Shown here: one piece after another, positions 1 to 64,000 of the stretch
Position numbering within the stretch: position 1 is the stretch's first letter
How the letters are laid out: each line of letters starts with the position of its first letter
Assembly: GCF_051903065.1 (NCBI RefSeq)
Contig: NZ_CP178438.1
Length of the DNA: 64,000 nucleotides
Strand: one strand, 5' to 3'
DNA from: Escherichia coli
GTDB lineage: Bacteria; Pseudomonadota; Gammaproteobacteria; Enterobacterales; Enterobacteriaceae
Notes under the pieces: model-generated
Databases searched by the model: none
Told to the model about the DNA's origin: nothing
What the model saw: only the letters and a program-made list of their open reading frames with translations
Translations under genes and position numbers: made by a program

Positions 1-87
1 TTCACCGCAATGACGTATACCAAAAGCAAAACGTTTAAAACCGAAAATGGTGCCCGTCGCTGGCTGGAAAGAAACTCAGGTGAGTGA
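1..87 (+). CDS. ydfA: 3' end of a small prophage ORF (ydfA-like), truncated by the window edge
   Basis: Frame-1 open from position 1 to TGA at 85-87 (…MTYTKSKTFKTENGARRWLERNSGE*). Position immediately upstream of ydfB/ydfC/dicF matches the K-12 Qin dicA-ydfABC-dicF-dicB arrangement as I recall it. Confidence 0.4.
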   Translation, partial: FTAMTYTKSKTFKTENGARRWLERNSGE

Positions 88-88
88 T

Positions 89-217
89 ATGGATTTCGAC
101 ACAATCATGGAAAAGGCTTACGAAGAATACTTCGAAGGCCTTGCCGAAGGCGAAGAAGCTCTCAGCTTCAGTGAGTTTAAACAGGCGCTTTCCAGTTCGG
201 CAAAATCTAACGGCTGA
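89..217 (+). CDS. ydfB: small prophage protein, 42 aa
   Basis: ATG at 89, 42 codons (MDFDTIMEKAYEEYFEGLAEGEEALSFSEFKQALSSSAKSNG), TGA at 215-217. Below the 60-aa track cutoff. Size and position fit ydfB. Confidence 0.5.
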   Translation: MDFDTIMEKAYEEYFEGLAEGEEALSFSEFKQALSSSAKSNG

Positions 218-246
218 TAAGCGAAACAGCACCGCGAGGAATCAGT

Positions 247-465
247 ATGCAGAAACGAGAACCCGTCATCATCGCGCCAGACTATACCGATGATGAACTT
301 TATGAGTGGATGCGCCAGAAAATTAATGCAGCGCAGGATCTGAAATGGGCTAATGAAGCCAGGGCTAAGCAGGCTGAAAATCTGTCCGCTCTGGAGCAGG
401 ATATCACCAATCTGGAAAAAGCAGCGGCATTAAGCATTGCCAGAATGATTACATACCCGCGTTAG
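247..465 (+). CDS. ydfC: small prophage protein, 72 aa
   Basis: ORF track 247..465 (MQKREPVIIAPDYTDDELYEWMRQ…). Size and position immediately upstream of dicF fit ydfC. Confidence 0.6.
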   Translation: MQKREPVIIAPDYTDDELYEWMRQKINAAQDLKWANEARAKQAENLSALEQDITNLEKAAALSIARMITYPR

Positions 466-805
466 TAGCTAATCAACAAAGCTAAGGTTAGTAATTAAGG
501 AGTTCTCCACGGGTGAGGTGGAGTGCGTGCGCCGGACACGGGTGCGCATCCGGAACTGACAGTTTACTGAAAGGATATTTCCCTGAAAAGTCAGACCATA
601 ACGCGAAAGCGCACGGCGAGGTAGCTGGTTCATAGATAGCCTGTCGTTAAATTTTCATCGACCGTGCGCTTCCGGTTGTGGCAACCCGCGAAATGGCGCG
701 GCGGTAAGTATGGCGGGGTTATTCCTTCCCCGTTGAGGACACCGGGTTGTCAGGTTGACCATACGCTTAAGTGACAACCCCGCTGCAACGCCCTCTGTTA
801 TCAAT

Positions 806-863
806 TTTCTGGTGACGTTTGGCGGTATCAGTTTTACTCCGTGACTGCTCTGCCGCCCTTTTT
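806..863 (+). ncRNA. dicF: DicF antisense sRNA (ftsZ translation inhibitor) with intrinsic terminator
   Basis: Sequence tttctggtgacgtttggcggtatcagttttactccgtgactgctctgccgcccttttt: ggcgg (821-825) pairs with ccgcc (853-857), followed by a T-run at 859-863. Matches the DicF sequence as I recall it and sits between ydfC and dicB. Confidence 0.7.
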
Positions 864-1032
864 AAAGTGAATTTTGTGATGTGGTGAATGCGGCTGAGCG
901 CACGCGGAACAGTTAAAACCAAAAACAGTGTTATGGGTGGATTCTCTGTATCCGGCGTTAATTGTTAACTGGTTAACGTCACCTGGAGGCACCAGGCACT
1001 GCATCACAAAATTCATTGTTGAGGACGCGATA

Positions 1033-1056
1033 ATGAAAACGTTATTACCAAACGTT
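1033..1056 (+). pseudogene. dicB: dicB 5' fragment (first 8 codons, MKTLLPNV) interrupted by IS1
   Basis: ATG at 1033, atg aaa acg tta tta cca aac gtt = MKTLLPNV, the N-terminus of the cell-division inhibitor DicB. The IS1 inverted repeat begins at 1057. Confidence 0.7.
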
Positions 1057-1071
1057 GGTAATGACTCCAAC

Positions 1072-1575
1072 TTATTGATAGTGTTTTATGTTCAGATAAT
1101 GCCCGATGACTTTGTCATGCAGCTCCACCGATTTTGAGAACGACAGCGACTTCCGTCCCAGCCGTGCCAGGTGCTGCCTCAGATTCAGGTTATGCCGCTC
1201 AATTCGCTGCGTATATCGCTTGCTGATTACGTGCAGCTTTCCCTTCAGGCGGGATTCATACAGCGGACAGCCATCCGTCATCCATATCACCACGTCAAAG
1301 GGTGACAGCAGGCTCATAAGACGCCCCAGCGTCGCCATAGTGCGTTCACCGAATACGTGCGCAACAACCGTCTTCCGGAGCCTGTCATACGCGTAAAACA
1401 GCCAGCGCTGGCGCGATTTAGCCCCGACATAGCCCCACTGTTCGTCCATTTCCGCGCAGACGATGACGTCACTGCCCGGCTGTATGCGCGAGGTTACCGA
1501 CTGCGGCCTGAGTTTTTTAAGTGACGTAAAATCGTGTTGAGGCCAACGCCCATAATGCGGGCTGTTGCCCGGCAT
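1072..1575 (-). CDS. insB: IS1 transposase InsB (expressed as InsAB' by -1 frameshift)
   Basis: 167-aa [30 protein letters not shown]…, recognisable as IS1 InsB. Confidence 0.95.
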
Positions 1576-1769
1576 CCAACGCCATTCATGGCCATATCAA
1601 TGATTTTCTGGTGCGTACCGGGTTGAGAAGCGGTGTAAGTGAACTGCAGTTGCCATGTTTTACGGCAGTGAGAGCAGAGATAGCGCTGATGTCCGGCGGT
1701 GCTTTTGCCGTTACGCACCACCCCGTCAGTAGCTGAACAGGAGGGACAGCTGATAGAAACAGAAGCCAC
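1494..1769 (-). CDS. insA: IS1 InsA (repressor / N-terminal part of transposase)
   Basis: 91-aa [46 protein letters not shown]…, recognisable as IS1 InsA with its zinc-finger-like CxxC…CxxC. Confidence 0.95.
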
Positions 1770-1824
1770 TGGAGCACCTCAAAAACACCATCATACACTA
1801 AATCAGTAAGTTGGCAGCATCACC

Positions 1825-2928
1825 GCAAAACAGTTTCCCTCCTCACGCAATCTGGAAAAATTTGGTGAGGCCCGACAAGATTTAACCATAAAAGAACTGG
1901 CTGAAAAATTTCTGGCACTGAAAGAAACTGAAGTCGCCAAAACATCACTCAACACATACCGTGCCGTCATCAAAAATATCCTAAGCATAATCGGTGAAAA
2001 AAATCTTGCCTCATCGATTAATAAAGAAAAATTACTGGAGGTTCGTAAAGAGCTACTGACTGGATACCAGATCCCCAAAAGTAACTATATTGTTACACAA
2101 CCAGGGAGATCGGCTGTAACTGTAAATAATTACATGACAAATCTTAACGCCGTGTTCCAGTTTGGTGTTGATAACGGTTACCTGGCAGATAATCCGTTTA
2201 AGGGGATCTCGCCATTAAAGGAATCAAGAACCATTCCGGATCCTCTTTCGCGGGAGGAATTTATCCGTCTTATCGATGCGTGCAGAAATCAGCAAGCAAA
2301 AAATTTATGGTGTGTTTCTGTTTATACTGGCGTTCGCCCTGGTGAGCTGTGTGCACTTGGATGGGAGGACATAGATCTGAAAAATGGAACAATGATGATC
2401 AGGAGAAATTTAGCAAAAGACCGTTTCACGGTACCAAAAACACAGGCGGGAACCAATCGGGTCATTCATCTTATTAAGCCAGCAATCGACGCTCTCCGGA
2501 GTCAGATGACATTAACGAGACTGAGCAAAGAGCATATCATTGATGTTCACCTCAGAGAGTATGGCAGAACAGAAAAACAAAAATGCACCTTTGTTTTTCA
2601 ACCTGAAGTATCAGCGAGAGTAAAAAATTATGGTGACCATTTTACCGTTGACTCAATAAGGCAGATGTGGGACGCAGCGATAAAACGTGCCGGACTCCGC
2701 CATCGAAAATCATATCAGTCGAGACATACTTATGCCTGCTGGTCGCTGACTGCTGGTGCTAACCCGGCATTTATAGCAAACCAGATGGGCCATGCAGATG
2801 CGCAAATGGTATTTCAGGTATACGGAAAATGGATGTCTGAAAACAATAATGCACAGGTAGCTTTGTTAAATACACAGTTAAGCGAGTTTGCCCCAACCAT
2901 ACCCCATAACGAAGCAATGAAAAATTAA
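1825..2928 (+). pseudogene. intQ: prophage tyrosine integrase, 5'-truncated (open frame of 368 codons continues from the IS1 junction; no start codon until 2134)
   Basis: Reading frame open from the IS1 end to TAA at 2926-2928. C-terminal catalytic domain motifs are visible (…GVRPGELCALGWEDIDL…, …HLIKPAIDAL…, …SRHTYACWSLTAGANPAFIANQMGHAD…). The N-terminus is missing. Confidence 0.8.
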
Positions 2929-3115
2929 TTTAATATTTATCAAATAGTTGACACGTATGACTCTTGAAATCCATAAATTCAAGCGCAGTGCCCAGCCATC
3001 CCGATACTGCTGCTTTCACCAAATCCTTAGTGCTTCTTTCGTGTTTTTCTATTGTCATAATGGTTATCTCTAAAAAAGAGGTAAGATGCGTACTACTTAC
3101 TCGCCGTTATTGGTA

Positions 3116-4135
3116 TTATTCAGAAAAAGTGAGTAAGACTTTGCAGCAATGTTTTTGATCCTGTTCAAATAAACTAATGGCATCAGCAACATGCTGGAAA
3201 TCAAACGTATGGGTAATTAATTTTTCTGGTTTAATTAACCCTTTACTTAACCAGTCGATAACGACCGGAAATTTATTTGCATTTAAGCGTGAAGAGAAAA
3301 TAGAGAGTTCTTTTCCGGTAATTCCTTGCTGAATCACTTCAGACGGTTCACTGGAGAAGCCCATCAATACAATACGTGCCGCTGGAGAAGCCAGCGTTAC
3401 GGCCTCTTTCAGGATAGAAGGATGACAAGCCGCATCAATAATTAATGTCGGCTTTATGCCTTTTTCAGCGAAAATCTCGCCAAGCGGTGTCTGGCTGTTA
3501 TTAATCACCCAGTCAGCCCCGCTCTCTTTCGCTTTTTCCAGTCGTTCATCAATGCGATCGGCAACAATCACATTTTTAACGTTATAGACGCCTTTTAATA
3601 CCTGAACGATCGTCAGGCCGATTGGACCGGCACCATAAACCAGAACGGTATCATTTTCAGTCGGTTGACCATGTCCGGTTACGTTAGCCGCAATGGTAAA
3701 AGGTTCGATCATCACCGCATATTGATCGGCCACTGCTTCAGGAATTTTCCACGCATTTTTTGCCGGAACCACAGCATATTCACTGAAACCACCGTCAACA
3801 TGCACACCTAATACAGCGAGTGTCGTACAAACGTTCGGCTTACCTATAGAGCACGGATAGCAATGACCACAGCTGACCACCGGATCGACAGCAACACGTT
3901 CACCGACTCTGGCGCTTTCCACACCTTCACCCACCGCATCAATGACGCCAAAGAATTCATGTCCAATGACGCGCGGATATTTCGCAAAAGGATTATGCCC
4001 ACGATAAATATGGCTATCTGAACCACAAATTCCGGCAAGTTTTACTTTTACTCGAACTTCACCCGCTGACGGGGTGGGTATTTCACGTTCGATAATCGCC
4101 AGTTGATTCGGTTTTTCAATTAAAATGCTTTTCAT
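3116..4135 (-). CDS. rspB: Zn-dependent alcohol/polyol dehydrogenase-like starvation-sensing protein
   Basis: Start set at the MKSILIEKPNQL Met. GHEF and Cys-rich Zn-binding motifs and a Rossmann GAGPIG are present. Confidence 0.9.
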   Translation of the reverse strand: MKSILIEKPNQLAIIEREIPTPSAGEVRVKVKLAGICGSDSHIYRGHNPFAKYPRVIGHEFFGVIDAVGEGVESARVGERVAVDPVVSCGHCYPCSIGKPNVCTTLAVLGVHVDGGFSEYAVVPAKNAWKIPEAVADQYAVMIEPFTIAANVTGHGQPTENDTVLVYGAGPIGLTIVQVLKGVYNVKNVIVADRIDERLEKAKESGADWVINNSQTPLGEIFAEKGIKPTLIIDAACHPSILKEAVTLASPAARIVLMGFSSEPSEVIQQGITGKELSIFSSRLNANKFPVVIDWLSKGLIKPEKLITHTFDFQHVADAISLFEQDQKHCCKVLLTFSE

Positions 4136-4146
4136 TAACTTACTCC

Positions 4147-5361
4147 TTACCAGTTCCACAGCGTGCCATCTTCCAGACGTGCGACTGGTAGATAAGCAGG
4201 TTCATAGGGATATTTCGCCGCCAGCTTTTCATCGAATTCGATACCAAGACCCGGTTTGTCTCCCGGATGCATATAGCCGTTATCGAAAGTCCAGTTGTGC
4301 GGGAAGACTTCGAGCATTTGTTCGGAATAACCCATGTATTCCTGGACACCGAAATTGGGGACCCACAGATCAAAGTGCAGCGCCGCAGCCATGCAGACTG
4401 GTGACAAATCGGAAGGACCGTGTGAGCCAGTACGTACCTGATACAACGAAGCAAAATCGGCAATCCGGCGCATACCGGTAATTCCGCCTGCATGGGTCAG
4501 CGTGGTGCGGATATAATCGATGAGTTGCTCTTCAATCAGTTGTTTGCAGTCCCAGATGCTGTTGAAGACTTCACCCACAGCGATGGGTGTGACGGTATGT
4601 TGGCGAATGAGACGGAAGCATTCCTGGTTTTCCGCAGGCGTCGGGTCTTCCATCCAGAACATGCGATAATCTTCAATGCTTTTACCAAAGCGCGCCGCTT
4701 CAATAGGCGTTAAGCGATGGTGCATGTCATGCAGCAAATGTTCATTAAAACCAAACTTGTTACGTACCGCGTCAAACAATTTCGGCATGAAATCGAGGTA
4801 TTTCTCCGTCGACCACAGCTGCTCTTCCGGCCACTGTCCTTTGGTTGCGGGTTCATAAGCCAGACCTTTACCTTTCGACATGCCGTAGGTGGTTTTCATA
4901 CCAGGGATTCCGCACTGCACGCGGATGGCTTTGAATCCCAGCTCCTGATGACGGGCATAATCATCCAGAGCTTCATCAATACTGTGACCGGTGGTATGGC
5001 AATAAACCATCACCCCTTCACGAGATGCGCCGCCGAGTAACTGGTAAAGCGGCATGTTGGCAGCTTTGGCTTTAATATCCCACAGCGCCATATCAACCGC
5101 TGAAATGGCCGACATCGTAACCGGACCGCGACGCCAGTAAGCACCTTTATAGAAAAACTGCCAGATATCTTCGATACGGTGCGCATCGCGACCAATAAGC
5201 TGCGGACAAAGGTGATCCTGCAAATAAGAGGCCACGGAAAGCTCACGTCCATTGAGGGTGGCATCCCCAAGGCCCGTAATACCGTCCTCAGTGGTGATTT
5301 TTAATGTGACGAAATTACGCCCCGGACAGGTAACAAAAACTTCAGCCTTTACGATCTTCAT
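4147..5361 (-). CDS. rspA: enolase-superfamily dehydratase (mannonate dehydratase-like) starvation-sensing protein
   Basis: Start set at [17 protein letters not shown]…. Forms a tandem operon with rspB. Confidence 0.9.
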
Positions 5362-5566
5362 GTTCGATTCCTTGCATCGCTTGTCGTGATGCATGAAATC
5401 TACGCAACTGAGCTACTACCATACAAGTATGAAGATCAAAAAAAGCCAGAGTGATCACAAAAAAAGGCGTATATTTGCGCTGTGAATGGTTGACAAAAGA
5501 TGAAATAGAATACCTTTTATCAGCTGACACTTCCTCGTATCTTATTGATAAAATGGATTTATGTTC

Positions 5567-5893
5567 CTACGTACGCCCCCAGCCCGCAACAATGATCAAC
5601 ATGCCGCAAAGCGCAATCAACGCCCCCGTCCAGTCATAAAGAGTCAGTTTCACGCCATCCACAACGCGCAGCCACATCAACGCCGTGCAGACATAAACGC
5701 CACCATAAGCCGCGTAAACACGCCCACTCGCCGCAGGATGCAACGTTAACAACCAGACAAACAGAGCCAGTGAAATCCCCGCCGGAAGCAACAGCCAGAT
5801 ACTGGCGTTTCGTTTTAACCACAACCAGGGCAGAAAGCATCCAATAATTTCACACAGCGCAGTAGCAAAAAATAGTAACGTTGTTTTAATCAT
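5567..5893 (-). CDS. ynfA: UPF0060 small inner-membrane protein
   Basis: Hydrophobic 108-aa product starting [18 protein letters not shown]. Confidence 0.85.
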
Positions 5894-6027
5894 CTTTGTC
5901 ACTTATTGACATCATGTATAGTTATAGGGCGACATAATATCATCAATATAAACACCCTCTTGGTACGTTTTGCGTCCGCAGTGGATGGTGTAGAATCACC
6001 TTTAATCATTCACACAGGGAATGAATT

Positions 6028-6369
6028 ATGAAAATCACTCTCAGCAAACGAATCGGCCTGCTCGCTTTTCTGCTGCCTTGCGCACTGGCATTGAGCACAA
6101 CTGTTCATGCCGAAACTAACAAACTGGTGATTGAGTCTGGCGACAGTGCACAAAGCCGCCAGCACGCCGCTATGGAAAAAGAGCAATGGAATGACACGCG
6201 CAATCTGCGTCAGAAAGTGAATAAACGCACTGAAAAAGAGTGGGATAAAGCCGACGCCGCTTTTGATAACCGCGATAAATGTGAGCAAAGCGCCAACATC
6301 AATGCCTACTGGGAGCCCAATACTTTGCGCTGCCTGGACCGTCGAACTGGCCGCGTTATTACCCCCTAA
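6028..6369 (+). CDS. ynfB: secreted/periplasmic protein of unknown function (UPF0482)
   Basis: 113 aa with an N-terminal signal peptide ([28 protein letters not shown]). Confidence 0.85.
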
Positions 6370-6403
6370 CCTGTTATTGATTTAAGGAATGTAAGGACAC
6401 GTT

Positions 6404-6964
6404 ATGCCAAGCGCCCACAGTGTTAAGCTACGCCCGCTGGAGCGTGAAGATTTACGCTATGTACATCAACTCGACAATAACGCCAGTGTGATGCGTTACT
6501 GGTTTGAGGAACCCTACGAAGCCTTTGTTGAACTCTCTGATCTGTATGATAAGCATATTCACGATCAGAGCGAACGACGCTTTGTGGTGGAATGTGACGG
6601 CGAAAAAGCCGGTCTGGTGGAGTTGGTGGAAATTAACCATGTACATCGCCGCGCAGAATTTCAGATAATTATCTCCCCGGAGTATCAGGGGAAAGGTCTG
6701 GCAACCCGTGCCGCCAAATTAGCAATGGACTATGGCTTCACCGTTCTCAATCTCTATAAGCTGTATCTGATCGTCGATAAAGAGAATGAAAAAGCGATTC
6801 ACATTTACCGCAAGCTTGGCTTTACGGTTGAAGGTGAATTGATGCATGAGTTCTTTATTAATGGTCAATATCGTAATGCCATTCGCATGTGTATATTCCA
6901 GCATCAGTATCTGGCAGAGCACAAAACACCGGGTCAGACTCTCCTGAAGCCGACCGCACAATAG
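6404..6964 (+). CDS. speG: spermidine N1-acetyltransferase (GNAT family)
   Basis: 186 aa, [23 protein letters not shown]…; recognisable as SpeG. Confidence 0.95.
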
Positions 6965-6966
6965 CA

Positions 6967-7677
6967 TTAATAATAATCGATTGTATTTTTGATGGTGTAA
7001 ACCCGTTCGACGGCGGGTTTTACTCCTTCATCAACAATGATTAGCTGACAGTCCACCGGATTGGCGTGACTGTCATATTCACAGCTCTGTTTTACATTAC
7101 CAACCCGTTGATTGTTCAGTAAAGTAACCGCTGTGTAATCTAATTTTTTGATCGGATCCGTTGATGGCGTGGCGCTGACAGATAATGTTTTGTCGTTACT
7201 TTTCGTGGTTTTACCTAGCGGATACCCCTGATCATCATAGCGATATTCCATCTGCATCTGTTTGCTGCTGGCTTTAATCACGAAGCCATTATCATCGGTT
7301 TCCCAACTCACCCCGGCGGAAGGTAATTCCGCTAGCTGGCATTTTCCCTGTAAACGTACTCTCTTCTCCAGCGTCTCAGCATCACGGTAATAATTGGCGT
7401 CCAGTACCAGAGCGACCACGGTATTATTTTCCAGATCCAGTAATTCGAGTGAATCAAAACAGCCTTCTTCCGACAAAGTCCCCGAAACACGTTTCGTCAC
7501 TTCACCTTGCTCATCCATTAATGTCTGAGTGAAATCTTTTACCGGACCACGCAGCGGATCAAAATCGAATTCATTAGAGAAACTGGCCATCTCAGGGGTA
7601 AATGAAAGTGTTACCTCTGTGCGGTCACATCCTGTGAGGAATATCGCGAGTAAGCATGGTAGTAATTTGTATTTCAC
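6967..7677 (-). CDS. ynfC: lipoprotein of unknown function (UPF0257)
   Basis: GTG start inferred at 7677 (…VKYKLLPCLLAIFLTGCD, lipobox LTGC). The track ORF has an upstream in-frame ATG, so the true start is uncertain. Confidence 0.8.
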   Translation of the reverse strand: MKYKLLPCLLAIFLTGCDRTEVTLSFTPEMASFSNEFDFDPLRGPVKDFTQTLMDEQGEVTKRVSGTLSEEGCFDSLELLDLENNTVVALVLDANYYRDAETLEKRVRLQGKCQLAELPSAGVSWETDDNGFVIKASSKQMQMEYRYDDQGYPLGKTTKSNDKTLSVSATPSTDPIKKLDYTAVTLLNNQRVGNVKQSCEYDSHANPVDCQLIIVDEGVKPAVERVYTIKNTIDYY

Positions 7678-7784
7678 AACAGTCACCAGAGAGTAGAGAT
7701 GATTCTCAATCATAGTAGCAAATACAGTACTTTACACGTTAAATGCTATGCTTAAAGAAGTTATCTTCGCGTAAGGAGCTTATG

Positions 7785-8090
7785 ATGAAACTCTCAACCT
7801 GCTGTGCCGCGCTTCTGCTCGCCCTCGCCTCACCCGCGGTACTCGCCGCGCCGGGATCCTGTGAGCGCATACAGAGCGATATATCACAGCGCATTATCAA
7901 TAATGGCGTACCCGAAAGCAGCTTCACGTTAAGTATTGTACCCAATGACCAGGTTGATCAGCCTGATTCCCAGGTCGTCGGGCATTGTGCTAATGATACG
8001 CATAAAATTCTCTACACCCGCACCACCAGCGGTAACGTCTCTGCTCCCGCGCAGTCTACCCAGGATGGCGCGCCTGCCGAACTGCAGTAA
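7785..8090 (+). CDS. ynfD: secreted protein of unknown function (DUF1161)
   Basis: Start at the second Met of MMKLSTCCAALLLALASPAVLA (signal peptide); 101 aa. Confidence 0.8.
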   Translation: MKLSTCCAALLLALASPAVLAAPGSCERIQSDISQRIINNGVPESSFTLSIVPNDQVDQPDSQVVGHCANDTHKILYTRTTSGNVSAPAQSTQDGAPAELQ

Positions 8091-8174
8091 TACATTATCG
8101 ACTGAACGCCGGATACGACGCATCCGGCGATTTGAACATATAACATAACCCACCTTATTACTCATACCCTTCTA

Positions 8175-8188
8175 TTGATATGGATTAA
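8175..8188 (+). promoter_or_regulatory. candidate FNR-type site (TTGAT-N4-ATTAA) upstream of ynfE
   Basis: ttgatatggattaa matches TTGAT-N4-ATCAA with one mismatch, about 100 bp upstream of the ynfE start. The ynfEFGH operon is known to be anaerobically expressed. Confidence 0.35.
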
Positions 8189-8287
8189 TAATTCTTAACC
8201 CAAAATGGGTAGACTCCCTCTATTGTTAGCGCGCTAAATATTCAATATATAAACTTTTATATAACGATAAAGAACAGGGAGTGAGTT

Positions 8288-10714
8288 ATGTCCAAAAATG
8301 AACAAATGGTGGGCATCAGCCGCAGAACACTCGTTAAATCTACCGCGATAGGTTCTCTGGCGCTGGCTGCAGGCGGTTTTTCTTTACCGTTTACCCTGCA
8401 CAGTGCAGCAGCAGCGGTACAACAGGCCCGCGAAAAAGTGGTCTGGGGTGCCTGTTCTGTCAACTGTGGTAGCCGCTGTGCACTTCGTCTACATGTTAAA
8501 GATAATGAAGTGACCTGGGTGGAAACTGACAATACCGGCAGCGATGAGTACGGCAACCATCAGGTACGCGCCTGTTTGCGCGGTCGCTCCATCCGCCGGC
8601 GTATTAATCATCCCGATCGCTTGAATTACCCAATGAAACGCGTGGGCAAACGCGGCGAAGGCAAATTCGAACGGATTAGCTGGGATGAAGCCCTGGATAC
8701 TATCGCCAGTAGCCTGAAGAAAACCGTCGAACAATATGGCAATGAGGCTGTATATATTCAGTACTCTTCGGGGATCGTTGGCGGCAATATGACCCGCTCT
8801 TCGCCATCAGCCTCGGCGGTCAAACGCCTGATGAACTGCTACGGCGGTTCACTCAATCAGTATGGCTCCTACAGCACCGCACAAATTTCCTGTGCCATGC
8901 CCTACACCTACGGCAGTAATGATGGCAACAGCACCACGGATATTGAAAACAGCAAGCTGGTCGTGATGTTTGGTAACAACCCGGCAGAAACCCGCATGAG
9001 CGGCGGTGGCATCACTTATCTTCTTGAAAAAGCGCGCGAGAAATCGAACGCCAAAATGATTGTTATCGATCCGCGATATACCGATACGGCTGCTGGTCGT
9101 GAGGATGAATGGCTTCCTATTCGCCCGGGCACCGATGCCGCGCTGGTTGCGGGGATTGCCTGGGTATTGATTAACGAAAATCTCGTTGATCAACCTTTTC
9201 TCGATAAATACTGCGTCGGCTATGACGAAAAAACCTTACCCGCAGATGCACCCAAAAATGGTCACTATAAAGCCTATATTCTTGGTGAAGGTGATGATAA
9301 CACAGCGAAAACGCCGCAGTGGGCTTCGCAAATTACCGGTATCCCGGTGGACCGTATCATCAAACTGGCGCGTGAAATTGGCACAGCAAAACCCGCTTAT
9401 ATCTGCCAGGGCTGGGGGCCGCAACGCCAGGCAAACGGCGAGCTGACTGCACGCGCTATTGCTATGTTGCCTATTTTGACGGGCAATGTCGGCATCAGCG
9501 GCGGAAATAGTGGCGCGCGTGAATCGACCTATACCATTACCATAGAGCGACTGCCGGTGCTGGATAATCCGGTCAAAACGTCAATTTCCTGCTTCAGTTG
9601 GACAGATGCTATCGATCATGGTCCGCAAATGACGGCAATCCGCGACGGCGTCCGCGGCAAAGATAAACTGGATGTGCCCATTAAGTTCATCTGGAACTAC
9701 GCGGGAAATACCCTGGTTAATCAGCATTCTGACATCAACAAAACGCATGAAATTCTGCAAGACGAATCGAAATGCGAAATGATTGTGGTCATCGAAAACT
9801 TTATGACCTCATCGGCAAAATATGCCGACATTCTGCTGCCAGACCTGATGACCGTTGAGCAGGAAGATATTATTCCTAACGACTACGCCGGTAACATGGG
9901 ATATCTCATTTTCCTCCAGCCTGTCACCAGCGAAAAATTCGAACGCAAACCGATTTACTGGATCCTGAGTGAAGTCGCGAAACGTCTTGGACCTGACGTC
10001 TATCAAAAGTTCACAGAAGGTCGTACGCAGGAACAATGGTTACAACATCTGTACGCCAAAATGCTTGCCAAAGATCCGGCGTTACCGTCTTACGACGAAC
10101 TGAAAAAAATGGGTATCTATAAGCGTAAAGATCCCAATGGTCATTTTGTCGCCTACAAAGCATTTCGTGACGACCCCGAGGCAAATCCACTTAAAACACC
10201 TTCCGGTAAGATTGAAATTTATTCCAGCAAGCTGGCGGAAATTGCCCGTACCTGGGAACTGGAAAAAGATGAAGTGATAAGCCCACTGCCAGTTTATGCC
10301 TCTACCTTTGAAGGCTGGGACTCACCTGAACGTAGAACCTTCCCACTGCAACTGTTTGGTTTCCATTACAAATCCCGTACTCACTCGACCTACGGCAATA
10401 TTGATCTCCTGAAGGCTGCCTGCCGTCAGGAGGTGTGGATCAACCCTATAGATGCGCAGAAACGTGGGATTGCCAACGGCGATATGGTGCGGGTGTTTAA
10501 CCATCGTGGCGAAGTTCGGCTACCAGCCAAAGTGACACCACGTATTCTCCCTGGAGTTAGCGCTATGGGCCAGGGAGCCTGGCACGAGGCCAATATGTCT
10601 GGCGATAAAATCGACCATGGAGGCTGTGTGAATACGCTAACCACTCTGCGCCCTTCACCACTGGCGAAGGGAAACCCGCAGCATACGAATCTGGTCGAGA
10701 TCGAAAAAATATAA
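8288..10714 (+). CDS. ynfE: Tat-exported molybdopterin (bis-MGD) oxidoreductase catalytic subunit, DmsA paralog (selenate reductase)
   Basis: 808 aa with twin-arginine signal (SRRTLVKSTAIGSLALAAGG) and an N-terminal Cys cluster (CSVNCGSRC). Confidence 0.95.
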   Translation: MSKNEQMVGISRRTLVKSTAIGSLALAAGGFSLPFTLHSAAAAVQQAREKVVWGACSVNCGSRCALRLHVKDNEVTWVETDNTGSDEYGNHQVRACLRGRSIRRRINHPDRLNYPMKRVGKRGEGKFERISWDEALDTIASSLKKTVEQYGNEAVYIQYSSGIVGGNMTRSSPSASAVKRLMNCYGGSLNQYGSYSTAQISCAMPYTYGSNDGNSTTDIENSKLVVMFGNNPAETRMSGGGITYLLEKAREKSNAKMIVIDPRYTDTAAGREDEWLPIRPGTDAALVAGIAWVLINENLVDQPFLDKYCVGYDEKTLPADAPKNGHYKAYILGEGDDNTAKTPQWASQITGIPVDRIIKLAREIGTAKPAYICQGWGPQRQANGELTARAIAMLPILTGNVGISGGNSGARESTYTITIERLPVLDNPVKTSISCFSWTDAIDHGPQMTAIRDGVRGKDKLDVPIKFIWNYAGNTLVNQHSDINKTHEILQDESKCEMIVVIENFMTSSAKYADILLPDLMTVEQEDIIPNDYAGNMGYLIFLQPVTSEKFERKPIYWILSEVAKRLGPDVYQKFTEGRTQEQWLQHLYAKMLAKDPALPSYDELKKMGIYKRKDPNGHFVAYKAFRDDPEANPLKTPSGKIEIYSSKLAEIARTWELEKDEVISPLPVYASTFEGWDSPERRTFPLQLFGFHYKSRTHSTYGNIDLLKAACRQEVWINPIDAQKRGIANGDMVRVFNHRGEVRLPAKVTPRILPGVSAMGQGAWHEANMSGDKIDHGGCVNTLTTLRPSPLAKGNPQHTNLVEIEKI

Positions 10715-10774
10715 CCCACTACAACCATAAATTCTGGCATGACATTTTGTTTGAAAAGCAATAAGTGAGTAATG

Positions 10775-13198
10775 ATGAAAATCCATACCACAGAGGCGCT
10801 CATGAAGGCTGAAATCAGCCGTAGAAGTCTGATGAAAACCTCCGCACTTGGCAGTCTTGCGCTGGCAAGCAGTGCTTTCACTCTGCCATTTTCCCAAATG
10901 GTCCGGGCGGCACAGGCTCCGGTAGAAGAGAAAGCGGTCTGGAGTTCCTGCACCGTTAACTGCGGGAGCCGCTGTCTGTTACGTTTGCATGTGAAAGATG
11001 ACACCGTGTACTGGGTGGAGTCTGATACGACAGGTGACGACGTCTACGGTAATCATCAGGTTCGAGCGTGTTTACGCGGGCGCTCTATCCGCCGACGGAT
11101 GAATCATCCTGATAGGTTGAAATATCCCATGAAGCGCGTCGGCAAGCGCGGTGAAGGTAAATTTGAACGGATAAGTTGGGACGAAGCCCTGGATACCATC
11201 AGTGATAATCTTCGGCGGATCCTAAAAGATTACGGCAATGAGGCTGTACATGTCCTGTACGGAACAGGTGTAGATGGCGGAAACATCACCAACTCAAACG
11301 TCCCGTACCGTCTGATGAACTCTTGCGGTGGTTTTCTCAGTCGCTATGGCAGCTACAGTACCGCACAGATCAGTGCCGCAATGAGTTATATGTTCGGTGC
11401 CAATGATGGCAACAGCCCGGATGATATCGCCAATACGAAACTGGTCGTTATGTTCGGAAATAACCCGGCAGAAACGCGGATGAGCGGTGGTGGTGTCACT
11501 TACTACGTCGAGCAAGCCCGCGAACGTTCAAACGCACGCATGATCGTCATCGATCCACGTTATAACGACACAGCTGCCGGGCGTGAAGATGAATGGCTGC
11601 CCATTCGCCCTGGCACCGATGGCGCACTGGCCTGTGCGATTGCCTGGGTGCTGATTACTGAAAACATGGTCGATCAGCCATTTCTCGACAAATATTGTGT
11701 TGGTTACGATGAAAAAACGCTGCCCGCCAACGCACCACGTAACGCGCATTATAAAGCCTATATTCTGGGCGAAGGGCCTGACGGCATAGCTAAAACGCCG
11801 GAATGGGCAGCAAAAATCACCAGCATTCCGGCAGAAAAAATTATCCAGTTGGCACGAGAGATCGGTTCAGCAAAACCTGCTTATATTTGTCAGGGTTGGG
11901 GGCCACAACGACATTCCAACGGCGAGCAAACATCCCGCGCTATTGCCATGCTTTCCGTTCTCACCGGTAACGTCGGCATAAACGGCGGCAACTCAGGTGT
12001 ACGCGAAGGTAGCTGGGATCTGGGGGTAGAATGGTTCCCGATGCTTAAGAATCCTGTTAAAACGCAGATTTCCGTCTTTACATGGACAGATGCCATCGAC
12101 CATGGTACGGAAATGACCGCGACCCGTGATGGTGTTCGTGGAAAAGAAAAACTGGATGTCCCCATCAAGTTTTTATGGTGCTACGCCAGTAACACATTGA
12201 TCAATCAACATGGCGACATCAATCACACCCATGAGGTGCTTCAGGATGACAGCAAGTGCGAGATGATTGTTGGCATTGACCACTTCATGACGGCCTCGGC
12301 TAAGTATTGCGATATCCTGTTGCCCGACCTGATGCCAACAGAGCAAGAAGACCTTATCTCTCATGAATCTGCAGGGAATATGGGCTATGTGATCCTCGCC
12401 CAACCCGCAACCTCAGCAAAATTTGAACGCAAACCCATCTACTGGATGCTGAGTGAAGTCGCCAAACGCTTAGGACCGGACGTTTATCAAACCTTTACTG
12501 AAGGTCGCAGTCAGCATGAATGGATCAAATATCTCCATGCGAAAACGAAGGAACGTAACCCTGAGATGCCCGACTACGAGGAGATGAAAACGACCGGGAT
12601 CTTTAAGAAAAAATGCCCGGAAGAACACTACGTCGCTTTCCGCGCATTCCGTGAAGATCCACAGGCAAACCCGTTGAAAACACCTTCGGGGAAAATCGAA
12701 ATTTATTCTGAACGACTGGCGAAGATTGCAGATACCTGGGAATTGAAAAAAGATGAAATTATTCATCCCCTTCCTGCGTATACCCCAGGTTTTGATGGCT
12801 GGGACGATCCCCTGCGGAAAACCTATCCACTGCAGTTAACGGGCTTCCACTACAAAGCGCGTACCCACTCCAGCTACGGCAATATTGATGTGTTACAGCA
12901 GGCCTGCCCACAAGAGGTGTGGATCAACCCCATTGATGCTCAGGCTCGCGGTATCCGTCATGGCGATACCGTGCGGGTATTTAACAATAATGGAGAAATG
13001 CTGATTGCCGCAAAAGTGACTCCGCGTATTCTGCCTGGCGTTACCGCCATCGGGCAAGGTGCGTGGCTTAAAGCGGATATGTTTGGTGACCGGGTCGATC
13101 ACGGCGGCAGTATTAATATTCTGACCTCTCACCGCCCTTCACCGCTGGCAAAGGGAAACCCGTCGCACAGCAATCTTGTCCAGATCGAAAAGGTTTAA
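10775..13198 (+). CDS. ynfF: Tat-exported molybdopterin oxidoreductase catalytic subunit, tandem paralog of ynfE
   Basis: Start at MKIHTTEALMKAEISRRSLMKT…. Aligns along its full length with the ynfE product. Confidence 0.95.
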   Translation: MKIHTTEALMKAEISRRSLMKTSALGSLALASSAFTLPFSQMVRAAQAPVEEKAVWSSCTVNCGSRCLLRLHVKDDTVYWVESDTTGDDVYGNHQVRACLRGRSIRRRMNHPDRLKYPMKRVGKRGEGKFERISWDEALDTISDNLRRILKDYGNEAVHVLYGTGVDGGNITNSNVPYRLMNSCGGFLSRYGSYSTAQISAAMSYMFGANDGNSPDDIANTKLVVMFGNNPAETRMSGGGVTYYVEQARERSNARMIVIDPRYNDTAAGREDEWLPIRPGTDGALACAIAWVLITENMVDQPFLDKYCVGYDEKTLPANAPRNAHYKAYILGEGPDGIAKTPEWAAKITSIPAEKIIQLAREIGSAKPAYICQGWGPQRHSNGEQTSRAIAMLSVLTGNVGINGGNSGVREGSWDLGVEWFPMLKNPVKTQISVFTWTDAIDHGTEMTATRDGVRGKEKLDVPIKFLWCYASNTLINQHGDINHTHEVLQDDSKCEMIVGIDHFMTASAKYCDILLPDLMPTEQEDLISHESAGNMGYVILAQPATSAKFERKPIYWMLSEVAKRLGPDVYQTFTEGRSQHEWIKYLHAKTKERNPEMPDYEEMKTTGIFKKKCPEEHYVAFRAFREDPQANPLKTPSGKIEIYSERLAKIADTWELKKDEIIHPLPAYTPGFDGWDDPLRKTYPLQLTGFHYKARTHSSYGNIDVLQQACPQEVWINPIDAQARGIRHGDTVRVFNNNGEMLIAAKVTPRILPGVTAIGQGAWLKADMFGDRVDHGGSINILTSHRPSPLAKGNPSHSNLVQIEKV

Positions 13199-13208
13199 GG
13201 AGTAGCCC

Positions 13209-13826
13209 ATGACCACACAATATGGATTTTTTATCGATTCCAGCCGCTGTACTGGCTGTAAAACCTGCGAACTGGCGTGCAAAGATTTTAAAGATCTTGG
13301 CCCGGAAGTCAGTTTCCGCCGTATTTATGAATATGCTGGCGGCGACTGGCAGGAAGATAATGGCGTCTGGCACCAGAACGTGTTCGCTTATTATCTCTCC
13401 ATCTCCTGTAACCATTGCGATGACCCCGCATGTACAAAAGTCTGCCCCAGCGGCGCAATGCATAAGCGTGAAGATGGCTTTGTGGTGGTTGATGAAGATG
13501 TTTGTATCGGCTGCCGCTACTGCCACATGGCTTGTCCGTACGGCGCACCACAGTACAATGCTGAAAAAGGGCACATGACGAAGTGCGATGGTTGTTATTC
13601 GCGCGTCGCCGAGGGGAAACAACCCATATGTGTCGAATCCTGCCCGCTGCGTGCACTTGAGTTCGGTCCAATTGAAGAGCTGCGCCAGAAGCACGGCACT
13701 CTTGCTGCCGTCGCGCCACTGCCGCGCGCGCATTTCACAAAACCCAATATCGTTATCAAACCTAACGCCAACAGCCGCCCGACCGGCGATACCACTGGTT
13801 ATCTGGCTAATCCGGAGGAAGTGTAA
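13209..13826 (+). CDS. ynfG: 4Fe-4S ferredoxin-type electron-transfer subunit (DmsB paralog)
   Basis: Four Cys clusters (CTGCKTCELAC, CNHCDDPACTKVCP, CIGCRYCHMACP, CDGC…CVESCP). Confidence 0.95.
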   Translation: MTTQYGFFIDSSRCTGCKTCELACKDFKDLGPEVSFRRIYEYAGGDWQEDNGVWHQNVFAYYLSISCNHCDDPACTKVCPSGAMHKREDGFVVVDEDVCIGCRYCHMACPYGAPQYNAEKGHMTKCDGCYSRVAEGKQPICVESCPLRALEFGPIEELRQKHGTLAAVAPLPRAHFTKPNIVIKPNANSRPTGDTTGYLANPEEV

Positions 13827-13827
13827 A

Positions 13828-14682
13828 ATGGGAAATGGATGGCATGAATGGCCACTGGTTATCTTTACCGTATTGGGTCAATGCGTAGTAGGCGCGCTGA
13901 TTGTTAGCGGAATTGGCTGGTTCGCCGCCAAAAATGACGCAGACCGTCAGCACATTGTTCGTGGCATGTTTTTCCTCTGGCTGTTGATGGGCATCGGGTT
14001 TATTGCCTCTGTCATGCACCTGGGATCGCCACTGCGGGCGTTTAACTCGCTGAATCGAATCGGAGCTTCTGGTCTGAGTAACGAGATTGCTGCCGGTTCC
14101 ATATTTTTTGCCGTTGGCGGACTATGGTGGCTGGTGGCGGTCATCGGTAAAATGCCGCAAGCGTTGGGGAAACTCTGGTTACTTGTCAGCATGGCGCTCG
14201 GCGTCATTTTCGTCTGGATGATGACCTGCGTGTATCAAATCGACACTGTGCCAACCTGGCATAACGGTTACACTACGCTGGCTTTCTTCCTGACGGTATT
14301 GTTGAGTGGTCCAATACTTGCTGCCGCAATTCTGCGGGCAGCCCGCGTTACATTTAATACCACACCATTTGCCATCATTAGCGTTCTGGCGCTGATCGCT
14401 TGTGCCGGGGTGATTGTGCTGCAAGGTTTGTCTCTGTCGTCTATTCACTCATCCGTGCAACAAGCCAGCGCACTGGTACCAGATTACGCCTCCTTACAGG
14501 TCTGGCGTGTGGTATTGTTATGCGCAGGTCTAGGATGCTGGCTTTGTCCGCTCATACGTCGCCGTGAACCTCACGTTGCCGGACTTATTCTGGGGTTAAT
14601 CCTCATTCTTGGCGGTGAGATGATCGGGCGTGTGCTCTTTTATGGCCTGCACATGACGGTAGGAATGGCTATTGCAGGTTAA
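13828..14682 (+). CDS. ynfH: membrane anchor subunit (DmsC paralog)
   Basis: ATG at 13828, directly after the ynfG stop. Polytopic hydrophobic 284-aa product starting MGNGWHEWPLVIFTVLGQ. The track ORF is an artefactual 5' extension overlapping ynfG. Confidence 0.9.
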   Translation: MGNGWHEWPLVIFTVLGQCVVGALIVSGIGWFAAKNDADRQHIVRGMFFLWLLMGIGFIASVMHLGSPLRAFNSLNRIGASGLSNEIAAGSIFFAVGGLWWLVAVIGKMPQALGKLWLLVSMALGVIFVWMMTCVYQIDTVPTWHNGYTTLAFFLTVLLSGPILAAAILRAARVTFNTTPFAIISVLALIACAGVIVLQGLSLSSIHSSVQQASALVPDYASLQVWRVVLLCAGLGCWLCPLIRRREPHVAGLILGLILILGGEMIGRVLFYGLHMTVGMAIAG

Positions 14683-14724
14683 CAAATTGGTGCGGGGCAA
14701 CCCGCACATTTCAGGATGTTAGGA

Positions 14725-15339
14725 ATGACCCATTTTTCACAGCAAGATAATTTTTCTGTCGCGGCGCGCGTGTTGGGCGCGCTGTTTTATTACGCTCCAG
14801 AGAGTGCTGAAGCCGCACCTCTGGTTGCGGTACTCACCAGTGACGGCTGGGAAACTCAGTGGCCTCTACCAGAAGCGTCATTAGCGCCGCTGGCGACGGC
14901 TTTTCAGACACAGTGTGAAGAGACTCTCGCCCAGGCCTGGCAGCGTTTGTTTGTCGGCCCGTGGGCACTGCCGTCTCCGCCGTGGGGATCGGTCTGGCTG
15001 GATCGCGAATCTGTGCTGTTTGGCGATTCAACATTGGCACTTCGTCAGTGGATGCGCGAGAAAGGCATTCAGTTTGAAATGAAGCAAAATGAACCGGAAG
15101 ATCATTTTGGTTCATTGCTGTTGATGGCTGCGTGGTTGGCGGAGAATGGTCGCCAGACAGAATGCGAAGAATTGCTGGCATGGCACCTTTTTCCCTGGTC
15201 AACACGTTTTCTTGACGTTTTTATCGAAAAAGCAGAACACCCTTTCTACCGTGCACTGGGTGAACTGGCTCGCTTAACGCTGGCGCAATGGCAATCACAA
15301 CTGTTAATTCCTGTCGCGGTTAAACCATTCTTTCGATAG
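14725..15339 (+). CDS. dmsD: Tat proofreading chaperone for DMSO-reductase-family enzymes
   Basis: Start at MTHFSQQDNFSVAARVLGALFYY…; 204 aa; last gene of the ynfEFGH-dmsD operon. Confidence 0.9.
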   Translation: MTHFSQQDNFSVAARVLGALFYYAPESAEAAPLVAVLTSDGWETQWPLPEASLAPLATAFQTQCEETLAQAWQRLFVGPWALPSPPWGSVWLDRESVLFGDSTLALRQWMREKGIQFEMKQNEPEDHFGSLLLMAAWLAENGRQTECEELLAWHLFPWSTRFLDVFIEKAEHPFYRALGELARLTLAQWQSQLLIPVAVKPFFR

Positions 15340-15532
15340 GATCACTGTAATATTGCCGGATGGTGACGATTACGCGCGATTCGGCAACAATACGTTACAG
15401 TGTCACGTTTTTTGTCTCTTAAAGCACGCACTGCTTTTGCAGCTGGCCTCTTTTGCCGCAAAATAGTCGCCCGTGTTTCATTGCCCATTTCTGCTCATGC
15501 ATCATCTACACACCTATCCGGATCTGCGCACT

Positions 15533-16789
15533 ATGTTCCGCCGTCTGCTTATCGCAACAGTCGTCGGTATTCTCGCGGCCTTTGCCGTTGCCGGGTTTCG
15601 TCATGCGATGCTGCTACTGGAGTGGTTGTTCCTCAATAATGACTCCGGCAGTCTGGTCAATGCAGCGACAAACCTTTCCCCTTGGCGACGGCTGCTAACT
15701 CCGGCGCTCGGCGGACTGGCGGCGGGTTTGTTGCTGATGGGCTGGCAGAAATTTACCCAGCAACGCCCTCATGCGCCGACCGATTATATGGAAGCGTTGC
15801 AAACCGAGGGTCAGTTTGATTACGCAGCAAGCCTGGTTAAATCGCTTGCCTCTCTGCTGGTAGTAACCAGCGGCAGTGCAATTGGTCGCGAAGGTGCGAT
15901 GATTCTTTTAGCTGCCCTTGCCGCCTCCTGTTTTGCCCAACGTTTTACGCCACGCCAGGAGTGGAAATTATGGATCGCCTGTGGGGCCGCGGCGGGAATG
16001 GCTGCGGCCTATCGTGCCCCGCTTGCTGGCAGTTTATTTATAGCCGAAGTGCTGTTTGGCACTATGATGTTGGCCTCTCTCGGCCCGGTGATTATTTCCG
16101 CCGTCGTGGCATTGCTGGTTAGCAATCTGATTAATCATAGCGACGCGTTACTCTACAGCGTACAACTCTCAGTGACGGTTCAGGCTCGTGACTATGCGCT
16201 GATTATCAGTACAGGTGTGCTGGCAGGTCTGTGCGGACCACTGTTGTTAACGTTAATGAACGCCTGTCATCGTGGATTTGTAAGTCTCAAGCTTGCGCCG
16301 CCCTGGCAACTGGCACTGGGCGGCTTAATCGTGGGTCTGCTTTCCCTGTTCACACCTGCAGTGTGGGGCAACGGCTATAGCACCGTACAATCCTTTTTAA
16401 CCGCCCCGCCACTGTTAATGATCATTGCCGGGATCTTCCTCTGTAAACTGTGTGCCGTGCTGGCGAGTAGTGGTTCCGGCGCGCCCGGTGGTGTCTTTAC
16501 ACCGACGCTATTTATCGGTCTTGCCATTGGCATGTTGTATGGTCGTAGCCTGGGATTATGGTTCCCTGATGGCGAAGAAATTACGCTTTTACTCGGATTG
16601 ACCGGGATGGCGACACTGTTGGCGGCAACCACGCACGCGCCGATTATGTCGACGTTGATGATATCTGAAATGACCGGGGAGTATCAGCTACTCCCCGGTT
16701 TATTGATTGCCTGCGTAATTGCGTCGGTAATTTCGCGGACGTTACACCGTGACTCTATCTACCGCCAGCACACTGCGCAGCATAGCTAA
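15533..16789 (+). CDS. clcB: ClC-family voltage-gated chloride channel / H+-Cl- antiporter
   Basis: Start at [17 protein letters not shown]. ClC motifs GSAIGREG and GxFxP (GGVFTP) are present; 418 aa. Confidence 0.9.
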
Positions 16790-17437
16790 GCGGATGTATT
16801 GCCCCAGTTCACGCTGTTCGGCGCGCGGCAGATAAGGCAGTTCACCAATGAGCGGTGCCGGAAGTTTTTTACCGAGCACATCAATGATTTCCGCATAATG
16901 CGCCAGTCCTGGGTTGATTCGGTTAGCCACCCAGCCAATGAGCGGCAGCCCGTCGTTGGCAATCGCCTGAGCTGTTAGCAGTGCATGGTTAATGCAACCT
17001 TCCTGAATACCGACAACCATCAACACCGGCAGTTGTTCCTGCACCACCCATTCAGAGAGTGGACGCAAATCATTCATCAGACTGCGCCAGCCGCCAGTCC
17101 CTTCTACCACGACATGATCGACTTTTTCGGTCAGGTTTGCCAGGCCGTTTGAAATGAGGGTGTAATTGATTGGGCAACTGTGCGCCACGCTACTTTCTTC
17201 TTCGCTTAACGCGATAGGATTAACTGCTTCATAAGGCAGTTCGATGGTTGAAACACTCTGCAACACCAGGGCATCTTTATTACGCAGCCCTTCGGGTGTC
17301 TCTTTGCTCCCCTTCGCTACGGGTTTATATCCCGCAACCGTTTTTCCCTGGGAGGCTAACGCTTGTAGCAATGCGCGGGAAACCACCGTTTTCCCTACAG
17401 AAGTGTCTGTACCGGTAATAAAGAAACGCTTCAGCAT
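16742..17437 (-). CDS. ynfK: dethiobiotin synthetase paralog (BioD2)
   Basis: Start at [18 protein letters not shown] (P-loop); 231 aa. The 3' end overlaps the clcB 3' end by 48 bp on the opposite strand. Confidence 0.9.
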
Positions 17438-17561
17438 CACTAACTCCACCGTTATGCTTCACAAATATAAACCAGGAAAATAATTAACCTTGAAAGTCTA
17501 AGTTATGCTTTCCTGGCCCAAATTGAGATAGCGCAAATTTTGGTAGAACAGTTAAAAAATG

Positions 17562-18782
17562 TTAACCCTGCAACAGACGAATCAACAAAGAACCGTTATA
17601 CATCGCGTCTTTTACCAGCGCAGCGCCTGCCATCGTACCCTGGTTAGAAAACTGAGTACTCTCAACGCTAATGTGCTGACTATACGCAGGAAGGGCCTGC
17701 TGACGGATGCTATCTGAGATGACCGGGAAGAGGATATCTGCCGCTTTACTTAACGGTGAGCCAATCAGTATTTTTTGTGGGTTAAATAAATTCACCATGA
17801 TGGCAAGAATGCGCCCTACATGCGCGCCCACCCCGGTAATGATGTCTTTTGCCAGCAGATCGCCGCGCAATGCCGCCTGACACAATGAGTCCACGGTTAA
17901 CGGTTGCCCATGTAACATCGAGCTCATGGATTGATTGAGACGCAGCTGTGCCAGCTCAAGAATACTGTCCACACTGGCGATGGTTTCGAGGCAGCCGTGG
18001 TTCCCGCAATAACAGCGTTTACCATATGGGTCTACCTGTGTGTGACCTATTTCCACGAGGCTACTGCTGCCTGCGTGTAGCAGATGACCATCGGTAATGA
18101 CGCCCGCCCCCACGTTGTGATCGATAACCACCTGAATCACATCGCGCGCCCCGCGTGAGGCACCAAACAAGGCCTCTGCCATCGTCCATGCGCTGATATC
18201 ATGCTGTATATAAACCGGAACGCCGGTATGCTGCTCCAGAGCCTCGCCGAGCGGCATCTCTTTTACATCCTCGTAGAACGGCATGCGATGTACAATGCCA
18301 TTTTCCGTATCAATAATTCCCGGCAGGGTTATGGCAATCGAAGTTAGACGCTCAAGTTTTTTCTGGTGGCGGATAAAAAACTGATCGATATGGGAAATGA
18401 TACGATCCAGCAATGGCGAGTCATCTTTTAACGCCAGTTCCTGCGACTCTTCCACCACCAGTTTGCTGCTCAGATCGCGCAGAGCAAGGAAAATCTCCCC
18501 GCGACTAATGCGCAGAGAAAGATAGTGCCAGGCTTCAGTTTCAACCACCAGCCCCACCGCCGGACGGCCACGGTTCCCCGCTTCTTTGATTTCCAGCTCT
18601 TGCACCAGGTGTGCTTCGAGCATCTCACGGACAATTTTAGTGATACTGGCAGGAGCCAGCTGCGCCAGACGGGAAAGATCGATACGCGAGACTGGACCAA
18701 GCTGATCAATCAGGCGATAAACCGCGCCCGCGTTGGTCTGCTTTATTTGATCAATGTGCCCAGGCTGGTTTTCAGCAACCAC
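17562..18782 (-). CDS. mlc: ROK-family global repressor of PTS/glucose uptake genes (Mlc/DgsA)
   Basis: 406 aa, MVAENQPGHIDQIKQTNAGAVYRLI… with the ROK Zn motif CYCGNHGCLE. Confidence 0.95.
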   Translation of the reverse strand: MVAENQPGHIDQIKQTNAGAVYRLIDQLGPVSRIDLSRLAQLAPASITKIVREMLEAHLVQELEIKEAGNRGRPAVGLVVETEAWHYLSLRISRGEIFLALRDLSSKLVVEESQELALKDDSPLLDRIISHIDQFFIRHQKKLERLTSIAITLPGIIDTENGIVHRMPFYEDVKEMPLGEALEQHTGVPVYIQHDISAWTMAEALFGASRGARDVIQVVIDHNVGAGVITDGHLLHAGSSSLVEIGHTQVDPYGKRCYCGNHGCLETIASVDSILELAQLRLNQSMSSMLHGQPLTVDSLCQAALRGDLLAKDIITGVGAHVGRILAIMVNLFNPQKILIGSPLSKAADILFPVISDSIRQQALPAYSQHISVESTQFSNQGTMAGAALVKDAMYNGSLLIRLLQG

Positions 18783-18794
18783 CGCATACTCCCT

Positions 18795-18817
18795 ATATTT
18801 TCGCGCTCCGAAATAAT
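18795..18817. promoter_or_regulatory. candidate Mlc/NagC-type operator (TTTCG-N5-CGAAA palindrome) in the mlc promoter region
   Basis: tatattttcgcgctccgaaataa is a 23-bp AT-flanked palindrome immediately upstream of the mlc start. mlc is known to be autoregulated. Confidence 0.4.
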
Positions 18818-18916
18818 CTGTAGGCTATGGTGAAGCACTTCAATACGTGTCGTCAAATTTTTACTTAGGCATGTGATTAACAGCACATTTTTCGGGCTTT
18901 TTCGCTGAAATTTCCC

Positions 18917-19810
18917 TCACCTGAGAGCATTCAGCAGATGAATACGAAAGTTACGCGCAGCTGGACTTTGTTCATGATGTTTCGGCCAGACCAACCACAT
19001 TTCAGAAACCGCATCCTCTTCAGCAATCGGCACCCAGCGCATTTCGTTGAGCTGAACACGTTTAAATGACGCAGGCAAAATTGAAACACCCAGACCGGCG
19101 GAAACCAGACCGATGATGGTCATTGCCTCGCCCACCTCCTGAGTGATGACGGGCGTCAAATGGTAACGTCGCATCAGCCCGAGAATATCGTCATACAGCC
19201 CTGTCCCGACGTGCGGATCAAAAAAGACAAAGGGTTCTTTCGCCAGTTCAGCCAGCGTTACATTCGGGTTATTTGCCAGGGGATGATCGTGCGGGATCAT
19301 CGCCATAAGCGGTTCATGGACGATGACTGCGTGTTCAAGCGTCTCCGGTAACGCTGTGTTACGCAGCAATCCCATATCCAGCGTTCCTTCAATGAGCGGA
19401 GCGATTTGCTCGCGAGTGTTCATTTCGCGGGTTTGTAAATGGACATCGGGATAATCTCGGCGAAACAGCGATAACGTATCGGACACCGCCCGAATAAAAG
19501 GAGCCGACGAAGTAAAACCAATGCGCAACTCCCCCGCTTCACCCTGATGCAGTCTTTCAGCGCGAGCGGCAGCGTCATCCACCATAGACAGGATTTGCCG
19601 ACTATCTGCAAGAAACTGTTTTCCTGCTGCCGTCAGCAATACACTGCGATTGGTTCGTGCCAGCAGTCGGGCACCAATTTGTTGCTCCAGCGCCTGAATC
19701 TGCTGACTTAGCGGCGGTTGCGAAATATTCAGGCGGGCAGCGGCGCGCCCGAAATGCAGCTCTTCCGCAACAGCAACAAAGTAACGCAGATGACGAAGTT
19801 CAATATTCAT
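18917..19810 (-). CDS. ynfL: LysR-family transcriptional regulator
   Basis: 297 aa with N-terminal HTH (RHLRYFVAVAEELHFGRAAARLNISQPPLSQQIQALE). Confidence 0.9.
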   Translation of the reverse strand: MNIELRHLRYFVAVAEELHFGRAAARLNISQPPLSQQIQALEQQIGARLLARTNRSVLLTAAGKQFLADSRQILSMVDDAAARAERLHQGEAGELRIGFTSSAPFIRAVSDTLSLFRRDYPDVHLQTREMNTREQIAPLIEGTLDMGLLRNTALPETLEHAVIVHEPLMAMIPHDHPLANNPNVTLAELAKEPFVFFDPHVGTGLYDDILGLMRRYHLTPVITQEVGEAMTIIGLVSAGLGVSILPASFKRVQLNEMRWVPIAEEDAVSEMWLVWPKHHEQSPAARNFRIHLLNALR

Positions 19811-19916
19811 ATTTAAAACATCTTATTTGAGATTATTAATATATTAGACAGAACAATTCGATTTTCCTACCCTATGTATAAGCCTGATCCACAGGCACAT
19901 TTAGCAAGGATTTCAA

Positions 19917-21170
19917 GTGAGCCGTACTACAACTGTTGATGGCGCTCCGGCAAGCGACACTGACAAGCAAAGCATTTCTCAGCCAAATCAATTTATTAAA
20001 CGCGGTACGCCGCAATTTATGCGCGTCACCCTGGCGCTGTTCTCTGCCGGACTGGCAACATTTGCACTTCTCTATTGTGTGCAGCCTATCCTTCCGGTGC
20101 TTTCGCAGGAGTTTGGCTTAACGCCCGCGAACAGTAGTATTTCACTGTCCATTTCCACGGCGATGTTGGCTATTGGTTTGCTGTTTACTGGCCCCCTATC
20201 CGATGCCATTGGTCGCAAACCAGTGATGGTCACGGCGCTACTGTTGGCCTCCATTTGTACGTTACTTTCGACAATGATGACCAGCTGGCACGGCATTTTG
20301 ATTATGCGCGCCTTGATTGGGCTTTCGTTAAGTGGCGTGGCAGCTGTTGGCATGACTTATCTTAGCGAGGAAATCCATCCCAGTTTCGTGGCCTTTTCGA
20401 TGGGGTTGTATATCAGCGGCAACTCAATTGGCGGCATGAGCGGACGCTTAATTAGCGGTGTCTTCACGGACTTTTTCAACTGGCGAATTGCTCTGGCGGC
20501 TATCGGTTGTTTCGCGCTAGCCTCGGCGTTGATGTTCTGGAAAATCCTCCCGGAATCACGCCATTTTCGCCCGACTTCGCTGCGACCTAAGTCGTTGTTT
20601 ATCAACTTTCGTCTGCACTGGCGTGACCGGGGATTACCGTTATTGTTCGCAGAAGGCTTTTTGCTGATGGGGTCGTTCGTCACGCTGTTTAATTACATCG
20701 GCTATCGGTTGATGCTCTCCCCCTGGCATGTCAGTCAGGCCGTGGTTGGCTTATTATCGCTGGCTTATTTGACCGGTACATGGAGCTCACCCAAAGCCGG
20801 AACCATGACCACCCGCTATGGGCGTGGTCCAGTGATGTTGTTTTCGACGGGGGTTATGCTGTTTGGTTTACTGATGACCTTATTCAGCTCGCTGTGGCTG
20901 ATCTTTGCCGGAATGTTACTCTTCTCAGCAGGATTCTTCGCAGCCCACTCAGTTGCCAGCAGCTGGATCGGCCCCCGCGCAAAACGCGCTAAAGGCCAGG
21001 CCTCCTCGCTGTATCTGTTCAGTTACTATCTGGGGTCGAGTATTGTCGGGACGCTGGGTGGTGTTTTCTGGCATAACTATGGCTGGAACGGCGTCGGCGC
21101 ATTTATTGCTCTGATGCTGGTCATTGCTCTGCTGGTCGGGACGCGTTTGCATCGTCGTCTGCACGCCTGA
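19917..21170 (+). CDS. ynfM: MFS transporter
   Basis: GTG start at 19917; 417 aa; 12-TM-like hydrophobic profile. Divergent from ynfL. Confidence 0.85.
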   Translation: MSRTTTVDGAPASDTDKQSISQPNQFIKRGTPQFMRVTLALFSAGLATFALLYCVQPILPVLSQEFGLTPANSSISLSISTAMLAIGLLFTGPLSDAIGRKPVMVTALLLASICTLLSTMMTSWHGILIMRALIGLSLSGVAAVGMTYLSEEIHPSFVAFSMGLYISGNSIGGMSGRLISGVFTDFFNWRIALAAIGCFALASALMFWKILPESRHFRPTSLRPKSLFINFRLHWRDRGLPLLFAEGFLLMGSFVTLFNYIGYRLMLSPWHVSQAVVGLLSLAYLTGTWSSPKAGTMTTRYGRGPVMLFSTGVMLFGLLMTLFSSLWLIFAGMLLFSAGFFAAHSVASSWIGPRAKRAKGQASSLYLFSYYLGSSIVGTLGGVFWHNYGWNGVGAFIALMLVIALLVGTRLHRRLHA

Positions 21171-21172
21171 AA

Positions 21173-21212
21173 AATAAGTCCGGACTGCGGTAAATACCCG
21201 TCCGGACTTATT
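21173..21212 (+). terminator. stem-loop downstream of ynfM (aataagtccggac…gtccggacttatt)
   Basis: 13-bp perfect inverted repeat directly after the ynfM stop. The downstream T-tract is weak, so it may be a REP-like element rather than a classic intrinsic terminator. Confidence 0.45.
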
Positions 21213-21593
21213 GCCTACTCAAACCAACGTTAATAGCCATCCTAAAATAGACGAAGCGCCAGCCAATTCCCGCAGCGCGTCTAGCGTCATCAGGATTATA
21301 AGTACCCAAATAAACGGATTCATTTTGCTGTGTGTCATTTATTACTGATGCGCAGTTATTCTACCGCTTTGTAAGTAGTAAAATAGTTAACCCGATCAAG
21401 ACTACTATTATTGGTAGCTAAATTTTCCTTAAGTCACAATACGTTATTATCAACGCTGTAATTTATTCAGCGTTTGTACATATCGTTACACGCTGAAACC
21501 AACCACTCACGGAAGTCTGCCATTCCCAGGGATATAGTTATTTCAACGGCCCCGCAGTGGGGTTAAATGAAAAAACAAATTGAGGGTATGACA

Positions 21594-21902
21594 ATGAAAA
21601 AAGTATTAGCTCTGGTTGTTGCCGCTGCTATGGGTCTGTCTTCTGCCGCCTTTGCTGCAGAGACTGCGACCACACCTGCTCCGACTGCGACGACCACCAA
21701 AGCAGCACCGGCGAAAACTACACATCATAAAAAACAGCATAAAGCAGCACCTGCCCAGAAAGCGCAGGCGGCTAAAAAGCATCATAAAAATGCGAAAGCT
21801 GAACAGAAAGCCCCAGAACAAAAAGCGCAGGCAGCGAAGAAACACGCCAAGAAACACAGCCATCAGCAACCGGCAAAACCTGCTGCACAACCCGCAGCGT
21901 AA
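21594..21902 (+). CDS. asr: acid shock protein (periplasmic, Lys/Ala/His-rich, low complexity)
   Basis: Start at [21 protein letters not shown] (signal peptide); 102 aa with repeated [10 protein letters not shown](A/H)K motifs. Confidence 0.9.
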
Positions 21903-21994
21903 GTTTTCAACAGTAATGCTGGCGCGCCCCCTCGCGCCTGAAAATTACGGTGCTAAGCGGGTAACGTTTAGCACCGCCTTTAGCGGAGGGTAGT

Positions 21995-22078
21995 ATGGTG
22001 GGCCGTTATCGCTTTGAGTTCATTCTTATCATCCTTATTTTATGCGCACTGATTGCCGCCCGTTTTTATCTTTCCTGA
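21995..22078 (+). CDS. ydgU: small hydrophobic protein, 27 aa
   Basis: ATG at 21995: MVGRYRFEFILIILILCALIAARFYLS*. Single predicted TM segment; below the track cutoff. Position between asr and ydgD fits ydgU. Confidence 0.55.
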   Translation: MVGRYRFEFILIILILCALIAARFYLS

Positions 22079-22177
22079 CTGTAGTTATCTGATTTTACTC
22101 CCACTTTCATCCCGTCCCGTCTATAGTATTTATGAGGGTTTGCTTTTAATAATCATAATTACCCACCAGAGTGTGAT

Positions 22178-22999
22178 ATGCGTACAACCATTGCTGTAGT
22201 GTTGGGTGCAATTAGTTTGACGTCTGCTTTTGTGTTTGCAGATAAACCAGACGTTGCCAAATCGGCAAACGATGAGGTCAGCACCCTGTTTTTTGGTCAT
22301 GATGATCGTGTGCCAGTGAATGACACGACCCAATCACCGTGGGATGCGGTTGGGCAACTGGAAACGGCCAGCGGCAATTTATGTACGGCGACGCTGATTG
22401 CACCCAATCTGGCATTAACGGCAGGACACTGTTTATTGACACCTCCAAGGGGTAAAGCCGATAAAGCAGTGGCGCTGCGTTTTGTGTCAAATAAAGGTCT
22501 TTGGCGCTATGACATCCACGACATAGAAGGCCGCGTTGATCCGACACTGGGAAAGCGGTTAAAAGCAGATGGGGATGGTTGGATTGTACCTCCCGCAGCC
22601 GCGCCGTGGGACTTCGGATTGATTGTGCTACGTAATCCCCCTTCTGGCATTACGCCGTTGCCGTTATTTGAGGGAGATAAAGCCGCGCTTACCGCCGCAT
22701 TAAAAGCGGCAGGTCGTAAAGTGACTCAGGCAGGATACCCTGAAGATCATCTCGATACGTTGTACAGTCATCAAAACTGTGAAGTGACTGGCTGGGCGCA
22801 AACGTCGGTGATGTCACATCAGTGCGATACCTTGCCGGGTGACAGCGGTTCGCCTCTGATGTTGCATACCGATGACGGCTGGCAATTAATTGGGGTGCAA
22901 AGTTCGGCTCCTGCCGCGAAAGATCGCTGGCGCGCCGATAACCGGGCCATTTCTGTTACCGGTTTTCGCGACAAGCTGGATCAACTGTCGCAAAAATAA
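22178..22999 (+). CDS. ydgD: secreted trypsin-like serine peptidase (S1 family)
   Basis: Signal peptide; catalytic motifs TAGHC (His) and GDSGSPL (Ser). Confidence 0.9.
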
Positions 23000-23007
23000 T
23001 GTTCAAA

Positions 23008-23031
23008 CGCTGCCCGACTGTGCGGGCAGCG
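23008..23031. terminator. bidirectional hairpin between convergent ydgD and mdtI
   Basis: cgctgcccg-actgtg-cgggcagcg, a 9-bp stem located between the two stop codons. Confidence 0.5.
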
Positions 23032-23037
23032 TGTTCA

Positions 23038-23367
23038 TCAGGCAAGTTTCACCATGATCATTCCAGCCAACAGCAAGACCAGGCCAATCCAGCCTTTACG
23101 ATTTAACCGTTGACCAAACAAGATCCAACCTGCGGCTAACGTGGCGGCAATACCAAACCCGCCCCACAATGCATAAGCGACAGACAAGTCGATCCCTTTA
23201 ACGGCCTGAGAAAGCGCACTAAAGGCAGCCAGCACCGCCGCCAGGGAGAGCAAGCCAAATATTTTGCGACGAAAGCCGTCAGAAAATTTCAAAAAGACGT
23301 TAGCAACGATTTCCAGCACGATTGCCAATGCCAGCCAGGCGGCGTGAACCCATTCAAACTGCACCAT
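23038..23367 (-). CDS. mdtI: SMR-family spermidine exporter subunit
   Basis: 109 aa, 4-TM SMR-like; 14-bp overlap with mdtJ upstream. Confidence 0.9.
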
Positions 23368-23719
23368 GGTTCACCTCCAGTTCAGGTTTACGCGCTTTAC
23401 GGGTACCTGATTTTATCAACACAATCCCGGCGACCAGGGTGGTTAACCCGGCAATTTTCATCAGCGATAAACTTTCGTCGAATAACAAAACGCTAAACAA
23501 GGTAATAAATAAAATACCGATACCTTCCCACAGCGCATAAGCTACGCCTAAGGCGATTTTTTTAACGGCGAAAGAGAGAAATATATACGACAGAGAAATC
23601 ATCACCAGCATTAAAATAAAGCCGCCATTTCCCTCACTGACGCTCGCCCATTTCATGGACAGCGTACCGGTAATTTCTGTAGCAATAGCCAGACCTAATA
23701 AAATCCAATAAATATACAT
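23354..23719 (-). CDS. mdtJ: SMR-family spermidine exporter subunit
   Basis: 121 aa, 4-TM SMR-like; first gene of mdtJI. Confidence 0.9.
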
Positions 23720-24130
23720 TGTCCTTCTCCTGCAAGAGAATTATTTTAATTTTCGCTTAATTCAGCGAAACCAAAGTAAAGTGGTCAAGCCCCGCGCTTA
23801 GCGCAAGCTTTGGCAGAAGAAAGGACTAAAGCGCGTTGCGCCAGTGCTGCTCACCTACGAGCAAGATAGTGGATGAGGTACGAAGATGGGTAAATGTAGA
23901 AAATAACGTCCTGAACAAATTGTCCATAATATTACAATTATCCGCAGTGTTGCTTCTCGTCATCGCGGATGATAATTGTCCTCGGTAGTTGAACACGCCT
24001 GATTTGTATCATAGCTTAAGAATTAACTCAAAATATTTTCATTTCTTTACCTGAGCGGTTTGATTTTCGTTATGATGACGGAGCGAAAAAGACATTATTA
24101 TTAGCAAAGGAAGAAAAAACGGGGACAAGC

Positions 24131-25165
24131 ATGGCAAAGCCGATCATCACGCTCAATGGCCTAAAAATCGTCATTATGTTGGGAATGCTGGTCATTATTC
24201 TCTGCGGTATCCGTTTTGCCGCCGAGATCATCGTGCCGTTTATTCTCGCATTATTTATTGCTGTTATTCTTAACCCGCTGGTGCAACACATGGTCCGCTG
24301 GCGAGTGCCGCGTGTACTGGCGGTGTCGATTTTGATGACCATCATCGTGATGGCTATGGTGTTGCTGTTAGCTTATCTGGGTTCCACGCTCAACGAGTTG
24401 ACGCGGACGTTACCGCAATATCGCAACTCTATTATGACGCCGCTGCAAGCTCTTGAGCCGTTGTTGCAACGCGTAGGGATTGACGTCTCAGTTGACCAAC
24501 TGGCGCATTACATTGATCCGAACGCGGCGATGACGTTGCTCACCAACTTATTGACGCAGTTATCTAATGCCATGTCATCAATATTTTTATTGCTGCTGAC
24601 GGTGCTGTTTATGCTGCTCGAAGTGCCACAATTGCCCGGAAAATTTCAGCAAATGATGGCGCGTCCGGTTGAAGGGATGGCGGCGATTCAGCGTGCGATT
24701 GACAGTGTGTCTCATTATCTGGTGCTGAAAACAGCCATCAGCATCATCACCGGCCTGGTCGCATGGGCGATGCTCGCCGCCCTCGATGTTCGCTTCGCTT
24801 TTGTCTGGGGATTGCTGGCCTTTGCGCTTAATTACATCCCTAATATTGGTTCAGTTCTCGCGGCAATCCCCCCTATCGCTCAGGTACTGGTGTTTAATGG
24901 CTTCTACGAAGCGTTGTTGGTGCTGGCGGGATATCTGCTGATTAATCTGGTCTTCGGCAATATTCTGGAGCCACGCATCATGGGGCGTGGGCTGGGACTT
25001 TCCACATTGGTGGTATTTTTGTCGTTGATTTTTTGGGGATGGTTGTTAGGACCGGTGGGTATGCTGCTTTCCGTGCCGTTAACAATTATTGTCAAAATTG
25101 CGCTTGAACAAACAGCGGGAGGTCAAAGCATCGCCGTTCTGTTAAGCGATCTCAATAAAGAGTGA
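24131..25165 (+). CDS. tqsA: AI-2 exporter family inner-membrane transporter (PerM/YdgG family)
   Basis: 344 aa, polytopic. Confidence 0.9.
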
Positions 25166-25186
25166 CGGCCTCCGCAGAGGCCGTCA
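25163..25186. terminator. bidirectional hairpin between convergent tqsA and pntB
   Basis: tgacggcctc-cgca-gaggccgtca, a 10-bp perfect stem. Confidence 0.55.
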
Positions 25187-25189
25187 GGG

Positions 25190-26581
<1,392 letters not shown>

Positions 26582-26588
26582 TTACCCC

Positions 26589-28184
<1,596 letters not shown>

Positions 28185-28644
28185 TCATGTACGAGCTAAA
28201 TGTTACTCCGTTAAAATAAATTAGTAACAAACGCCCTATAACGTACTGAAAATTATGCCTGTGATCTAGCGCCAAAAATCAGTATTTCGGCGTGAACTCG
28301 CAAAATATTAACGATTCAGCCGTGATAGTGGGATAAACACCTTAGAACGCCGGATAAAGACTGATAATTGTCTTCGACGGTCGGGTAAAACGAGACATCG
28401 CCCCGGCACGAATCACTACTTAACATTAAATTAACTTATACAATTCAGTTGCTTCAGTAGTAATGATGCTGATACGGCTGTTTTTTAAGCATAGACGGTC
28501 ATTTGAGCAGGATTAAAAATGACTTAAGGAATGTGATATGAAAAATGACGCAGACAGTTACACCGTTTAAATGCAATAATCAGCCACGTTTCTCGTTAAT
28601 AACAATACCAGTACCTGGTTTGCGCAAGGCGAAGGATTATTTTT

Positions 28645-29589
28645 ATGAAGCTTAAGAACACCCTCCTGGCGTCGGCACTGCTTTCTGCTACGGCATTCTC
28701 CGTTAACGCAGCAACAGAACTGACACCGGAGCAAGCGGCAGCGGTTAAACCTTTTGACCGTGTAGTGGTTACCGGTCGTTTTAATGCTATTGGCGAAGCG
28801 GTGAAAGCCGTTTCTCGTCGCGCAGATAAAGAAGGTGCCGCCTCTTTTTATGTTGTCGACACTTCTGATTTTGGTAACAGCGGTAACTGGCGTGTGGTCG
28901 CTGACCTCTATAAAGCCGATGCTGAAAAAGCAGAAGAAACAAGTAATCGCGTAATTAACGGTGTTGTCGAACTGCCGAAAGATCAGGCTGTTCTGATTGA
29001 ACCGTTTGACACGGTCACCGTCCAGGGCTTCTATCGTAGCCAGCCAGAAGTCAATGATGCCATCACCAAAGCGGCAAAAGCGAAAGGTGCCTACTCTTTC
29101 TACATCGTTCGTCAAATCGATGCCAACCAGGGCGGCAACCAGCGTATTACTGCATTCATCTATAAAAAAGATGCTAAGAAACGTATCGTCCAGAGCCCGG
29201 ATGTGATCCCGGCAGATTCCGAAGCAGGACGTGCAGCTCTGGCTGCCGGTGGCGAAGCCGCGAAGAAAGTTGAGATCCCGGGTGTTGCGACTACCGCATC
29301 ACCAAGTTCTGAAGTCGGTCGCTTCTTTGAAACCCAGTCATCAAAAGGCGGGCGTTACACCGTCACGCTCCCGGATGGCACTAAAGTCGAAGAACTGAAC
29401 AAAGCGACCGCAGCGATGATGGTCCCGTTCGACAGCATCAAATTCTCTGGCAACTACGGCAACATGACCGAAGTCTCCTATCAGGTTGCGAAACGTGCCG
29501 CGAAGAAAGGTGCTAAGTATTACCACATCACCCGCCAGTGGCAGGAACGTGGTAATAACCTGACCGTCAGCGCAGATCTGTATAAATAA
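28645..29589 (+). CDS. ydgH: periplasmic protein with three tandem DUF1471 (YdgH/BhsA/McbA) domains
   Basis: Signal peptide; three internal repeats (…VTGRFNAIGEAVKAVSRRADKEGAASFYVV…, …VQGFYRSQPEVNDAITKAAKAKGAYSFYIV…, …FSGNYGNMTEVSYQVAKRAAKKGAKYYHIT…). Confidence 0.9.
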   Translation: MKLKNTLLASALLSATAFSVNAATELTPEQAAAVKPFDRVVVTGRFNAIGEAVKAVSRRADKEGAASFYVVDTSDFGNSGNWRVVADLYKADAEKAEETSNRVINGVVELPKDQAVLIEPFDTVTVQGFYRSQPEVNDAITKAAKAKGAYSFYIVRQIDANQGGNQRITAFIYKKDAKKRIVQSPDVIPADSEAGRAALAAGGEAAKKVEIPGVATTASPSSEVGRFFETQSSKGGRYTVTLPDGTKVEELNKATAAMMVPFDSIKFSGNYGNMTEVSYQVAKRAAKKGAKYYHITRQWQERGNNLTVSADLYK

Positions 29590-29607
29590 CTATTCAGTTA
29601 CTCCTAT

Positions 29608-29639
29608 AAGGCGGCTTGATGCCGCCTTTCGCATTTTTA
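29608..29639 (+). terminator. intrinsic terminator downstream of ydgH
   Basis: aaggcggc-ttgat-gccgcctt followed by tcgcattttt. Confidence 0.6.
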
Positions 29640-29774
29640 GTCACAAATTTCCCTGCGACCATTGCATGCAGACACATCTCTTCGTAAAATCCCGCGCTTC
29701 AGTGGCAAACTCCATTTTTATGCGTTTTGCCCTAATATTTATTCTTCTTATCACGTTTTAATCACTGGATATCG

Positions 29775-31157
29775 ATGGAAAAGAAACTGGGACTGAGCGC
29801 ACTCACCGCGCTGGTATTAAGCTCAATGCTGGGCGCGGGTGTTTTCAGTCTGCCGCAAAATATGGCGGCAGTTGCCAGCCCGGCAGCACTGCTCATCGGC
29901 TGGGGTATTACTGGCGCTGGCATTTTATTGCTGGCCTTTGCCATGCTGATCCTCACGCGCATTCGTCCCGAACTTGACGGCGGTATCTTTACCTATGCCC
30001 GCGAAGGGTTTGGCGAGCTAATCGGCTTTTGTTCCGCATGGGGATACTGGCTGTGCGCGGTCATCGCCAACGTCTCCTATCTGGTGATCGTTTTTTCCGC
30101 GTTAAGCTTTTTTACGGACACGCCGGAATTGCGCCTGTTTGGCGATGGTAATACCTGGCAATCGATAGTCGGTGCATCGGCTTTATTGTGGATTGTTCAC
30201 TTTTTGATCCTGCGCGGGGTGCAAACCGCTGCCAGCATTAACCTGGTGGCGACACTGGCAAAATTGTTGCCGCTGGGTCTGTTTGTTGTGCTGGCGATGA
30301 TGATGTTCAAACTGGATACCTTCAAGCTCGACTTCACCGGACTTGCACTTGGCGTACCCGTGTGGGAACAGGTGAAAAACACCATGCTGATCACCCTGTG
30401 GGTTTTCATTGGTGTGGAAGGTGCCGTGGTTGTTTCTGCGCGTGCGCGTAATAAACGTGATGTTGGCAAAGCGACACTGCTGGCGGTTCTCTCCGCTCTG
30501 GGCGTTTACTTGCTGGTAACGCTGCTTTCGCTGGGAGTGGTGGCACGTCCTGAACTGGCTGAAATTCGTAACCCGTCAATGGCCGGTCTGATGGTGGAAA
30601 TGATGGGACCGTGGGGCGAAATCATCATCGCTGCCGGTTTGATCGTTTCCGTTTGCGGCGCGTACTTAAGCTGGACCATCATGGCGGCAGAAGTTCCGTT
30701 CCTGGCTGCCACTCATAAAGCATTCCCACGCATTTTTGCGCGCCAGAACGCACAAGCTGCGCCATCCGCCTCACTGTGGTTGACCAACATCTGCGTGCAA
30801 ATTTGTCTGGTACTCATCTGGCTGACCGGTTCCGATTACAACACGTTGCTGACCATCGCCTCAGAAATGATTCTGATGCCCTATTTCCTGGTGGGCGCGT
30901 TCTTGCTGAAAATCGCAACCCGTCCACTGCATAAAGCGGTAGGTGTCGGTGCCTGCATTTATGGCTTATGGTTATTGTACGCCTCTGGTCCAATGCACTT
31001 GCTGTTATCCGTTGTTCTGTATGCACCGGGGCTGCTGGTTTTCCTGTATGCGCGCAAAACGCATACACATGATAATGTACTGAACCGTCAGGAAATGGTG
31101 CTGATTGGCATGCTGTTAATTGCCTCAGTTCCGGCGACCTGGATGCTGGTGGGATAA
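29775..31157 (+). CDS. ydgI: APC-family amino-acid antiporter (putative arginine:ornithine antiporter, ArcD-like)
   Basis: 460 aa, polytopic. Confidence 0.85.
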   Translation: MEKKLGLSALTALVLSSMLGAGVFSLPQNMAAVASPAALLIGWGITGAGILLLAFAMLILTRIRPELDGGIFTYAREGFGELIGFCSAWGYWLCAVIANVSYLVIVFSALSFFTDTPELRLFGDGNTWQSIVGASALLWIVHFLILRGVQTAASINLVATLAKLLPLGLFVVLAMMMFKLDTFKLDFTGLALGVPVWEQVKNTMLITLWVFIGVEGAVVVSARARNKRDVGKATLLAVLSALGVYLLVTLLSLGVVARPELAEIRNPSMAGLMVEMMGPWGEIIIAAGLIVSVCGAYLSWTIMAAEVPFLAATHKAFPRIFARQNAQAAPSASLWLTNICVQICLVLIWLTGSDYNTLLTIASEMILMPYFLVGAFLLKIATRPLHKAVGVGACIYGLWLLYASGPMHLLLSVVLYAPGLLVFLYARKTHTHDNVLNRQEMVLIGMLLIASVPATWMLVG

Positions 31158-31193
31158 CGTTCATCCCATCGTTGGATAGCAAAGGAGATAACG

Positions 31194-31916
31194 ATGGGTA
31201 AAACCCAGCCCTTGCCAATATTAATTACTGGCGGAGGTCGTCGCATCGGCCTCGCCCTCGCATGGCATTTCATTAATCAAAAGCAACCGGTGATTGTCAG
31301 CTATCGGACACACTATCCAGCCATTGATGGACTGATTAATGCAGGTGCGCAGTGTATTCAAGCTGATTTTTCGACCAACGACGGTGTGATGGCGTTTGCC
31401 GATGAAGTACTAAAAAGCACCCATGGTCTGCGTGCTATTTTGCATAACGCCAGTGCGTGGATGGCGGAAAAACCGGGTGCGCCACTGGCCGACGTACTGG
31501 CTTGCATGATGCAGATCCACGTTAATACCCCATACCTGCTCAACCATGCGCTGGAAAGATTACTGCGTGGGCACGGACACGCCGCCAGCGATATCATTCA
31601 CTTTACCGATTATGTAGTGGAGCGCGGTAGCGACAAACATATTGCGTATGCTGCAAGCAAAGCGGCACTGGATAATATGACCCGCTCGTTTGCCCGCAAG
31701 CTGGCACCGGAAGTGAAAGTGAATTCTATTGCGCCATCGCTGATCCTGTTTAATGAACATGATGATGCCGAATATCGACAACAGGCGCTGAATAAATCAC
31801 TGATGAAAACCGCGCCTGGCGAGAAAGAAGTGATCGACCTGGTCGATTACTTACTTACCAGTTGCTTTGTCACCGGACGCAGTTTCCCACTTGATGGCGG
31901 TCGTCATCTGCGTTAA
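31194..31916 (+). CDS. folM: SDR-family dihydromonapterin/dihydrofolate reductase
   Basis: 240 aa with the N-terminal dinucleotide-binding motif TGGGRRIG. Confidence 0.9.
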   Translation: MGKTQPLPILITGGGRRIGLALAWHFINQKQPVIVSYRTHYPAIDGLINAGAQCIQADFSTNDGVMAFADEVLKSTHGLRAILHNASAWMAEKPGAPLADVLACMMQIHVNTPYLLNHALERLLRGHGHAASDIIHFTDYVVERGSDKHIAYAASKAALDNMTRSFARKLAPEVKVNSIAPSLILFNEHDDAEYRQQALNKSLMKTAPGEKEVIDLVDYLLTSCFVTGRSFPLDGGRHLR

Positions 31917-32248
31917 TGCAGCTTTATCCAGCATATAATCAACACCCATGCGCTTATCCCCCAACACGCAACAGAACCAACAAAAGCGGCGGGCAAGCGC
32001 ATCATTCCGGTGAAATACCACAGCGACACCAGGTAAACAAAATAGGGAATAATCGACCACATACTAAAAATGATGGTTGCGCGTAAGGCTTCAATGCCGC
32101 GTTCGCTGGCAACAATATAATGCGCGATAAGCGCAAAGGTCGGGAAAAGTGGAATCAGCCCGGCGATATAATAATTTTTCGTTTTTGCTAAAACACCAAT
32201 CAACAGCACTACCAGCGCACCGAGCGCGGCTTTGATTACCAGCCCCAT
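31913..32248 (-). CDS. ydgC: GlpM-family small inner-membrane protein
   Basis: 111 aa, hydrophobic. Convergent with folM; the stop codons overlap by 4 bp. Confidence 0.85.
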   Translation of the reverse strand: MGLVIKAALGALVVLLIGVLAKTKNYYIAGLIPLFPTFALIAHYIVASERGIEALRATIIFSMWSIIPYFVYLVSLWYFTGMMRLPAAFVGSVACWGISAWVLIICWIKLH

Positions 32249-32376
32249 CTTTTTACCTTAACACTTCCATAACAAGTCATCAGTAGAATACCTGATGAAA
32301 ACTTGTTTAGAAACGATTGATAGTAAGTAAAAACAGCGCGGTGTATTGTGACGTTTTTATATCTACCGTGAATGTT

Positions 32377-33096
32377 ATGAACACTATCGTATTTGTGGAA
32401 GATGATGCGGAAGTCGGTTCACTGATTGCCGCGTACCTGGCAAAACATGATATGCAGGTTACCGTAGAGCCGCGCGGCGACCAGGCCGAAGAAACCATTT
32501 TGCGAGAAAATCCGGATTTGGTGTTACTCGACATCATGCTACCAGGCAAGGACGGCATGACCATTTGTCGTGATTTACGCGCAAAGTGGTCCGGACCGAT
32601 TGTTCTTCTAACCTCTCTCGATAGCGATATGAACCACATCCTGGCACTGGAAATGGGTGCCTGCGACTATATTCTCAAAACGACGCCCCCTGCTGTTTTG
32701 TTAGCGCGTTTACGTTTGCATTTGCGTCAGAATGAGCAAGCCACGCTGACCAAAGGTCTTCAGGAAACGTCACTGACTCCCTACAAAGCCCTGCATTTCG
32801 GCACGTTGACCATCGATCCTATCAACCGCGTAGTCACCCTGGCTAACACTGAAATCTCGCTCTCGACAGCTGATTTCGAATTATTGTGGGAATTAGCTAC
32901 CCATGCCGGGCAAATCATGGACCGCGATGCATTGCTGAAAAATTTACGCGGCGTCAGTTATGACGGCCTGGATCGTAGCGTGGACGTGGCTATTTCGCGG
33001 TTAAGAAAAAAACTGCTCGATAACGCCGCTGAACCTTATCGCATTAAAACTGTGCGTAACAAAGGCTATCTTTTTGCGCCTCATGCATGGGAATAA
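32377..33096 (+). CDS. rstA: OmpR-family response regulator
   Basis: Start at MNTIVFVEDDAEVGSL…; receiver domain (LLDIMLPGKDG) plus winged-helix domain. The track ORF is 5'-extended. Confidence 0.9.
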   Translation: MNTIVFVEDDAEVGSLIAAYLAKHDMQVTVEPRGDQAEETILRENPDLVLLDIMLPGKDGMTICRDLRAKWSGPIVLLTSLDSDMNHILALEMGACDYILKTTPPAVLLARLRLHLRQNEQATLTKGLQETSLTPYKALHFGTLTIDPINRVVTLANTEISLSTADFELLWELATHAGQIMDRDALLKNLRGVSYDGLDRSVDVAISRLRKKLLDNAAEPYRIKTVRNKGYLFAPHAWE

Positions 33097-33099
33097 GCG

Positions 33100-34401
33100 A
33101 TGAAAAAACTGTTTATCCAGTTTTACCTGTTATTGTTTGTCTGCTTCCTTGTGATGTCTCTGCTGGTTGGGTTGGTGTACAAATTTACCGCCGAACGCGC
33201 GGGCAAACAGTCGCTGGATGATTTGATGAACAGTTCGCTGTATCTGATGCGCAGCGAATTGCGTGAGATCCCCCCACATGACTGGGGTAAGACGCTGAAA
33301 GAGATGGATTTAAATCTCTCTTTCGATCTGCGAGTCGAGCCACTGAGTAAATACCATCTTGATGATATTTCCATGCACCGGCTGCGTGGCGGCGAAATTG
33401 TCGCCCTGGACGATCAGTACACGTTTTTGCAACGTATCCCGCGCAGCCACTACGTGCTGGCAGTTGGTCCTGTTCCTTATCTTTATTATCTCCATCAGAT
33501 GCGATTGCTGGATATCGCCCTGATCGCTTTTATTGCTATTTCCCTCGCCTTTCCGGTGTTTATCTGGATGCGTCCGCACTGGCAGGATATGTTAAAACTG
33601 GAAGCAGCGGCGCAACGATTTGGCGATGGGCATCTCAATGAACGTATCCACTTTGATGAGGGTTCGAGCTTTGAACGACTTGGTATCGCATTTAACCAGA
33701 TGGCGGACAATATCAACGCCTTGATTGCCAGCAAAAAACAGCTTATTGACGGTATCGCTCACGAACTGCGAACACCGTTAGTGCGCCTGCGTTATCGACT
33801 GGAGATGAGCGATAACCTGAGCGCCGCCGAATCCCAGGCGTTGAATCGTGATATCAGTCAACTTGAAGCTTTAATTGAAGAGCTGCTGACTTATGCCCGA
33901 CTCGATCGCCCACAAAACGAGCTTCATCTTAGCGAACCAGACCTGCCGTTGTGGCTGTCAACGCATCTGGCAGATATTCAGGCAGTAACGCCCGATAAAA
34001 CGGTACGGATAAAAACGCTCATGCAAGGCCATTATGCGGCGTTGGATATGCGCTTAATGGAGCGCGTGCTGGATAATTTGCTCAATAACGCCCTGCGCTA
34101 CTGCCATTCAACGGTTGAAACCAGCCTGCTACTGTCGGGGAATAGAGCGACATTAATTGTTGAGGATGATGGCCCAGGGATTGCCCCAGAAAACCGCGAA
34201 CATATCTTTGAACCTTTTGTTCGCCTCGATCCCAGCCGGGATCGCTCAACCGGCGGCTGCGGGCTGGGGCTGGCAATTGTCCACTCTATAGCACTGGCAA
34301 TGGGCGGTACGGTTAATTGTGACACCAGCGAACTGGGTGGTGCCCGCTTCTCGTTTAGCTGGCCGTTATGGCATAACATCCCGCAATTTACCTCTGCTTG
34401 A
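33100..34401 (+). CDS. rstB: sensor histidine kinase
   Basis: 433 aa; HAMP plus H-box (HELRTPL) plus ATPase domain. Confidence 0.9.
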   Translation: MKKLFIQFYLLLFVCFLVMSLLVGLVYKFTAERAGKQSLDDLMNSSLYLMRSELREIPPHDWGKTLKEMDLNLSFDLRVEPLSKYHLDDISMHRLRGGEIVALDDQYTFLQRIPRSHYVLAVGPVPYLYYLHQMRLLDIALIAFIAISLAFPVFIWMRPHWQDMLKLEAAAQRFGDGHLNERIHFDEGSSFERLGIAFNQMADNINALIASKKQLIDGIAHELRTPLVRLRYRLEMSDNLSAAESQALNRDISQLEALIEELLTYARLDRPQNELHLSEPDLPLWLSTHLADIQAVTPDKTVRIKTLMQGHYAALDMRLMERVLDNLLNNALRYCHSTVETSLLLSGNRATLIVEDDGPGIAPENREHIFEPFVRLDPSRDRSTGGCGLGLAIVHSIALAMGGTVNCDTSELGGARFSFSWPLWHNIPQFTSA

Positions 34402-34443
34402 CACTACGCGCACGGTGGTCAAGTCACCACCACTGTGCTATAA

Positions 34444-36806
<2,363 letters not shown>

Positions 36807-36918
36807 GGCCTGCTCCTCACCTGATTAATTTTTTCTTTCTGTTTTGCTTTCGTTAAGTAACTTTTAGCTCACTCATTATTTACTATTTGATAACAAATGT
36901 TTGGTCTTTCGTGCCATG

Positions 36919-36943
36919 TAAAAAAACCGCCCCGAAGGGCGGC
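36919..36943 (-). terminator. intrinsic terminator downstream of fumA
   Basis: Minus strand reads gccgcccttcggggcggttttttt, a GC stem with GNRA-like loop and a T7 tract. Confidence 0.75.
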
Positions 36944-36948
36944 TCTGT

Positions 36949-38595
36949 TTATTTCACACAGCGGGTGCATTGTGTGAGTTGTATCTGCTGGAAGAAGTCA
37001 TTTCCTTTATCATCCACAAGGATAAACGCCGGGAAATCTTCCACTTCAATTTTCCAGATGGCTTCCATTCCCAGTTCCGGATATTCAACACATTCCAAGC
37101 TCTTAATACTTCCCTGCGCCAATACAGCGGCCGGACCACCGATACTGCCAAGGTAGAAGCCACCGTGTTTTTTACAGGCATCCGTCACCTGCTGGCTGCG
37201 GTTGCCTTTCGCCAGCATGATCATACTTCCGCCCTGCGCTTGCAGTTGATCGACATAAGAATCCATCCGTCCGGCGGTCGTTGGGCCAAGAGAACCGGAG
37301 GCATAACCTTCCGGCGTTTTGGCCGGACCCGCGTAGTAAATCGGATGATCTTTGATGTACTGCGGCAGCCCTTCACCGTTATCCATCCGCTCTTTCAGTT
37401 TGGCGTGAGCAATATCACGACCGACGATAATCGTGCCGTTAAGCGATAAGCGTGTAGAAACGGGATACTGCGACAACTGTGCGAGGATCTCTTTCATCGG
37501 ACGGTTAAGGTCAACGCGCACCGCTTCGCCTTCTCCCGCTTTGCGCAGCTCTTCCGGGATATATTTGCCTGGATTATGTTCCAGTTTTTCGATCCAGATC
37601 CCCTGACGGTTGATCTTCGCTTTGATATTACGGTCAGCAGAACAGGAGACGCCCATACCGACCGGGCAGGATGCGCCGTGACGTGGCAGGCGAATCACGC
37701 GGATGTCGTGAGCGAAGTATTTACCACCAAACTGCGCACCCAGACCAAGATTTTGCGCTTCGATCAGCAATTCTTTTTCCAGTTCCACATCGCGGAACGC
37801 CTGACCGTGCTCATTCCCTTCCGTTGGCAGTTCATCATAGTATTTCGCGGAAGCCAGTTTCACCGTTTTAAGGTTCGTTTCTGCAGAAGTTCCACCAATA
37901 ACGAACGCAATATGATACGGAGGACAGGCCGCCGTACCCAGCGTGCGCATCTTCTCAACCAGGTAATTTTTCAGTTTCCCCGGCGTCAGTAACGCTTTGG
38001 TTTCCTGATAGAGATACGTCTTGTTTGCCGAACCACCACCTTTGGCGATACAGAGGAATTTGTATTCGTCGCCATCAACGGCATAAAGATCGATCTGCGC
38101 TGGCAGATTGGTGCCGGTATTCACTTCTTTATACATATCCAGCGGCGCGTTTTGCGAGTAGCGCAGATTATCTTCGATAAAAGTGTTATAGACACCGCGC
38201 GCCAGCGCCGCTTCATCACCACCACCGGTCCATACACGCTGCCCTTTTTTACCAACAATAATCGCGGTGCCGGTATCCTGACAGGTTGGCAGAACGCCTT
38301 TCGCCGCGATGTCGGAGTTACGCAGGAATTGCAGCGCCACATATTTATCATTTTCGCTGGCCTCCGGGTCACGCAGAATGTCGGCCACCTGTTGTTGGTG
38401 CGCCGGACGCAGCATGAACGACGCATCATGAAACGCCTGGCGCGCCAACAGAGTTAACGCTTCGGGTGCGACTTTCAAAATCTCCTGCCCTTCAAATTCA
38501 GATACGCTAACGTGTTCGCTGGTTAGCAGGTAATACTCAGTATCATCTTTTTTGAGTGGAAAAGGAGCCTGATAATGAAAGGGTTTGTTTGACAT
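36949..38595 (-). CDS. fumA: class I (Fe-S) fumarate hydratase, aerobic
   Basis: 548 aa, [24 protein letters not shown]…. Confidence 0.95.
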
Positions 38596-38793
38596 TGTTC
38601 TCTCACTTACTGCCTGGTTTGGTTATGCTCTGGGCGGGTGTTCCGTTGCCCTGTTAAAAGCGAGTAACAATATCCTACACACTTTTTTAACAAAAACTGA
38701 GACTAGTACGACTTTTTGCGGCTCCAGGTTACTTCCCGTAGGATTCTTGCTTTAATAGCGGGATTAATTTCCACATTAAAACAGGGATTGATC

Positions 38794-39969
38794 ATGCAAA
38801 AACTCATTAACTCAGTGCAAAACTATGCCTGGGGCAGCAAAACGGCGTTGACTGAACTTTATGGTATGGAAAATCCGTCCAGCCAGCCGATGGCCGAGCT
38901 GTGGATGGGCGCACATCCGAAAAGCAGTTCACGAGTGCAGAATGCCGCCGGAGATATCGTTTCACTGCGTGATGTGATTGAGAGTGATAAATCGACTCTG
39001 CTCGGAGAGGCCGTTGCCAAACGCTTTGGCGAACTGCCTTTCCTGTTCAAAGTATTATGCGCAGCACAGCCACTCTCCATTCAGGTTCATCCAAACAAAC
39101 ACAATTCTGAAATCGGTTTTGCCAAAGAAAATGCCGCAGGTATCCCGATGGATGCCGCCGAGCGTAACTATAAAGATCCTAACCACAAGCCGGAGCTGGT
39201 TTTTGCGCTGACGCCTTTCCTTGCGATGAACGCGTTTCGTGAATTTTCCGAGATTGTCTCCCTACTCCAGCCGGTCGCAGGTGCACATCCGGCGATTGCT
39301 CACTTTTTACAACAGCCTGATGCCGAACGTTTAAGCGAACTGTTCGCCAGCCTGTTGAATATGCAGGGTGAAGAAAAATCCCGCGCGCTGGCGATTTTAA
39401 AATCGGCGCTCGACAGTCAGCAGGGTGAACCGTGGCAAACGATTCGTTTAATTTCTGAATTTTACCCGGATGACAGCGGCCTGTTCTCTCCGCTGTTGCT
39501 GAATGTGGTGAAATTGAATCCTGGCGAAGCGATGTTCCTGTTCGCTGAAACACCGCACGCTTACCTGCAAGGCGTGGCGCTGGAAGTGATGGCAAACTCC
39601 GATAACGTGCTGCGTGCGGGTCTGACGCCTAAATACATTGATATTCCGGAACTGGTTGCCAATGTGAAGTTCGAAGCCAAACCGGCTAACCAGTTGTTGA
39701 CCCAGCCGGTGAAACAAGGTGCAGAACTGGACTTCCCGATTCCTGTTGATGATTTTGCCTTCTCGCTGCATGACCTTAGTGATAAAGAAACCACCATTAG
39801 CCAGCAGAGTGCCGCCATTTTGTTCTGTGTCGAAGGCGATGCAACGCTGTGTAAAGGTTCTCAGCAGTTACAGCTTAAACCGGGTGAATCAGCGTTTATT
39901 GCCGCCAACGAATCACCGGTGACTGTTAAAGGCCACGGCCGTTTAGCGCGTGTTTACAACAAGCTGTAA
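38794..39969 (+). CDS. manA: mannose-6-phosphate isomerase, type I
   Basis: Start at MQKLINSVQNYAWGSKTALTELYG; 391 aa. Confidence 0.95.
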   Translation: MQKLINSVQNYAWGSKTALTELYGMENPSSQPMAELWMGAHPKSSSRVQNAAGDIVSLRDVIESDKSTLLGEAVAKRFGELPFLFKVLCAAQPLSIQVHPNKHNSEIGFAKENAAGIPMDAAERNYKDPNHKPELVFALTPFLAMNAFREFSEIVSLLQPVAGAHPAIAHFLQQPDAERLSELFASLLNMQGEEKSRALAILKSALDSQQGEPWQTIRLISEFYPDDSGLFSPLLLNVVKLNPGEAMFLFAETPHAYLQGVALEVMANSDNVLRAGLTPKYIDIPELVANVKFEAKPANQLLTQPVKQGAELDFPIPVDDFAFSLHDLSDKETTISQQSAAILFCVEGDATLCKGSQQLQLKPGESAFIAANESPVTVKGHGRLARVYNKL

Positions 39970-40069
39970 GAGTTTACTGAAAAAATTAACATCTCTTGCT
40001 AAGCTTATTAAAGGCTTATAACACCTTCAGGCGGCCAGTCCGCCTGATTTCATTTTATGGATAATCATT

Positions 40070-41578
40070 ATGAATAAATCGCTGGTAGCGGTAGGCGTCA
40101 TTGTTGCGCTAGGCGTAGTCTGGACAGGCGGCGCATGGTATACAGGCAAGAAGATTGAAACCCATCTCGAAGAGATGGTCGCGCAGGCGAACGCGCAACT
40201 CAAACTGACCGCTCCTGAATCCAACCTGGAAGTGAGTTATCAAAACTATCATCGCGGCGTATTCAGCAGCCAGTTGCAACTGTTGGTGAAACCCATTGCC
40301 GGGAAAGAAAATCCGTGGATTAAAAGCGGTCAGAGCGTCATCTTCAACGAATCGGTTGATCATGGTCCCTTCCCCCTTGCCCAGCTTAAAAAACTGAACC
40401 TGATCCCATCGATGGCATCAATTCAAACCACGCTGGTCAATAACGAAGTAAGCAAACCACTGTTTGATATGGCAAAAGGTGAAACGCCTTTTGAGATTAA
40501 CTCCCGCATTGGTTACAGCGGTGATTCCAGTTCCGATATTTCGCTCAATCCGCTGAATTACGAGCAAAAGGATGAAAAAGTCGCCTTTAGCGGCGGCGAG
40601 TTCCAGTTAAATGCGGACAGAGACGGCAAAGCTATCTCCCTTTCCGGGGAGGCGCAAAGTGGTCGGATAGACGCAGTTAACGAATACAACCAGAAAGTGC
40701 AGTTGACCTTTAATAATCTGAAAACCGACGGTTCCAGCACGCTGGCAAGTTTTGGTGAGCGCGTAGGAAACCAAAAACTGTCACTGGAAAAAATGACCAT
40801 TTCAGTGGAAGGCAAAGAACTGGCACTGCTGGAAGGCATGGAGATCAGCGGTAAATCGGATCTGGTCAATGACGGTAAAACGATCAATAGCCAACTGGAT
40901 TACTCGCTAAACAGCCTGAAGGTACAGAATCAGGATCTGGGCAGCGGCAAGCTGACTTTAAAAGTCGGCCAAATTGATGGCGAAGCCTGGCATCAGTTTA
41001 GCCAGCAATATAACGCGCAAACTCAGGCGCTGCTGGCACAGCCAGAAATTGCCAACAATCCCGAACTTTATCAGGAGAAAGTGACGGAAGCCTTCTTTAG
41101 CGCCCTGCCGCTGATGTTGAAAGGCGATCCGGTGATTACTATCGCGCCACTAAGCTGGAAAAACAGTCAGGGTGAAAGTGCGCTGAATCTGTCGCTGTTC
41201 CTGAAAGATCCGGCAACGACTAAAGAAGCGCCGCAAACGCTGGCGCAGGAAGTAGATCGTTCGGTTAAATCTCTGGATGCGAAACTGACCATTCCGGTGG
41301 ATATGGCAACTGAGTTGATGACTCAGGTAGCGAAGCTGGAAGGTTATCAGGAAGATCAAGCGAAAAAACTGGCGAAACAGCAAGTTGAAGGTGCATCAGC
41401 AATGGGGCAGATGTTCCGTCTGACCACCTTGCAGGACAATACCATCACCACCAGCCTGCAATATGCTAACGGTCAGATAACGTTAAATGGGCAGAAAATG
41501 CCACTGGAAGATTTCGTTGGTATGTTTGCAATGCCGGCATTAAACGTTCCGGTCGTACCCGCTATTCCGCAGCAGTAA
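40070..41578 (+). CDS. ydgA: DUF945-family protein with N-terminal membrane anchor or signal
   Basis: 502 aa, MNKSLVAVGVIVALGVVWTGGAWYTGKK…. Confidence 0.85.
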   Translation: MNKSLVAVGVIVALGVVWTGGAWYTGKKIETHLEEMVAQANAQLKLTAPESNLEVSYQNYHRGVFSSQLQLLVKPIAGKENPWIKSGQSVIFNESVDHGPFPLAQLKKLNLIPSMASIQTTLVNNEVSKPLFDMAKGETPFEINSRIGYSGDSSSDISLNPLNYEQKDEKVAFSGGEFQLNADRDGKAISLSGEAQSGRIDAVNEYNQKVQLTFNNLKTDGSSTLASFGERVGNQKLSLEKMTISVEGKELALLEGMEISGKSDLVNDGKTINSQLDYSLNSLKVQNQDLGSGKLTLKVGQIDGEAWHQFSQQYNAQTQALLAQPEIANNPELYQEKVTEAFFSALPLMLKGDPVITIAPLSWKNSQGESALNLSLFLKDPATTKEAPQTLAQEVDRSVKSLDAKLTIPVDMATELMTQVAKLEGYQEDQAKKLAKQQVEGASAMGQMFRLTTLQDNTITTSLQYANGQITLNGQKMPLEDFVGMFAMPALNVPVVPAIPQQ

Positions 41579-41587
41579 TTCACAGCC

Positions 41588-41625
41588 AAAACGCCGGAGG
41601 TTTTTCTCTCCGGCGTTATTTCTTA
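41588..41625. terminator. bidirectional terminator between convergent ydgA and uidC
   Basis: aaacgccggag-gtttttctct-ccggcgtt with T-runs on both sides. Confidence 0.6.
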
Positions 41626-42888
41626 CTTCAGCATAAAGTCATACTGAATACTCATTTTCACATCCCAGTAATTCAGGCGATCGCCCAGCGTACTGCCATC
41701 GCGCTTTTCCCGCCCTTTATCGGCAGCAAGAAAGAAATTCATCCCCTGTAACGGCCCTTCGCTGACCCGATAGTTCATACCACCTAAGATACCCGCGCCT
41801 TCAATCCGCACATCTCGTTTACTGGATTCATAGCCGCGAGTCACAATCGGTGCAAATGTCAGCGTAAATTGCGGGGTTAAACGATAGTTGACGCCCAATT
41901 GCCAGGACTGCATTCCTTCACGGTTACGATCAAGACTTAATGAAAAGGGATAGCCAATGTCGGTATCCACCACGGCACCATTCATTGCATGGCGCAAATA
42001 ACCACCACTGCCAAATACGCTTCCCCACGGCGCATTCCAGGTCAATTGTCCACTGACCAACGCCGTTTCATTGGGCTGGCTGGTATTACGACTTAAACCT
42101 TCGAGCTGCGCGTAAAAGCCTAGCAACTCCCCTTTCAACGTATAATTCGGGTCGAGAGGTATGCTTTTCTCGAGAATACTTTGTATCTGATTGGAAACAT
42201 CTTTCTGTACCGATGCCCCCAGAGAATAGCGACTGGTATCATCATGCCAACTGGCGGCTAAAAAAGAACGTGCGCGATGTTTATCGTATTTTCCCGTCTG
42301 GCTGTTATACACCCCTTCATCACGAATACCGGTTGTTGAATCAGTCCATAAAAATACTCGTGAACGCCACATTCCCCACAGATCAATATTTGGCGTTAAA
42401 GCCCAATAACCTAATGCTCCTTCAGAAACTGTCGGTAATGTACGTTGCGAACTGCCAGCCATTAACGGAATACGATAAGGTAAGCTACCATAACTATAAT
42501 CCGTCCCGAAGCGACCTAATTTAAGCAGGCTATTTTCACTGGGTTTTATTTTTACTGCCCCGAAGGCAAAGCCAAAACTTTTATCACCATCAAGATACCA
42601 CCGGGTACTCATATCAGCACGAGCACCTAATTTATAAACATAATACGCTCCGCCTTCAACGCCAATAATATTGGAATAATAACCACTATTGAAATCGAGC
42701 AATCCTCCCTGTACCCATGCGTAAATATCTCTTCCCGCGCCAGCACTGGGCTTATCAGCCCTGCGCAATTCGTTTTTCAGTCTGATGCGTAGTCCCGCTT
42801 CATCGTCAGCCAGTTGCGCCGCGTAAGCAGAGGTAAGGCCAGAGGCAGCCGTCAGGCAAATAACCGCCATGGCCACTATTTTTCTCAT
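41623..42888 (-). CDS. uidC: outer-membrane porin for glucuronides
   Basis: 421 aa; signal peptide; beta-barrel-like with a C-terminal aromatic residue. Confidence 0.9.
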   Translation of the reverse strand: MRKIVAMAVICLTAASGLTSAYAAQLADDEAGLRIRLKNELRRADKPSAGAGRDIYAWVQGGLLDFNSGYYSNIIGVEGGAYYVYKLGARADMSTRWYLDGDKSFGFAFGAVKIKPSENSLLKLGRFGTDYSYGSLPYRIPLMAGSSQRTLPTVSEGALGYWALTPNIDLWGMWRSRVFLWTDSTTGIRDEGVYNSQTGKYDKHRARSFLAASWHDDTSRYSLGASVQKDVSNQIQSILEKSIPLDPNYTLKGELLGFYAQLEGLSRNTSQPNETALVSGQLTWNAPWGSVFGSGGYLRHAMNGAVVDTDIGYPFSLSLDRNREGMQSWQLGVNYRLTPQFTLTFAPIVTRGYESSKRDVRIEGAGILGGMNYRVSEGPLQGMNFFLAADKGREKRDGSTLGDRLNYWDVKMSIQYDFMLK

Positions 42889-42926
42889 AGTTGCACCTTT
42901 GATGTTCTGATTATTTTTATTGAATA

Positions 42927-46169
<3,243 letters not shown>

Positions 46170-46498
46170 CTGTGTTGCACACAGTTATCTGTGAGAAACC
46201 CATGGAAGAGAAATGGAAATAAAAAGAACTGACACCGCGATCAAAAAACCAAAAACTGCAATACCCACAGCGTGATATAGATCGCATTAATCTTTAAAAC
46301 GGCGTTGACAGAAGCCACAAAATAAGCAACCGAACGTTCGTTCGAGCATATTGGGAACGATAAACTCTCATGACATATGGCTACAGTGAATATTTTAGGG
46401 AGGAATTCCCCGCTCCGGCGAGATTGTATTTTGTACAGGGAAATTAAAGTATGAAACGCGGGCTCAGTTGTCACCAGCCCGCGGAAAGAGAGAGAGAA

Positions 46499-47089
46499 TC
46501 AGGATGCGGTTAAGATACCGCCAATCATCGCGCGTAATCCCTGAGCAAACGACACTTCACGCGCCAGGTCTTCCGCTTCGATATCGGCCAGTACACCGTA
46601 GGTCAGATCCAGCAGTAAACGTGAAGTCATTGCCGTGTTGATGTCTGGGCTTATCTCGCCTTTTTGCTGGGCATCACGCATCCGCTGAGCAACAAATTCA
46701 GTGATCGTCATATGCTTATTTTTAAGCATGGCGGCGACCTGTGGGTTACGCATCCCTTCCGCCATAATTTCGACCACCAGCGCCCGTTGCCCAAAGGCTT
46801 CATGGGTGAGAGAGACAATAGACTCGACCATATAGTCAACAAAATGAATCCCTTCAATCGGTTCCCGGAAACGGGCCAGCGCCCTCTCCTGGTCCTGTAA
46901 GATAATCGCCTGAATCAAGGCTTCTTTGGAGATGAAATGGTGATAGAGCGTCCCGGGACTAATGGCGCAAGATTTACAGATGGCTTTCATCGAGGCACTG
47001 TGAAATCCATTTTCTGAAAAAATCTCTCTGGCAGCATTGAGGATCCGGGTCCGTGTCGGTTGTGCTTCAGTCTGCATGTTATCCATCAT
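46499..47089 (-). CDS. uidR: TetR-family repressor of the uid (gus) operon
   Basis: 196 aa with N-terminal TetR HTH. Confidence 0.9.
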   Translation of the reverse strand: MMDNMQTEAQPTRTRILNAAREIFSENGFHSASMKAICKSCAISPGTLYHHFISKEALIQAIILQDQERALARFREPIEGIHFVDYMVESIVSLTHEAFGQRALVVEIMAEGMRNPQVAAMLKNKHMTITEFVAQRMRDAQQKGEISPDINTAMTSRLLLDLTYGVLADIEAEDLAREVSFAQGLRAMIGGILTAS

Positions 47090-47202
47090 TAAACCATTAT
47101 AGTTAGCGTGAATAACTAGTTTACCGCGTTGTCAGGTGAGCGCCTATCATTGCTGTTGAATAGTGCGAAGGCACACTCTATTCGTTTACTTTTCATCCAG
47201 TA

Positions 47203-47216
47203 ATTGGTTAACCAAT
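47203..47216. promoter_or_regulatory. perfect 14-bp palindrome ATTGGTTAACCAAT upstream of uidR (candidate autoregulatory operator)
   Basis: attggttaaccaat, about 115 bp upstream of the uidR start. Confidence 0.35.
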
Positions 47217-47317
47217 AGCCGTGATTTGGCTGCCAGTTGTTTAGCAGAGACGTTGATGAATTGCACACGCTATCCCGGTAAACAACACATACGGCTGTTT
47301 ACCGGTTCGTTAGTGTA

Positions 47318-48085
47318 TTAATTGAGCTCCTGTACCCCACCACCGGAGACGGTGAGAATTTGTCCGCTTACCCAGCTGGCTGCAGGCGAGCAAAGGAACA
47401 GAGCTGCGTTAGCAATATCTTGCGGTTGGCCCAGACGTCTGATCGGCGTGTGCTGTAACATTTTTTGTTCAATTTCTGGTGTAATAACGGATTTCAGGGC
47501 ATCGGTTAATATTGCCCCCGGCGCAATGCCATTTACCCGAATATTTTTTTCACCCAGGTCAAACGCCATATTTCTGACCAGATGACTGGCCGCAGCTTTA
47601 GATGATGCATAGGAAGTCATGTTTATATTTTTATTTTCTGCCGCCATAGAAGTGATGGTCAGAATAACGCCACCGCCATTTTTTTCCATTTCTGGCGCAA
47701 CAAGTTGTGACAGATGGAAAAAAGAAAACACATTCAGTTCATAAGCACGGCGAAAATCCGCCATTGGCATATCAAACGGTTTAGGTCCACCGCCACCGGC
47801 GTTGTTAACCAGAATATCAACTTTACCCAGCTTACTGATAGCAAAGTCTGCCAGTGCAGAGAGTTCCTGTTCGGAAGTAATATCACAACGGCAGGCAAAT
47901 GCCTGACCACCCAGTTGTTGAATTTCGTCTACAACATGGTTAGCTGCGTCGGCGTTAATATCACTGACCACCACAGATGCGCCAGCTGTCGCGAATGTAA
48001 TGGCGATTTCTTTACCAATACCTGCACCCGCACCTGTGATGATGGCGCATTTTCCGTCGAGTCTCAGGTTGTCAGAATTAAACAC
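47318..48085 (-). CDS. hdhA: 7-alpha-hydroxysteroid dehydrogenase (SDR family)
   Basis: 255 aa with TGAGAGIGKE and the catalytic YASSKAA motif. Confidence 0.95.
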   Translation of the reverse strand: MFNSDNLRLDGKCAIITGAGAGIGKEIAITFATAGASVVVSDINADAANHVVDEIQQLGGQAFACRCDITSEQELSALADFAISKLGKVDILVNNAGGGGPKPFDMPMADFRRAYELNVFSFFHLSQLVAPEMEKNGGGVILTITSMAAENKNINMTSYASSKAAASHLVRNMAFDLGEKNIRVNGIAPGAILTDALKSVITPEIEQKMLQHTPIRRLGQPQDIANAALFLCSPAASWVSGQILTVSGGGVQELN

Positions 48086-48196
48086 ATAAACCTCCTGTGA
48101 ACTTCAGTAAAAATAAAAGGCACCGCCTGTGTGCCACATTTTTTATCATTAACCTTGAGGAAAGGACACTACCAGGTATAGCAGATAAAGAGAGGA

Positions 48197-49243
<1,047 letters not shown>

Positions 49244-49255
49244 GATTATGTGACA

Positions 49256-50992
<1,737 letters not shown>

Positions 50993-51001
50993 GGATAAGA
51001 T

Positions 51002-52174
51002 ATGTTCGATTTTTCAAAGGTCGTGGATCGTCATGGCACATGGTGTACGCAGTGGGATTATGTCGCTGACCGTTTCGGCACTGCTGACCTGTTACCGTTC
51101 ACGATTTCAGACATGGATTTTGCCACTGCCCCCTGCATTATCGAGGCGCTGAATCAGCGCCTGATGCACGGCGTGTTTGGCTACAGCCGCTGGAAGAACG
51201 ATGAGTTTCTCGCGGCTATTGCCCACTGGTTTTCCACCCAGCATTACACCGCCATCGATCCTCAGTCGGTGGTGTATGGCCCTTCTGTTATCTATATGGT
51301 CTCAGAACTGATTCGTCAGTGGTCTGAAACAGGTGAAGGCGTGGTGATCCACACACCCGCCTATGACGCATTTTACAAGGCCATTGAAGGTAATCAGCGC
51401 ACAGTAATGCCCGTTGCTTTAGAGAAGCAGGCTGACGGCTGGTTTTGCGATATGGGCAAGCTGGAAGCCGTGTTGGCGAAACCAGAATGTAAAATTATGC
51501 TCCTGTGTAGCCCACAGAATCCTACCGGGAAAGTGTGGACGTGCGATGAGCTGGAGATCATGGCTGACCTGTGCGAGCGTCATGGTGTGCGGGTTATTTC
51601 CGATGAAATCCATATGGATATGGTTTGGTGCGAGCAGCCGCATATTCCCTGGAGTAATGTGGCTCGCGGAGACTGGGCGTTGCTAACGTCGGGATCGAAA
51701 AGTTTCAATATTCCCGCCCTGACCGGTGCTTACGGGATTATAGAAAATAGCAATAGCCGCGATGCCTATTTATCGGCACTGAAAGGCCGTGATGGGCTTT
51801 CTTCCCCTTCGGTACTGGCGTTAACTGCTCATATCGCCGCCTATCAGCAAGGCGCGCCATGGCTGGATGCCTTACGCGTCTATCTGAAAGATAACCTGAC
51901 GTATATCGCAGATAAAATGAACGCCGCGTTTCCTGAACTCAAGTGGCAGATCCCGCAATCCACTTATCTGGCCTGGCTTGATTTACGTCCGTTGAATATT
52001 GACGACAACGCGTTGCAAAAAGCACTTATCGAACAAGAAAAAGTCGCGATCATGCCGGGGTATACCTACGGTGAAGAAGGTCGTGGTTTTGTCCGACTCA
52101 ATGCCGGCTGCCCACGTTCGAAACTGGAAAAAGGTGTGGCTGGATTAATTAACGCCATCCGCGCTGTTCGCTAA
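51002..52174 (+). CDS. malY: PLP-dependent C-S lyase (cystathionine beta-lyase activity), MalT-interacting
   Basis: 390 aa; aminotransferase class I/II fold. Confidence 0.9.
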   Translation: MFDFSKVVDRHGTWCTQWDYVADRFGTADLLPFTISDMDFATAPCIIEALNQRLMHGVFGYSRWKNDEFLAAIAHWFSTQHYTAIDPQSVVYGPSVIYMVSELIRQWSETGEGVVIHTPAYDAFYKAIEGNQRTVMPVALEKQADGWFCDMGKLEAVLAKPECKIMLLCSPQNPTGKVWTCDELEIMADLCERHGVRVISDEIHMDMVWCEQPHIPWSNVARGDWALLTSGSKSFNIPALTGAYGIIENSNSRDAYLSALKGRDGLSSPSVLALTAHIAAYQQGAPWLDALRVYLKDNLTYIADKMNAAFPELKWQIPQSTYLAWLDLRPLNIDDNALQKALIEQEKVAIMPGYTYGEEGRGFVRLNAGCPRSKLEKGVAGLINAIRAVR

Positions 52175-52277
52175 CCCCAATTGCGCAACGTAAAAAATCG
52201 TTGCGCAATCGTGGATTTTTACCCTGCTTTGTTTTTATAATGGTGCGCACTTTTATATCCAGAAAAAGAGTGCGACC

Positions 52278-53279
52278 ATGATTGATACCACCCTGCCATT
52301 AACTGATATCCATCGCCACCTTGATGGCAACATTCGTCCCCAGACCATTCTTGAACTTGGCCGCCAGTATAATATCTCGCTTCCTGCACAATCCCTGGAA
52401 ACACTGATTCCCCACGTTCAGGTCATTGCCAACGAACCCGATCTGGTGAGCTTTCTGACCAAACTTGACTGGGGCGTTAAAGTTCTCGCCTCTCTTGATG
52501 CTTGTCGCCGCGTGGCATTTGAAAACATTGAAGATGCAGCCCGTCACGGCCTGCACTATGTCGAGCTGCGTTTTTCACCAGGCTACATGGCAATGGCACA
52601 TCAGCTGCCTGTTGCAGGTGTTGTTGAAGCGGTGATCGATGGCGTACGTGAAGGTTGCCGCACCTTTGGTGTGCAGGCGAAGCTTATCGGCATTATGAGC
52701 CGAACCTTCGGCGAAGCCGCCTGTCAGCAAGAGCTGGAGGCCTTTTTAGCCCACCGTGACCAGATTACCGCACTTGATTTAGCCGGTGATGAACTTGGTT
52801 TCCCGGGAAGTCTGTTTCTTTCTCACTTCAACCGCGCGCGTGATGCGGGCTGGCATATTACCGTCCATGCAGGCGAAGCTGCCGGGCCGGAAAGCATCTG
52901 GCAGGCGATTCGTGAACTGGGTGCGGAGCGTATTGGACATGGCGTAAAAGCCATTGAAGATCGGGCGCTGATGGATTTTCTCGCCGAGCAACAAATTGGT
53001 ATTGAATCCTGTCTGACCTCCAATATTCAGACCAGCACCGTGGCTGAGCTGGCTGCACATCCGCTGAAAACGTTCCTTGATCATGGCATTCGTGCCAGCA
53101 TTAACACTGACGATCCCGGCGTACAGGGAGTGGATATCATTCACGAATATACCGTTGCCGCGCCAGCTGCTGGGTTATCCCGCGAGCAAATCCGCCAGGC
53201 ACAGATTAATGGTCTGGAAATGGCTTTCCTCAACGCTGAGGAAAAACGCGCTCTGCGAGAAAAAGTTGCAGCGAAGTAA
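52278..53279 (+). CDS. add: adenosine deaminase
   Basis: 333 aa, [21 protein letters not shown]…. Confidence 0.95.
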
Positions 53280-53285
53280 CAAAAA

Positions 53286-53316
53286 TGGATGGTGCAAATT
53301 GCACCATCCCCTTTTC
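53286..53316. terminator. hairpin terminator between convergent add and ydgJ
   Basis: ggatggtgcaa-a-ttgcaccatcc followed by ccttttc. Confidence 0.6.
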
Positions 53317-54355
53317 ACGCAAGGCACAAAGTCGCGCGATGTTTGGCGGATTCGATGCCCAGCTCAATCAACTCCATTACCTGGATTGCCTGGCTTGCCG
53401 GAACCGGATTTTCACCATCGCCATTTAATGCATCACGAATAGCCGCATAGTAAGCCGGATAATTCCCAGGCACCGTCAACAGCGTTTCTTCGACACGTTC
53501 CTCACCTTCCACGCGGGTAAGTACACCATCACGCATATCGTAGCCCCAGTCTTCCTGCGGCAGACGCTCGCCATTTTTCAGACGTTCTTCCTGTGGATCG
53601 AGGCCATATTTCACATAACTGCCTCGGGAGCCATGCACGATATAACGTGCTGACTCAGCGGCTGCCAGCATGGTACCGTGTAAAATGACTCGCCGCTGCG
53701 GATAGGACAAGATGGCGTGGAAATAATCGGTCGACTGCGCTCCGGGCCGTAACTGTGCCAAATCTACCGTCATGCTGACCGGTAAACCAAATAGCGTAAT
53801 GGCCTGATCAAGAAGATGTGGTGCTAAATCGTACCAGATACCGCTGCCTGGGCCGCCCTGTTCACGCCAACGATCGCGCACCTGCGGACGGAAGCGGTCA
53901 AAATGAGACTCAAAGTAAGCAACTTCACCCAGCACGCCTTCCGCGAGCAAACCTTTTAGCGTCAAGAAATCGCTATCCCAACGACGGTTATGGAATACAG
54001 ACAGCACACGCCCCAGGCTTTTTGCCAGCGCATCCAGCTCTCGCGCTTGTGACAGTGTCACGGTAAAGGGTTTATCAACGACCACATGTTTACCCGCCTC
54101 AAGCGCTGCTTTGGCTAACGGGAAATGGGTATCGTTGGGTGTAGGAATGACAATCAGGTCTATGTTGGGATCGTTAAACAGATGCTTCGGCTCAGAGACA
54201 ACCGTAACCGTTGGCCAGTCGGCTTTTACTTTTGTTTCATCGCTGCTGGAGATTACCGCCAGTTCCAGCCCGGGCGTGCCCGCAATCAGGGGCGCATGGA
54301 AGGTTTTGCTCGCATAACCATACCCAATCAACCCAACACGGATGTTGTCGCTCAT
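53315..54355 (-). CDS. ydgJ: Gfo/Idh/MocA-family NAD(P)-dependent oxidoreductase
   Basis: Start at MSDNIRVGLIGYGYASKTFHAPLI (Rossmann); 346 aa. Confidence 0.9.
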   Translation of the reverse strand: MSDNIRVGLIGYGYASKTFHAPLIAGTPGLELAVISSSDETKVKADWPTVTVVSEPKHLFNDPNIDLIVIPTPNDTHFPLAKAALEAGKHVVVDKPFTVTLSQARELDALAKSLGRVLSVFHNRRWDSDFLTLKGLLAEGVLGEVAYFESHFDRFRPQVRDRWREQGGPGSGIWYDLAPHLLDQAITLFGLPVSMTVDLAQLRPGAQSTDYFHAILSYPQRRVILHGTMLAAAESARYIVHGSRGSYVKYGLDPQEERLKNGERLPQEDWGYDMRDGVLTRVEGEERVEETLLTVPGNYPAYYAAIRDALNGDGENPVPASQAIQVMELIELGIESAKHRATLCLA

Positions 54356-54597
54356 GTCATTGCCTCTCATTGAAGTATGATGGCTATTTGACACTATCCT
54401 TTACCCTCGCTCAACAGTTTAATAACCTGCCAGCAATAAGGTATGTTGTTTAACTTAAGTCAAAAAAATAGCGAATTTTCCAACGACAAAAGCTAAATAT
54501 CGCAAAAACCTCAGTAAAAATCTTGCTGGAGCTATTATTGCTAAGTAACATTTACCCCCTGAAGTTAATGGATCAATCAACAGAGATGTGAGTTGTA

Positions 54598-54723
54598 ATG
54601 AATCGTCTTATTGAATTAACAGGTTGGATCGTTCTTGTCGTTTCAGTCATTCTTCTTGGCGTGGCGAGTCACATTGACAACTATCAGCCACCTGAACAGA
54701 GTACTACGGTACAACACAAGTAA
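54598..54723 (+). CDS. blr: small membrane protein, 41 aa (divisome-associated; affects beta-lactam resistance)
   Basis: ATG at 54598: MNRLIELTGWIVLVVSVILLGVASHIDNYQPPEQSTTVQHK*. Below the track cutoff. Confidence 0.7.
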   Translation: MNRLIELTGWIVLVVSVILLGVASHIDNYQPPEQSTTVQHK

Positions 54724-54995
54724 GCTCTGCGCTTGTAGAGCGACATGCTGCCCGTCCGGGTGCATGTTTTCACTTGTCGGATATTAAACCAGGAATTTAT
54801 TATCTTGTTCGGTGTTGTTGGTGATTGTCAGGGATAGTAAAGCGCGTTACTCTTTTCATAGCAGTTTTTCATCCCTGAATATTTGCCATCAGCGCATTCT
54901 TATTATTGTAATAACACAAGCGTTCACTTTTGGTGAAATTTTATCATCACTAATAATACCTACCCCTTTGGTATTAATTATTTTATGGACCTTTT

Positions 54996-55211
54996 ATGAC
55001 TGTTCAGGACTACTTATTAAAATTTCGCAAAATCAGTTCACTCGAAAGTCTGGAAAAACTCTACGACCATCTTAATTACACCCTGACGGATGATCAGGAA
55101 CTGATCAATATGTATCGTGCTGCCGATCACCGTCGCGCAGAGCTGGTTTCTGGCGGGCGTTTGTTTGACCTCGGCCAGGTACCGAAGTCCGTCTGGCACT
55201 ATGTTCAATAA
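54996..55211 (+). CDS. cnu: Hha/YmoA-family nucleoid-associated protein (oriC-binding, H-NS partner)
   Basis: 71 aa, [26 protein letters not shown]…. Confidence 0.9.
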
Positions 55212-55296
55212 AGAAAGTAGCGATCGGTTATAAAAGCCTTATAATAACGCCCCTAAAATTAGATTTGCCTGTTTGCGTCGCTATTCTGGAGAACCT

Positions 55297-55737
55297 ATGA
55301 CCACCACAACGCCACAACGTATTGGAGGCTGGTTGCTTGGCCCGTTGGCCTGGCTTTTAGTCGCTCTGTTAAGTACGACGCTGGCGTTGTTGCTGTATAC
55401 CGCTGCGTTATCTTCTCCGCAAACATTTCAAACGCTCGGCGCACAAGCACTGACGACACAAATCTTATGGGGCGTTTCTTTTATTACTGCTATCGCCATG
55501 TGGTATTACACACTGTGGTTGACCATCGCTTTCTTTAAACGTCGGCGTTGTGTTCCTAAACACTATATTATCTGGCTGCTTATTTCCGTATTGCTGGCAG
55601 TAAAAGCGTTCGCTTTTTCACCCGTGGAAGATGGCATAGCCGTTCGCCAGTTGCTGTTTACTTTGTTGGCAACCGCATTGATCGTCCCCTATTTCAAACG
55701 CTCGTCGCGGGTGAAAGCGACGTTTGTGAATCCGTAA
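55297..55737 (+). CDS. ydgK: inner-membrane protein of unknown function
   Basis: Start at MTTTTPQRIGGWLLGP; 146 aa. Confidence 0.8.
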   Translation: MTTTTPQRIGGWLLGPLAWLLVALLSTTLALLLYTAALSSPQTFQTLGAQALTTQILWGVSFITAIAMWYYTLWLTIAFFKRRRCVPKHYIIWLLISVLLAVKAFAFSPVEDGIAVRQLLFTLLATALIVPYFKRSSRVKATFVNP

Positions 55738-55813
55738 TAACCTTACAGTTAACCTGTTGTCGCCTGCTCTGGATTAACGGATAATAGGCGGCTTTTTTAT
55801 TTCAGGCCGAAAA

Positions 55814-56394
55814 ATGACTGACTACCTGTTACTGTTTGTTGGAACTGTACTGGTCAATAACTTTGTACTGGTCAAGTTTCTCGGTCTCTGTCCGTTTATG
55901 GGAGTTTCCAAAAAGCTGGAAACCGCGATGGGCATGGGGCTGGCAACAACGTTTGTGATGACGCTGGCGTCTATTTGCGCCTGGCTTATCGATACGTGGA
56001 TTTTGATCCCACTTAATCTGATTTACCTGCGCACCCTGGCATTTATTCTGGTGATTGCTGTGGTCGTGCAGTTCACCGAGATGGTGGTGCGCAAAACCAG
56101 CCCGGTGCTTTACCGTTTGCTGGGGATTTTTTTGCCGCTTATCACCACCAACTGTGCCGTGCTCGGCGTGGCGTTGCTGAATATCAATCTCGGGCACAAT
56201 TTCTTGCAGTCGGCGCTGTACGGTTTTTCCGCCGCTGTCGGTTTTTCGCTGGTGATGGTTCTCTTCGCAGCCATCCGCGAACGCCTTGCTGTGGCTGATG
56301 TCCCGGCACCTTTTCGCGGTAATGCCATTGCGTTAATTACCGCAGGTCTTATGTCTCTGGCCTTTATGGGCTTTAGTGGTTTGGTGAAGTTGTA

Positions 56395-56395
<1 letters not shown>
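55814..56395 (+). CDS. rsxA: Rnf/Rsx ion-translocating oxidoreductase subunit A
   Basis: 193 aa, polytopic; first gene of the rsx operon. Confidence 0.95.
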
Positions 56396-59284
<2,889 letters not shown>

Positions 59285-60343
59285 ATGGTATTCAGAATAG
59301 CTAGCTCCCCTTATACCCATAACCAGCGCCAGACATCGCGCATTATGCTGTTGGTGTTGCTCGCAGCCGTGCCAGGAATCGCAGCGCAACTGTGGTTTTT
59401 TGGTTGGGGTACTCTCGTTCAGATCCTGTTGGCGTCGGTCAGTGCTCTGTTAGCCGAAGCTCTCGTACTCAAACTACGCAAACAGTCGGTAGCCGCCACG
59501 TTGAAAGATAACTCAGCATTGCTGACAGGCTTATTGCTGGCGGTAAGTATTCCCCCCCTCGCGCCATGGTGGATGGTCGTGCTGGGTACGGTGTTTGCGG
59601 TGATCATCGCTAAACAGTTGTATGGCGGTCTGGGGCAAAACCCGTTTAATCCGGCAATGATTGGTTATGTGGTCTTACTGATCTCCTTCCCGGTGCAGAT
59701 GACCAGCTGGTTACCGCCACATGAAATTGCGGTCAACATCCCTGGTTTTATCGACGCCATCCAGGTTATTTTCAGCGGTCATACCGCCAGTGGTGGTGAT
59801 ATGAACACGCTACGCTTAGGTATTGATGGCATTAGTCAGGCGACACCGCTGGATACATTTAAAACCTCTGTCCGTGCCGGTCATTCGGTTGAACAGATTA
59901 TGCAATATCCGATCTACAGCGGTATTCTGGCGGGCGCTGGTTGGCAATGGGTAAATCTCGCCTGGCTGGCTGGCGGCGTATGGTTGCTATGGCAGAAAGC
60001 GATTCGCTGGCATATTCCCCTCAGCTTCTTAGTAACGCTGGCGTTATGCGCAACGTTGGGCTGGTTGTTCTCACCAGAAACACTGGCAGCACCGCAAATT
60101 CATCTGCTGTCTGGAGCGACCATGCTCGGCGCATTCTTTATTTTGACTGACCCGGTTACCGCTTCTACGACCAATCGTGGTCGTCTTATTTTCGGCGCGC
60201 TTGCGGGCTTATTAGTCTGGTTGATCCGCAGTTTCGGCGGCTATCCTGACGGCGTGGCTTTTGCCGTCCTGCTGGCGAACATCACGGTTCCTCTGATCGA
60301 TTACTACACGCGTCCGCGCGTCTACGGCCATCGCAAAGGGTAA
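59285..60343 (+). CDS. rsxD: Rnf/Rsx subunit D
   Basis: 352 aa, polytopic; ATG directly follows the rsxC stop. Confidence 0.95.
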
Positions 60344-60346
60344 ACC

Positions 60347-60967
60347 ATGCTGAAAACTATCCGAAAACACGGCATTACGTTAGCGCTATTTGCAGCGGGT
60401 TCAACAGGGTTAACTGCGGCCATCAACCAGATGACCAAAACGACGATTGCTGAACAGGCCAGTCTGCAACAAAAGGCGTTATTTGATCAGGTGCTGCCAG
60501 CCGAACGCTATAACAATGCGCTGGCACAGAGTTGCTATCTGGTAACTGCGCCAGAGTTAGGTAAAGGTGAGCATCGGGTTTACATCGCCAAACAGGATGA
60601 CAAACCGGTAGCCGCCGTTCTGGAAGCAACCGCGCCAGATGGCTATTCCGGTGCGATTCAGCTGCTGGTGGGAGCCGATTTTAACGGCACGGTACTTGGT
60701 ACGCGCGTGACAGAGCACCACGAAACGCCAGGGCTTGGCGATAAAATCGAACTGCGCCTTTCTGACTGGATCACCCATTTTGCGGGTAAAAAAATCAGTG
60801 GTGCGGATGATGCGCACTGGGCGGTGAAGAAAGATGGTGGTGATTTCGACCAGTTCACCGGCGCGACGATTACTCCCCGCGCGGTGGTTAATGCGGTAAA
60901 ACGCGCCGGATTGTACGCTCAGACGTTACCGGCACAACTTTCTCAACTTCCTGCCTGTGGAGAATAA
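60347..60967 (+). CDS. rsxG: Rnf/Rsx subunit G (FMN-binding)
   Basis: 206 aa. Confidence 0.95.
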
Positions 60968-60970
60968 AGC

Positions 60971-61666
60971 GTGAGCGAAATTAAAGACGTTATTGTTCAG
61001 GGGTTGTGGAAAAACAACTCTGCGCTGGTCCAGTTGCTCGGCCTTTGTCCTCTGTTGGCGGTCACGTCCACTGCCACTAACGCTCTGGGTTTAGGACTTG
61101 CGACTACGCTGGTACTGACGCTGACCAACCTGACCATTTCGACGCTGCGTCACTGGACGCCAGCCGAGATCCGCATTCCCATTTACGTGATGATCATCGC
61201 CTCGGTGGTCAGCGCTGTACAGATGCTGATCAACGCCTACGCCTTTGGCCTGTATCAATCATTAGGGATTTTTATTCCGCTGATTGTCACTAACTGTATC
61301 GTTGTGGGCCGCGCTGAAGCCTTCGCCGCCAAAAAAGGTCCGGCGCTTTCGGCACTGGACGGCTTTTCAATTGGTATGGGCGCAACCTGCGCTATGTTCG
61401 TGCTGGGTTCACTACGCGAAATTATCGGCAATGGCACATTGTTTGACGGTGCAGATGCGCTGTTAGGTAGCTGGGCAAAAGTATTACGCGTGGAGATTTT
61501 CCACACCGACTCCCCTTTCCTGCTGGCGATGCTGCCACCAGGTGCATTTATTGGCCTGGGACTGATGCTGGCAGGAAAATACCTGATTGATGAAAGAATG
61601 AAAAAGCGCCGTACTGAAGCAGCTGCCGAACGTGCATTGCCAAACGGTGAAACAGGGAATGTCTGA
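60971..61666 (+). CDS. rsxE: Rnf/Rsx subunit E
   Basis: 231 aa; paralogous to rsxA. Confidence 0.95.
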
Positions 61667-62301
61667 TGAACAAAGCAAAACGCCTGGAGATCCTCACTCG
61701 CCTGCGTGAGAACAATCCTCATCCCACCACCGAGCTTAATTTCAGTTCGCCTTTTGAATTGCTGATTGCCGTACTGCTTTCCGCTCAGGCGACCGATGTC
61801 AGTGTTAATAAGGCGACGGCGAAACTCTACCCGGTGGCGAATACGCCTGCAACGATGCTTGAACTGGGCGTTGAAGGGGTGAAAACCTATATCAAAACGA
61901 TTGGGCTTTATAACAGCAAAGCAGAAAATATCATCAAAACCTGCCGTATCTTACTGGAGCAGCATAATGGCGAGGTTCCGGAAGATCGTGCTGCGCTTGA
62001 AGCCCTGCCCGGCGTAGGTCGTAAAACAGCCAACGTCGTATTAAACACTGCATTCGGCTGGCCGACTATTGCTGTCGACACGCACATTTTCCGCGTTTGT
62101 AATCGTACTCAATTTGCGCTGGGGAAAAACGTCGAACAGGTAGAAGAAAAGCTACTGAAAGTGGTTCCGGCAGAGTTTAAAGTCGACTGCCACCATTGGT
62201 TGATCCTGCACGGGCGTTATACCTGCATTGCCCGCAAGCCCCGCTGTCGCTCTTGTATTATTGAAGATCTTTGTGAATACAAAGAGAAAGTTGACATCTG
62301 A
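61666..62301 (+). CDS. nth: endonuclease III (DNA glycosylase/AP lyase, 4Fe-4S)
   Basis: 211 aa; HhH-GPD (LPGVGRKTANVVL) and C-terminal CX6CX2CX5C; 1-nt overlap with the rsxE stop. Confidence 0.95.
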   Translation: MNKAKRLEILTRLRENNPHPTTELNFSSPFELLIAVLLSAQATDVSVNKATAKLYPVANTPATMLELGVEGVKTYIKTIGLYNSKAENIIKTCRILLEQHNGEVPEDRAALEALPGVGRKTANVVLNTAFGWPTIAVDTHIFRVCNRTQFALGKNVEQVEEKLLKVVPAEFKVDCHHWLILHGRYTCIARKPRCRSCIIEDLCEYKEKVDI

Positions 62302-62307
62302 AGAAAA

Positions 62308-62340
62308 GGGGTAACACCGATTACCCCATTGATAACCTTT
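62308..62340 (+). terminator. stem-loop downstream of nth
   Basis: ggggtaa-caccga-ttacccc followed by a T-rich stretch. Confidence 0.45.
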
Positions 62341-62911
62341 CTTTATCCTCTTTTAAAACATCTTTTTAACGTCAATGATGCCATTGCTTAGCGTTATCAT
62401 CAGGTAATCCGTTTGCGGATAACCAAAAATGCAGGTTAATTGTTTTTTTAATAGCGAAATTTTCTATTCATTCGTGATCAAGATCACGATGCTGTGGCAA
62501 TGTAAAAACATTGCAAGAATCAGGTTAAAATCATTTAAATTTACACACGCAACAAATATTGACCTACAAAACATTACACTGGCTATTTTTCAGAAACTGG
62601 ACTATCTCACTAGGAAAAACGCTAAATAGCAGAACATATCGCCGTCAAGCCATCATCCCCCTCTCAATGCAGTGAAAAAATCTGCCGTTACGTTTTTTGA
62701 AAAATTTAACGCTGGATAACATTTCCCGGAATGGTTGAATTCCCCGCCTCAGTTATATGTAACAGATTATTACAAAGGACTTGTCTGAAAGTGCAAGATA
62801 GTGAACATTACCTGCCGTTTCCCCTCCCACTATAACAATTGCGCGTATGTTTTTTAGACATAACGCGAGAAAGCACCCCCGTTAATATGGGATGTAAAAA
62901 AAGAGGTAAAA

Positions 62912-64000
62912 GTGTCCACTGCAAACCAAAAACCAACTGAAAGCGTCAGTTTGAACGCTTTCAAACAACCGAAGGCGTTCTATCTCATCTTCTCGATTGA
63001 GTTATGGGAACGTTTTGGTTATTACGGCCTACAAGGAATTATGGCTGTTTACCTGGTTAAACAACTGGGTATGTCTGAAGCGGATTCAATCACCCTTTTC
63101 TCTTCCTTTAGTGCCCTGGTTTATGGTCTGGTCGCTATCGGCGGCTGGTTAGGTGACAAGGTACTGGGTACTAAACGCGTAATTATGCTTGGCGCTGTTG
63201 TGCTGGCGATTGGTTATGCTCTGGTTGCCTGGTCTGGTCACGACGCCGGTATCGTTTATATGGGTATGGCGGCTATTGCGGTCGGTAACGGCCTGTTTAA
63301 GGCTAACCCGTCTTCTCTGCTTTCTACATGCTATGAGAAAAACGACCCGCGTCTGGACGGTGCATTCACCATGTACTACATGTCCGTCAACATCGGCTCT
63401 TTCTTCTCTATGATTGCTACGCCGTGGCTGGCCGCGAAATACGGCTGGAGCGTTGCGTTTGCATTGAGCGTTGTAGGCCTGCTGATCACTATCGTTAACT
63501 TCGCCTTCTGCCAACGCTGGGTTAAACAGTACGGTTCAAAACCAGACTTCGAGCCTATCAACTACCGTAACCTGCTGCTGACCATTATTGGTGTTGTGGC
63601 ACTGATCGCTATCGCCACCTGGCTGCTGCACAATCAGGAAGTTGCGCGTATGGCGCTGGGCGTTGTTGCCTTTGGTATCGTGGTTATCTTCGGTAAAGAA
63701 GCCTTCGCGATGAAAGGTGCTGCGCGTCGTAAAATGATCGTTGCCTTCATCCTGATGCTCGAAGCCATTATCTTCTTCGTGCTGTACAGCCAGATGCCAA
63801 CGTCACTGAACTTCTTTGCGATTCGTAACGTTGAACACACCATTCTGGGCCTGGCCGTAGAACCTGAGCAGTATCAGGCACTGAACCCGTTCTGGATCAT
63901 CATTGGTAGCCCGATTCTGGCCGCTATCTATAACAAGATGGGCGATACCCTGCCGATGCCAACCAAGTTTGCAATCGGTATGGTGATGTGTTCTGGTGCG
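62912..64000 (+). CDS. dtpA: POT/PTR2-family di/tripeptide:H+ symporter (5' part; continues beyond the window)
   Basis: GTG start at 62912: [48 protein letters not shown]… (POT signature). No stop before the window end. Confidence 0.9.

Follow-up and report, generated by a model that had tools for sequence, protein, structure and literature searches.

In Escherichia coli K-12, the acid-shock gene asr is induced about 1000-fold by acid and accounts for about 2% of the Ribo-seq reads at pH 4.4 (PMC10746267). According to work cited in that study, the protein Asr has been described experimentally as intrinsically disordered (PMC10746267). [quoted passage not shown] This operon is induced by RstB-RstA. 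Its two products act back on this system in opposite directions: SamT binds the kinase RstB and provides negative feedback, and Asr gives positive feedback on RstB-RstA (PMC13425233). The consensus sequence of the RstA box and the binding of RstA have been published (PMC4117788, PMC11135836). At asr, the RstA signal in electrophoretic mobility shift assays is lost when the box is deleted (PMC11135836), and reporters carrying the asr promoter (Pasr) are RstA-dependent (PMC13425233). The published promoter layout has the RstA box at -77 to -55 and a "PhoB box" at -39 to -22, the latter separated from the -10 element by a 9-bp spacer (PMC9026648).

The window analyzed here, a stretch of 64,000 nucleotides of E. 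coli DNA, contains this gene at 21594..21902. Compared with the asr gene of K-12 (b1597), the window copy has the same length (102 residues), the same neighbors, the same promoter with its RstA box, and the same downstream ydgU/samT. Only two amino acid changes (T25A and T67A) separate the two proteins, and strains PS10-3 and B185 carry the same allele as the window. Taken together, the locus is best explained, with high confidence, as asr, encoding a secreted, basic, and disordered protein under an RstA-box promoter, with overlapping open reading frames (ORFs) that are non-coding by-products and a weak resemblance to a Pho box that is probably non-functional.

Identity and Coding Sequence of asr

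21594..21902, plus strand: coding sequence of asr, acid-shock periplasmic protein Asr, 102 codons plus TAA (PF06392, NF033636, and RefSeq annotation)
21582..21586, plus strand: Shine-Dalgarno sequence GAGGG, 7 nt 5' of the asr ATG, with GAGG kept in nearly all loci

The gene at 21594..21902 is the known E. coli acid-shock gene asr, correctly named and placed in the initial annotation. Its product matches the Pfam family PF06392 with 46.8 bits (curated cut-off 24.9) and the NCBIfam equivalog NF033636, "acid resistance repetitive basic protein Asr," with 99.1 bits (cut-off 50). The surrounding 930 bases (21171..22100) have a match in 5,422 of the 5,426 complete E. coli genomes, with 100% identity to E. 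coli PS10-3 and 98.8% identity to BW25113. RefSeq annotates asr in both of these strains, and the gene order ynfM-asr-ydgU-ydgD is common to the window and these genomes.

In the ORF list, asr starts with the ATG at 21594 and ends with the TAA at 21900..21902. Three in-frame ATG codons are available (21567, 21588, and 21594). The two upstream ones are not conserved across the aligned loci, and the one at 21594 is. The 102-codon form is right because only ATG 21594 and its GAGG(G) are conserved. A longer form of 111 codons starting from ATG 21567 was considered and rejected, given that this ATG is missing in many orthologues.

For comparisons with other species, 35 orthologous loci were taken from other species representatives, and the broader counts given below cover 38 loci.

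Composition and Predicted Properties of Asr

21594..21656, plus strand: signal peptide, 21 codons, almost invariant in 36 aligned orthologues, predicted helix
21747..21797, plus strand: repeat unit 1, with the core QKAQAAKK nearly invariant in orthologues
21810..21860, plus strand: repeat unit 2, from repeat analysis and the orthologue alignment

Asr consists of a signal peptide, a stretch rich in Thr, Ala, and Pro, and two repeat units of about 21 residues each. The orthologue alignment and the predicted helix both point to an N-terminal Sec-type signal peptide, whose cleavage site we take to be after residue 21. The mature protein thus has 81 residues (A25, K17, T9, Q9, P8, H8, E3, N1, and S1). 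Of these, 93.8% are Lys, Ala, His, Gln, Pro, or Thr, in line with the initial annotation, which described the mature protein as composed almost entirely of these six. Lys and His together make up 31%, and there are three acidic residues.

The same annotation called the protein highly repetitive. Repeats do exist, and the mature part is of the basic, Lys/Ala/His/Gln-rich type with QKAQAAKKH cores that is characteristic of the Asr family. The repetition is modest, with just two units of about 21 residues in this allele and their cores (QKAQAAKKH) 21 residues apart, and the exact 10-residue string that was said to recur is found once. At the DNA level, a 36-nt repeat (21746..21781 and 21809..21844) is 75% identical between its two copies and has a spacing of 63 nt. 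Tandem Repeats Finder reported just a 12-nt array of 2.5 copies at 21832..21862 and missed the 63-nt periodicity. Among the orthologues, the number of cores ranges from one to five and the protein length from 69 to 166 aa.

The mature protein is predicted to be intrinsically disordered, in agreement with how Asr has been described in the literature. In an AlphaFold2 model built from a 36-sequence alignment, the mean pLDDT is 55.2, the sole helix covers residues 2-14 within the signal peptide, and no secondary structure follows residue 14. A sequence search for a relative with a solved structure found none. The calculated net charge of Asr rises from +14.7 at pH 7 to +22.6 at pH 4.5 because of its eight histidines. 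Published work has linked a charge switch of this kind to the chaperone/aggregase activity of Asr and to its role in protecting the outer membrane. Asr would accordingly be viewed, following this literature, as a secreted, basic, and disordered protein in which an acid-driven charge switch may underlie the chaperone/aggregase role and the protection of the outer membrane.

Overlapping Open Reading Frames

21606..21890, minus strand: ORF of 94 codons with a TTG start, antisense to asr with its codons in register, considered non-coding (ORF list)
21616..21993, plus strand: ORF of 125 codons with a TTG start, reading in frame +1 relative to asr and extending across the asr-samT spacer, considered non-coding (ORF list)

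Two long ORFs overlap asr, and both are present as the initial annotation described them. The stop-free run around the minus-strand ORF, which is in register with asr, spans 21609..21944, and that of the +1 frame spans 21610..21990. Based on the sequence comparisons below and on a published candidate list, both ORFs are judged to be non-coding by-products of the composition of Asr, and neither is considered a gene. The +1 frame can acquire a stop codon only where the second base of a sense codon is T, as in codons for Phe, Leu, Ile, Met, or Val; all of these residues are missing from mature Asr. A stop codon in the in-register antisense frame arises only from the sense codons TTA, CTA, or TCA. 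Mature Asr has no Leu and a single Ser (Ser89), encoded by AGC at 21858..21860.

The effect of composition was quantified with 5,000 synonymous recodings of mature Asr. The +1 frame was stop-free in 100% of the recodings and the in-register antisense frame in 86.8%, and the remaining three frames were stop-free in 0.5, 1.3, and 8.4%. The observed stop counts in the five alternative frames (0, 0, 5, 3, and 2) agree with this result. For the +1 frame, openness is strictly a consequence of composition, since a stop codon cannot be introduced there by any synonymous change to mature Asr. For comparison, among 81-codon segments of the other long ORFs in the window, the +1 frame is open in 3.7% and the antisense frame in 18.4%.

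Selection was assessed by pairwise dN/dS among four 102-codon Escherichia alleles in three frames. The values were 0.13-0.31 in the asr frame, 0.72-1.75 in the +1 frame, and 0.26-1.23 in the antisense frame. When the more divergent pairs are considered, dN/dS is about 1 in both alternative frames. Among these four alleles, purifying selection was seen in the asr frame only and was found in neither the antisense nor the +1 frame. Likewise, retention of either ORF beyond what composition provides was not found across the 38 loci. Searches of Pfam and NCBIfam returned no match for either ORF. The candidate small-ORF table of an acid-stress Ribo-seq study (PMC10746267) has no entry overlapping asr, although that table was not designed for out-of-frame translation inside a heavily translated gene. 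The earlier opinion that the overlapping ORFs are non-coding is thus borne out by the broken +1 frame, the restriction of selection to the asr frame, and the lack of family matches.

The antisense ORF could alternatively be a real overlapping gene with a hydrophobic product rich in Phe, Leu, Arg, and Cys. Over the mature part, its frame is stop-free in 34 of the 38 loci, as such a gene would have it. However, this proportion (89%) is near the 87% expected from composition, and the openness of this frame is therefore better viewed, as proposed initially, as following from the composition of Asr. Moreover, TCA codons, each of which gives an antisense stop, are not avoided, because four of the 52 Ser codons in the orthologues are TCA. 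The closest pair of alleles (window and K-12) has an antisense dN/dS of 0.26, which is as low as in the sense frame, but this value comes from four differences only, and the divergent pairs have values of 0.76-1.23. The substitutions are mostly at the third codon position of asr, corresponding to antisense position 1; between the window allele and that of locus L004, this is the case for 28 of the 40 differences. The ORF also has a TTG start with no visible Shine-Dalgarno sequence and no promoter-like site, and it is unannotated in the sampled RefSeq genomes. A search for sigma-70 consensus promoters found none on either strand, which says little given that this is expected for an activator-dependent promoter. 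An overlapping antisense gene is thus highly improbable, and a by-product of the Asr composition is the preferred reading of this ORF.

Similarly, the +1 ORF could be functional, either as a gene or through frameshifting on the A-rich asr message that carries ribosomes to the samT start. The asr sequence does have A-runs such as CATAAAAAACAG, and in both the window and K-12 the stop codon of this ORF (21991..21993) sits 1 nt before the samT ATG at 21995. Nevertheless, the +1 frame over the mature part is open in only eight of the 38 loci and interrupted in the other 30. Among the hydrophobic codons in the orthologues, 91 of 136 create a +1 stop, which indicates that nothing holds this frame open. 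In the majority of loci, the +1 frame first meets a stop a few codons past the end of asr, and samT may lie in frame 0, 1, or 2 with respect to asr, depending on the locus. In addition, dN/dS in this frame is 0.72-1.75, and samT has its own Shine-Dalgarno sequence, GGAGG (see also PMC13425233). Coupling of the +1 ORF to samT by frameshifting was rejected, as the adjacency of stop and start codons is not conserved. There is consequently very little probability that this ORF has a function, and it is also best regarded as a compositional by-product.

The +1-frame product has been entered in the public protein collection as EFF05540.1, a "conserved hypothetical protein" of E. coli B185. In the gene table of the B185 contig, asr is not called at this location, although the asr ORF is intact there and identical to that of the window. 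While the deposition could be taken as support for a functional +1 ORF, the intact asr of B185 indicates that this record is simply an annotation miscall. More generally, proteins of low complexity can keep other frames open over long distances, and an ORF arising in this way can displace the true gene in annotation, as in B185.

Promoter Region and the Question of PhoB Control

21477..21490, plus strand: RstA box TACATATCGTTACA, at -68 to -55 from the inferred transcription start, a perfect match to TACATNTNGTTACA
21474..21514, plus strand: conserved promoter block, made up of the RstA box and another 24 conserved bases (CGCYGAWACCAAYCACTCACGGA) that extend to the -35 region (footprint)
21506..21523, plus strand: "PhoB box" of the literature (-39 to -22), CTCACGGAAGTCTGCCAT, a weak match (position from PMC9026648)
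21533..21538, plus strand: -10 hexamer TATAGT, with the inferred transcription start at 21545 (conserved position; published numbering)
21548..21564, plus strand: hairpin GGCCCC-GCAGU-GGGGUU in the 5' untranslated region (UTR), with its first base 3 nt away from the inferred 5' end
21219..21338, minus strand: small ORF of 39 codons, KPN_01571 family (RefSeq; NCBIfam NF033695, 63.3 bits, cut-off 35)

The region between the ynfM stop codon (ending at 21170) and the asr ATG (21171..21593) is 423 bp long, as stated in the initial annotation. The conserved element in this region is a perfect RstA box, which that annotation had missed. Within the 64 kb, the consensus TACATNTNGTTACA is matched perfectly at this one site, and no match occurred in 1,000 random sequences. 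The box is present in all 38 loci, 116-122 nt 5' of the asr ATG. When 37 loci representing more than 15 genera are compared by phylogenetic footprinting, the 41-nt block at 21474..21514 is almost invariant. We infer a transcription start at 21545, with TATAGT as the -10 element, because the published promoter coordinates then fit exactly. In the proposed mechanism, asr would be transcribed from near 21545 by an activator-dependent promoter. Following the literature, the acid-responsive RstB-RstA system would turn the gene on through the RstA box at -68 to -55.

The hairpin in the 5' UTR (21548..21564) has a folding energy of -9 kcal/mol and a z-score of -0.2, which is not significant by energy alone. 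It is almost invariant in the 37 loci, with a paired C/G deletion in one locus (L023) and a change from G-U to A-U in another (L007). This hairpin may stabilize the very abundant asr message.

The initial annotation suggested instead that the upstream region contains TGTCA-type repeats that could be Pho-box-like. Such repeats are absent. The 423 bp contain one TGTCA (21333) and one TGACA (21589), against an expectation of about 0.5 (P for at least two = 0.10), and the TGTCA overlaps the start codon of the minus-strand small ORF at 21219..21338. A Pho-box-like element fared no better in a scan with the 18-bp consensus CTGTCATAWAWCTGTCAY against random sequences of the same composition: the best matches have mismatches at six of the 18 positions, a level equalled by 57.5% of the random sequences and thus compatible with chance.

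A related possibility is that asr belongs directly to the Pho regulon and is induced by PhoB binding to an upstream Pho box. This goes back to older literature, in which a PhoB box was placed at -39 to -22 and, as relayed by later papers, phoBR-dependent induction of asr was reported (Suziedeliene, 1999). The segment concerned (21506..21523) is one of the three best matches in the scan, also with 6/18 mismatches. It lies 9 bp from the -10 hexamer TATAGT, a position that fits the layout of Pho promoters, in which the box takes the place of the -35 element about 10 bp from the -10 element, but its sequence match is weak. Its downstream half, CTGCCAT (21517..21523), is one mismatch from CTGTCAT, and two other Escherichia lineages have perfect half-sites at the same place. 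This half-site is Pho-like in Escherichia only. The upstream half is conserved in 37 promoters as CTCAC[G/T]G, which has four mismatches to the seven positions of the Pho half-site, and the mean at the PhoB-box position in 37 loci is 9.4 mismatches out of 18; a Pho box is therefore not what is conserved here. Furthermore, genome-wide ChIP-seq and RNA-seq under low phosphate found neither PhoB binding nor PhoB regulation at asr and considered it an unlikely PhoB target (PMC10294691), and the acid induction of asr depends on RstA and the RstA box (PMC13425233, PMC11135836). Direct membership in the Pho regulon is thus unlikely. The resemblance to a Pho box is weak, lineage-specific, and probably non-functional in vivo. 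A weak Escherichia-specific PhoB input is conceivable, because of the 1999 report on phoBR and the CTGCCAT half-site at the right spacing from the -10 element.

The promoters controlled by PhoB, such as those of pstS and phoA, resemble the asr promoter in having a site for an activator of the OmpR/PhoB family upstream of a weak -35 element. What asr shares with promoters of the pstS/phoA type is one CTGCCAT half-site about 9 bp from the -10 element. In contrast to those promoters, asr lacks the pair of CTGTCAT direct repeats spaced 11 bp apart, PhoB occupancy was not seen there in vivo (PMC10294691), and its activator match is the RstA box. The persistent textbook link to Pho is thereby corrected: by sequence, asr resembles an RstA target, in agreement with the recent ChIP-seq results.

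The asr-samT Operon and Its Structured Spacer

21995..22078, plus strand: ydgU/samT, small membrane protein of 27 codons, second gene of the operon (NCBIfam NF052476, 70.3 bits)
21921..21938, plus strand: intergenic hairpin A, GGCGCG-CCCCCT-CGCGCC (spacer folding)
21948..21976, plus strand: intergenic hairpin B, with a stem of 12 bp, located 18 nt 5' of the samT ATG, in a terminator-like position with a weak T-run in Escherichia

Based on the literature and on synteny, asr forms an operon with samT, a relationship that the initial annotation had also missed. A small ORF homologous to samT is found 3' of asr in all 38 loci. The 92-nt spacer between the two genes folds into two strong hairpins, with a folding energy of -38.7 kcal/mol and a z-score of -3.5. 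In an explicit scan for stems and T-runs, a terminator-like GC-rich hairpin followed by a T-run was found in the spacer of 27 of the 37 loci. In most of these 27 loci, the hairpin is located 16-38 nt 5' of the samT ATG, and the stem sequences vary by genus. For hairpin B, compensatory changes affect four of the 12 pairs within Escherichia and Citrobacter; the distance is kept and the T-run is degenerate.

Several other searches were conducted at this locus. An Rfam scan of 21000..22300 gave no match at E ≤ 1. Neither asr nor ydgU appears in the supplements of a Term-seq study (PMC7815308). Terminator-like matches inside asr itself were also noted (three, compared with 1.3 ± 1.3 expected) and were treated as chance occurrences.

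In the paper describing samT, the differential expression of asr and samT was named as an open question, and a spacer element was not mentioned (PMC13425233). Tentatively, and with somewhat less than even confidence, the conserved structure in the spacer may act as a partial terminator or an RNA-end element that keeps Asr high relative to SamT and provides a point at which the two feedback arms can be uncoupled. If so, this element would allow the positive (Asr) and negative (SamT) feedback on RstB-RstA to be separated. The conserved hairpin between asr and samT is the one lead worth following here, as it bears on the balance between these opposing arms.

Comparison With Known Systems

The Asr homologs of Citrobacter, Enterobacter, Klebsiella, Serratia, Rahnella, Hafnia, and other Enterobacterales share with the window protein the invariant signal peptide, the QKAQAAKKH cores, and a C-terminal tail of the QPAA type. 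Their loci also share the RstA box, the hairpin in the 5' UTR, and the downstream samT. In contrast, the numbers of cores (1-5) and the protein lengths (69-166 aa) differ among these homologs. In many of the orthologues, the +1 frame is broken by Val codons, which are absent from the mature Asr of the window. The spacer differs as well: most orthologous asr-samT spacers have a clear hairpin and T-run, and those of Escherichia have only a degenerate T-run.

With regard to regulation, the mgrB/PhoQ-PhoP system provides a parallel, in that a small membrane peptide feeds back on the kinase that induces it, as the 27-aa SamT does on RstB (PMC13425233). Unlike mgrB, samT comes second in its operon, after a highly expressed gene for a periplasmic protein, with a structured spacer between the two.

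Putative regulatory elements in the asr operon

The RstA box (21477..21490, plus strand) is followed directly by a block that is conserved across genera to the same degree as the box itself, and the 5' untranslated region and the spacer between asr and samT each contain predicted RNA structures:

21491..21514, 24-base block CGCYGAWACCAAYCACTCACGGA, at about -54..-31, directly 3' of the RstA box
21548..21564, 5'-UTR hairpin GGCCCC-GCAGU-GGGGUU, 3 nt past the inferred transcription start at 21545
21903..21994, asr-samT spacer, with hairpins at 21921..21938 and 21948..21976

The tested Pho-box consensus does not fit the 24-base block. Candidate binders are another RstA dimer, RNA polymerase (through its promoter contacts), or some different factor. 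The 5'-UTR hairpin, including its loop, is near-invariant among the 37 loci from many genera; the variants are a paired C/G deletion in one locus and a change from G-U to A-U in another. This hairpin may act as a 5' mRNA stabilizer or a protein-binding site.

The spacer has strong predicted structure in the window (z-score of -3.5). A GC hairpin with a T-run downstream of it occurs in the spacer of 27 of the 37 loci, located 16-38 nt upstream of the samT start codon in most of these. The stem sequence varies from genus to genus. Escherichia and Citrobacter retain the hairpin, with four of its 12 pairs covarying, but their T-run is degenerate. This element, which was not discussed in the 2026 samT paper (PMC13425233), may set the asr:samT ratio, either as an attenuating terminator or by stabilizing the 3' end.

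Coding sequences and annotation

Across Enterobacterales, the asr coding sequences of the 35 orthologous loci L003-L037 encode one to five units with a QKAQAAKKH core, spaced by 15-25 residues. Neighboring units share identical core DNA in some species (Rahnella, Rouxiella), suggesting recent unit duplication or homogenization. For the by-product ORF in the +1 frame (21616..21993, plus strand), a product was deposited from E. coli B185 as a 'conserved hypothetical protein' (GenBank EFF05540.1). Its counterpart lies within 1501..1900 of the B185 locus, where the collection's gene table of the contig has no asr called; the asr ORF of B185 is intact and identical to that of the window.

Just downstream of ynfM is a small ORF:

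21219..21338, minus strand, 39 codons, matching the 'KPN_01571 family protein' model of NCBIfam (NF033695) at 63 bits

Its RefSeq length differs by strain: in BW25113 the annotation covers 120 nt, whereas in PS10-3 it covers 72 nt, even though PS10-3 is identical to the window across this region.

A plasmid-borne copy of ynfM

Four plasmid locations were among the matched places. The IncFII plasmid NZ_OZ546964.1, from a blood-culture E. coli, carries ynfM and the next 171 bp (19917..21341 in the window). The segment stops at 21341, leaving out asr, and has IS5-family transposase pseudogenes on either side. Judging from this arrangement, the presence of this MFS efflux gene on the plasmid looks like IS-mediated capture.

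Follow-up and report, generated by a model that had tools for sequence, protein, structure and literature searches.

Three small-protein genes below a 60-residue cutoff in a 64-kb segment of the Escherichia coli chromosome, including ydgU (samT) of the asr-samT operon

Three short genes and their annotation

The window analyzed here is a 64-kb segment of the E. coli chromosome, collinear with the genome NZ_AP045789.1 as judged by exact coordinate agreement at ydfB, ydgU, rstB, and blr. It contains three open reading frames (ORFs) that fall below the 60-amino acid default floor of the ORF lister and are therefore absent from its default track: a 27-codon ORF at positions 21995..22078 (+ strand; MVGRYRFEFILIILILCALIAARFYLS), a 41-codon ORF at 54598..54723 (+; MNRLIELTGWIVLVVSVILLGVASHIDNYQPPEQSTTVQHK), and a 42-codon ORF at 89..217 (+; MDFDTIMEKAYEEYFEGLAEGEEALSFSEFKQALSSSAKSNG). 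The original prediction had placed all three ORFs at these coordinates, had recognized that their length hides them from the track, and had named them ydgU, blr, and ydfB from the raw sequence. The annotation agrees on every point: coding sequences (CDSs) in the RefSeq record NZ_AP045789.1 coincide to the base with the three ORFs and carry the product labels “small membrane protein YdgU”, “division septum protein Blr”, and “protein YdfB”; the curated K-12 record lists the genes as b4601, b4409, and b1572, respectively; and all three products pass family models. We conclude with high confidence that ydgU, blr, and ydfB are real genes for small proteins that E. coli annotation already included, and that ydgU, since renamed samT, comes second in the asr-samT operon. 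The three genes, their identities, and the biology of YdgU/SamT are thus already known and documented, and no new question is opened by them here; what they illustrate is that ORF tracks with a 60-amino acid floor miss functional genes.

The existence of a short ORF carries no weight in itself, since 56 ORFs of at least 20 amino acids overlap a 3.3-kb stretch around ydgU. We therefore collected all start/stop pairs of 10-59 codons lying wholly between larger annotated genes (247 candidates in 7.3 kb), and scored each for Shine-Dalgarno (SD) duplex energy and Kyte-Doolittle hydrophobicity. ydgU ranks first of the 247 on both scores, with an SD duplex energy of -10.0 kcal/mol for the sequence GGAGGG (21985..21990, +; 4 nt before the ATG) and a maximum hydrophobicity of 3.06; its sole tie is its own alternative GTG start one codon downstream. 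blr has a weak SD and lies in the top 2.4% of candidates for hydrophobicity, and ydfB is unremarkable for both measures. The hydrophobic cores originally predicted for the first two ORFs are thus present. The accompanying description of all three products as small membrane proteins holds for YdgU and Blr, which are published inner-membrane peptides (PMC11429745, PMC10470546), and fails for YdfB, which is acidic and has no apolar segment.

Among 5426 complete E. coli genomes, the ydgU region is matched in 5422 and the blr region in 5424. The window’s alleles of both genes are distinct from those of K-12. For YdgU, the asr-ydgU-ydgD locus, the peptide length, the SD, the RstA box, the operon partner, and 26 of the 27 residues are as in K-12 (b4601), and the single difference is an alanine at residue 22 in the window (A22) in place of the K-12 threonine (T22). 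Blr likewise shares with K-12 Blr (b4409) its ydgJ-blr-cnu locus, its length of 41 amino acids, and full-length matches (residues 1-41 of 41) to Pfam PF24673 (87.9 bits against a threshold of 27) and NCBIfam NF033231 (91.3 bits against 40), but carries two C-terminal substitutions, A35T and S36T, so that the window’s protein ends in QSTTVQHK and the K-12 protein in QSASVQHK.

Blr contains an 18-residue apolar run, and its gene is followed closely on the 3' side by a terminator-like hairpin and T-run (54749..54762, +), a pattern match from a consensus scan. One report, citing Karimova 2012, describes Blr as a small membrane component with a stabilizing effect on the divisome during stress, and the same report identifies it as a class I substrate of the intramembrane protease RseP (PMC10470546). 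The blr product encoded in the window would accordingly be a 41-residue bitopic membrane protein, an accessory component associated with the cell-division machinery and a substrate of RseP. In the ydgJ-blr spacer we also observed an unannotated 33-codon ORF (54450..54551, -) that lies upstream of ydgJ on its strand and has the second-strongest SD in our scan, at -8.8 kcal/mol.

ydfB, its prophage setting, and further small reading frames

Three uncharacterized genes lie at the promoter-proximal end of the dicBF operon, and ydfB is among them (PMC5069750). The ydfB start codon lies 1 nt past the stop codon of ydfA, which ends at position 87 (+) in the RefSeq annotation, and a putative SD, AGGTG, is placed 6 nt upstream of the ATG; ydfB is probably translationally coupled to ydfA. 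Downstream lie ydfC (247..465 in the RefSeq annotation of the collinear genome), an intact DicF RNA (807..858; Rfam), a C-terminally truncated dicB pseudogene (928..1056), and, directly after dicB, an IS1A transposase gene (1072..1769), the last two as annotated in the collinear genome. The YdfB protein, WP_000344964.1 in that genome, matches the phage protein profile phrog_2061 (96.8 bits, E = 1.3e-27), and its gene is placed between ydfA and ydfC, upstream of dicF.

Compared with K-12 YdfB (b1572), the window is 100% identical in DNA to K-12 strains over positions 30..250, and the gene order ydfA-ydfB-ydfC-dicF is the same. The surrounding prophage differs: the K-12 Qin prophage has an IS2 remnant, ydfE, and intact dicB and ydfD, whereas the collinear genome has a truncated dicB followed by IS1A. 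The Qin-type prophage here is thus in a decay state different from that in K-12, as read from the collinear genome’s annotation against the K-12 record. That annotation also lists the prophage integrase as N-terminally truncated.

YdfB contains 10 acidic (D+E) and 3 basic (K+R) residues, for a net charge of about -7. We found no membrane-spanning segment in the protein, in which the maximum 15-residue Kyte-Doolittle average is 0.25 and the longest run without charged, histidine, or amide residues is six. Its acidity and the lack of a hydrophobic stretch rule out YdfB as a small inner-membrane protein. Instead, the ydfB product would be a 42-residue acidic protein of cytoplasmic type, encoded by a defective prophage of the Qin type within its DicA-repressed dicBF operon. 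Our search found no direct evidence of YdfB translation, and the only phenotype it returned comes from a screen of overexpressed genes for resistance to oxidants (PMC8228696).

The ydfB region is a prophage segment found in 3259 of 5426 E. coli genomes, often in multiple copies, and comparison of these copies bears on both the coding status and the start of the gene. Judged by the codon position of their variable sites, the intact diverged copies show coding-type conservation, with 8 of 10 such sites at third positions (P = 0.003). In another copy a mosaic breakpoint comes right after the stop codon, and a further one, which breaks off inside the ORF, carries a pseudogene annotation. A tblastn search of phage genomes with YdfB returned nothing at E<=1e-5, perhaps owing to the short Glu-rich query and the low-complexity filter; a search with ydfB DNA gave matches in five lambdoid phage records.

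One copy, designated H63, differs from the window at about 10 of 221 nt and encodes an identical protein. This copy is informative for the alternative that the annotated ydfB start is wrong and that translation really begins at an upstream in-frame ATG (base 47) or GTG (base 50), giving a protein of about 56 residues that overlaps the end of ydfA. Such a protein is conceivable in that the frame is open from base 47 and the phrog_2061 profile has 12 additional N-terminal positions that the 42-residue protein leaves unmatched. In H63, however, the upstream ATG is changed to CTG and the GTG to GAG while the 42-residue protein is unaltered, which supports a start at base 89, and the AGGTG sequence is positioned for that ATG, right after the ydfA stop. 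On these two grounds we reject the upstream start, to which we give only a small probability.

The original prediction also anticipated other small ORFs in the intergenic regions, and three came to light: mdtU, ynfP, and an ORF of the KPN_01571 family. mdtU (23826..23927, -) encodes a 33-residue peptide identical to the curated K-12 product b4777 and is an upstream ORF of mdtJI; MdtU is induced under acid stress (PMC10746267). The automated PGAP pipeline instead calls a 56-residue product, “YdgV” (23826..23996, -), which has the same stop codon. The Pfam model for YdgV, PF23502, covers only residues 24-56 of that 56-residue product. In addition, mdtU is intact in all six genomes compared, with 2, 1, and 8 variable sites at first, second, and third codon positions (8 of 11 at the third; P = 0.009), in contrast to 2, 3, and 1 in the 23-codon N-terminal extension. 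The model coverage and the codon-position contrast together favor the short MdtU start, and the PGAP start of YdgV looks over-extended by these measures. SD strength, an apolar core, and codon-position bias among close species can recover small genes, and can also arbitrate between start codons, as for MdtU and the PGAP call.

The KPN_01571-family ORF (21219..21338, -) encodes a hydrophobic peptide of 39 residues, or 34 from its second methionine, and is flanked by ynfM and the asr promoter. It is a PGAP CDS that scores 63.3 bits against NF033695 (cutoff 35), and it is intact but unannotated in the curated K-12 record. Its status as a gene is uncertain, because it has no SD and, although intact in four of five Escherichia genomes, it is frameshifted in E. 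whittamii. The ynfP-like ORF (2930..3058, -) would encode 42 residues, compared with 36 for the K-12 translation (b4534), from which it differs by A35T and by six extra codons in place of the K-12 stop; PGAP leaves it unannotated in the collinear genome. Since the annotated right boundary of the Qin prophage falls within ynfP, the sequence at the prophage end determines the C-terminus of its product.

Coding evidence for ydgU

YdgU matches the NCBIfam equivalog model NF052476 from end to end (residues 1-27 on profile positions 1-27; 70.3 bits, cutoff 24), and also exceeds the cutoff of NF011341 (74.5 bits against 66). Its hydrophobic core is a 14-residue apolar run, FILIILILCALIAA, preceded by R4 and R6, consistent with its description as a single-helix inner-membrane peptide. 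We searched for the gene across species by back-translating the motif G-R-Y-R-F-E-F-I and scanning about 100,000 species-representative genomes, for which the estimated information content of the pattern predicts about 26 chance matches. The scan returned 35 matches, of which about 29 are chance matches in unrelated phyla and six are real. All six real matches are in Escherichia (E. albertii, E. whittamii, two unnamed species, and two E. coli-cluster genomes); the exact motif had no real match outside this genus among these representatives, and the wider distribution of YdgU is taken from the literature alone.

In the resulting set of seven Escherichia sequences, including the window, the ydgU ORF is intact with identical start and stop codons in all seven, and the SD GGAGGG is invariant. 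Variable sites number 2, 3, and 8 at the three codon positions (8 of 13 at the third; P = 0.035), a modest codon-position signal over 13 sites. Amino-acid changes are restricted to residues 13, 22, 23, and 27, and both the A22 and T22 alleles are found across Escherichia species. Variation is unevenly distributed along the gene: codons 1-11 show no nucleotide variation at all, synonymous sites included, compared with variation at 8 of 16 third positions in codons 12-27 (Fisher P = 0.008). This pattern suggests an additional nucleotide-level constraint on the 5' codons of ydgU (21995..22027, +), as far as seven aligned sequences can indicate.

The ydgU-ydgD spacer (22079..22177) is more conserved across Escherichia than the coding sequence of either ydgU or ydgD. 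It has 11% variable columns, compared with 17% in the ydgU ORF, so nucleotide conservation by itself is not proof of coding. The conservation of this spacer suggests that it may be a constrained regulatory region for ydgD.

These comparisons bear on the simplest alternative, namely that the three ORFs, above all the shortest, of 27 codons, are open only by chance within untranslated RNA (the asr 3' UTR, a spacer, or prophage DNA) and give rise to no functional protein. The abundance of short ORFs around ydgU, the unremarkable SD and hydrophobicity scores of ydfB, and the even stronger conservation of the spacer next to ydgU are all compatible with this explanation. Against it, ydgU ranks first on two independent criteria and keeps its length in seven of seven sequences; variable sites favor third positions in ydgU, ydfB, and mdtU alike; and curated family models are passed. 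Published ribosome profiling, tagging, and phenotypes argue in the same direction (PMC10746267, PMC11429745, PMC13425233, PMC10470546), and for ydgU and blr the published translation and tagging data already largely refute a chance origin. We consider it exceedingly improbable that the three ORFs arose in this way.

For ydgU, the experiments that the original prediction proposed as checks are already in print. By Ribo-seq, ydgU ranks in the top three genes for induction at pH 4.4 (log2FC 9.22), in a transcription unit common with asr (PMC10746267). Start-site profiling was performed under low Mg2+, and a GFP-YdgU fusion localizes to the cell periphery (PMC11429745); the same report also refers to earlier epitope tagging of ydgU in the genome.

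The asr-samT operon, RstB-RstA feedback, and a predicted RNA fold

asr, which encodes an acid-shock periplasmic protein, lies directly upstream of ydgU in the same orientation (21594..21902, +; RefSeq CDS; 99.1 bits against NCBIfam NF033636, cutoff 50), and a 92-nt spacer separates the two genes. About 100 nt upstream of asr is an RstA-box match, TACATATCGTTACA (21477..21490, +), with zero mismatches to the consensus TACATNTNGTTACA, which reportedly goes back to Ogasawara et al. 2007. This is the sole perfect match in the 64-kb window, with about 0.008 expected by chance. The genes for the cognate two-component system lie 10 kb downstream of ydgU: rstA (32377..33096, +) encodes the response regulator (RefSeq CDS in the collinear genome and ORF in the window; NCBIfam NF007977, 485 bits, cutoff 330), and rstB (33100..34401, +) the sensor kinase (ORF; NF007898, 833 bits, cutoff 478). 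The RstA box, asr, samT, rstA, and rstB, and with them the whole loop discussed below, are thus contained within the window. We found no sigma-70-like promoter match in 21350..22250, the asr-ydgU spacer included.

Northern blots and reporters have demonstrated that asr and ydgU form an operon (PMC13425233, PMC11429745). Expression of ydgU depends on PhoQP and proceeds via the asr promoter, and the region just 5' of ydgU gives negligible activity (PMC11429745). A 2026 paper in NAR renamed the gene samT and showed that the asr-samT operon is RstA-dependent (PMC13425233). In that study, a two-hybrid assay gave a strong interaction of SamT with RstB and weaker ones with PhoQ and EnvZ. RstA-dependent expression at pH 5 increases when the operon is lost; complementation showed samT to be responsible for the negative effect, which vanishes once phosphotransfer from RstB to RstA is disabled. 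Asr, for its part, provides an independent positive feedback at neutral pH (PMC13425233). YdgU is therefore more than a “small membrane protein”: its function is now that of SamT, a negative modulator of RstB-RstA (PMC13425233).

Taken together, this literature shows that acid pH, or low Mg2+ acting through PhoQP to raise rstAB expression, activates RstB-RstA. RstA then switches on the asr promoter, from which asr and samT are co-transcribed and both heavily translated. The 27-residue SamT is located in the inner membrane, and its loss increases RstA-dependent output at pH 5 as long as RstB can pass phosphate to RstA. We infer, by analogy with MgrB and PhoQ, that the single helix of SamT docks onto the membrane-spanning part of RstB and thereby lowers net kinase output. 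SamT would in this way close an MgrB-like negative feedback loop, with Asr from the same mRNA adding its independent positive effect.

The comparison with MgrB was drawn by the SamT authors. Both are small single-helix inner-membrane peptides that are under two-component control, bind a sensor kinase, and exert negative feedback (PMC13425233). SamT differs from MgrB in its length of 27 residues, in targeting RstB, and in being co-encoded with a positive modulator, Asr, and it is considered a functional analogue from outside the MgrB family. According to the authors, the two peptides lack strong homology in sequence (PMC13425233), and our NCBIfam and Pfam scans of YdgU returned YdgU-specific models only. 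MgrB acts in this way on PhoQ, and YdgU/SamT is a recent further case of a tiny membrane peptide tuning a two-component kinase.

Folding of the asr-ydgU spacer plus the first part of ydgU predicts a structured RNA (21925..22000, +), with a minimum free energy of -52.6 kcal/mol (z = -3.36) that none of 200 shuffled sequences equaled in stability. The predicted fold has a central hairpin (21948..21976) enclosed by an outer helix, in which CCCTC (21929..21933), a C-rich stretch shortly after asr, pairs with GAGGG of the ydgU SD (21986..21990). A consensus fold of the seven sequences places one compensatory pair in the central hairpin (C-G to U-A, in one Escherichia genome), along with several wobble changes. 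The outer helix is invariant in all seven, so that covariation neither supports nor refutes its pairing with the SD.

In a different reading of the locus, the samT region would work chiefly through its RNA, for example by forming a structured 3' part of the asr mRNA that influences how stable or how well translated asr is, or by giving rise to a 3'-derived small RNA, and the peptide would be secondary or one half of a dual function. The unusually strong fold and the compensatory change in its central hairpin would fit an RNA function, as would the lack of synonymous variation in ydgU codons 1-11, though the latter may equally reflect constraints on translation initiation. A term search of the SamT paper returned no samT start-codon or nonsense mutant (PMC13425233), so that peptide and RNA are told apart mainly by the two-hybrid result. 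That result, in which a T18-SamT fusion binds RstB strongly, argues for the peptide, as do the dependence of the feedback on RstB-RstA phosphotransfer and the ability of samT alone to complement from a heterologous locus (PMC13425233). The third-position bias and preserved frame of ydgU likewise argue for selection on the peptide. We therefore regard a mainly RNA-level role as highly improbable, and favor the SamT peptide as the agent of the negative effect.

Within a peptide-based account, the fold could still act on samT translation. The 92-nt asr-samT spacer might serve as a translational switch, with the predicted fold sequestering the samT SD and an alternative local hairpin, GGCGCG-CCCCCT-CGCGCC, potentially freeing it. 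We think such a switch unlikely, if well short of far-fetched, and the SamT authors themselves raise translational control of SamT relative to Asr as a possibility (PMC13425233). If it does operate, it could determine how much SamT is made relative to Asr from their shared mRNA, balancing negative against positive feedback on RstB-RstA.

Follow-up and report, generated by a model that had tools for sequence, protein, structure and literature searches.

The nth–dtpA Interval of Escherichia coli: A Known OmpR-Dependent Regulatory Region with Conserved Upstream Blocks and a Structured Leader

Introduction

In the ompF promoter region, OmpR occupies the sites F1–F3 at -100 to -40 and a distal site F4 at about -380 to -350, and repression takes place by looping. 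The tppB gene of Salmonella is leucine-responsive. In Escherichia coli, the corresponding peptide-transporter gene dtpA (tppB, ydgR) is a classical OmpR-activated gene (Gibson et al. 1987 and Goh, Siino & Igo 2004, as cited in later studies), and ChIP-chip as well as regulon studies also connect OmpR with dtpA/tppB. The activity of a PdtpA-lacZ fusion (-201 to +15) was lost in an ompR deletion and repressed under OmpR over-production in an ompF-like manner. In the curated-regulation table, dtpA is listed with pOmpR as an activator and with Leu-Lrp and GadX as repressors, and YdcI binds upstream of the gene. At the RNA level, targeting of tppB by GcvB R1 has been verified in Salmonella, and the E. 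coli RIL-seq data also contain this mRNA. The gap between nth and ydgR also serves as a standard 'safe' landing pad for the recombinase-mediated integration of promoter/reporter libraries in MG1655.

In this work, the nth–dtpA interval was analysed in a window of E. coli DNA (the whole stretch under analysis, 64,000 nucleotides long). The E. coli/Salmonella tppB OmpR-dependent promoter is the same locus, as the OmpR site, the activation and the ChIP peaks coincide with positions 62759–62778, and the proximal part of the promoter as published shows no difference from the window. The likeness to ompF comprises the location of OmpR beside a weak -35 element, activation at low and repression at high OmpR, and a conserved distal element about 330–385 bp upstream at a fixed distance. 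Unlike ompF and ompC, dtpA has one contiguous 20-bp OmpR site, not three, with the next TAAC tandem 42 bp upstream; unlike in ompF, the distal element resembles CRP and Lrp sites rather than an OmpR box, and no conserved IHF consensus is present in between. The Lrp-array promoters (ilvIH, gltBDF and dadAX) share with dtpA a long AT-rich upstream region and several consensus-like sites at fixed spacing, although the Lrp sites of dtpA are putative ones, assigned by a degenerate consensus. With the GcvB-repressed mRNAs (dppA, oppA, gltI and tppB), the dtpA leader and codons 3–9 have in common C/A-rich single-stranded stretches.

It is highly probable (roughly 85%) that the whole interval is the cis-regulatory region of dtpA and that it consists of four parts. 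Overall, it is a known regulatory region to which modest new detail is added here. The residual novelty is descriptive: the fixed geometry of a 375-bp module, the conserved CRP-type site in its distal part, the Lrp-like sites and the covariation of a leader hairpin appear to be new.

Results

Locus and Composition of the Interval

An 801-bp query across the interval matched 5423 of 5426 complete E. coli genomes with 95–100% identity, which identified the window as E. coli DNA. Each of these genomes contained one match, flanked by genes annotated nth and dtpA; the interval was thus single-copy, and it was intact in 5422 of the 5423 matching genomes. In the window, nth occupies positions 61666–62301 and dtpA begins with a GTG codon at 62912, leaving a gap of 610 bp. 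The window coordinates were converted to NC_000913.3 by adding 1,649,857, and the MG1655 counterpart (1712159–1712768), equal in length, is devoid of any annotated feature. The interval of the window is identical to that of strain DSM 103246 and differs from K-12 at 6 positions. The GC content across the 610 bp is 0.32–0.43 in comparison with about 0.50 in the flanking genes. An earlier note on this DNA, based on the sequence of the window, had described an AT-rich non-coding interval of 610 bp followed by a GTG-initiated gene. The coordinates, the GC content and the MG1655 counterpart agree with the former, and the GTG start codon of dtpA proved to be invariant, together with AGAGG 5 nt upstream, in 44 aligned species.

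Orthologous intervals were collected by an Nth-protein scan with one genome per species, which gave 80 loci. In 46 of them, dtpA was located about 520–720 bp after nth.

OmpR-Dependent Proximal Promoter

The following elements describe the dtpA-proximal part of the interval:

62653–62673, no strand assigned: GadX ChIP-exo peak (repressor), 1710534–1710554 in U00096.2, at -151 (PMC4918353 supplement)
62759–62778, + strand: OmpR binding site with tandem half-sites TGTAACAGAT and TATTACAAAG, -57 to -38, published ChIP-exo peak
62781–62816, + strand: sigma-70 promoter with -35 TTGTCT (62781–62786), 17-bp spacer and -10 AACATT (62804–62809), transcription start site (TSS) at about 62814–62817

The TGTAACA motif TGTAACAGATTATTACAAAG (62759–62778) had been proposed in the earlier note as an OmpR-family site. 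The OmpR consensus used for comparison consists of two tandem 10-bp half-sites with a (T/A)(A/T)AC(A) core, and AAC and TAC were found 10 bp apart within 62759–62778. Coordinates in U00096.2 were converted with an offset of 1976 bp at dtpA, which we take from the old dtpA coordinate and which is self-consistent with the centre of the motif. In the OmpR ChIP-exo supplement, the dtpA peak spans 1710621–1710680 (U00096.2) and is classed as an activator site with the centre at -46.5. In window coordinates, this peak corresponds to 62740–62799, with its centre at most 1 bp from the flagged motif, and the motif is thus the published OmpR site. Counted from a TSS at 62816, the site lies at -57 to -38 and abuts the weak -35 element TTGTCT. 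Its mean identity across species was 87%, and the promoter sequence GATAGTGAACATTAC was nearly invariant across the aligned species.

The TSS at about 62816 was deduced from the offsets in two ChIP-exo tables (OmpR and GadX), which differ by 2 nt. Therefore, the 5′UTR is 96 nt long, not several hundred nucleotides, and the long 5′UTR suggested in the earlier note was not borne out. The same note had named a single TSS near 62912 together with a lack of independent transcripts or footprints as evidence against a complex region. The first of these was partly found, as the ChIP-exo sites are referenced to a TSS about 96 nt before the start codon, and the second was not, since published OmpR, GadX and YdcI footprints fall inside the interval. 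Both the suspected OmpR site and the reading of the interval as a multi-site regulatory region were right and are already in the literature, the OmpR control of the proximal dtpA promoter being known since 1987/2004.

In a published long-term stationary-phase evolution study, an A-to-T change at 'nth/dtpA +503/-108' recurred in 3 cultures, and the dtpA mRNA level was increased about 23-fold. This position corresponds to 62804 in the window, the first base of the -10 element, which is changed from AACATT to TACATT. The strength with which this -10 mutation was selected under starvation shows that the expression of the transporter is relevant to fitness.

Conserved Blocks and Their Spacing

The aligned intervals consist of conserved blocks with 61–87% identity, which alternate with spacers of 29–42% identity. 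The segments, with mean identities to the window, are as follows:

62302–62431: nth-proximal spacer, 32% mean identity, 103–138 bp in length
62308–62327, no strand assigned: GC-rich hairpin GGGGTAACACCGATTACCCC immediately following the nth stop codon, -12.5 kcal/mol, z -1.7, terminator-like on the - strand
62432–62449, + strand: block 1, CAGGTTAAT(T/C)GTTTTTTT, 79% mean identity in 43 other species, -384 to -367 from the TSS
62452–62467, no strand assigned: block 2a, TAGCGAAATTTTCTAT, best Lrp-consensus match in the window
62456–62488: block 2, palindrome included, 67% mean identity
62473–62488, no strand assigned: CRP-type palindrome CGTGATCAAGATCACG, centre at 62480.5, -335.5 from the TSS
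62510–62565: spacer, 29% mean identity
62566–62612, + strand: block 3, ACAAAACATTACACTG ... CTATCTCACT, 61% mean identity against 29% in the adjacent spacer, Lrp-like match at 62567–62581
62625–62643, + strand: block 4, TAGCAGAACATATCGCCG, 81% mean identity, -191 to -173, Lrp-like matches in 15 species
62670–62685, + strand: block 5, AGTGAAAAAATCTG, 73% identity over 62670–62681, Lrp-like matches in 18 species
62702–62727, + strand: block 6, AAAATTTAACGCTGGATAACATTTCC, 86% mean identity over 62702–62725
62754–62778: OmpR-site segment, 87% mean identity
62780–62830: -35 to +15 segment, 78% mean identity

The distances between these elements were the following:

block 1 to palindrome: 48 bp in 39 of 44 species
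palindrome to block 3: 120–121 bp in 39 of 44 species
block 3 to block 4: 26 bp in 40 of 44 species
block 4 to block 5: 44 bp in 44 of 44 species
block 5 to block 6: 35 bp in 43 of 44 species
block 6 to OmpR site: 52 bp in 44 of 44 species
OmpR site to -10: 45 bp in 44 of 44 species

Seven blocks extending from 62432 to the promoter thus keep a spacing nearly free of insertions and deletions in 44 species, an arrangement more rigid than reported before, and this appears to be new. Unlike the block spacing, the leader segments vary in length by several nucleotides between species. Neither a module reaching out to -384 nor a covarying leader hairpin was described in the literature searched, which did not extend to Goh et al. 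2004.

The position of the upstream blocks was followed in loci with an enlarged nth–dtpA gap. In three Kosakonia-type loci (L014, L018 and L023), the gap is about 1170 bp long, and a gene for a hydrophobic membrane protein of about 141 aa (MNFHPWLNALHI...) is located on the - strand right after nth. The fourth enlarged locus (L050) has a gap of about 1060 bp, in which the ORF was not detected. In all four loci, the distance to the dtpA start is nearly constant for block 6 and for the OmpR site; block 4 precedes the start codon by 284 bp in L014, as in the window, and by 283 bp in L018 and L050. Two elements could not be found in this set, namely block 4 in L023 and the GATAGTGAACATTA -10 region in L050. 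Between the inserted gene and dtpA, about 470 bp before the latter, lies a block-1-like sequence (GGTTATTCC followed by T7). Because the blocks keep their place beside dtpA when a gene is inserted after nth, the upstream module belongs to dtpA. In L014, L018 and L023, a different CRP-like palindrome was noticed at about -575.

These data also bear on the possibility that the distal blocks 1–2 (62432–62490) are part of nth, forming either its true intrinsic terminator or an element of its 3′UTR. Block 1 ends in a T7 run that is often preceded by a weak TAACC...GGTTA stem, and the hairpin beside the nth stop codon has a poor U-tract on the + strand, both of which would fit such a role. However, cross-species folding revealed no consistent terminator stem before block 1, the block-1-like sequence stays with dtpA when the two genes are separated by an insertion, and block 1 is held 48 bp from the downstream palindrome in 39 of 44 species. 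Block 1 was rejected as the nth terminator on the first two of these grounds, and the assignment of blocks 1–2 to nth is considered rather improbable. The hairpin at 62308–62327 is the probable terminator of the rsx-nth operon, and the DNA from 62432 onwards is read here as the upstream region of dtpA.

Coding Potential and Small RNAs

The earlier note had also seen room in the interval for an unannotated sRNA or a small ORF. The ORF in question is the following:

62429–62629, + strand: 66-aa ORF, rejected as a gene, intact in 2 of 46 orthologous intervals, start codon kept in 4 and frame kept in 9

An independent gene could be encoded by this ORF or by a - strand RNA ending at 62327–62308. 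Room for it is available, the ORF exists, and the nth-proximal hairpin is terminator-like on the - strand, where it is accompanied by a T-run. The comparative data point the other way. Both intervals with an intact ORF are from E. coli, and the ORF overlaps conserved DNA blocks without showing codon-like conservation. Apart from those over the promoter/OmpR DNA, no ORF of 10 codons or more was conserved on either strand of the 46 intervals. No + strand terminator was found in the interval, and the - strand hairpin lies in its least conserved segment; the region from the CRP-type site to this hairpin, in which a candidate - strand unit would be located, has 32% identity and a variable length. 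No - strand promoter is correctly placed relative to the CRP-type site, and the interval in MG1655 carries no annotation. The Rfam search gave no match above noise even at E ≤ 10, and no conserved transcript-like unit was detected. The comparative data thus already largely refute a hidden gene, which is very improbable, and neither an sRNA nor a small protein gene is supported in what remains, in our reading, regulatory DNA of dtpA.

Candidate Protein-Binding Sites in the Blocks

The palindrome CGTGATCAAGATCACG of the window (CGTGATC-AA-GATCACG) differs from TGTGA-N6-TCACA by 2 outer mismatches. At the aligned position, this pattern was found with no more than 2 core mismatches in 31 of 45 orthologous intervals (0–1 mismatches in 24 of 45), and a CRP-type site is absent in about a third of species. 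Conserved half-sites around a variable centre, as seen here, are the signature of a dimer of the CRP family. The occurrence of a single match to the pattern in 64 kb is not itself significant. An FNR site was also considered for the palindrome and rejected as the fit was poorer than that for CRP. The CRP genomic-SELEX paper (Shimada 2011) mentions tppB once. The centre of the palindrome at -335.5 does not correspond to a canonical CRP activating distance (-41.5, -61.5 or -71.5), and no conserved promoter was found at such a distance from it on either strand.

The last observation is relevant to the possible existence of a second dtpA promoter near 62515–62540, which would depend on the CRP-type site and produce a 5′UTR of about 370–400 nt, with blocks 3–6 acting partly as RNA. 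Such a promoter would rescue the idea of a long UTR; a conserved CRP-type palindrome is present, and TAAAAT at 62526–62531 resembles a -10 element in Escherichia and Citrobacter. Against this, the distance of the CRP centre from the candidate -10 elements gives about -35 or -57.5 instead of the usual -41.5 or -61.5, and the -10-like elements are shared by close relatives only; no convincing additional promoter emerged when conserved hexamers of the -10-like form TAnnnT were sought. Blocks 3–6 are conserved as sequence with fixed spacing and display no paired covariation by eye, and the published studies reference their sites to one TSS. A consensus promoter scan of the interval gave 0 sites and was uninformative, because the real, activator-dependent promoter was also missed. 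A second promoter is therefore regarded as unlikely, and the blocks are treated below as DNA sites upstream of the single OmpR-dependent promoter.

The Lrp SELEX consensus YAGHAWATTWTDCTR has its sole 1-mismatch match in 64 kb at 62452–62466. Further matches with at most 3 mismatches start at 62567, 62670 and 62697. The Lrp-like matches coincide with conserved blocks in 27 (block 2a, of 45 species), 11, 15, 18 and 13 species. The consensus is weak, being degenerate and AT-rich, so these matches are suggestive only, and several of the blocks may represent Lrp-type sites.

In block 6, two TAAC half-sites were found 10 bp apart; they are in phase with the OmpR half-sites and precede them by 42 bp, or four helical turns. 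Block 6 is thus a candidate for a second OmpR-type site at -105/-95. The 31 bp between block 6 and the OmpR-site region (62728–62758) contain no OmpR-like half-sites and are 42% conserved. No IHF or Fis-core consensus was conserved in the aligned intervals. ArcA-box-like matches (at most 4 mismatches in 15) start at 62502 and 62717 and occur in 12–13 species; in the supplement of the ArcA paper, tppB shows a 2.5-fold expression change and is absent from the binding-site tables. Positional binding data comprise OmpR and GadX, and the proteins named for the distal blocks are putative assignments made from the sequence.

Structure of the 96-nt Leader

The transcribed part of the interval upstream of dtpA is the following:

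62816–62911, + strand: structured 5′UTR of 96 nt, with CCUC at 62823–62826, hairpin 1 at 62842–62867, hairpin 2 at 62873–62895 and the Shine–Dalgarno (SD) GAGG at 62903–62906

Single-sequence folds of the leaders from 44 species repeatedly showed the pairing of CCUC with the SD GAGG, hairpin 1, and hairpin 2 upstream of the A-rich SD region. A covariance model (R1) built from nine leader sequences matched 46 loci, each of them once and directly upstream of dtpA; Pantoea, Mixta and Pectobacterium are represented among them. In the R1 alignment, 90% of cells were paired, in comparison with 29–46% when the partners were slid by 1–3 columns. Compensatory changes were detected in 15 of 22 leader pairs, and none of 500 shuffles reached the observed values. 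All 10 pairs of hairpin 1 and some pairs of hairpin 2 displayed such changes. As the leader alignment was fitted to the R1 model, the pairing is somewhat inflated; the covariation of hairpin 1 is visible by eye in the unfitted alignment. RNAalifold applied to a plain MAFFT alignment recovered 3 pairs only, and structure-aware realignment with the covariance model was needed.

The CCUC:GAGG helix was predicted in most species, with 95% of cells paired and C-to-U changes only. It shows no covariation because both strands are invariant, and the alignment thus speaks neither for nor against it. According to the predicted folds, the invariant CCUC could mask the SD sequence. The Rfam search of 61600–63300 at a permissive threshold (E ≤ 10) returned noise only and no riboswitch or leader family; the dtpA leader is thus an unclassified structured 5′UTR.

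The best pairing with GcvB R1 was found at 62919–62938 (dtpA codons 3–9) with -17.6 kcal/mol, an energy which 27% of random segments reached as well. The GcvB site in codons 3–9 was rejected as a prediction of the windowed scan, since it was not significant in relation to the background, and the whole-molecule duplex was meaningless. The segment 62919–62938 itself is C/A-rich (CUGCAAACCAAAAACCAACU) and is invariant at ACTGCAAAC across species.

Proposed Organisation of the Region

The interval can be divided into four parts. The first (62302–62431) is the 3′ flank of nth with a probable terminator hairpin, variable in sequence and length. The second (62432–62780) forms a module of about 350 bp with seven blocks, whose mutual distances are near-invariant in Enterobacteriaceae and Serratia. 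The blocks are most likely protein-binding sites, presumably several of the Lrp type, one of the CRP type at -335, the published GadX site and an OmpR-type repeat at about -100, and they may assemble into a stereospecific nucleoprotein complex that modulates the promoter. The third part is the weak sigma-70 promoter TTGTCT-17-AACATT, activated by an OmpR dimer at -57 to -38. The fourth is the 96-nt leader with its two hairpins and a 5′ CCUC able to mask the SD sequence; the published repression by GcvB/Hfq probably acts on this leader. What we infer from these comparisons is which proteins bind the distal blocks, that they form a higher-order complex, and that the SD sequence is masked.

A more specific model, which we put forward tentatively and regard as possible rather than probable, is that the approximately 375 bp from 62432 to the -10 element act as a fixed-geometry, enhanceosome-like complex. 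In such a complex, the DNA would be wrapped or looped around Lrp together with CRP, OmpR and GadX, leucine, cAMP, envelope and acid signals would be integrated, and the covarying, SD-masking leader would act along with it.

The invariant spacing of the blocks over about 375 bp in 44 species offers a testable case of geometry-constrained promoter architecture in bacteria. The covarying leader hairpin and the possible SD mask, absent from Rfam, provide a structural frame for the known GcvB control. Most of the region used as the nth–ydgR landing pad is under strong constraint in sequence and spacing, and the DNA upstream of dtpA is not neutral. If the fixed-geometry complex does exist, this 'safe' landing pad may cut through the module.

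Repeats and Strain-Specific Features

The earlier note had pointed to several direct and near-palindromic repeats. Two perfect palindromes with 7-bp arms were indeed found in the interval, CGTGATC-AA-GATCACG (62473–62488) and GCAATGT-AAAA-ACATTGC (62497–62514), and the pentamer AACAT was in excess; the other repeats are short and mostly at the level expected by chance for AT-rich DNA. On the + strand of the interval, AACAT was observed 6 times against 1.4 expected (P ~0.0025), in comparison with a single copy on the - strand. The copies are located as follows:

62357, 62507, 62570, 62633, 62718 and 62804, + strand: AACAT, pentamer count

Three copies lie exactly 63 bp apart, and three lie 43 bp apart if AACAG at 62761 is included. 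Conservation across genera was observed for the last three copies only.

The palindrome GCAATGT-AAAA-ACATTGC occurs only in the E. coli lineage to which the window belongs. At this position, other genera carry ATGTTAAAT preceded by GATAAC, forming a TAAC/GTTA inverted repeat. A strain labelled E. coli SCPM-O-B-8794 (L003) represents a separate species cluster bearing the same species label. Compared over 62470–62560, its spacer downstream of the CRP-type palindrome is strongly divergent from that of the window, and the CGTGA...TCACG of the window is replaced by a perfect CRP core, TGTGATCAATCTCACA. The sole interrupted interval among the 5423 genomes belongs to E. coli GZ2408C (L084, NZ_CM172481.1), in which the IS66-family element ISCro1 (tnpA-tnpB-transposase) is inserted at about 62514, between the CRP-type palindrome and block 3. 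At the other end of nth, its start codon overlaps the stop codon of rsxE (ATGA, window 61663–61669), which is consistent with translational coupling inside the rsx-nth operon.
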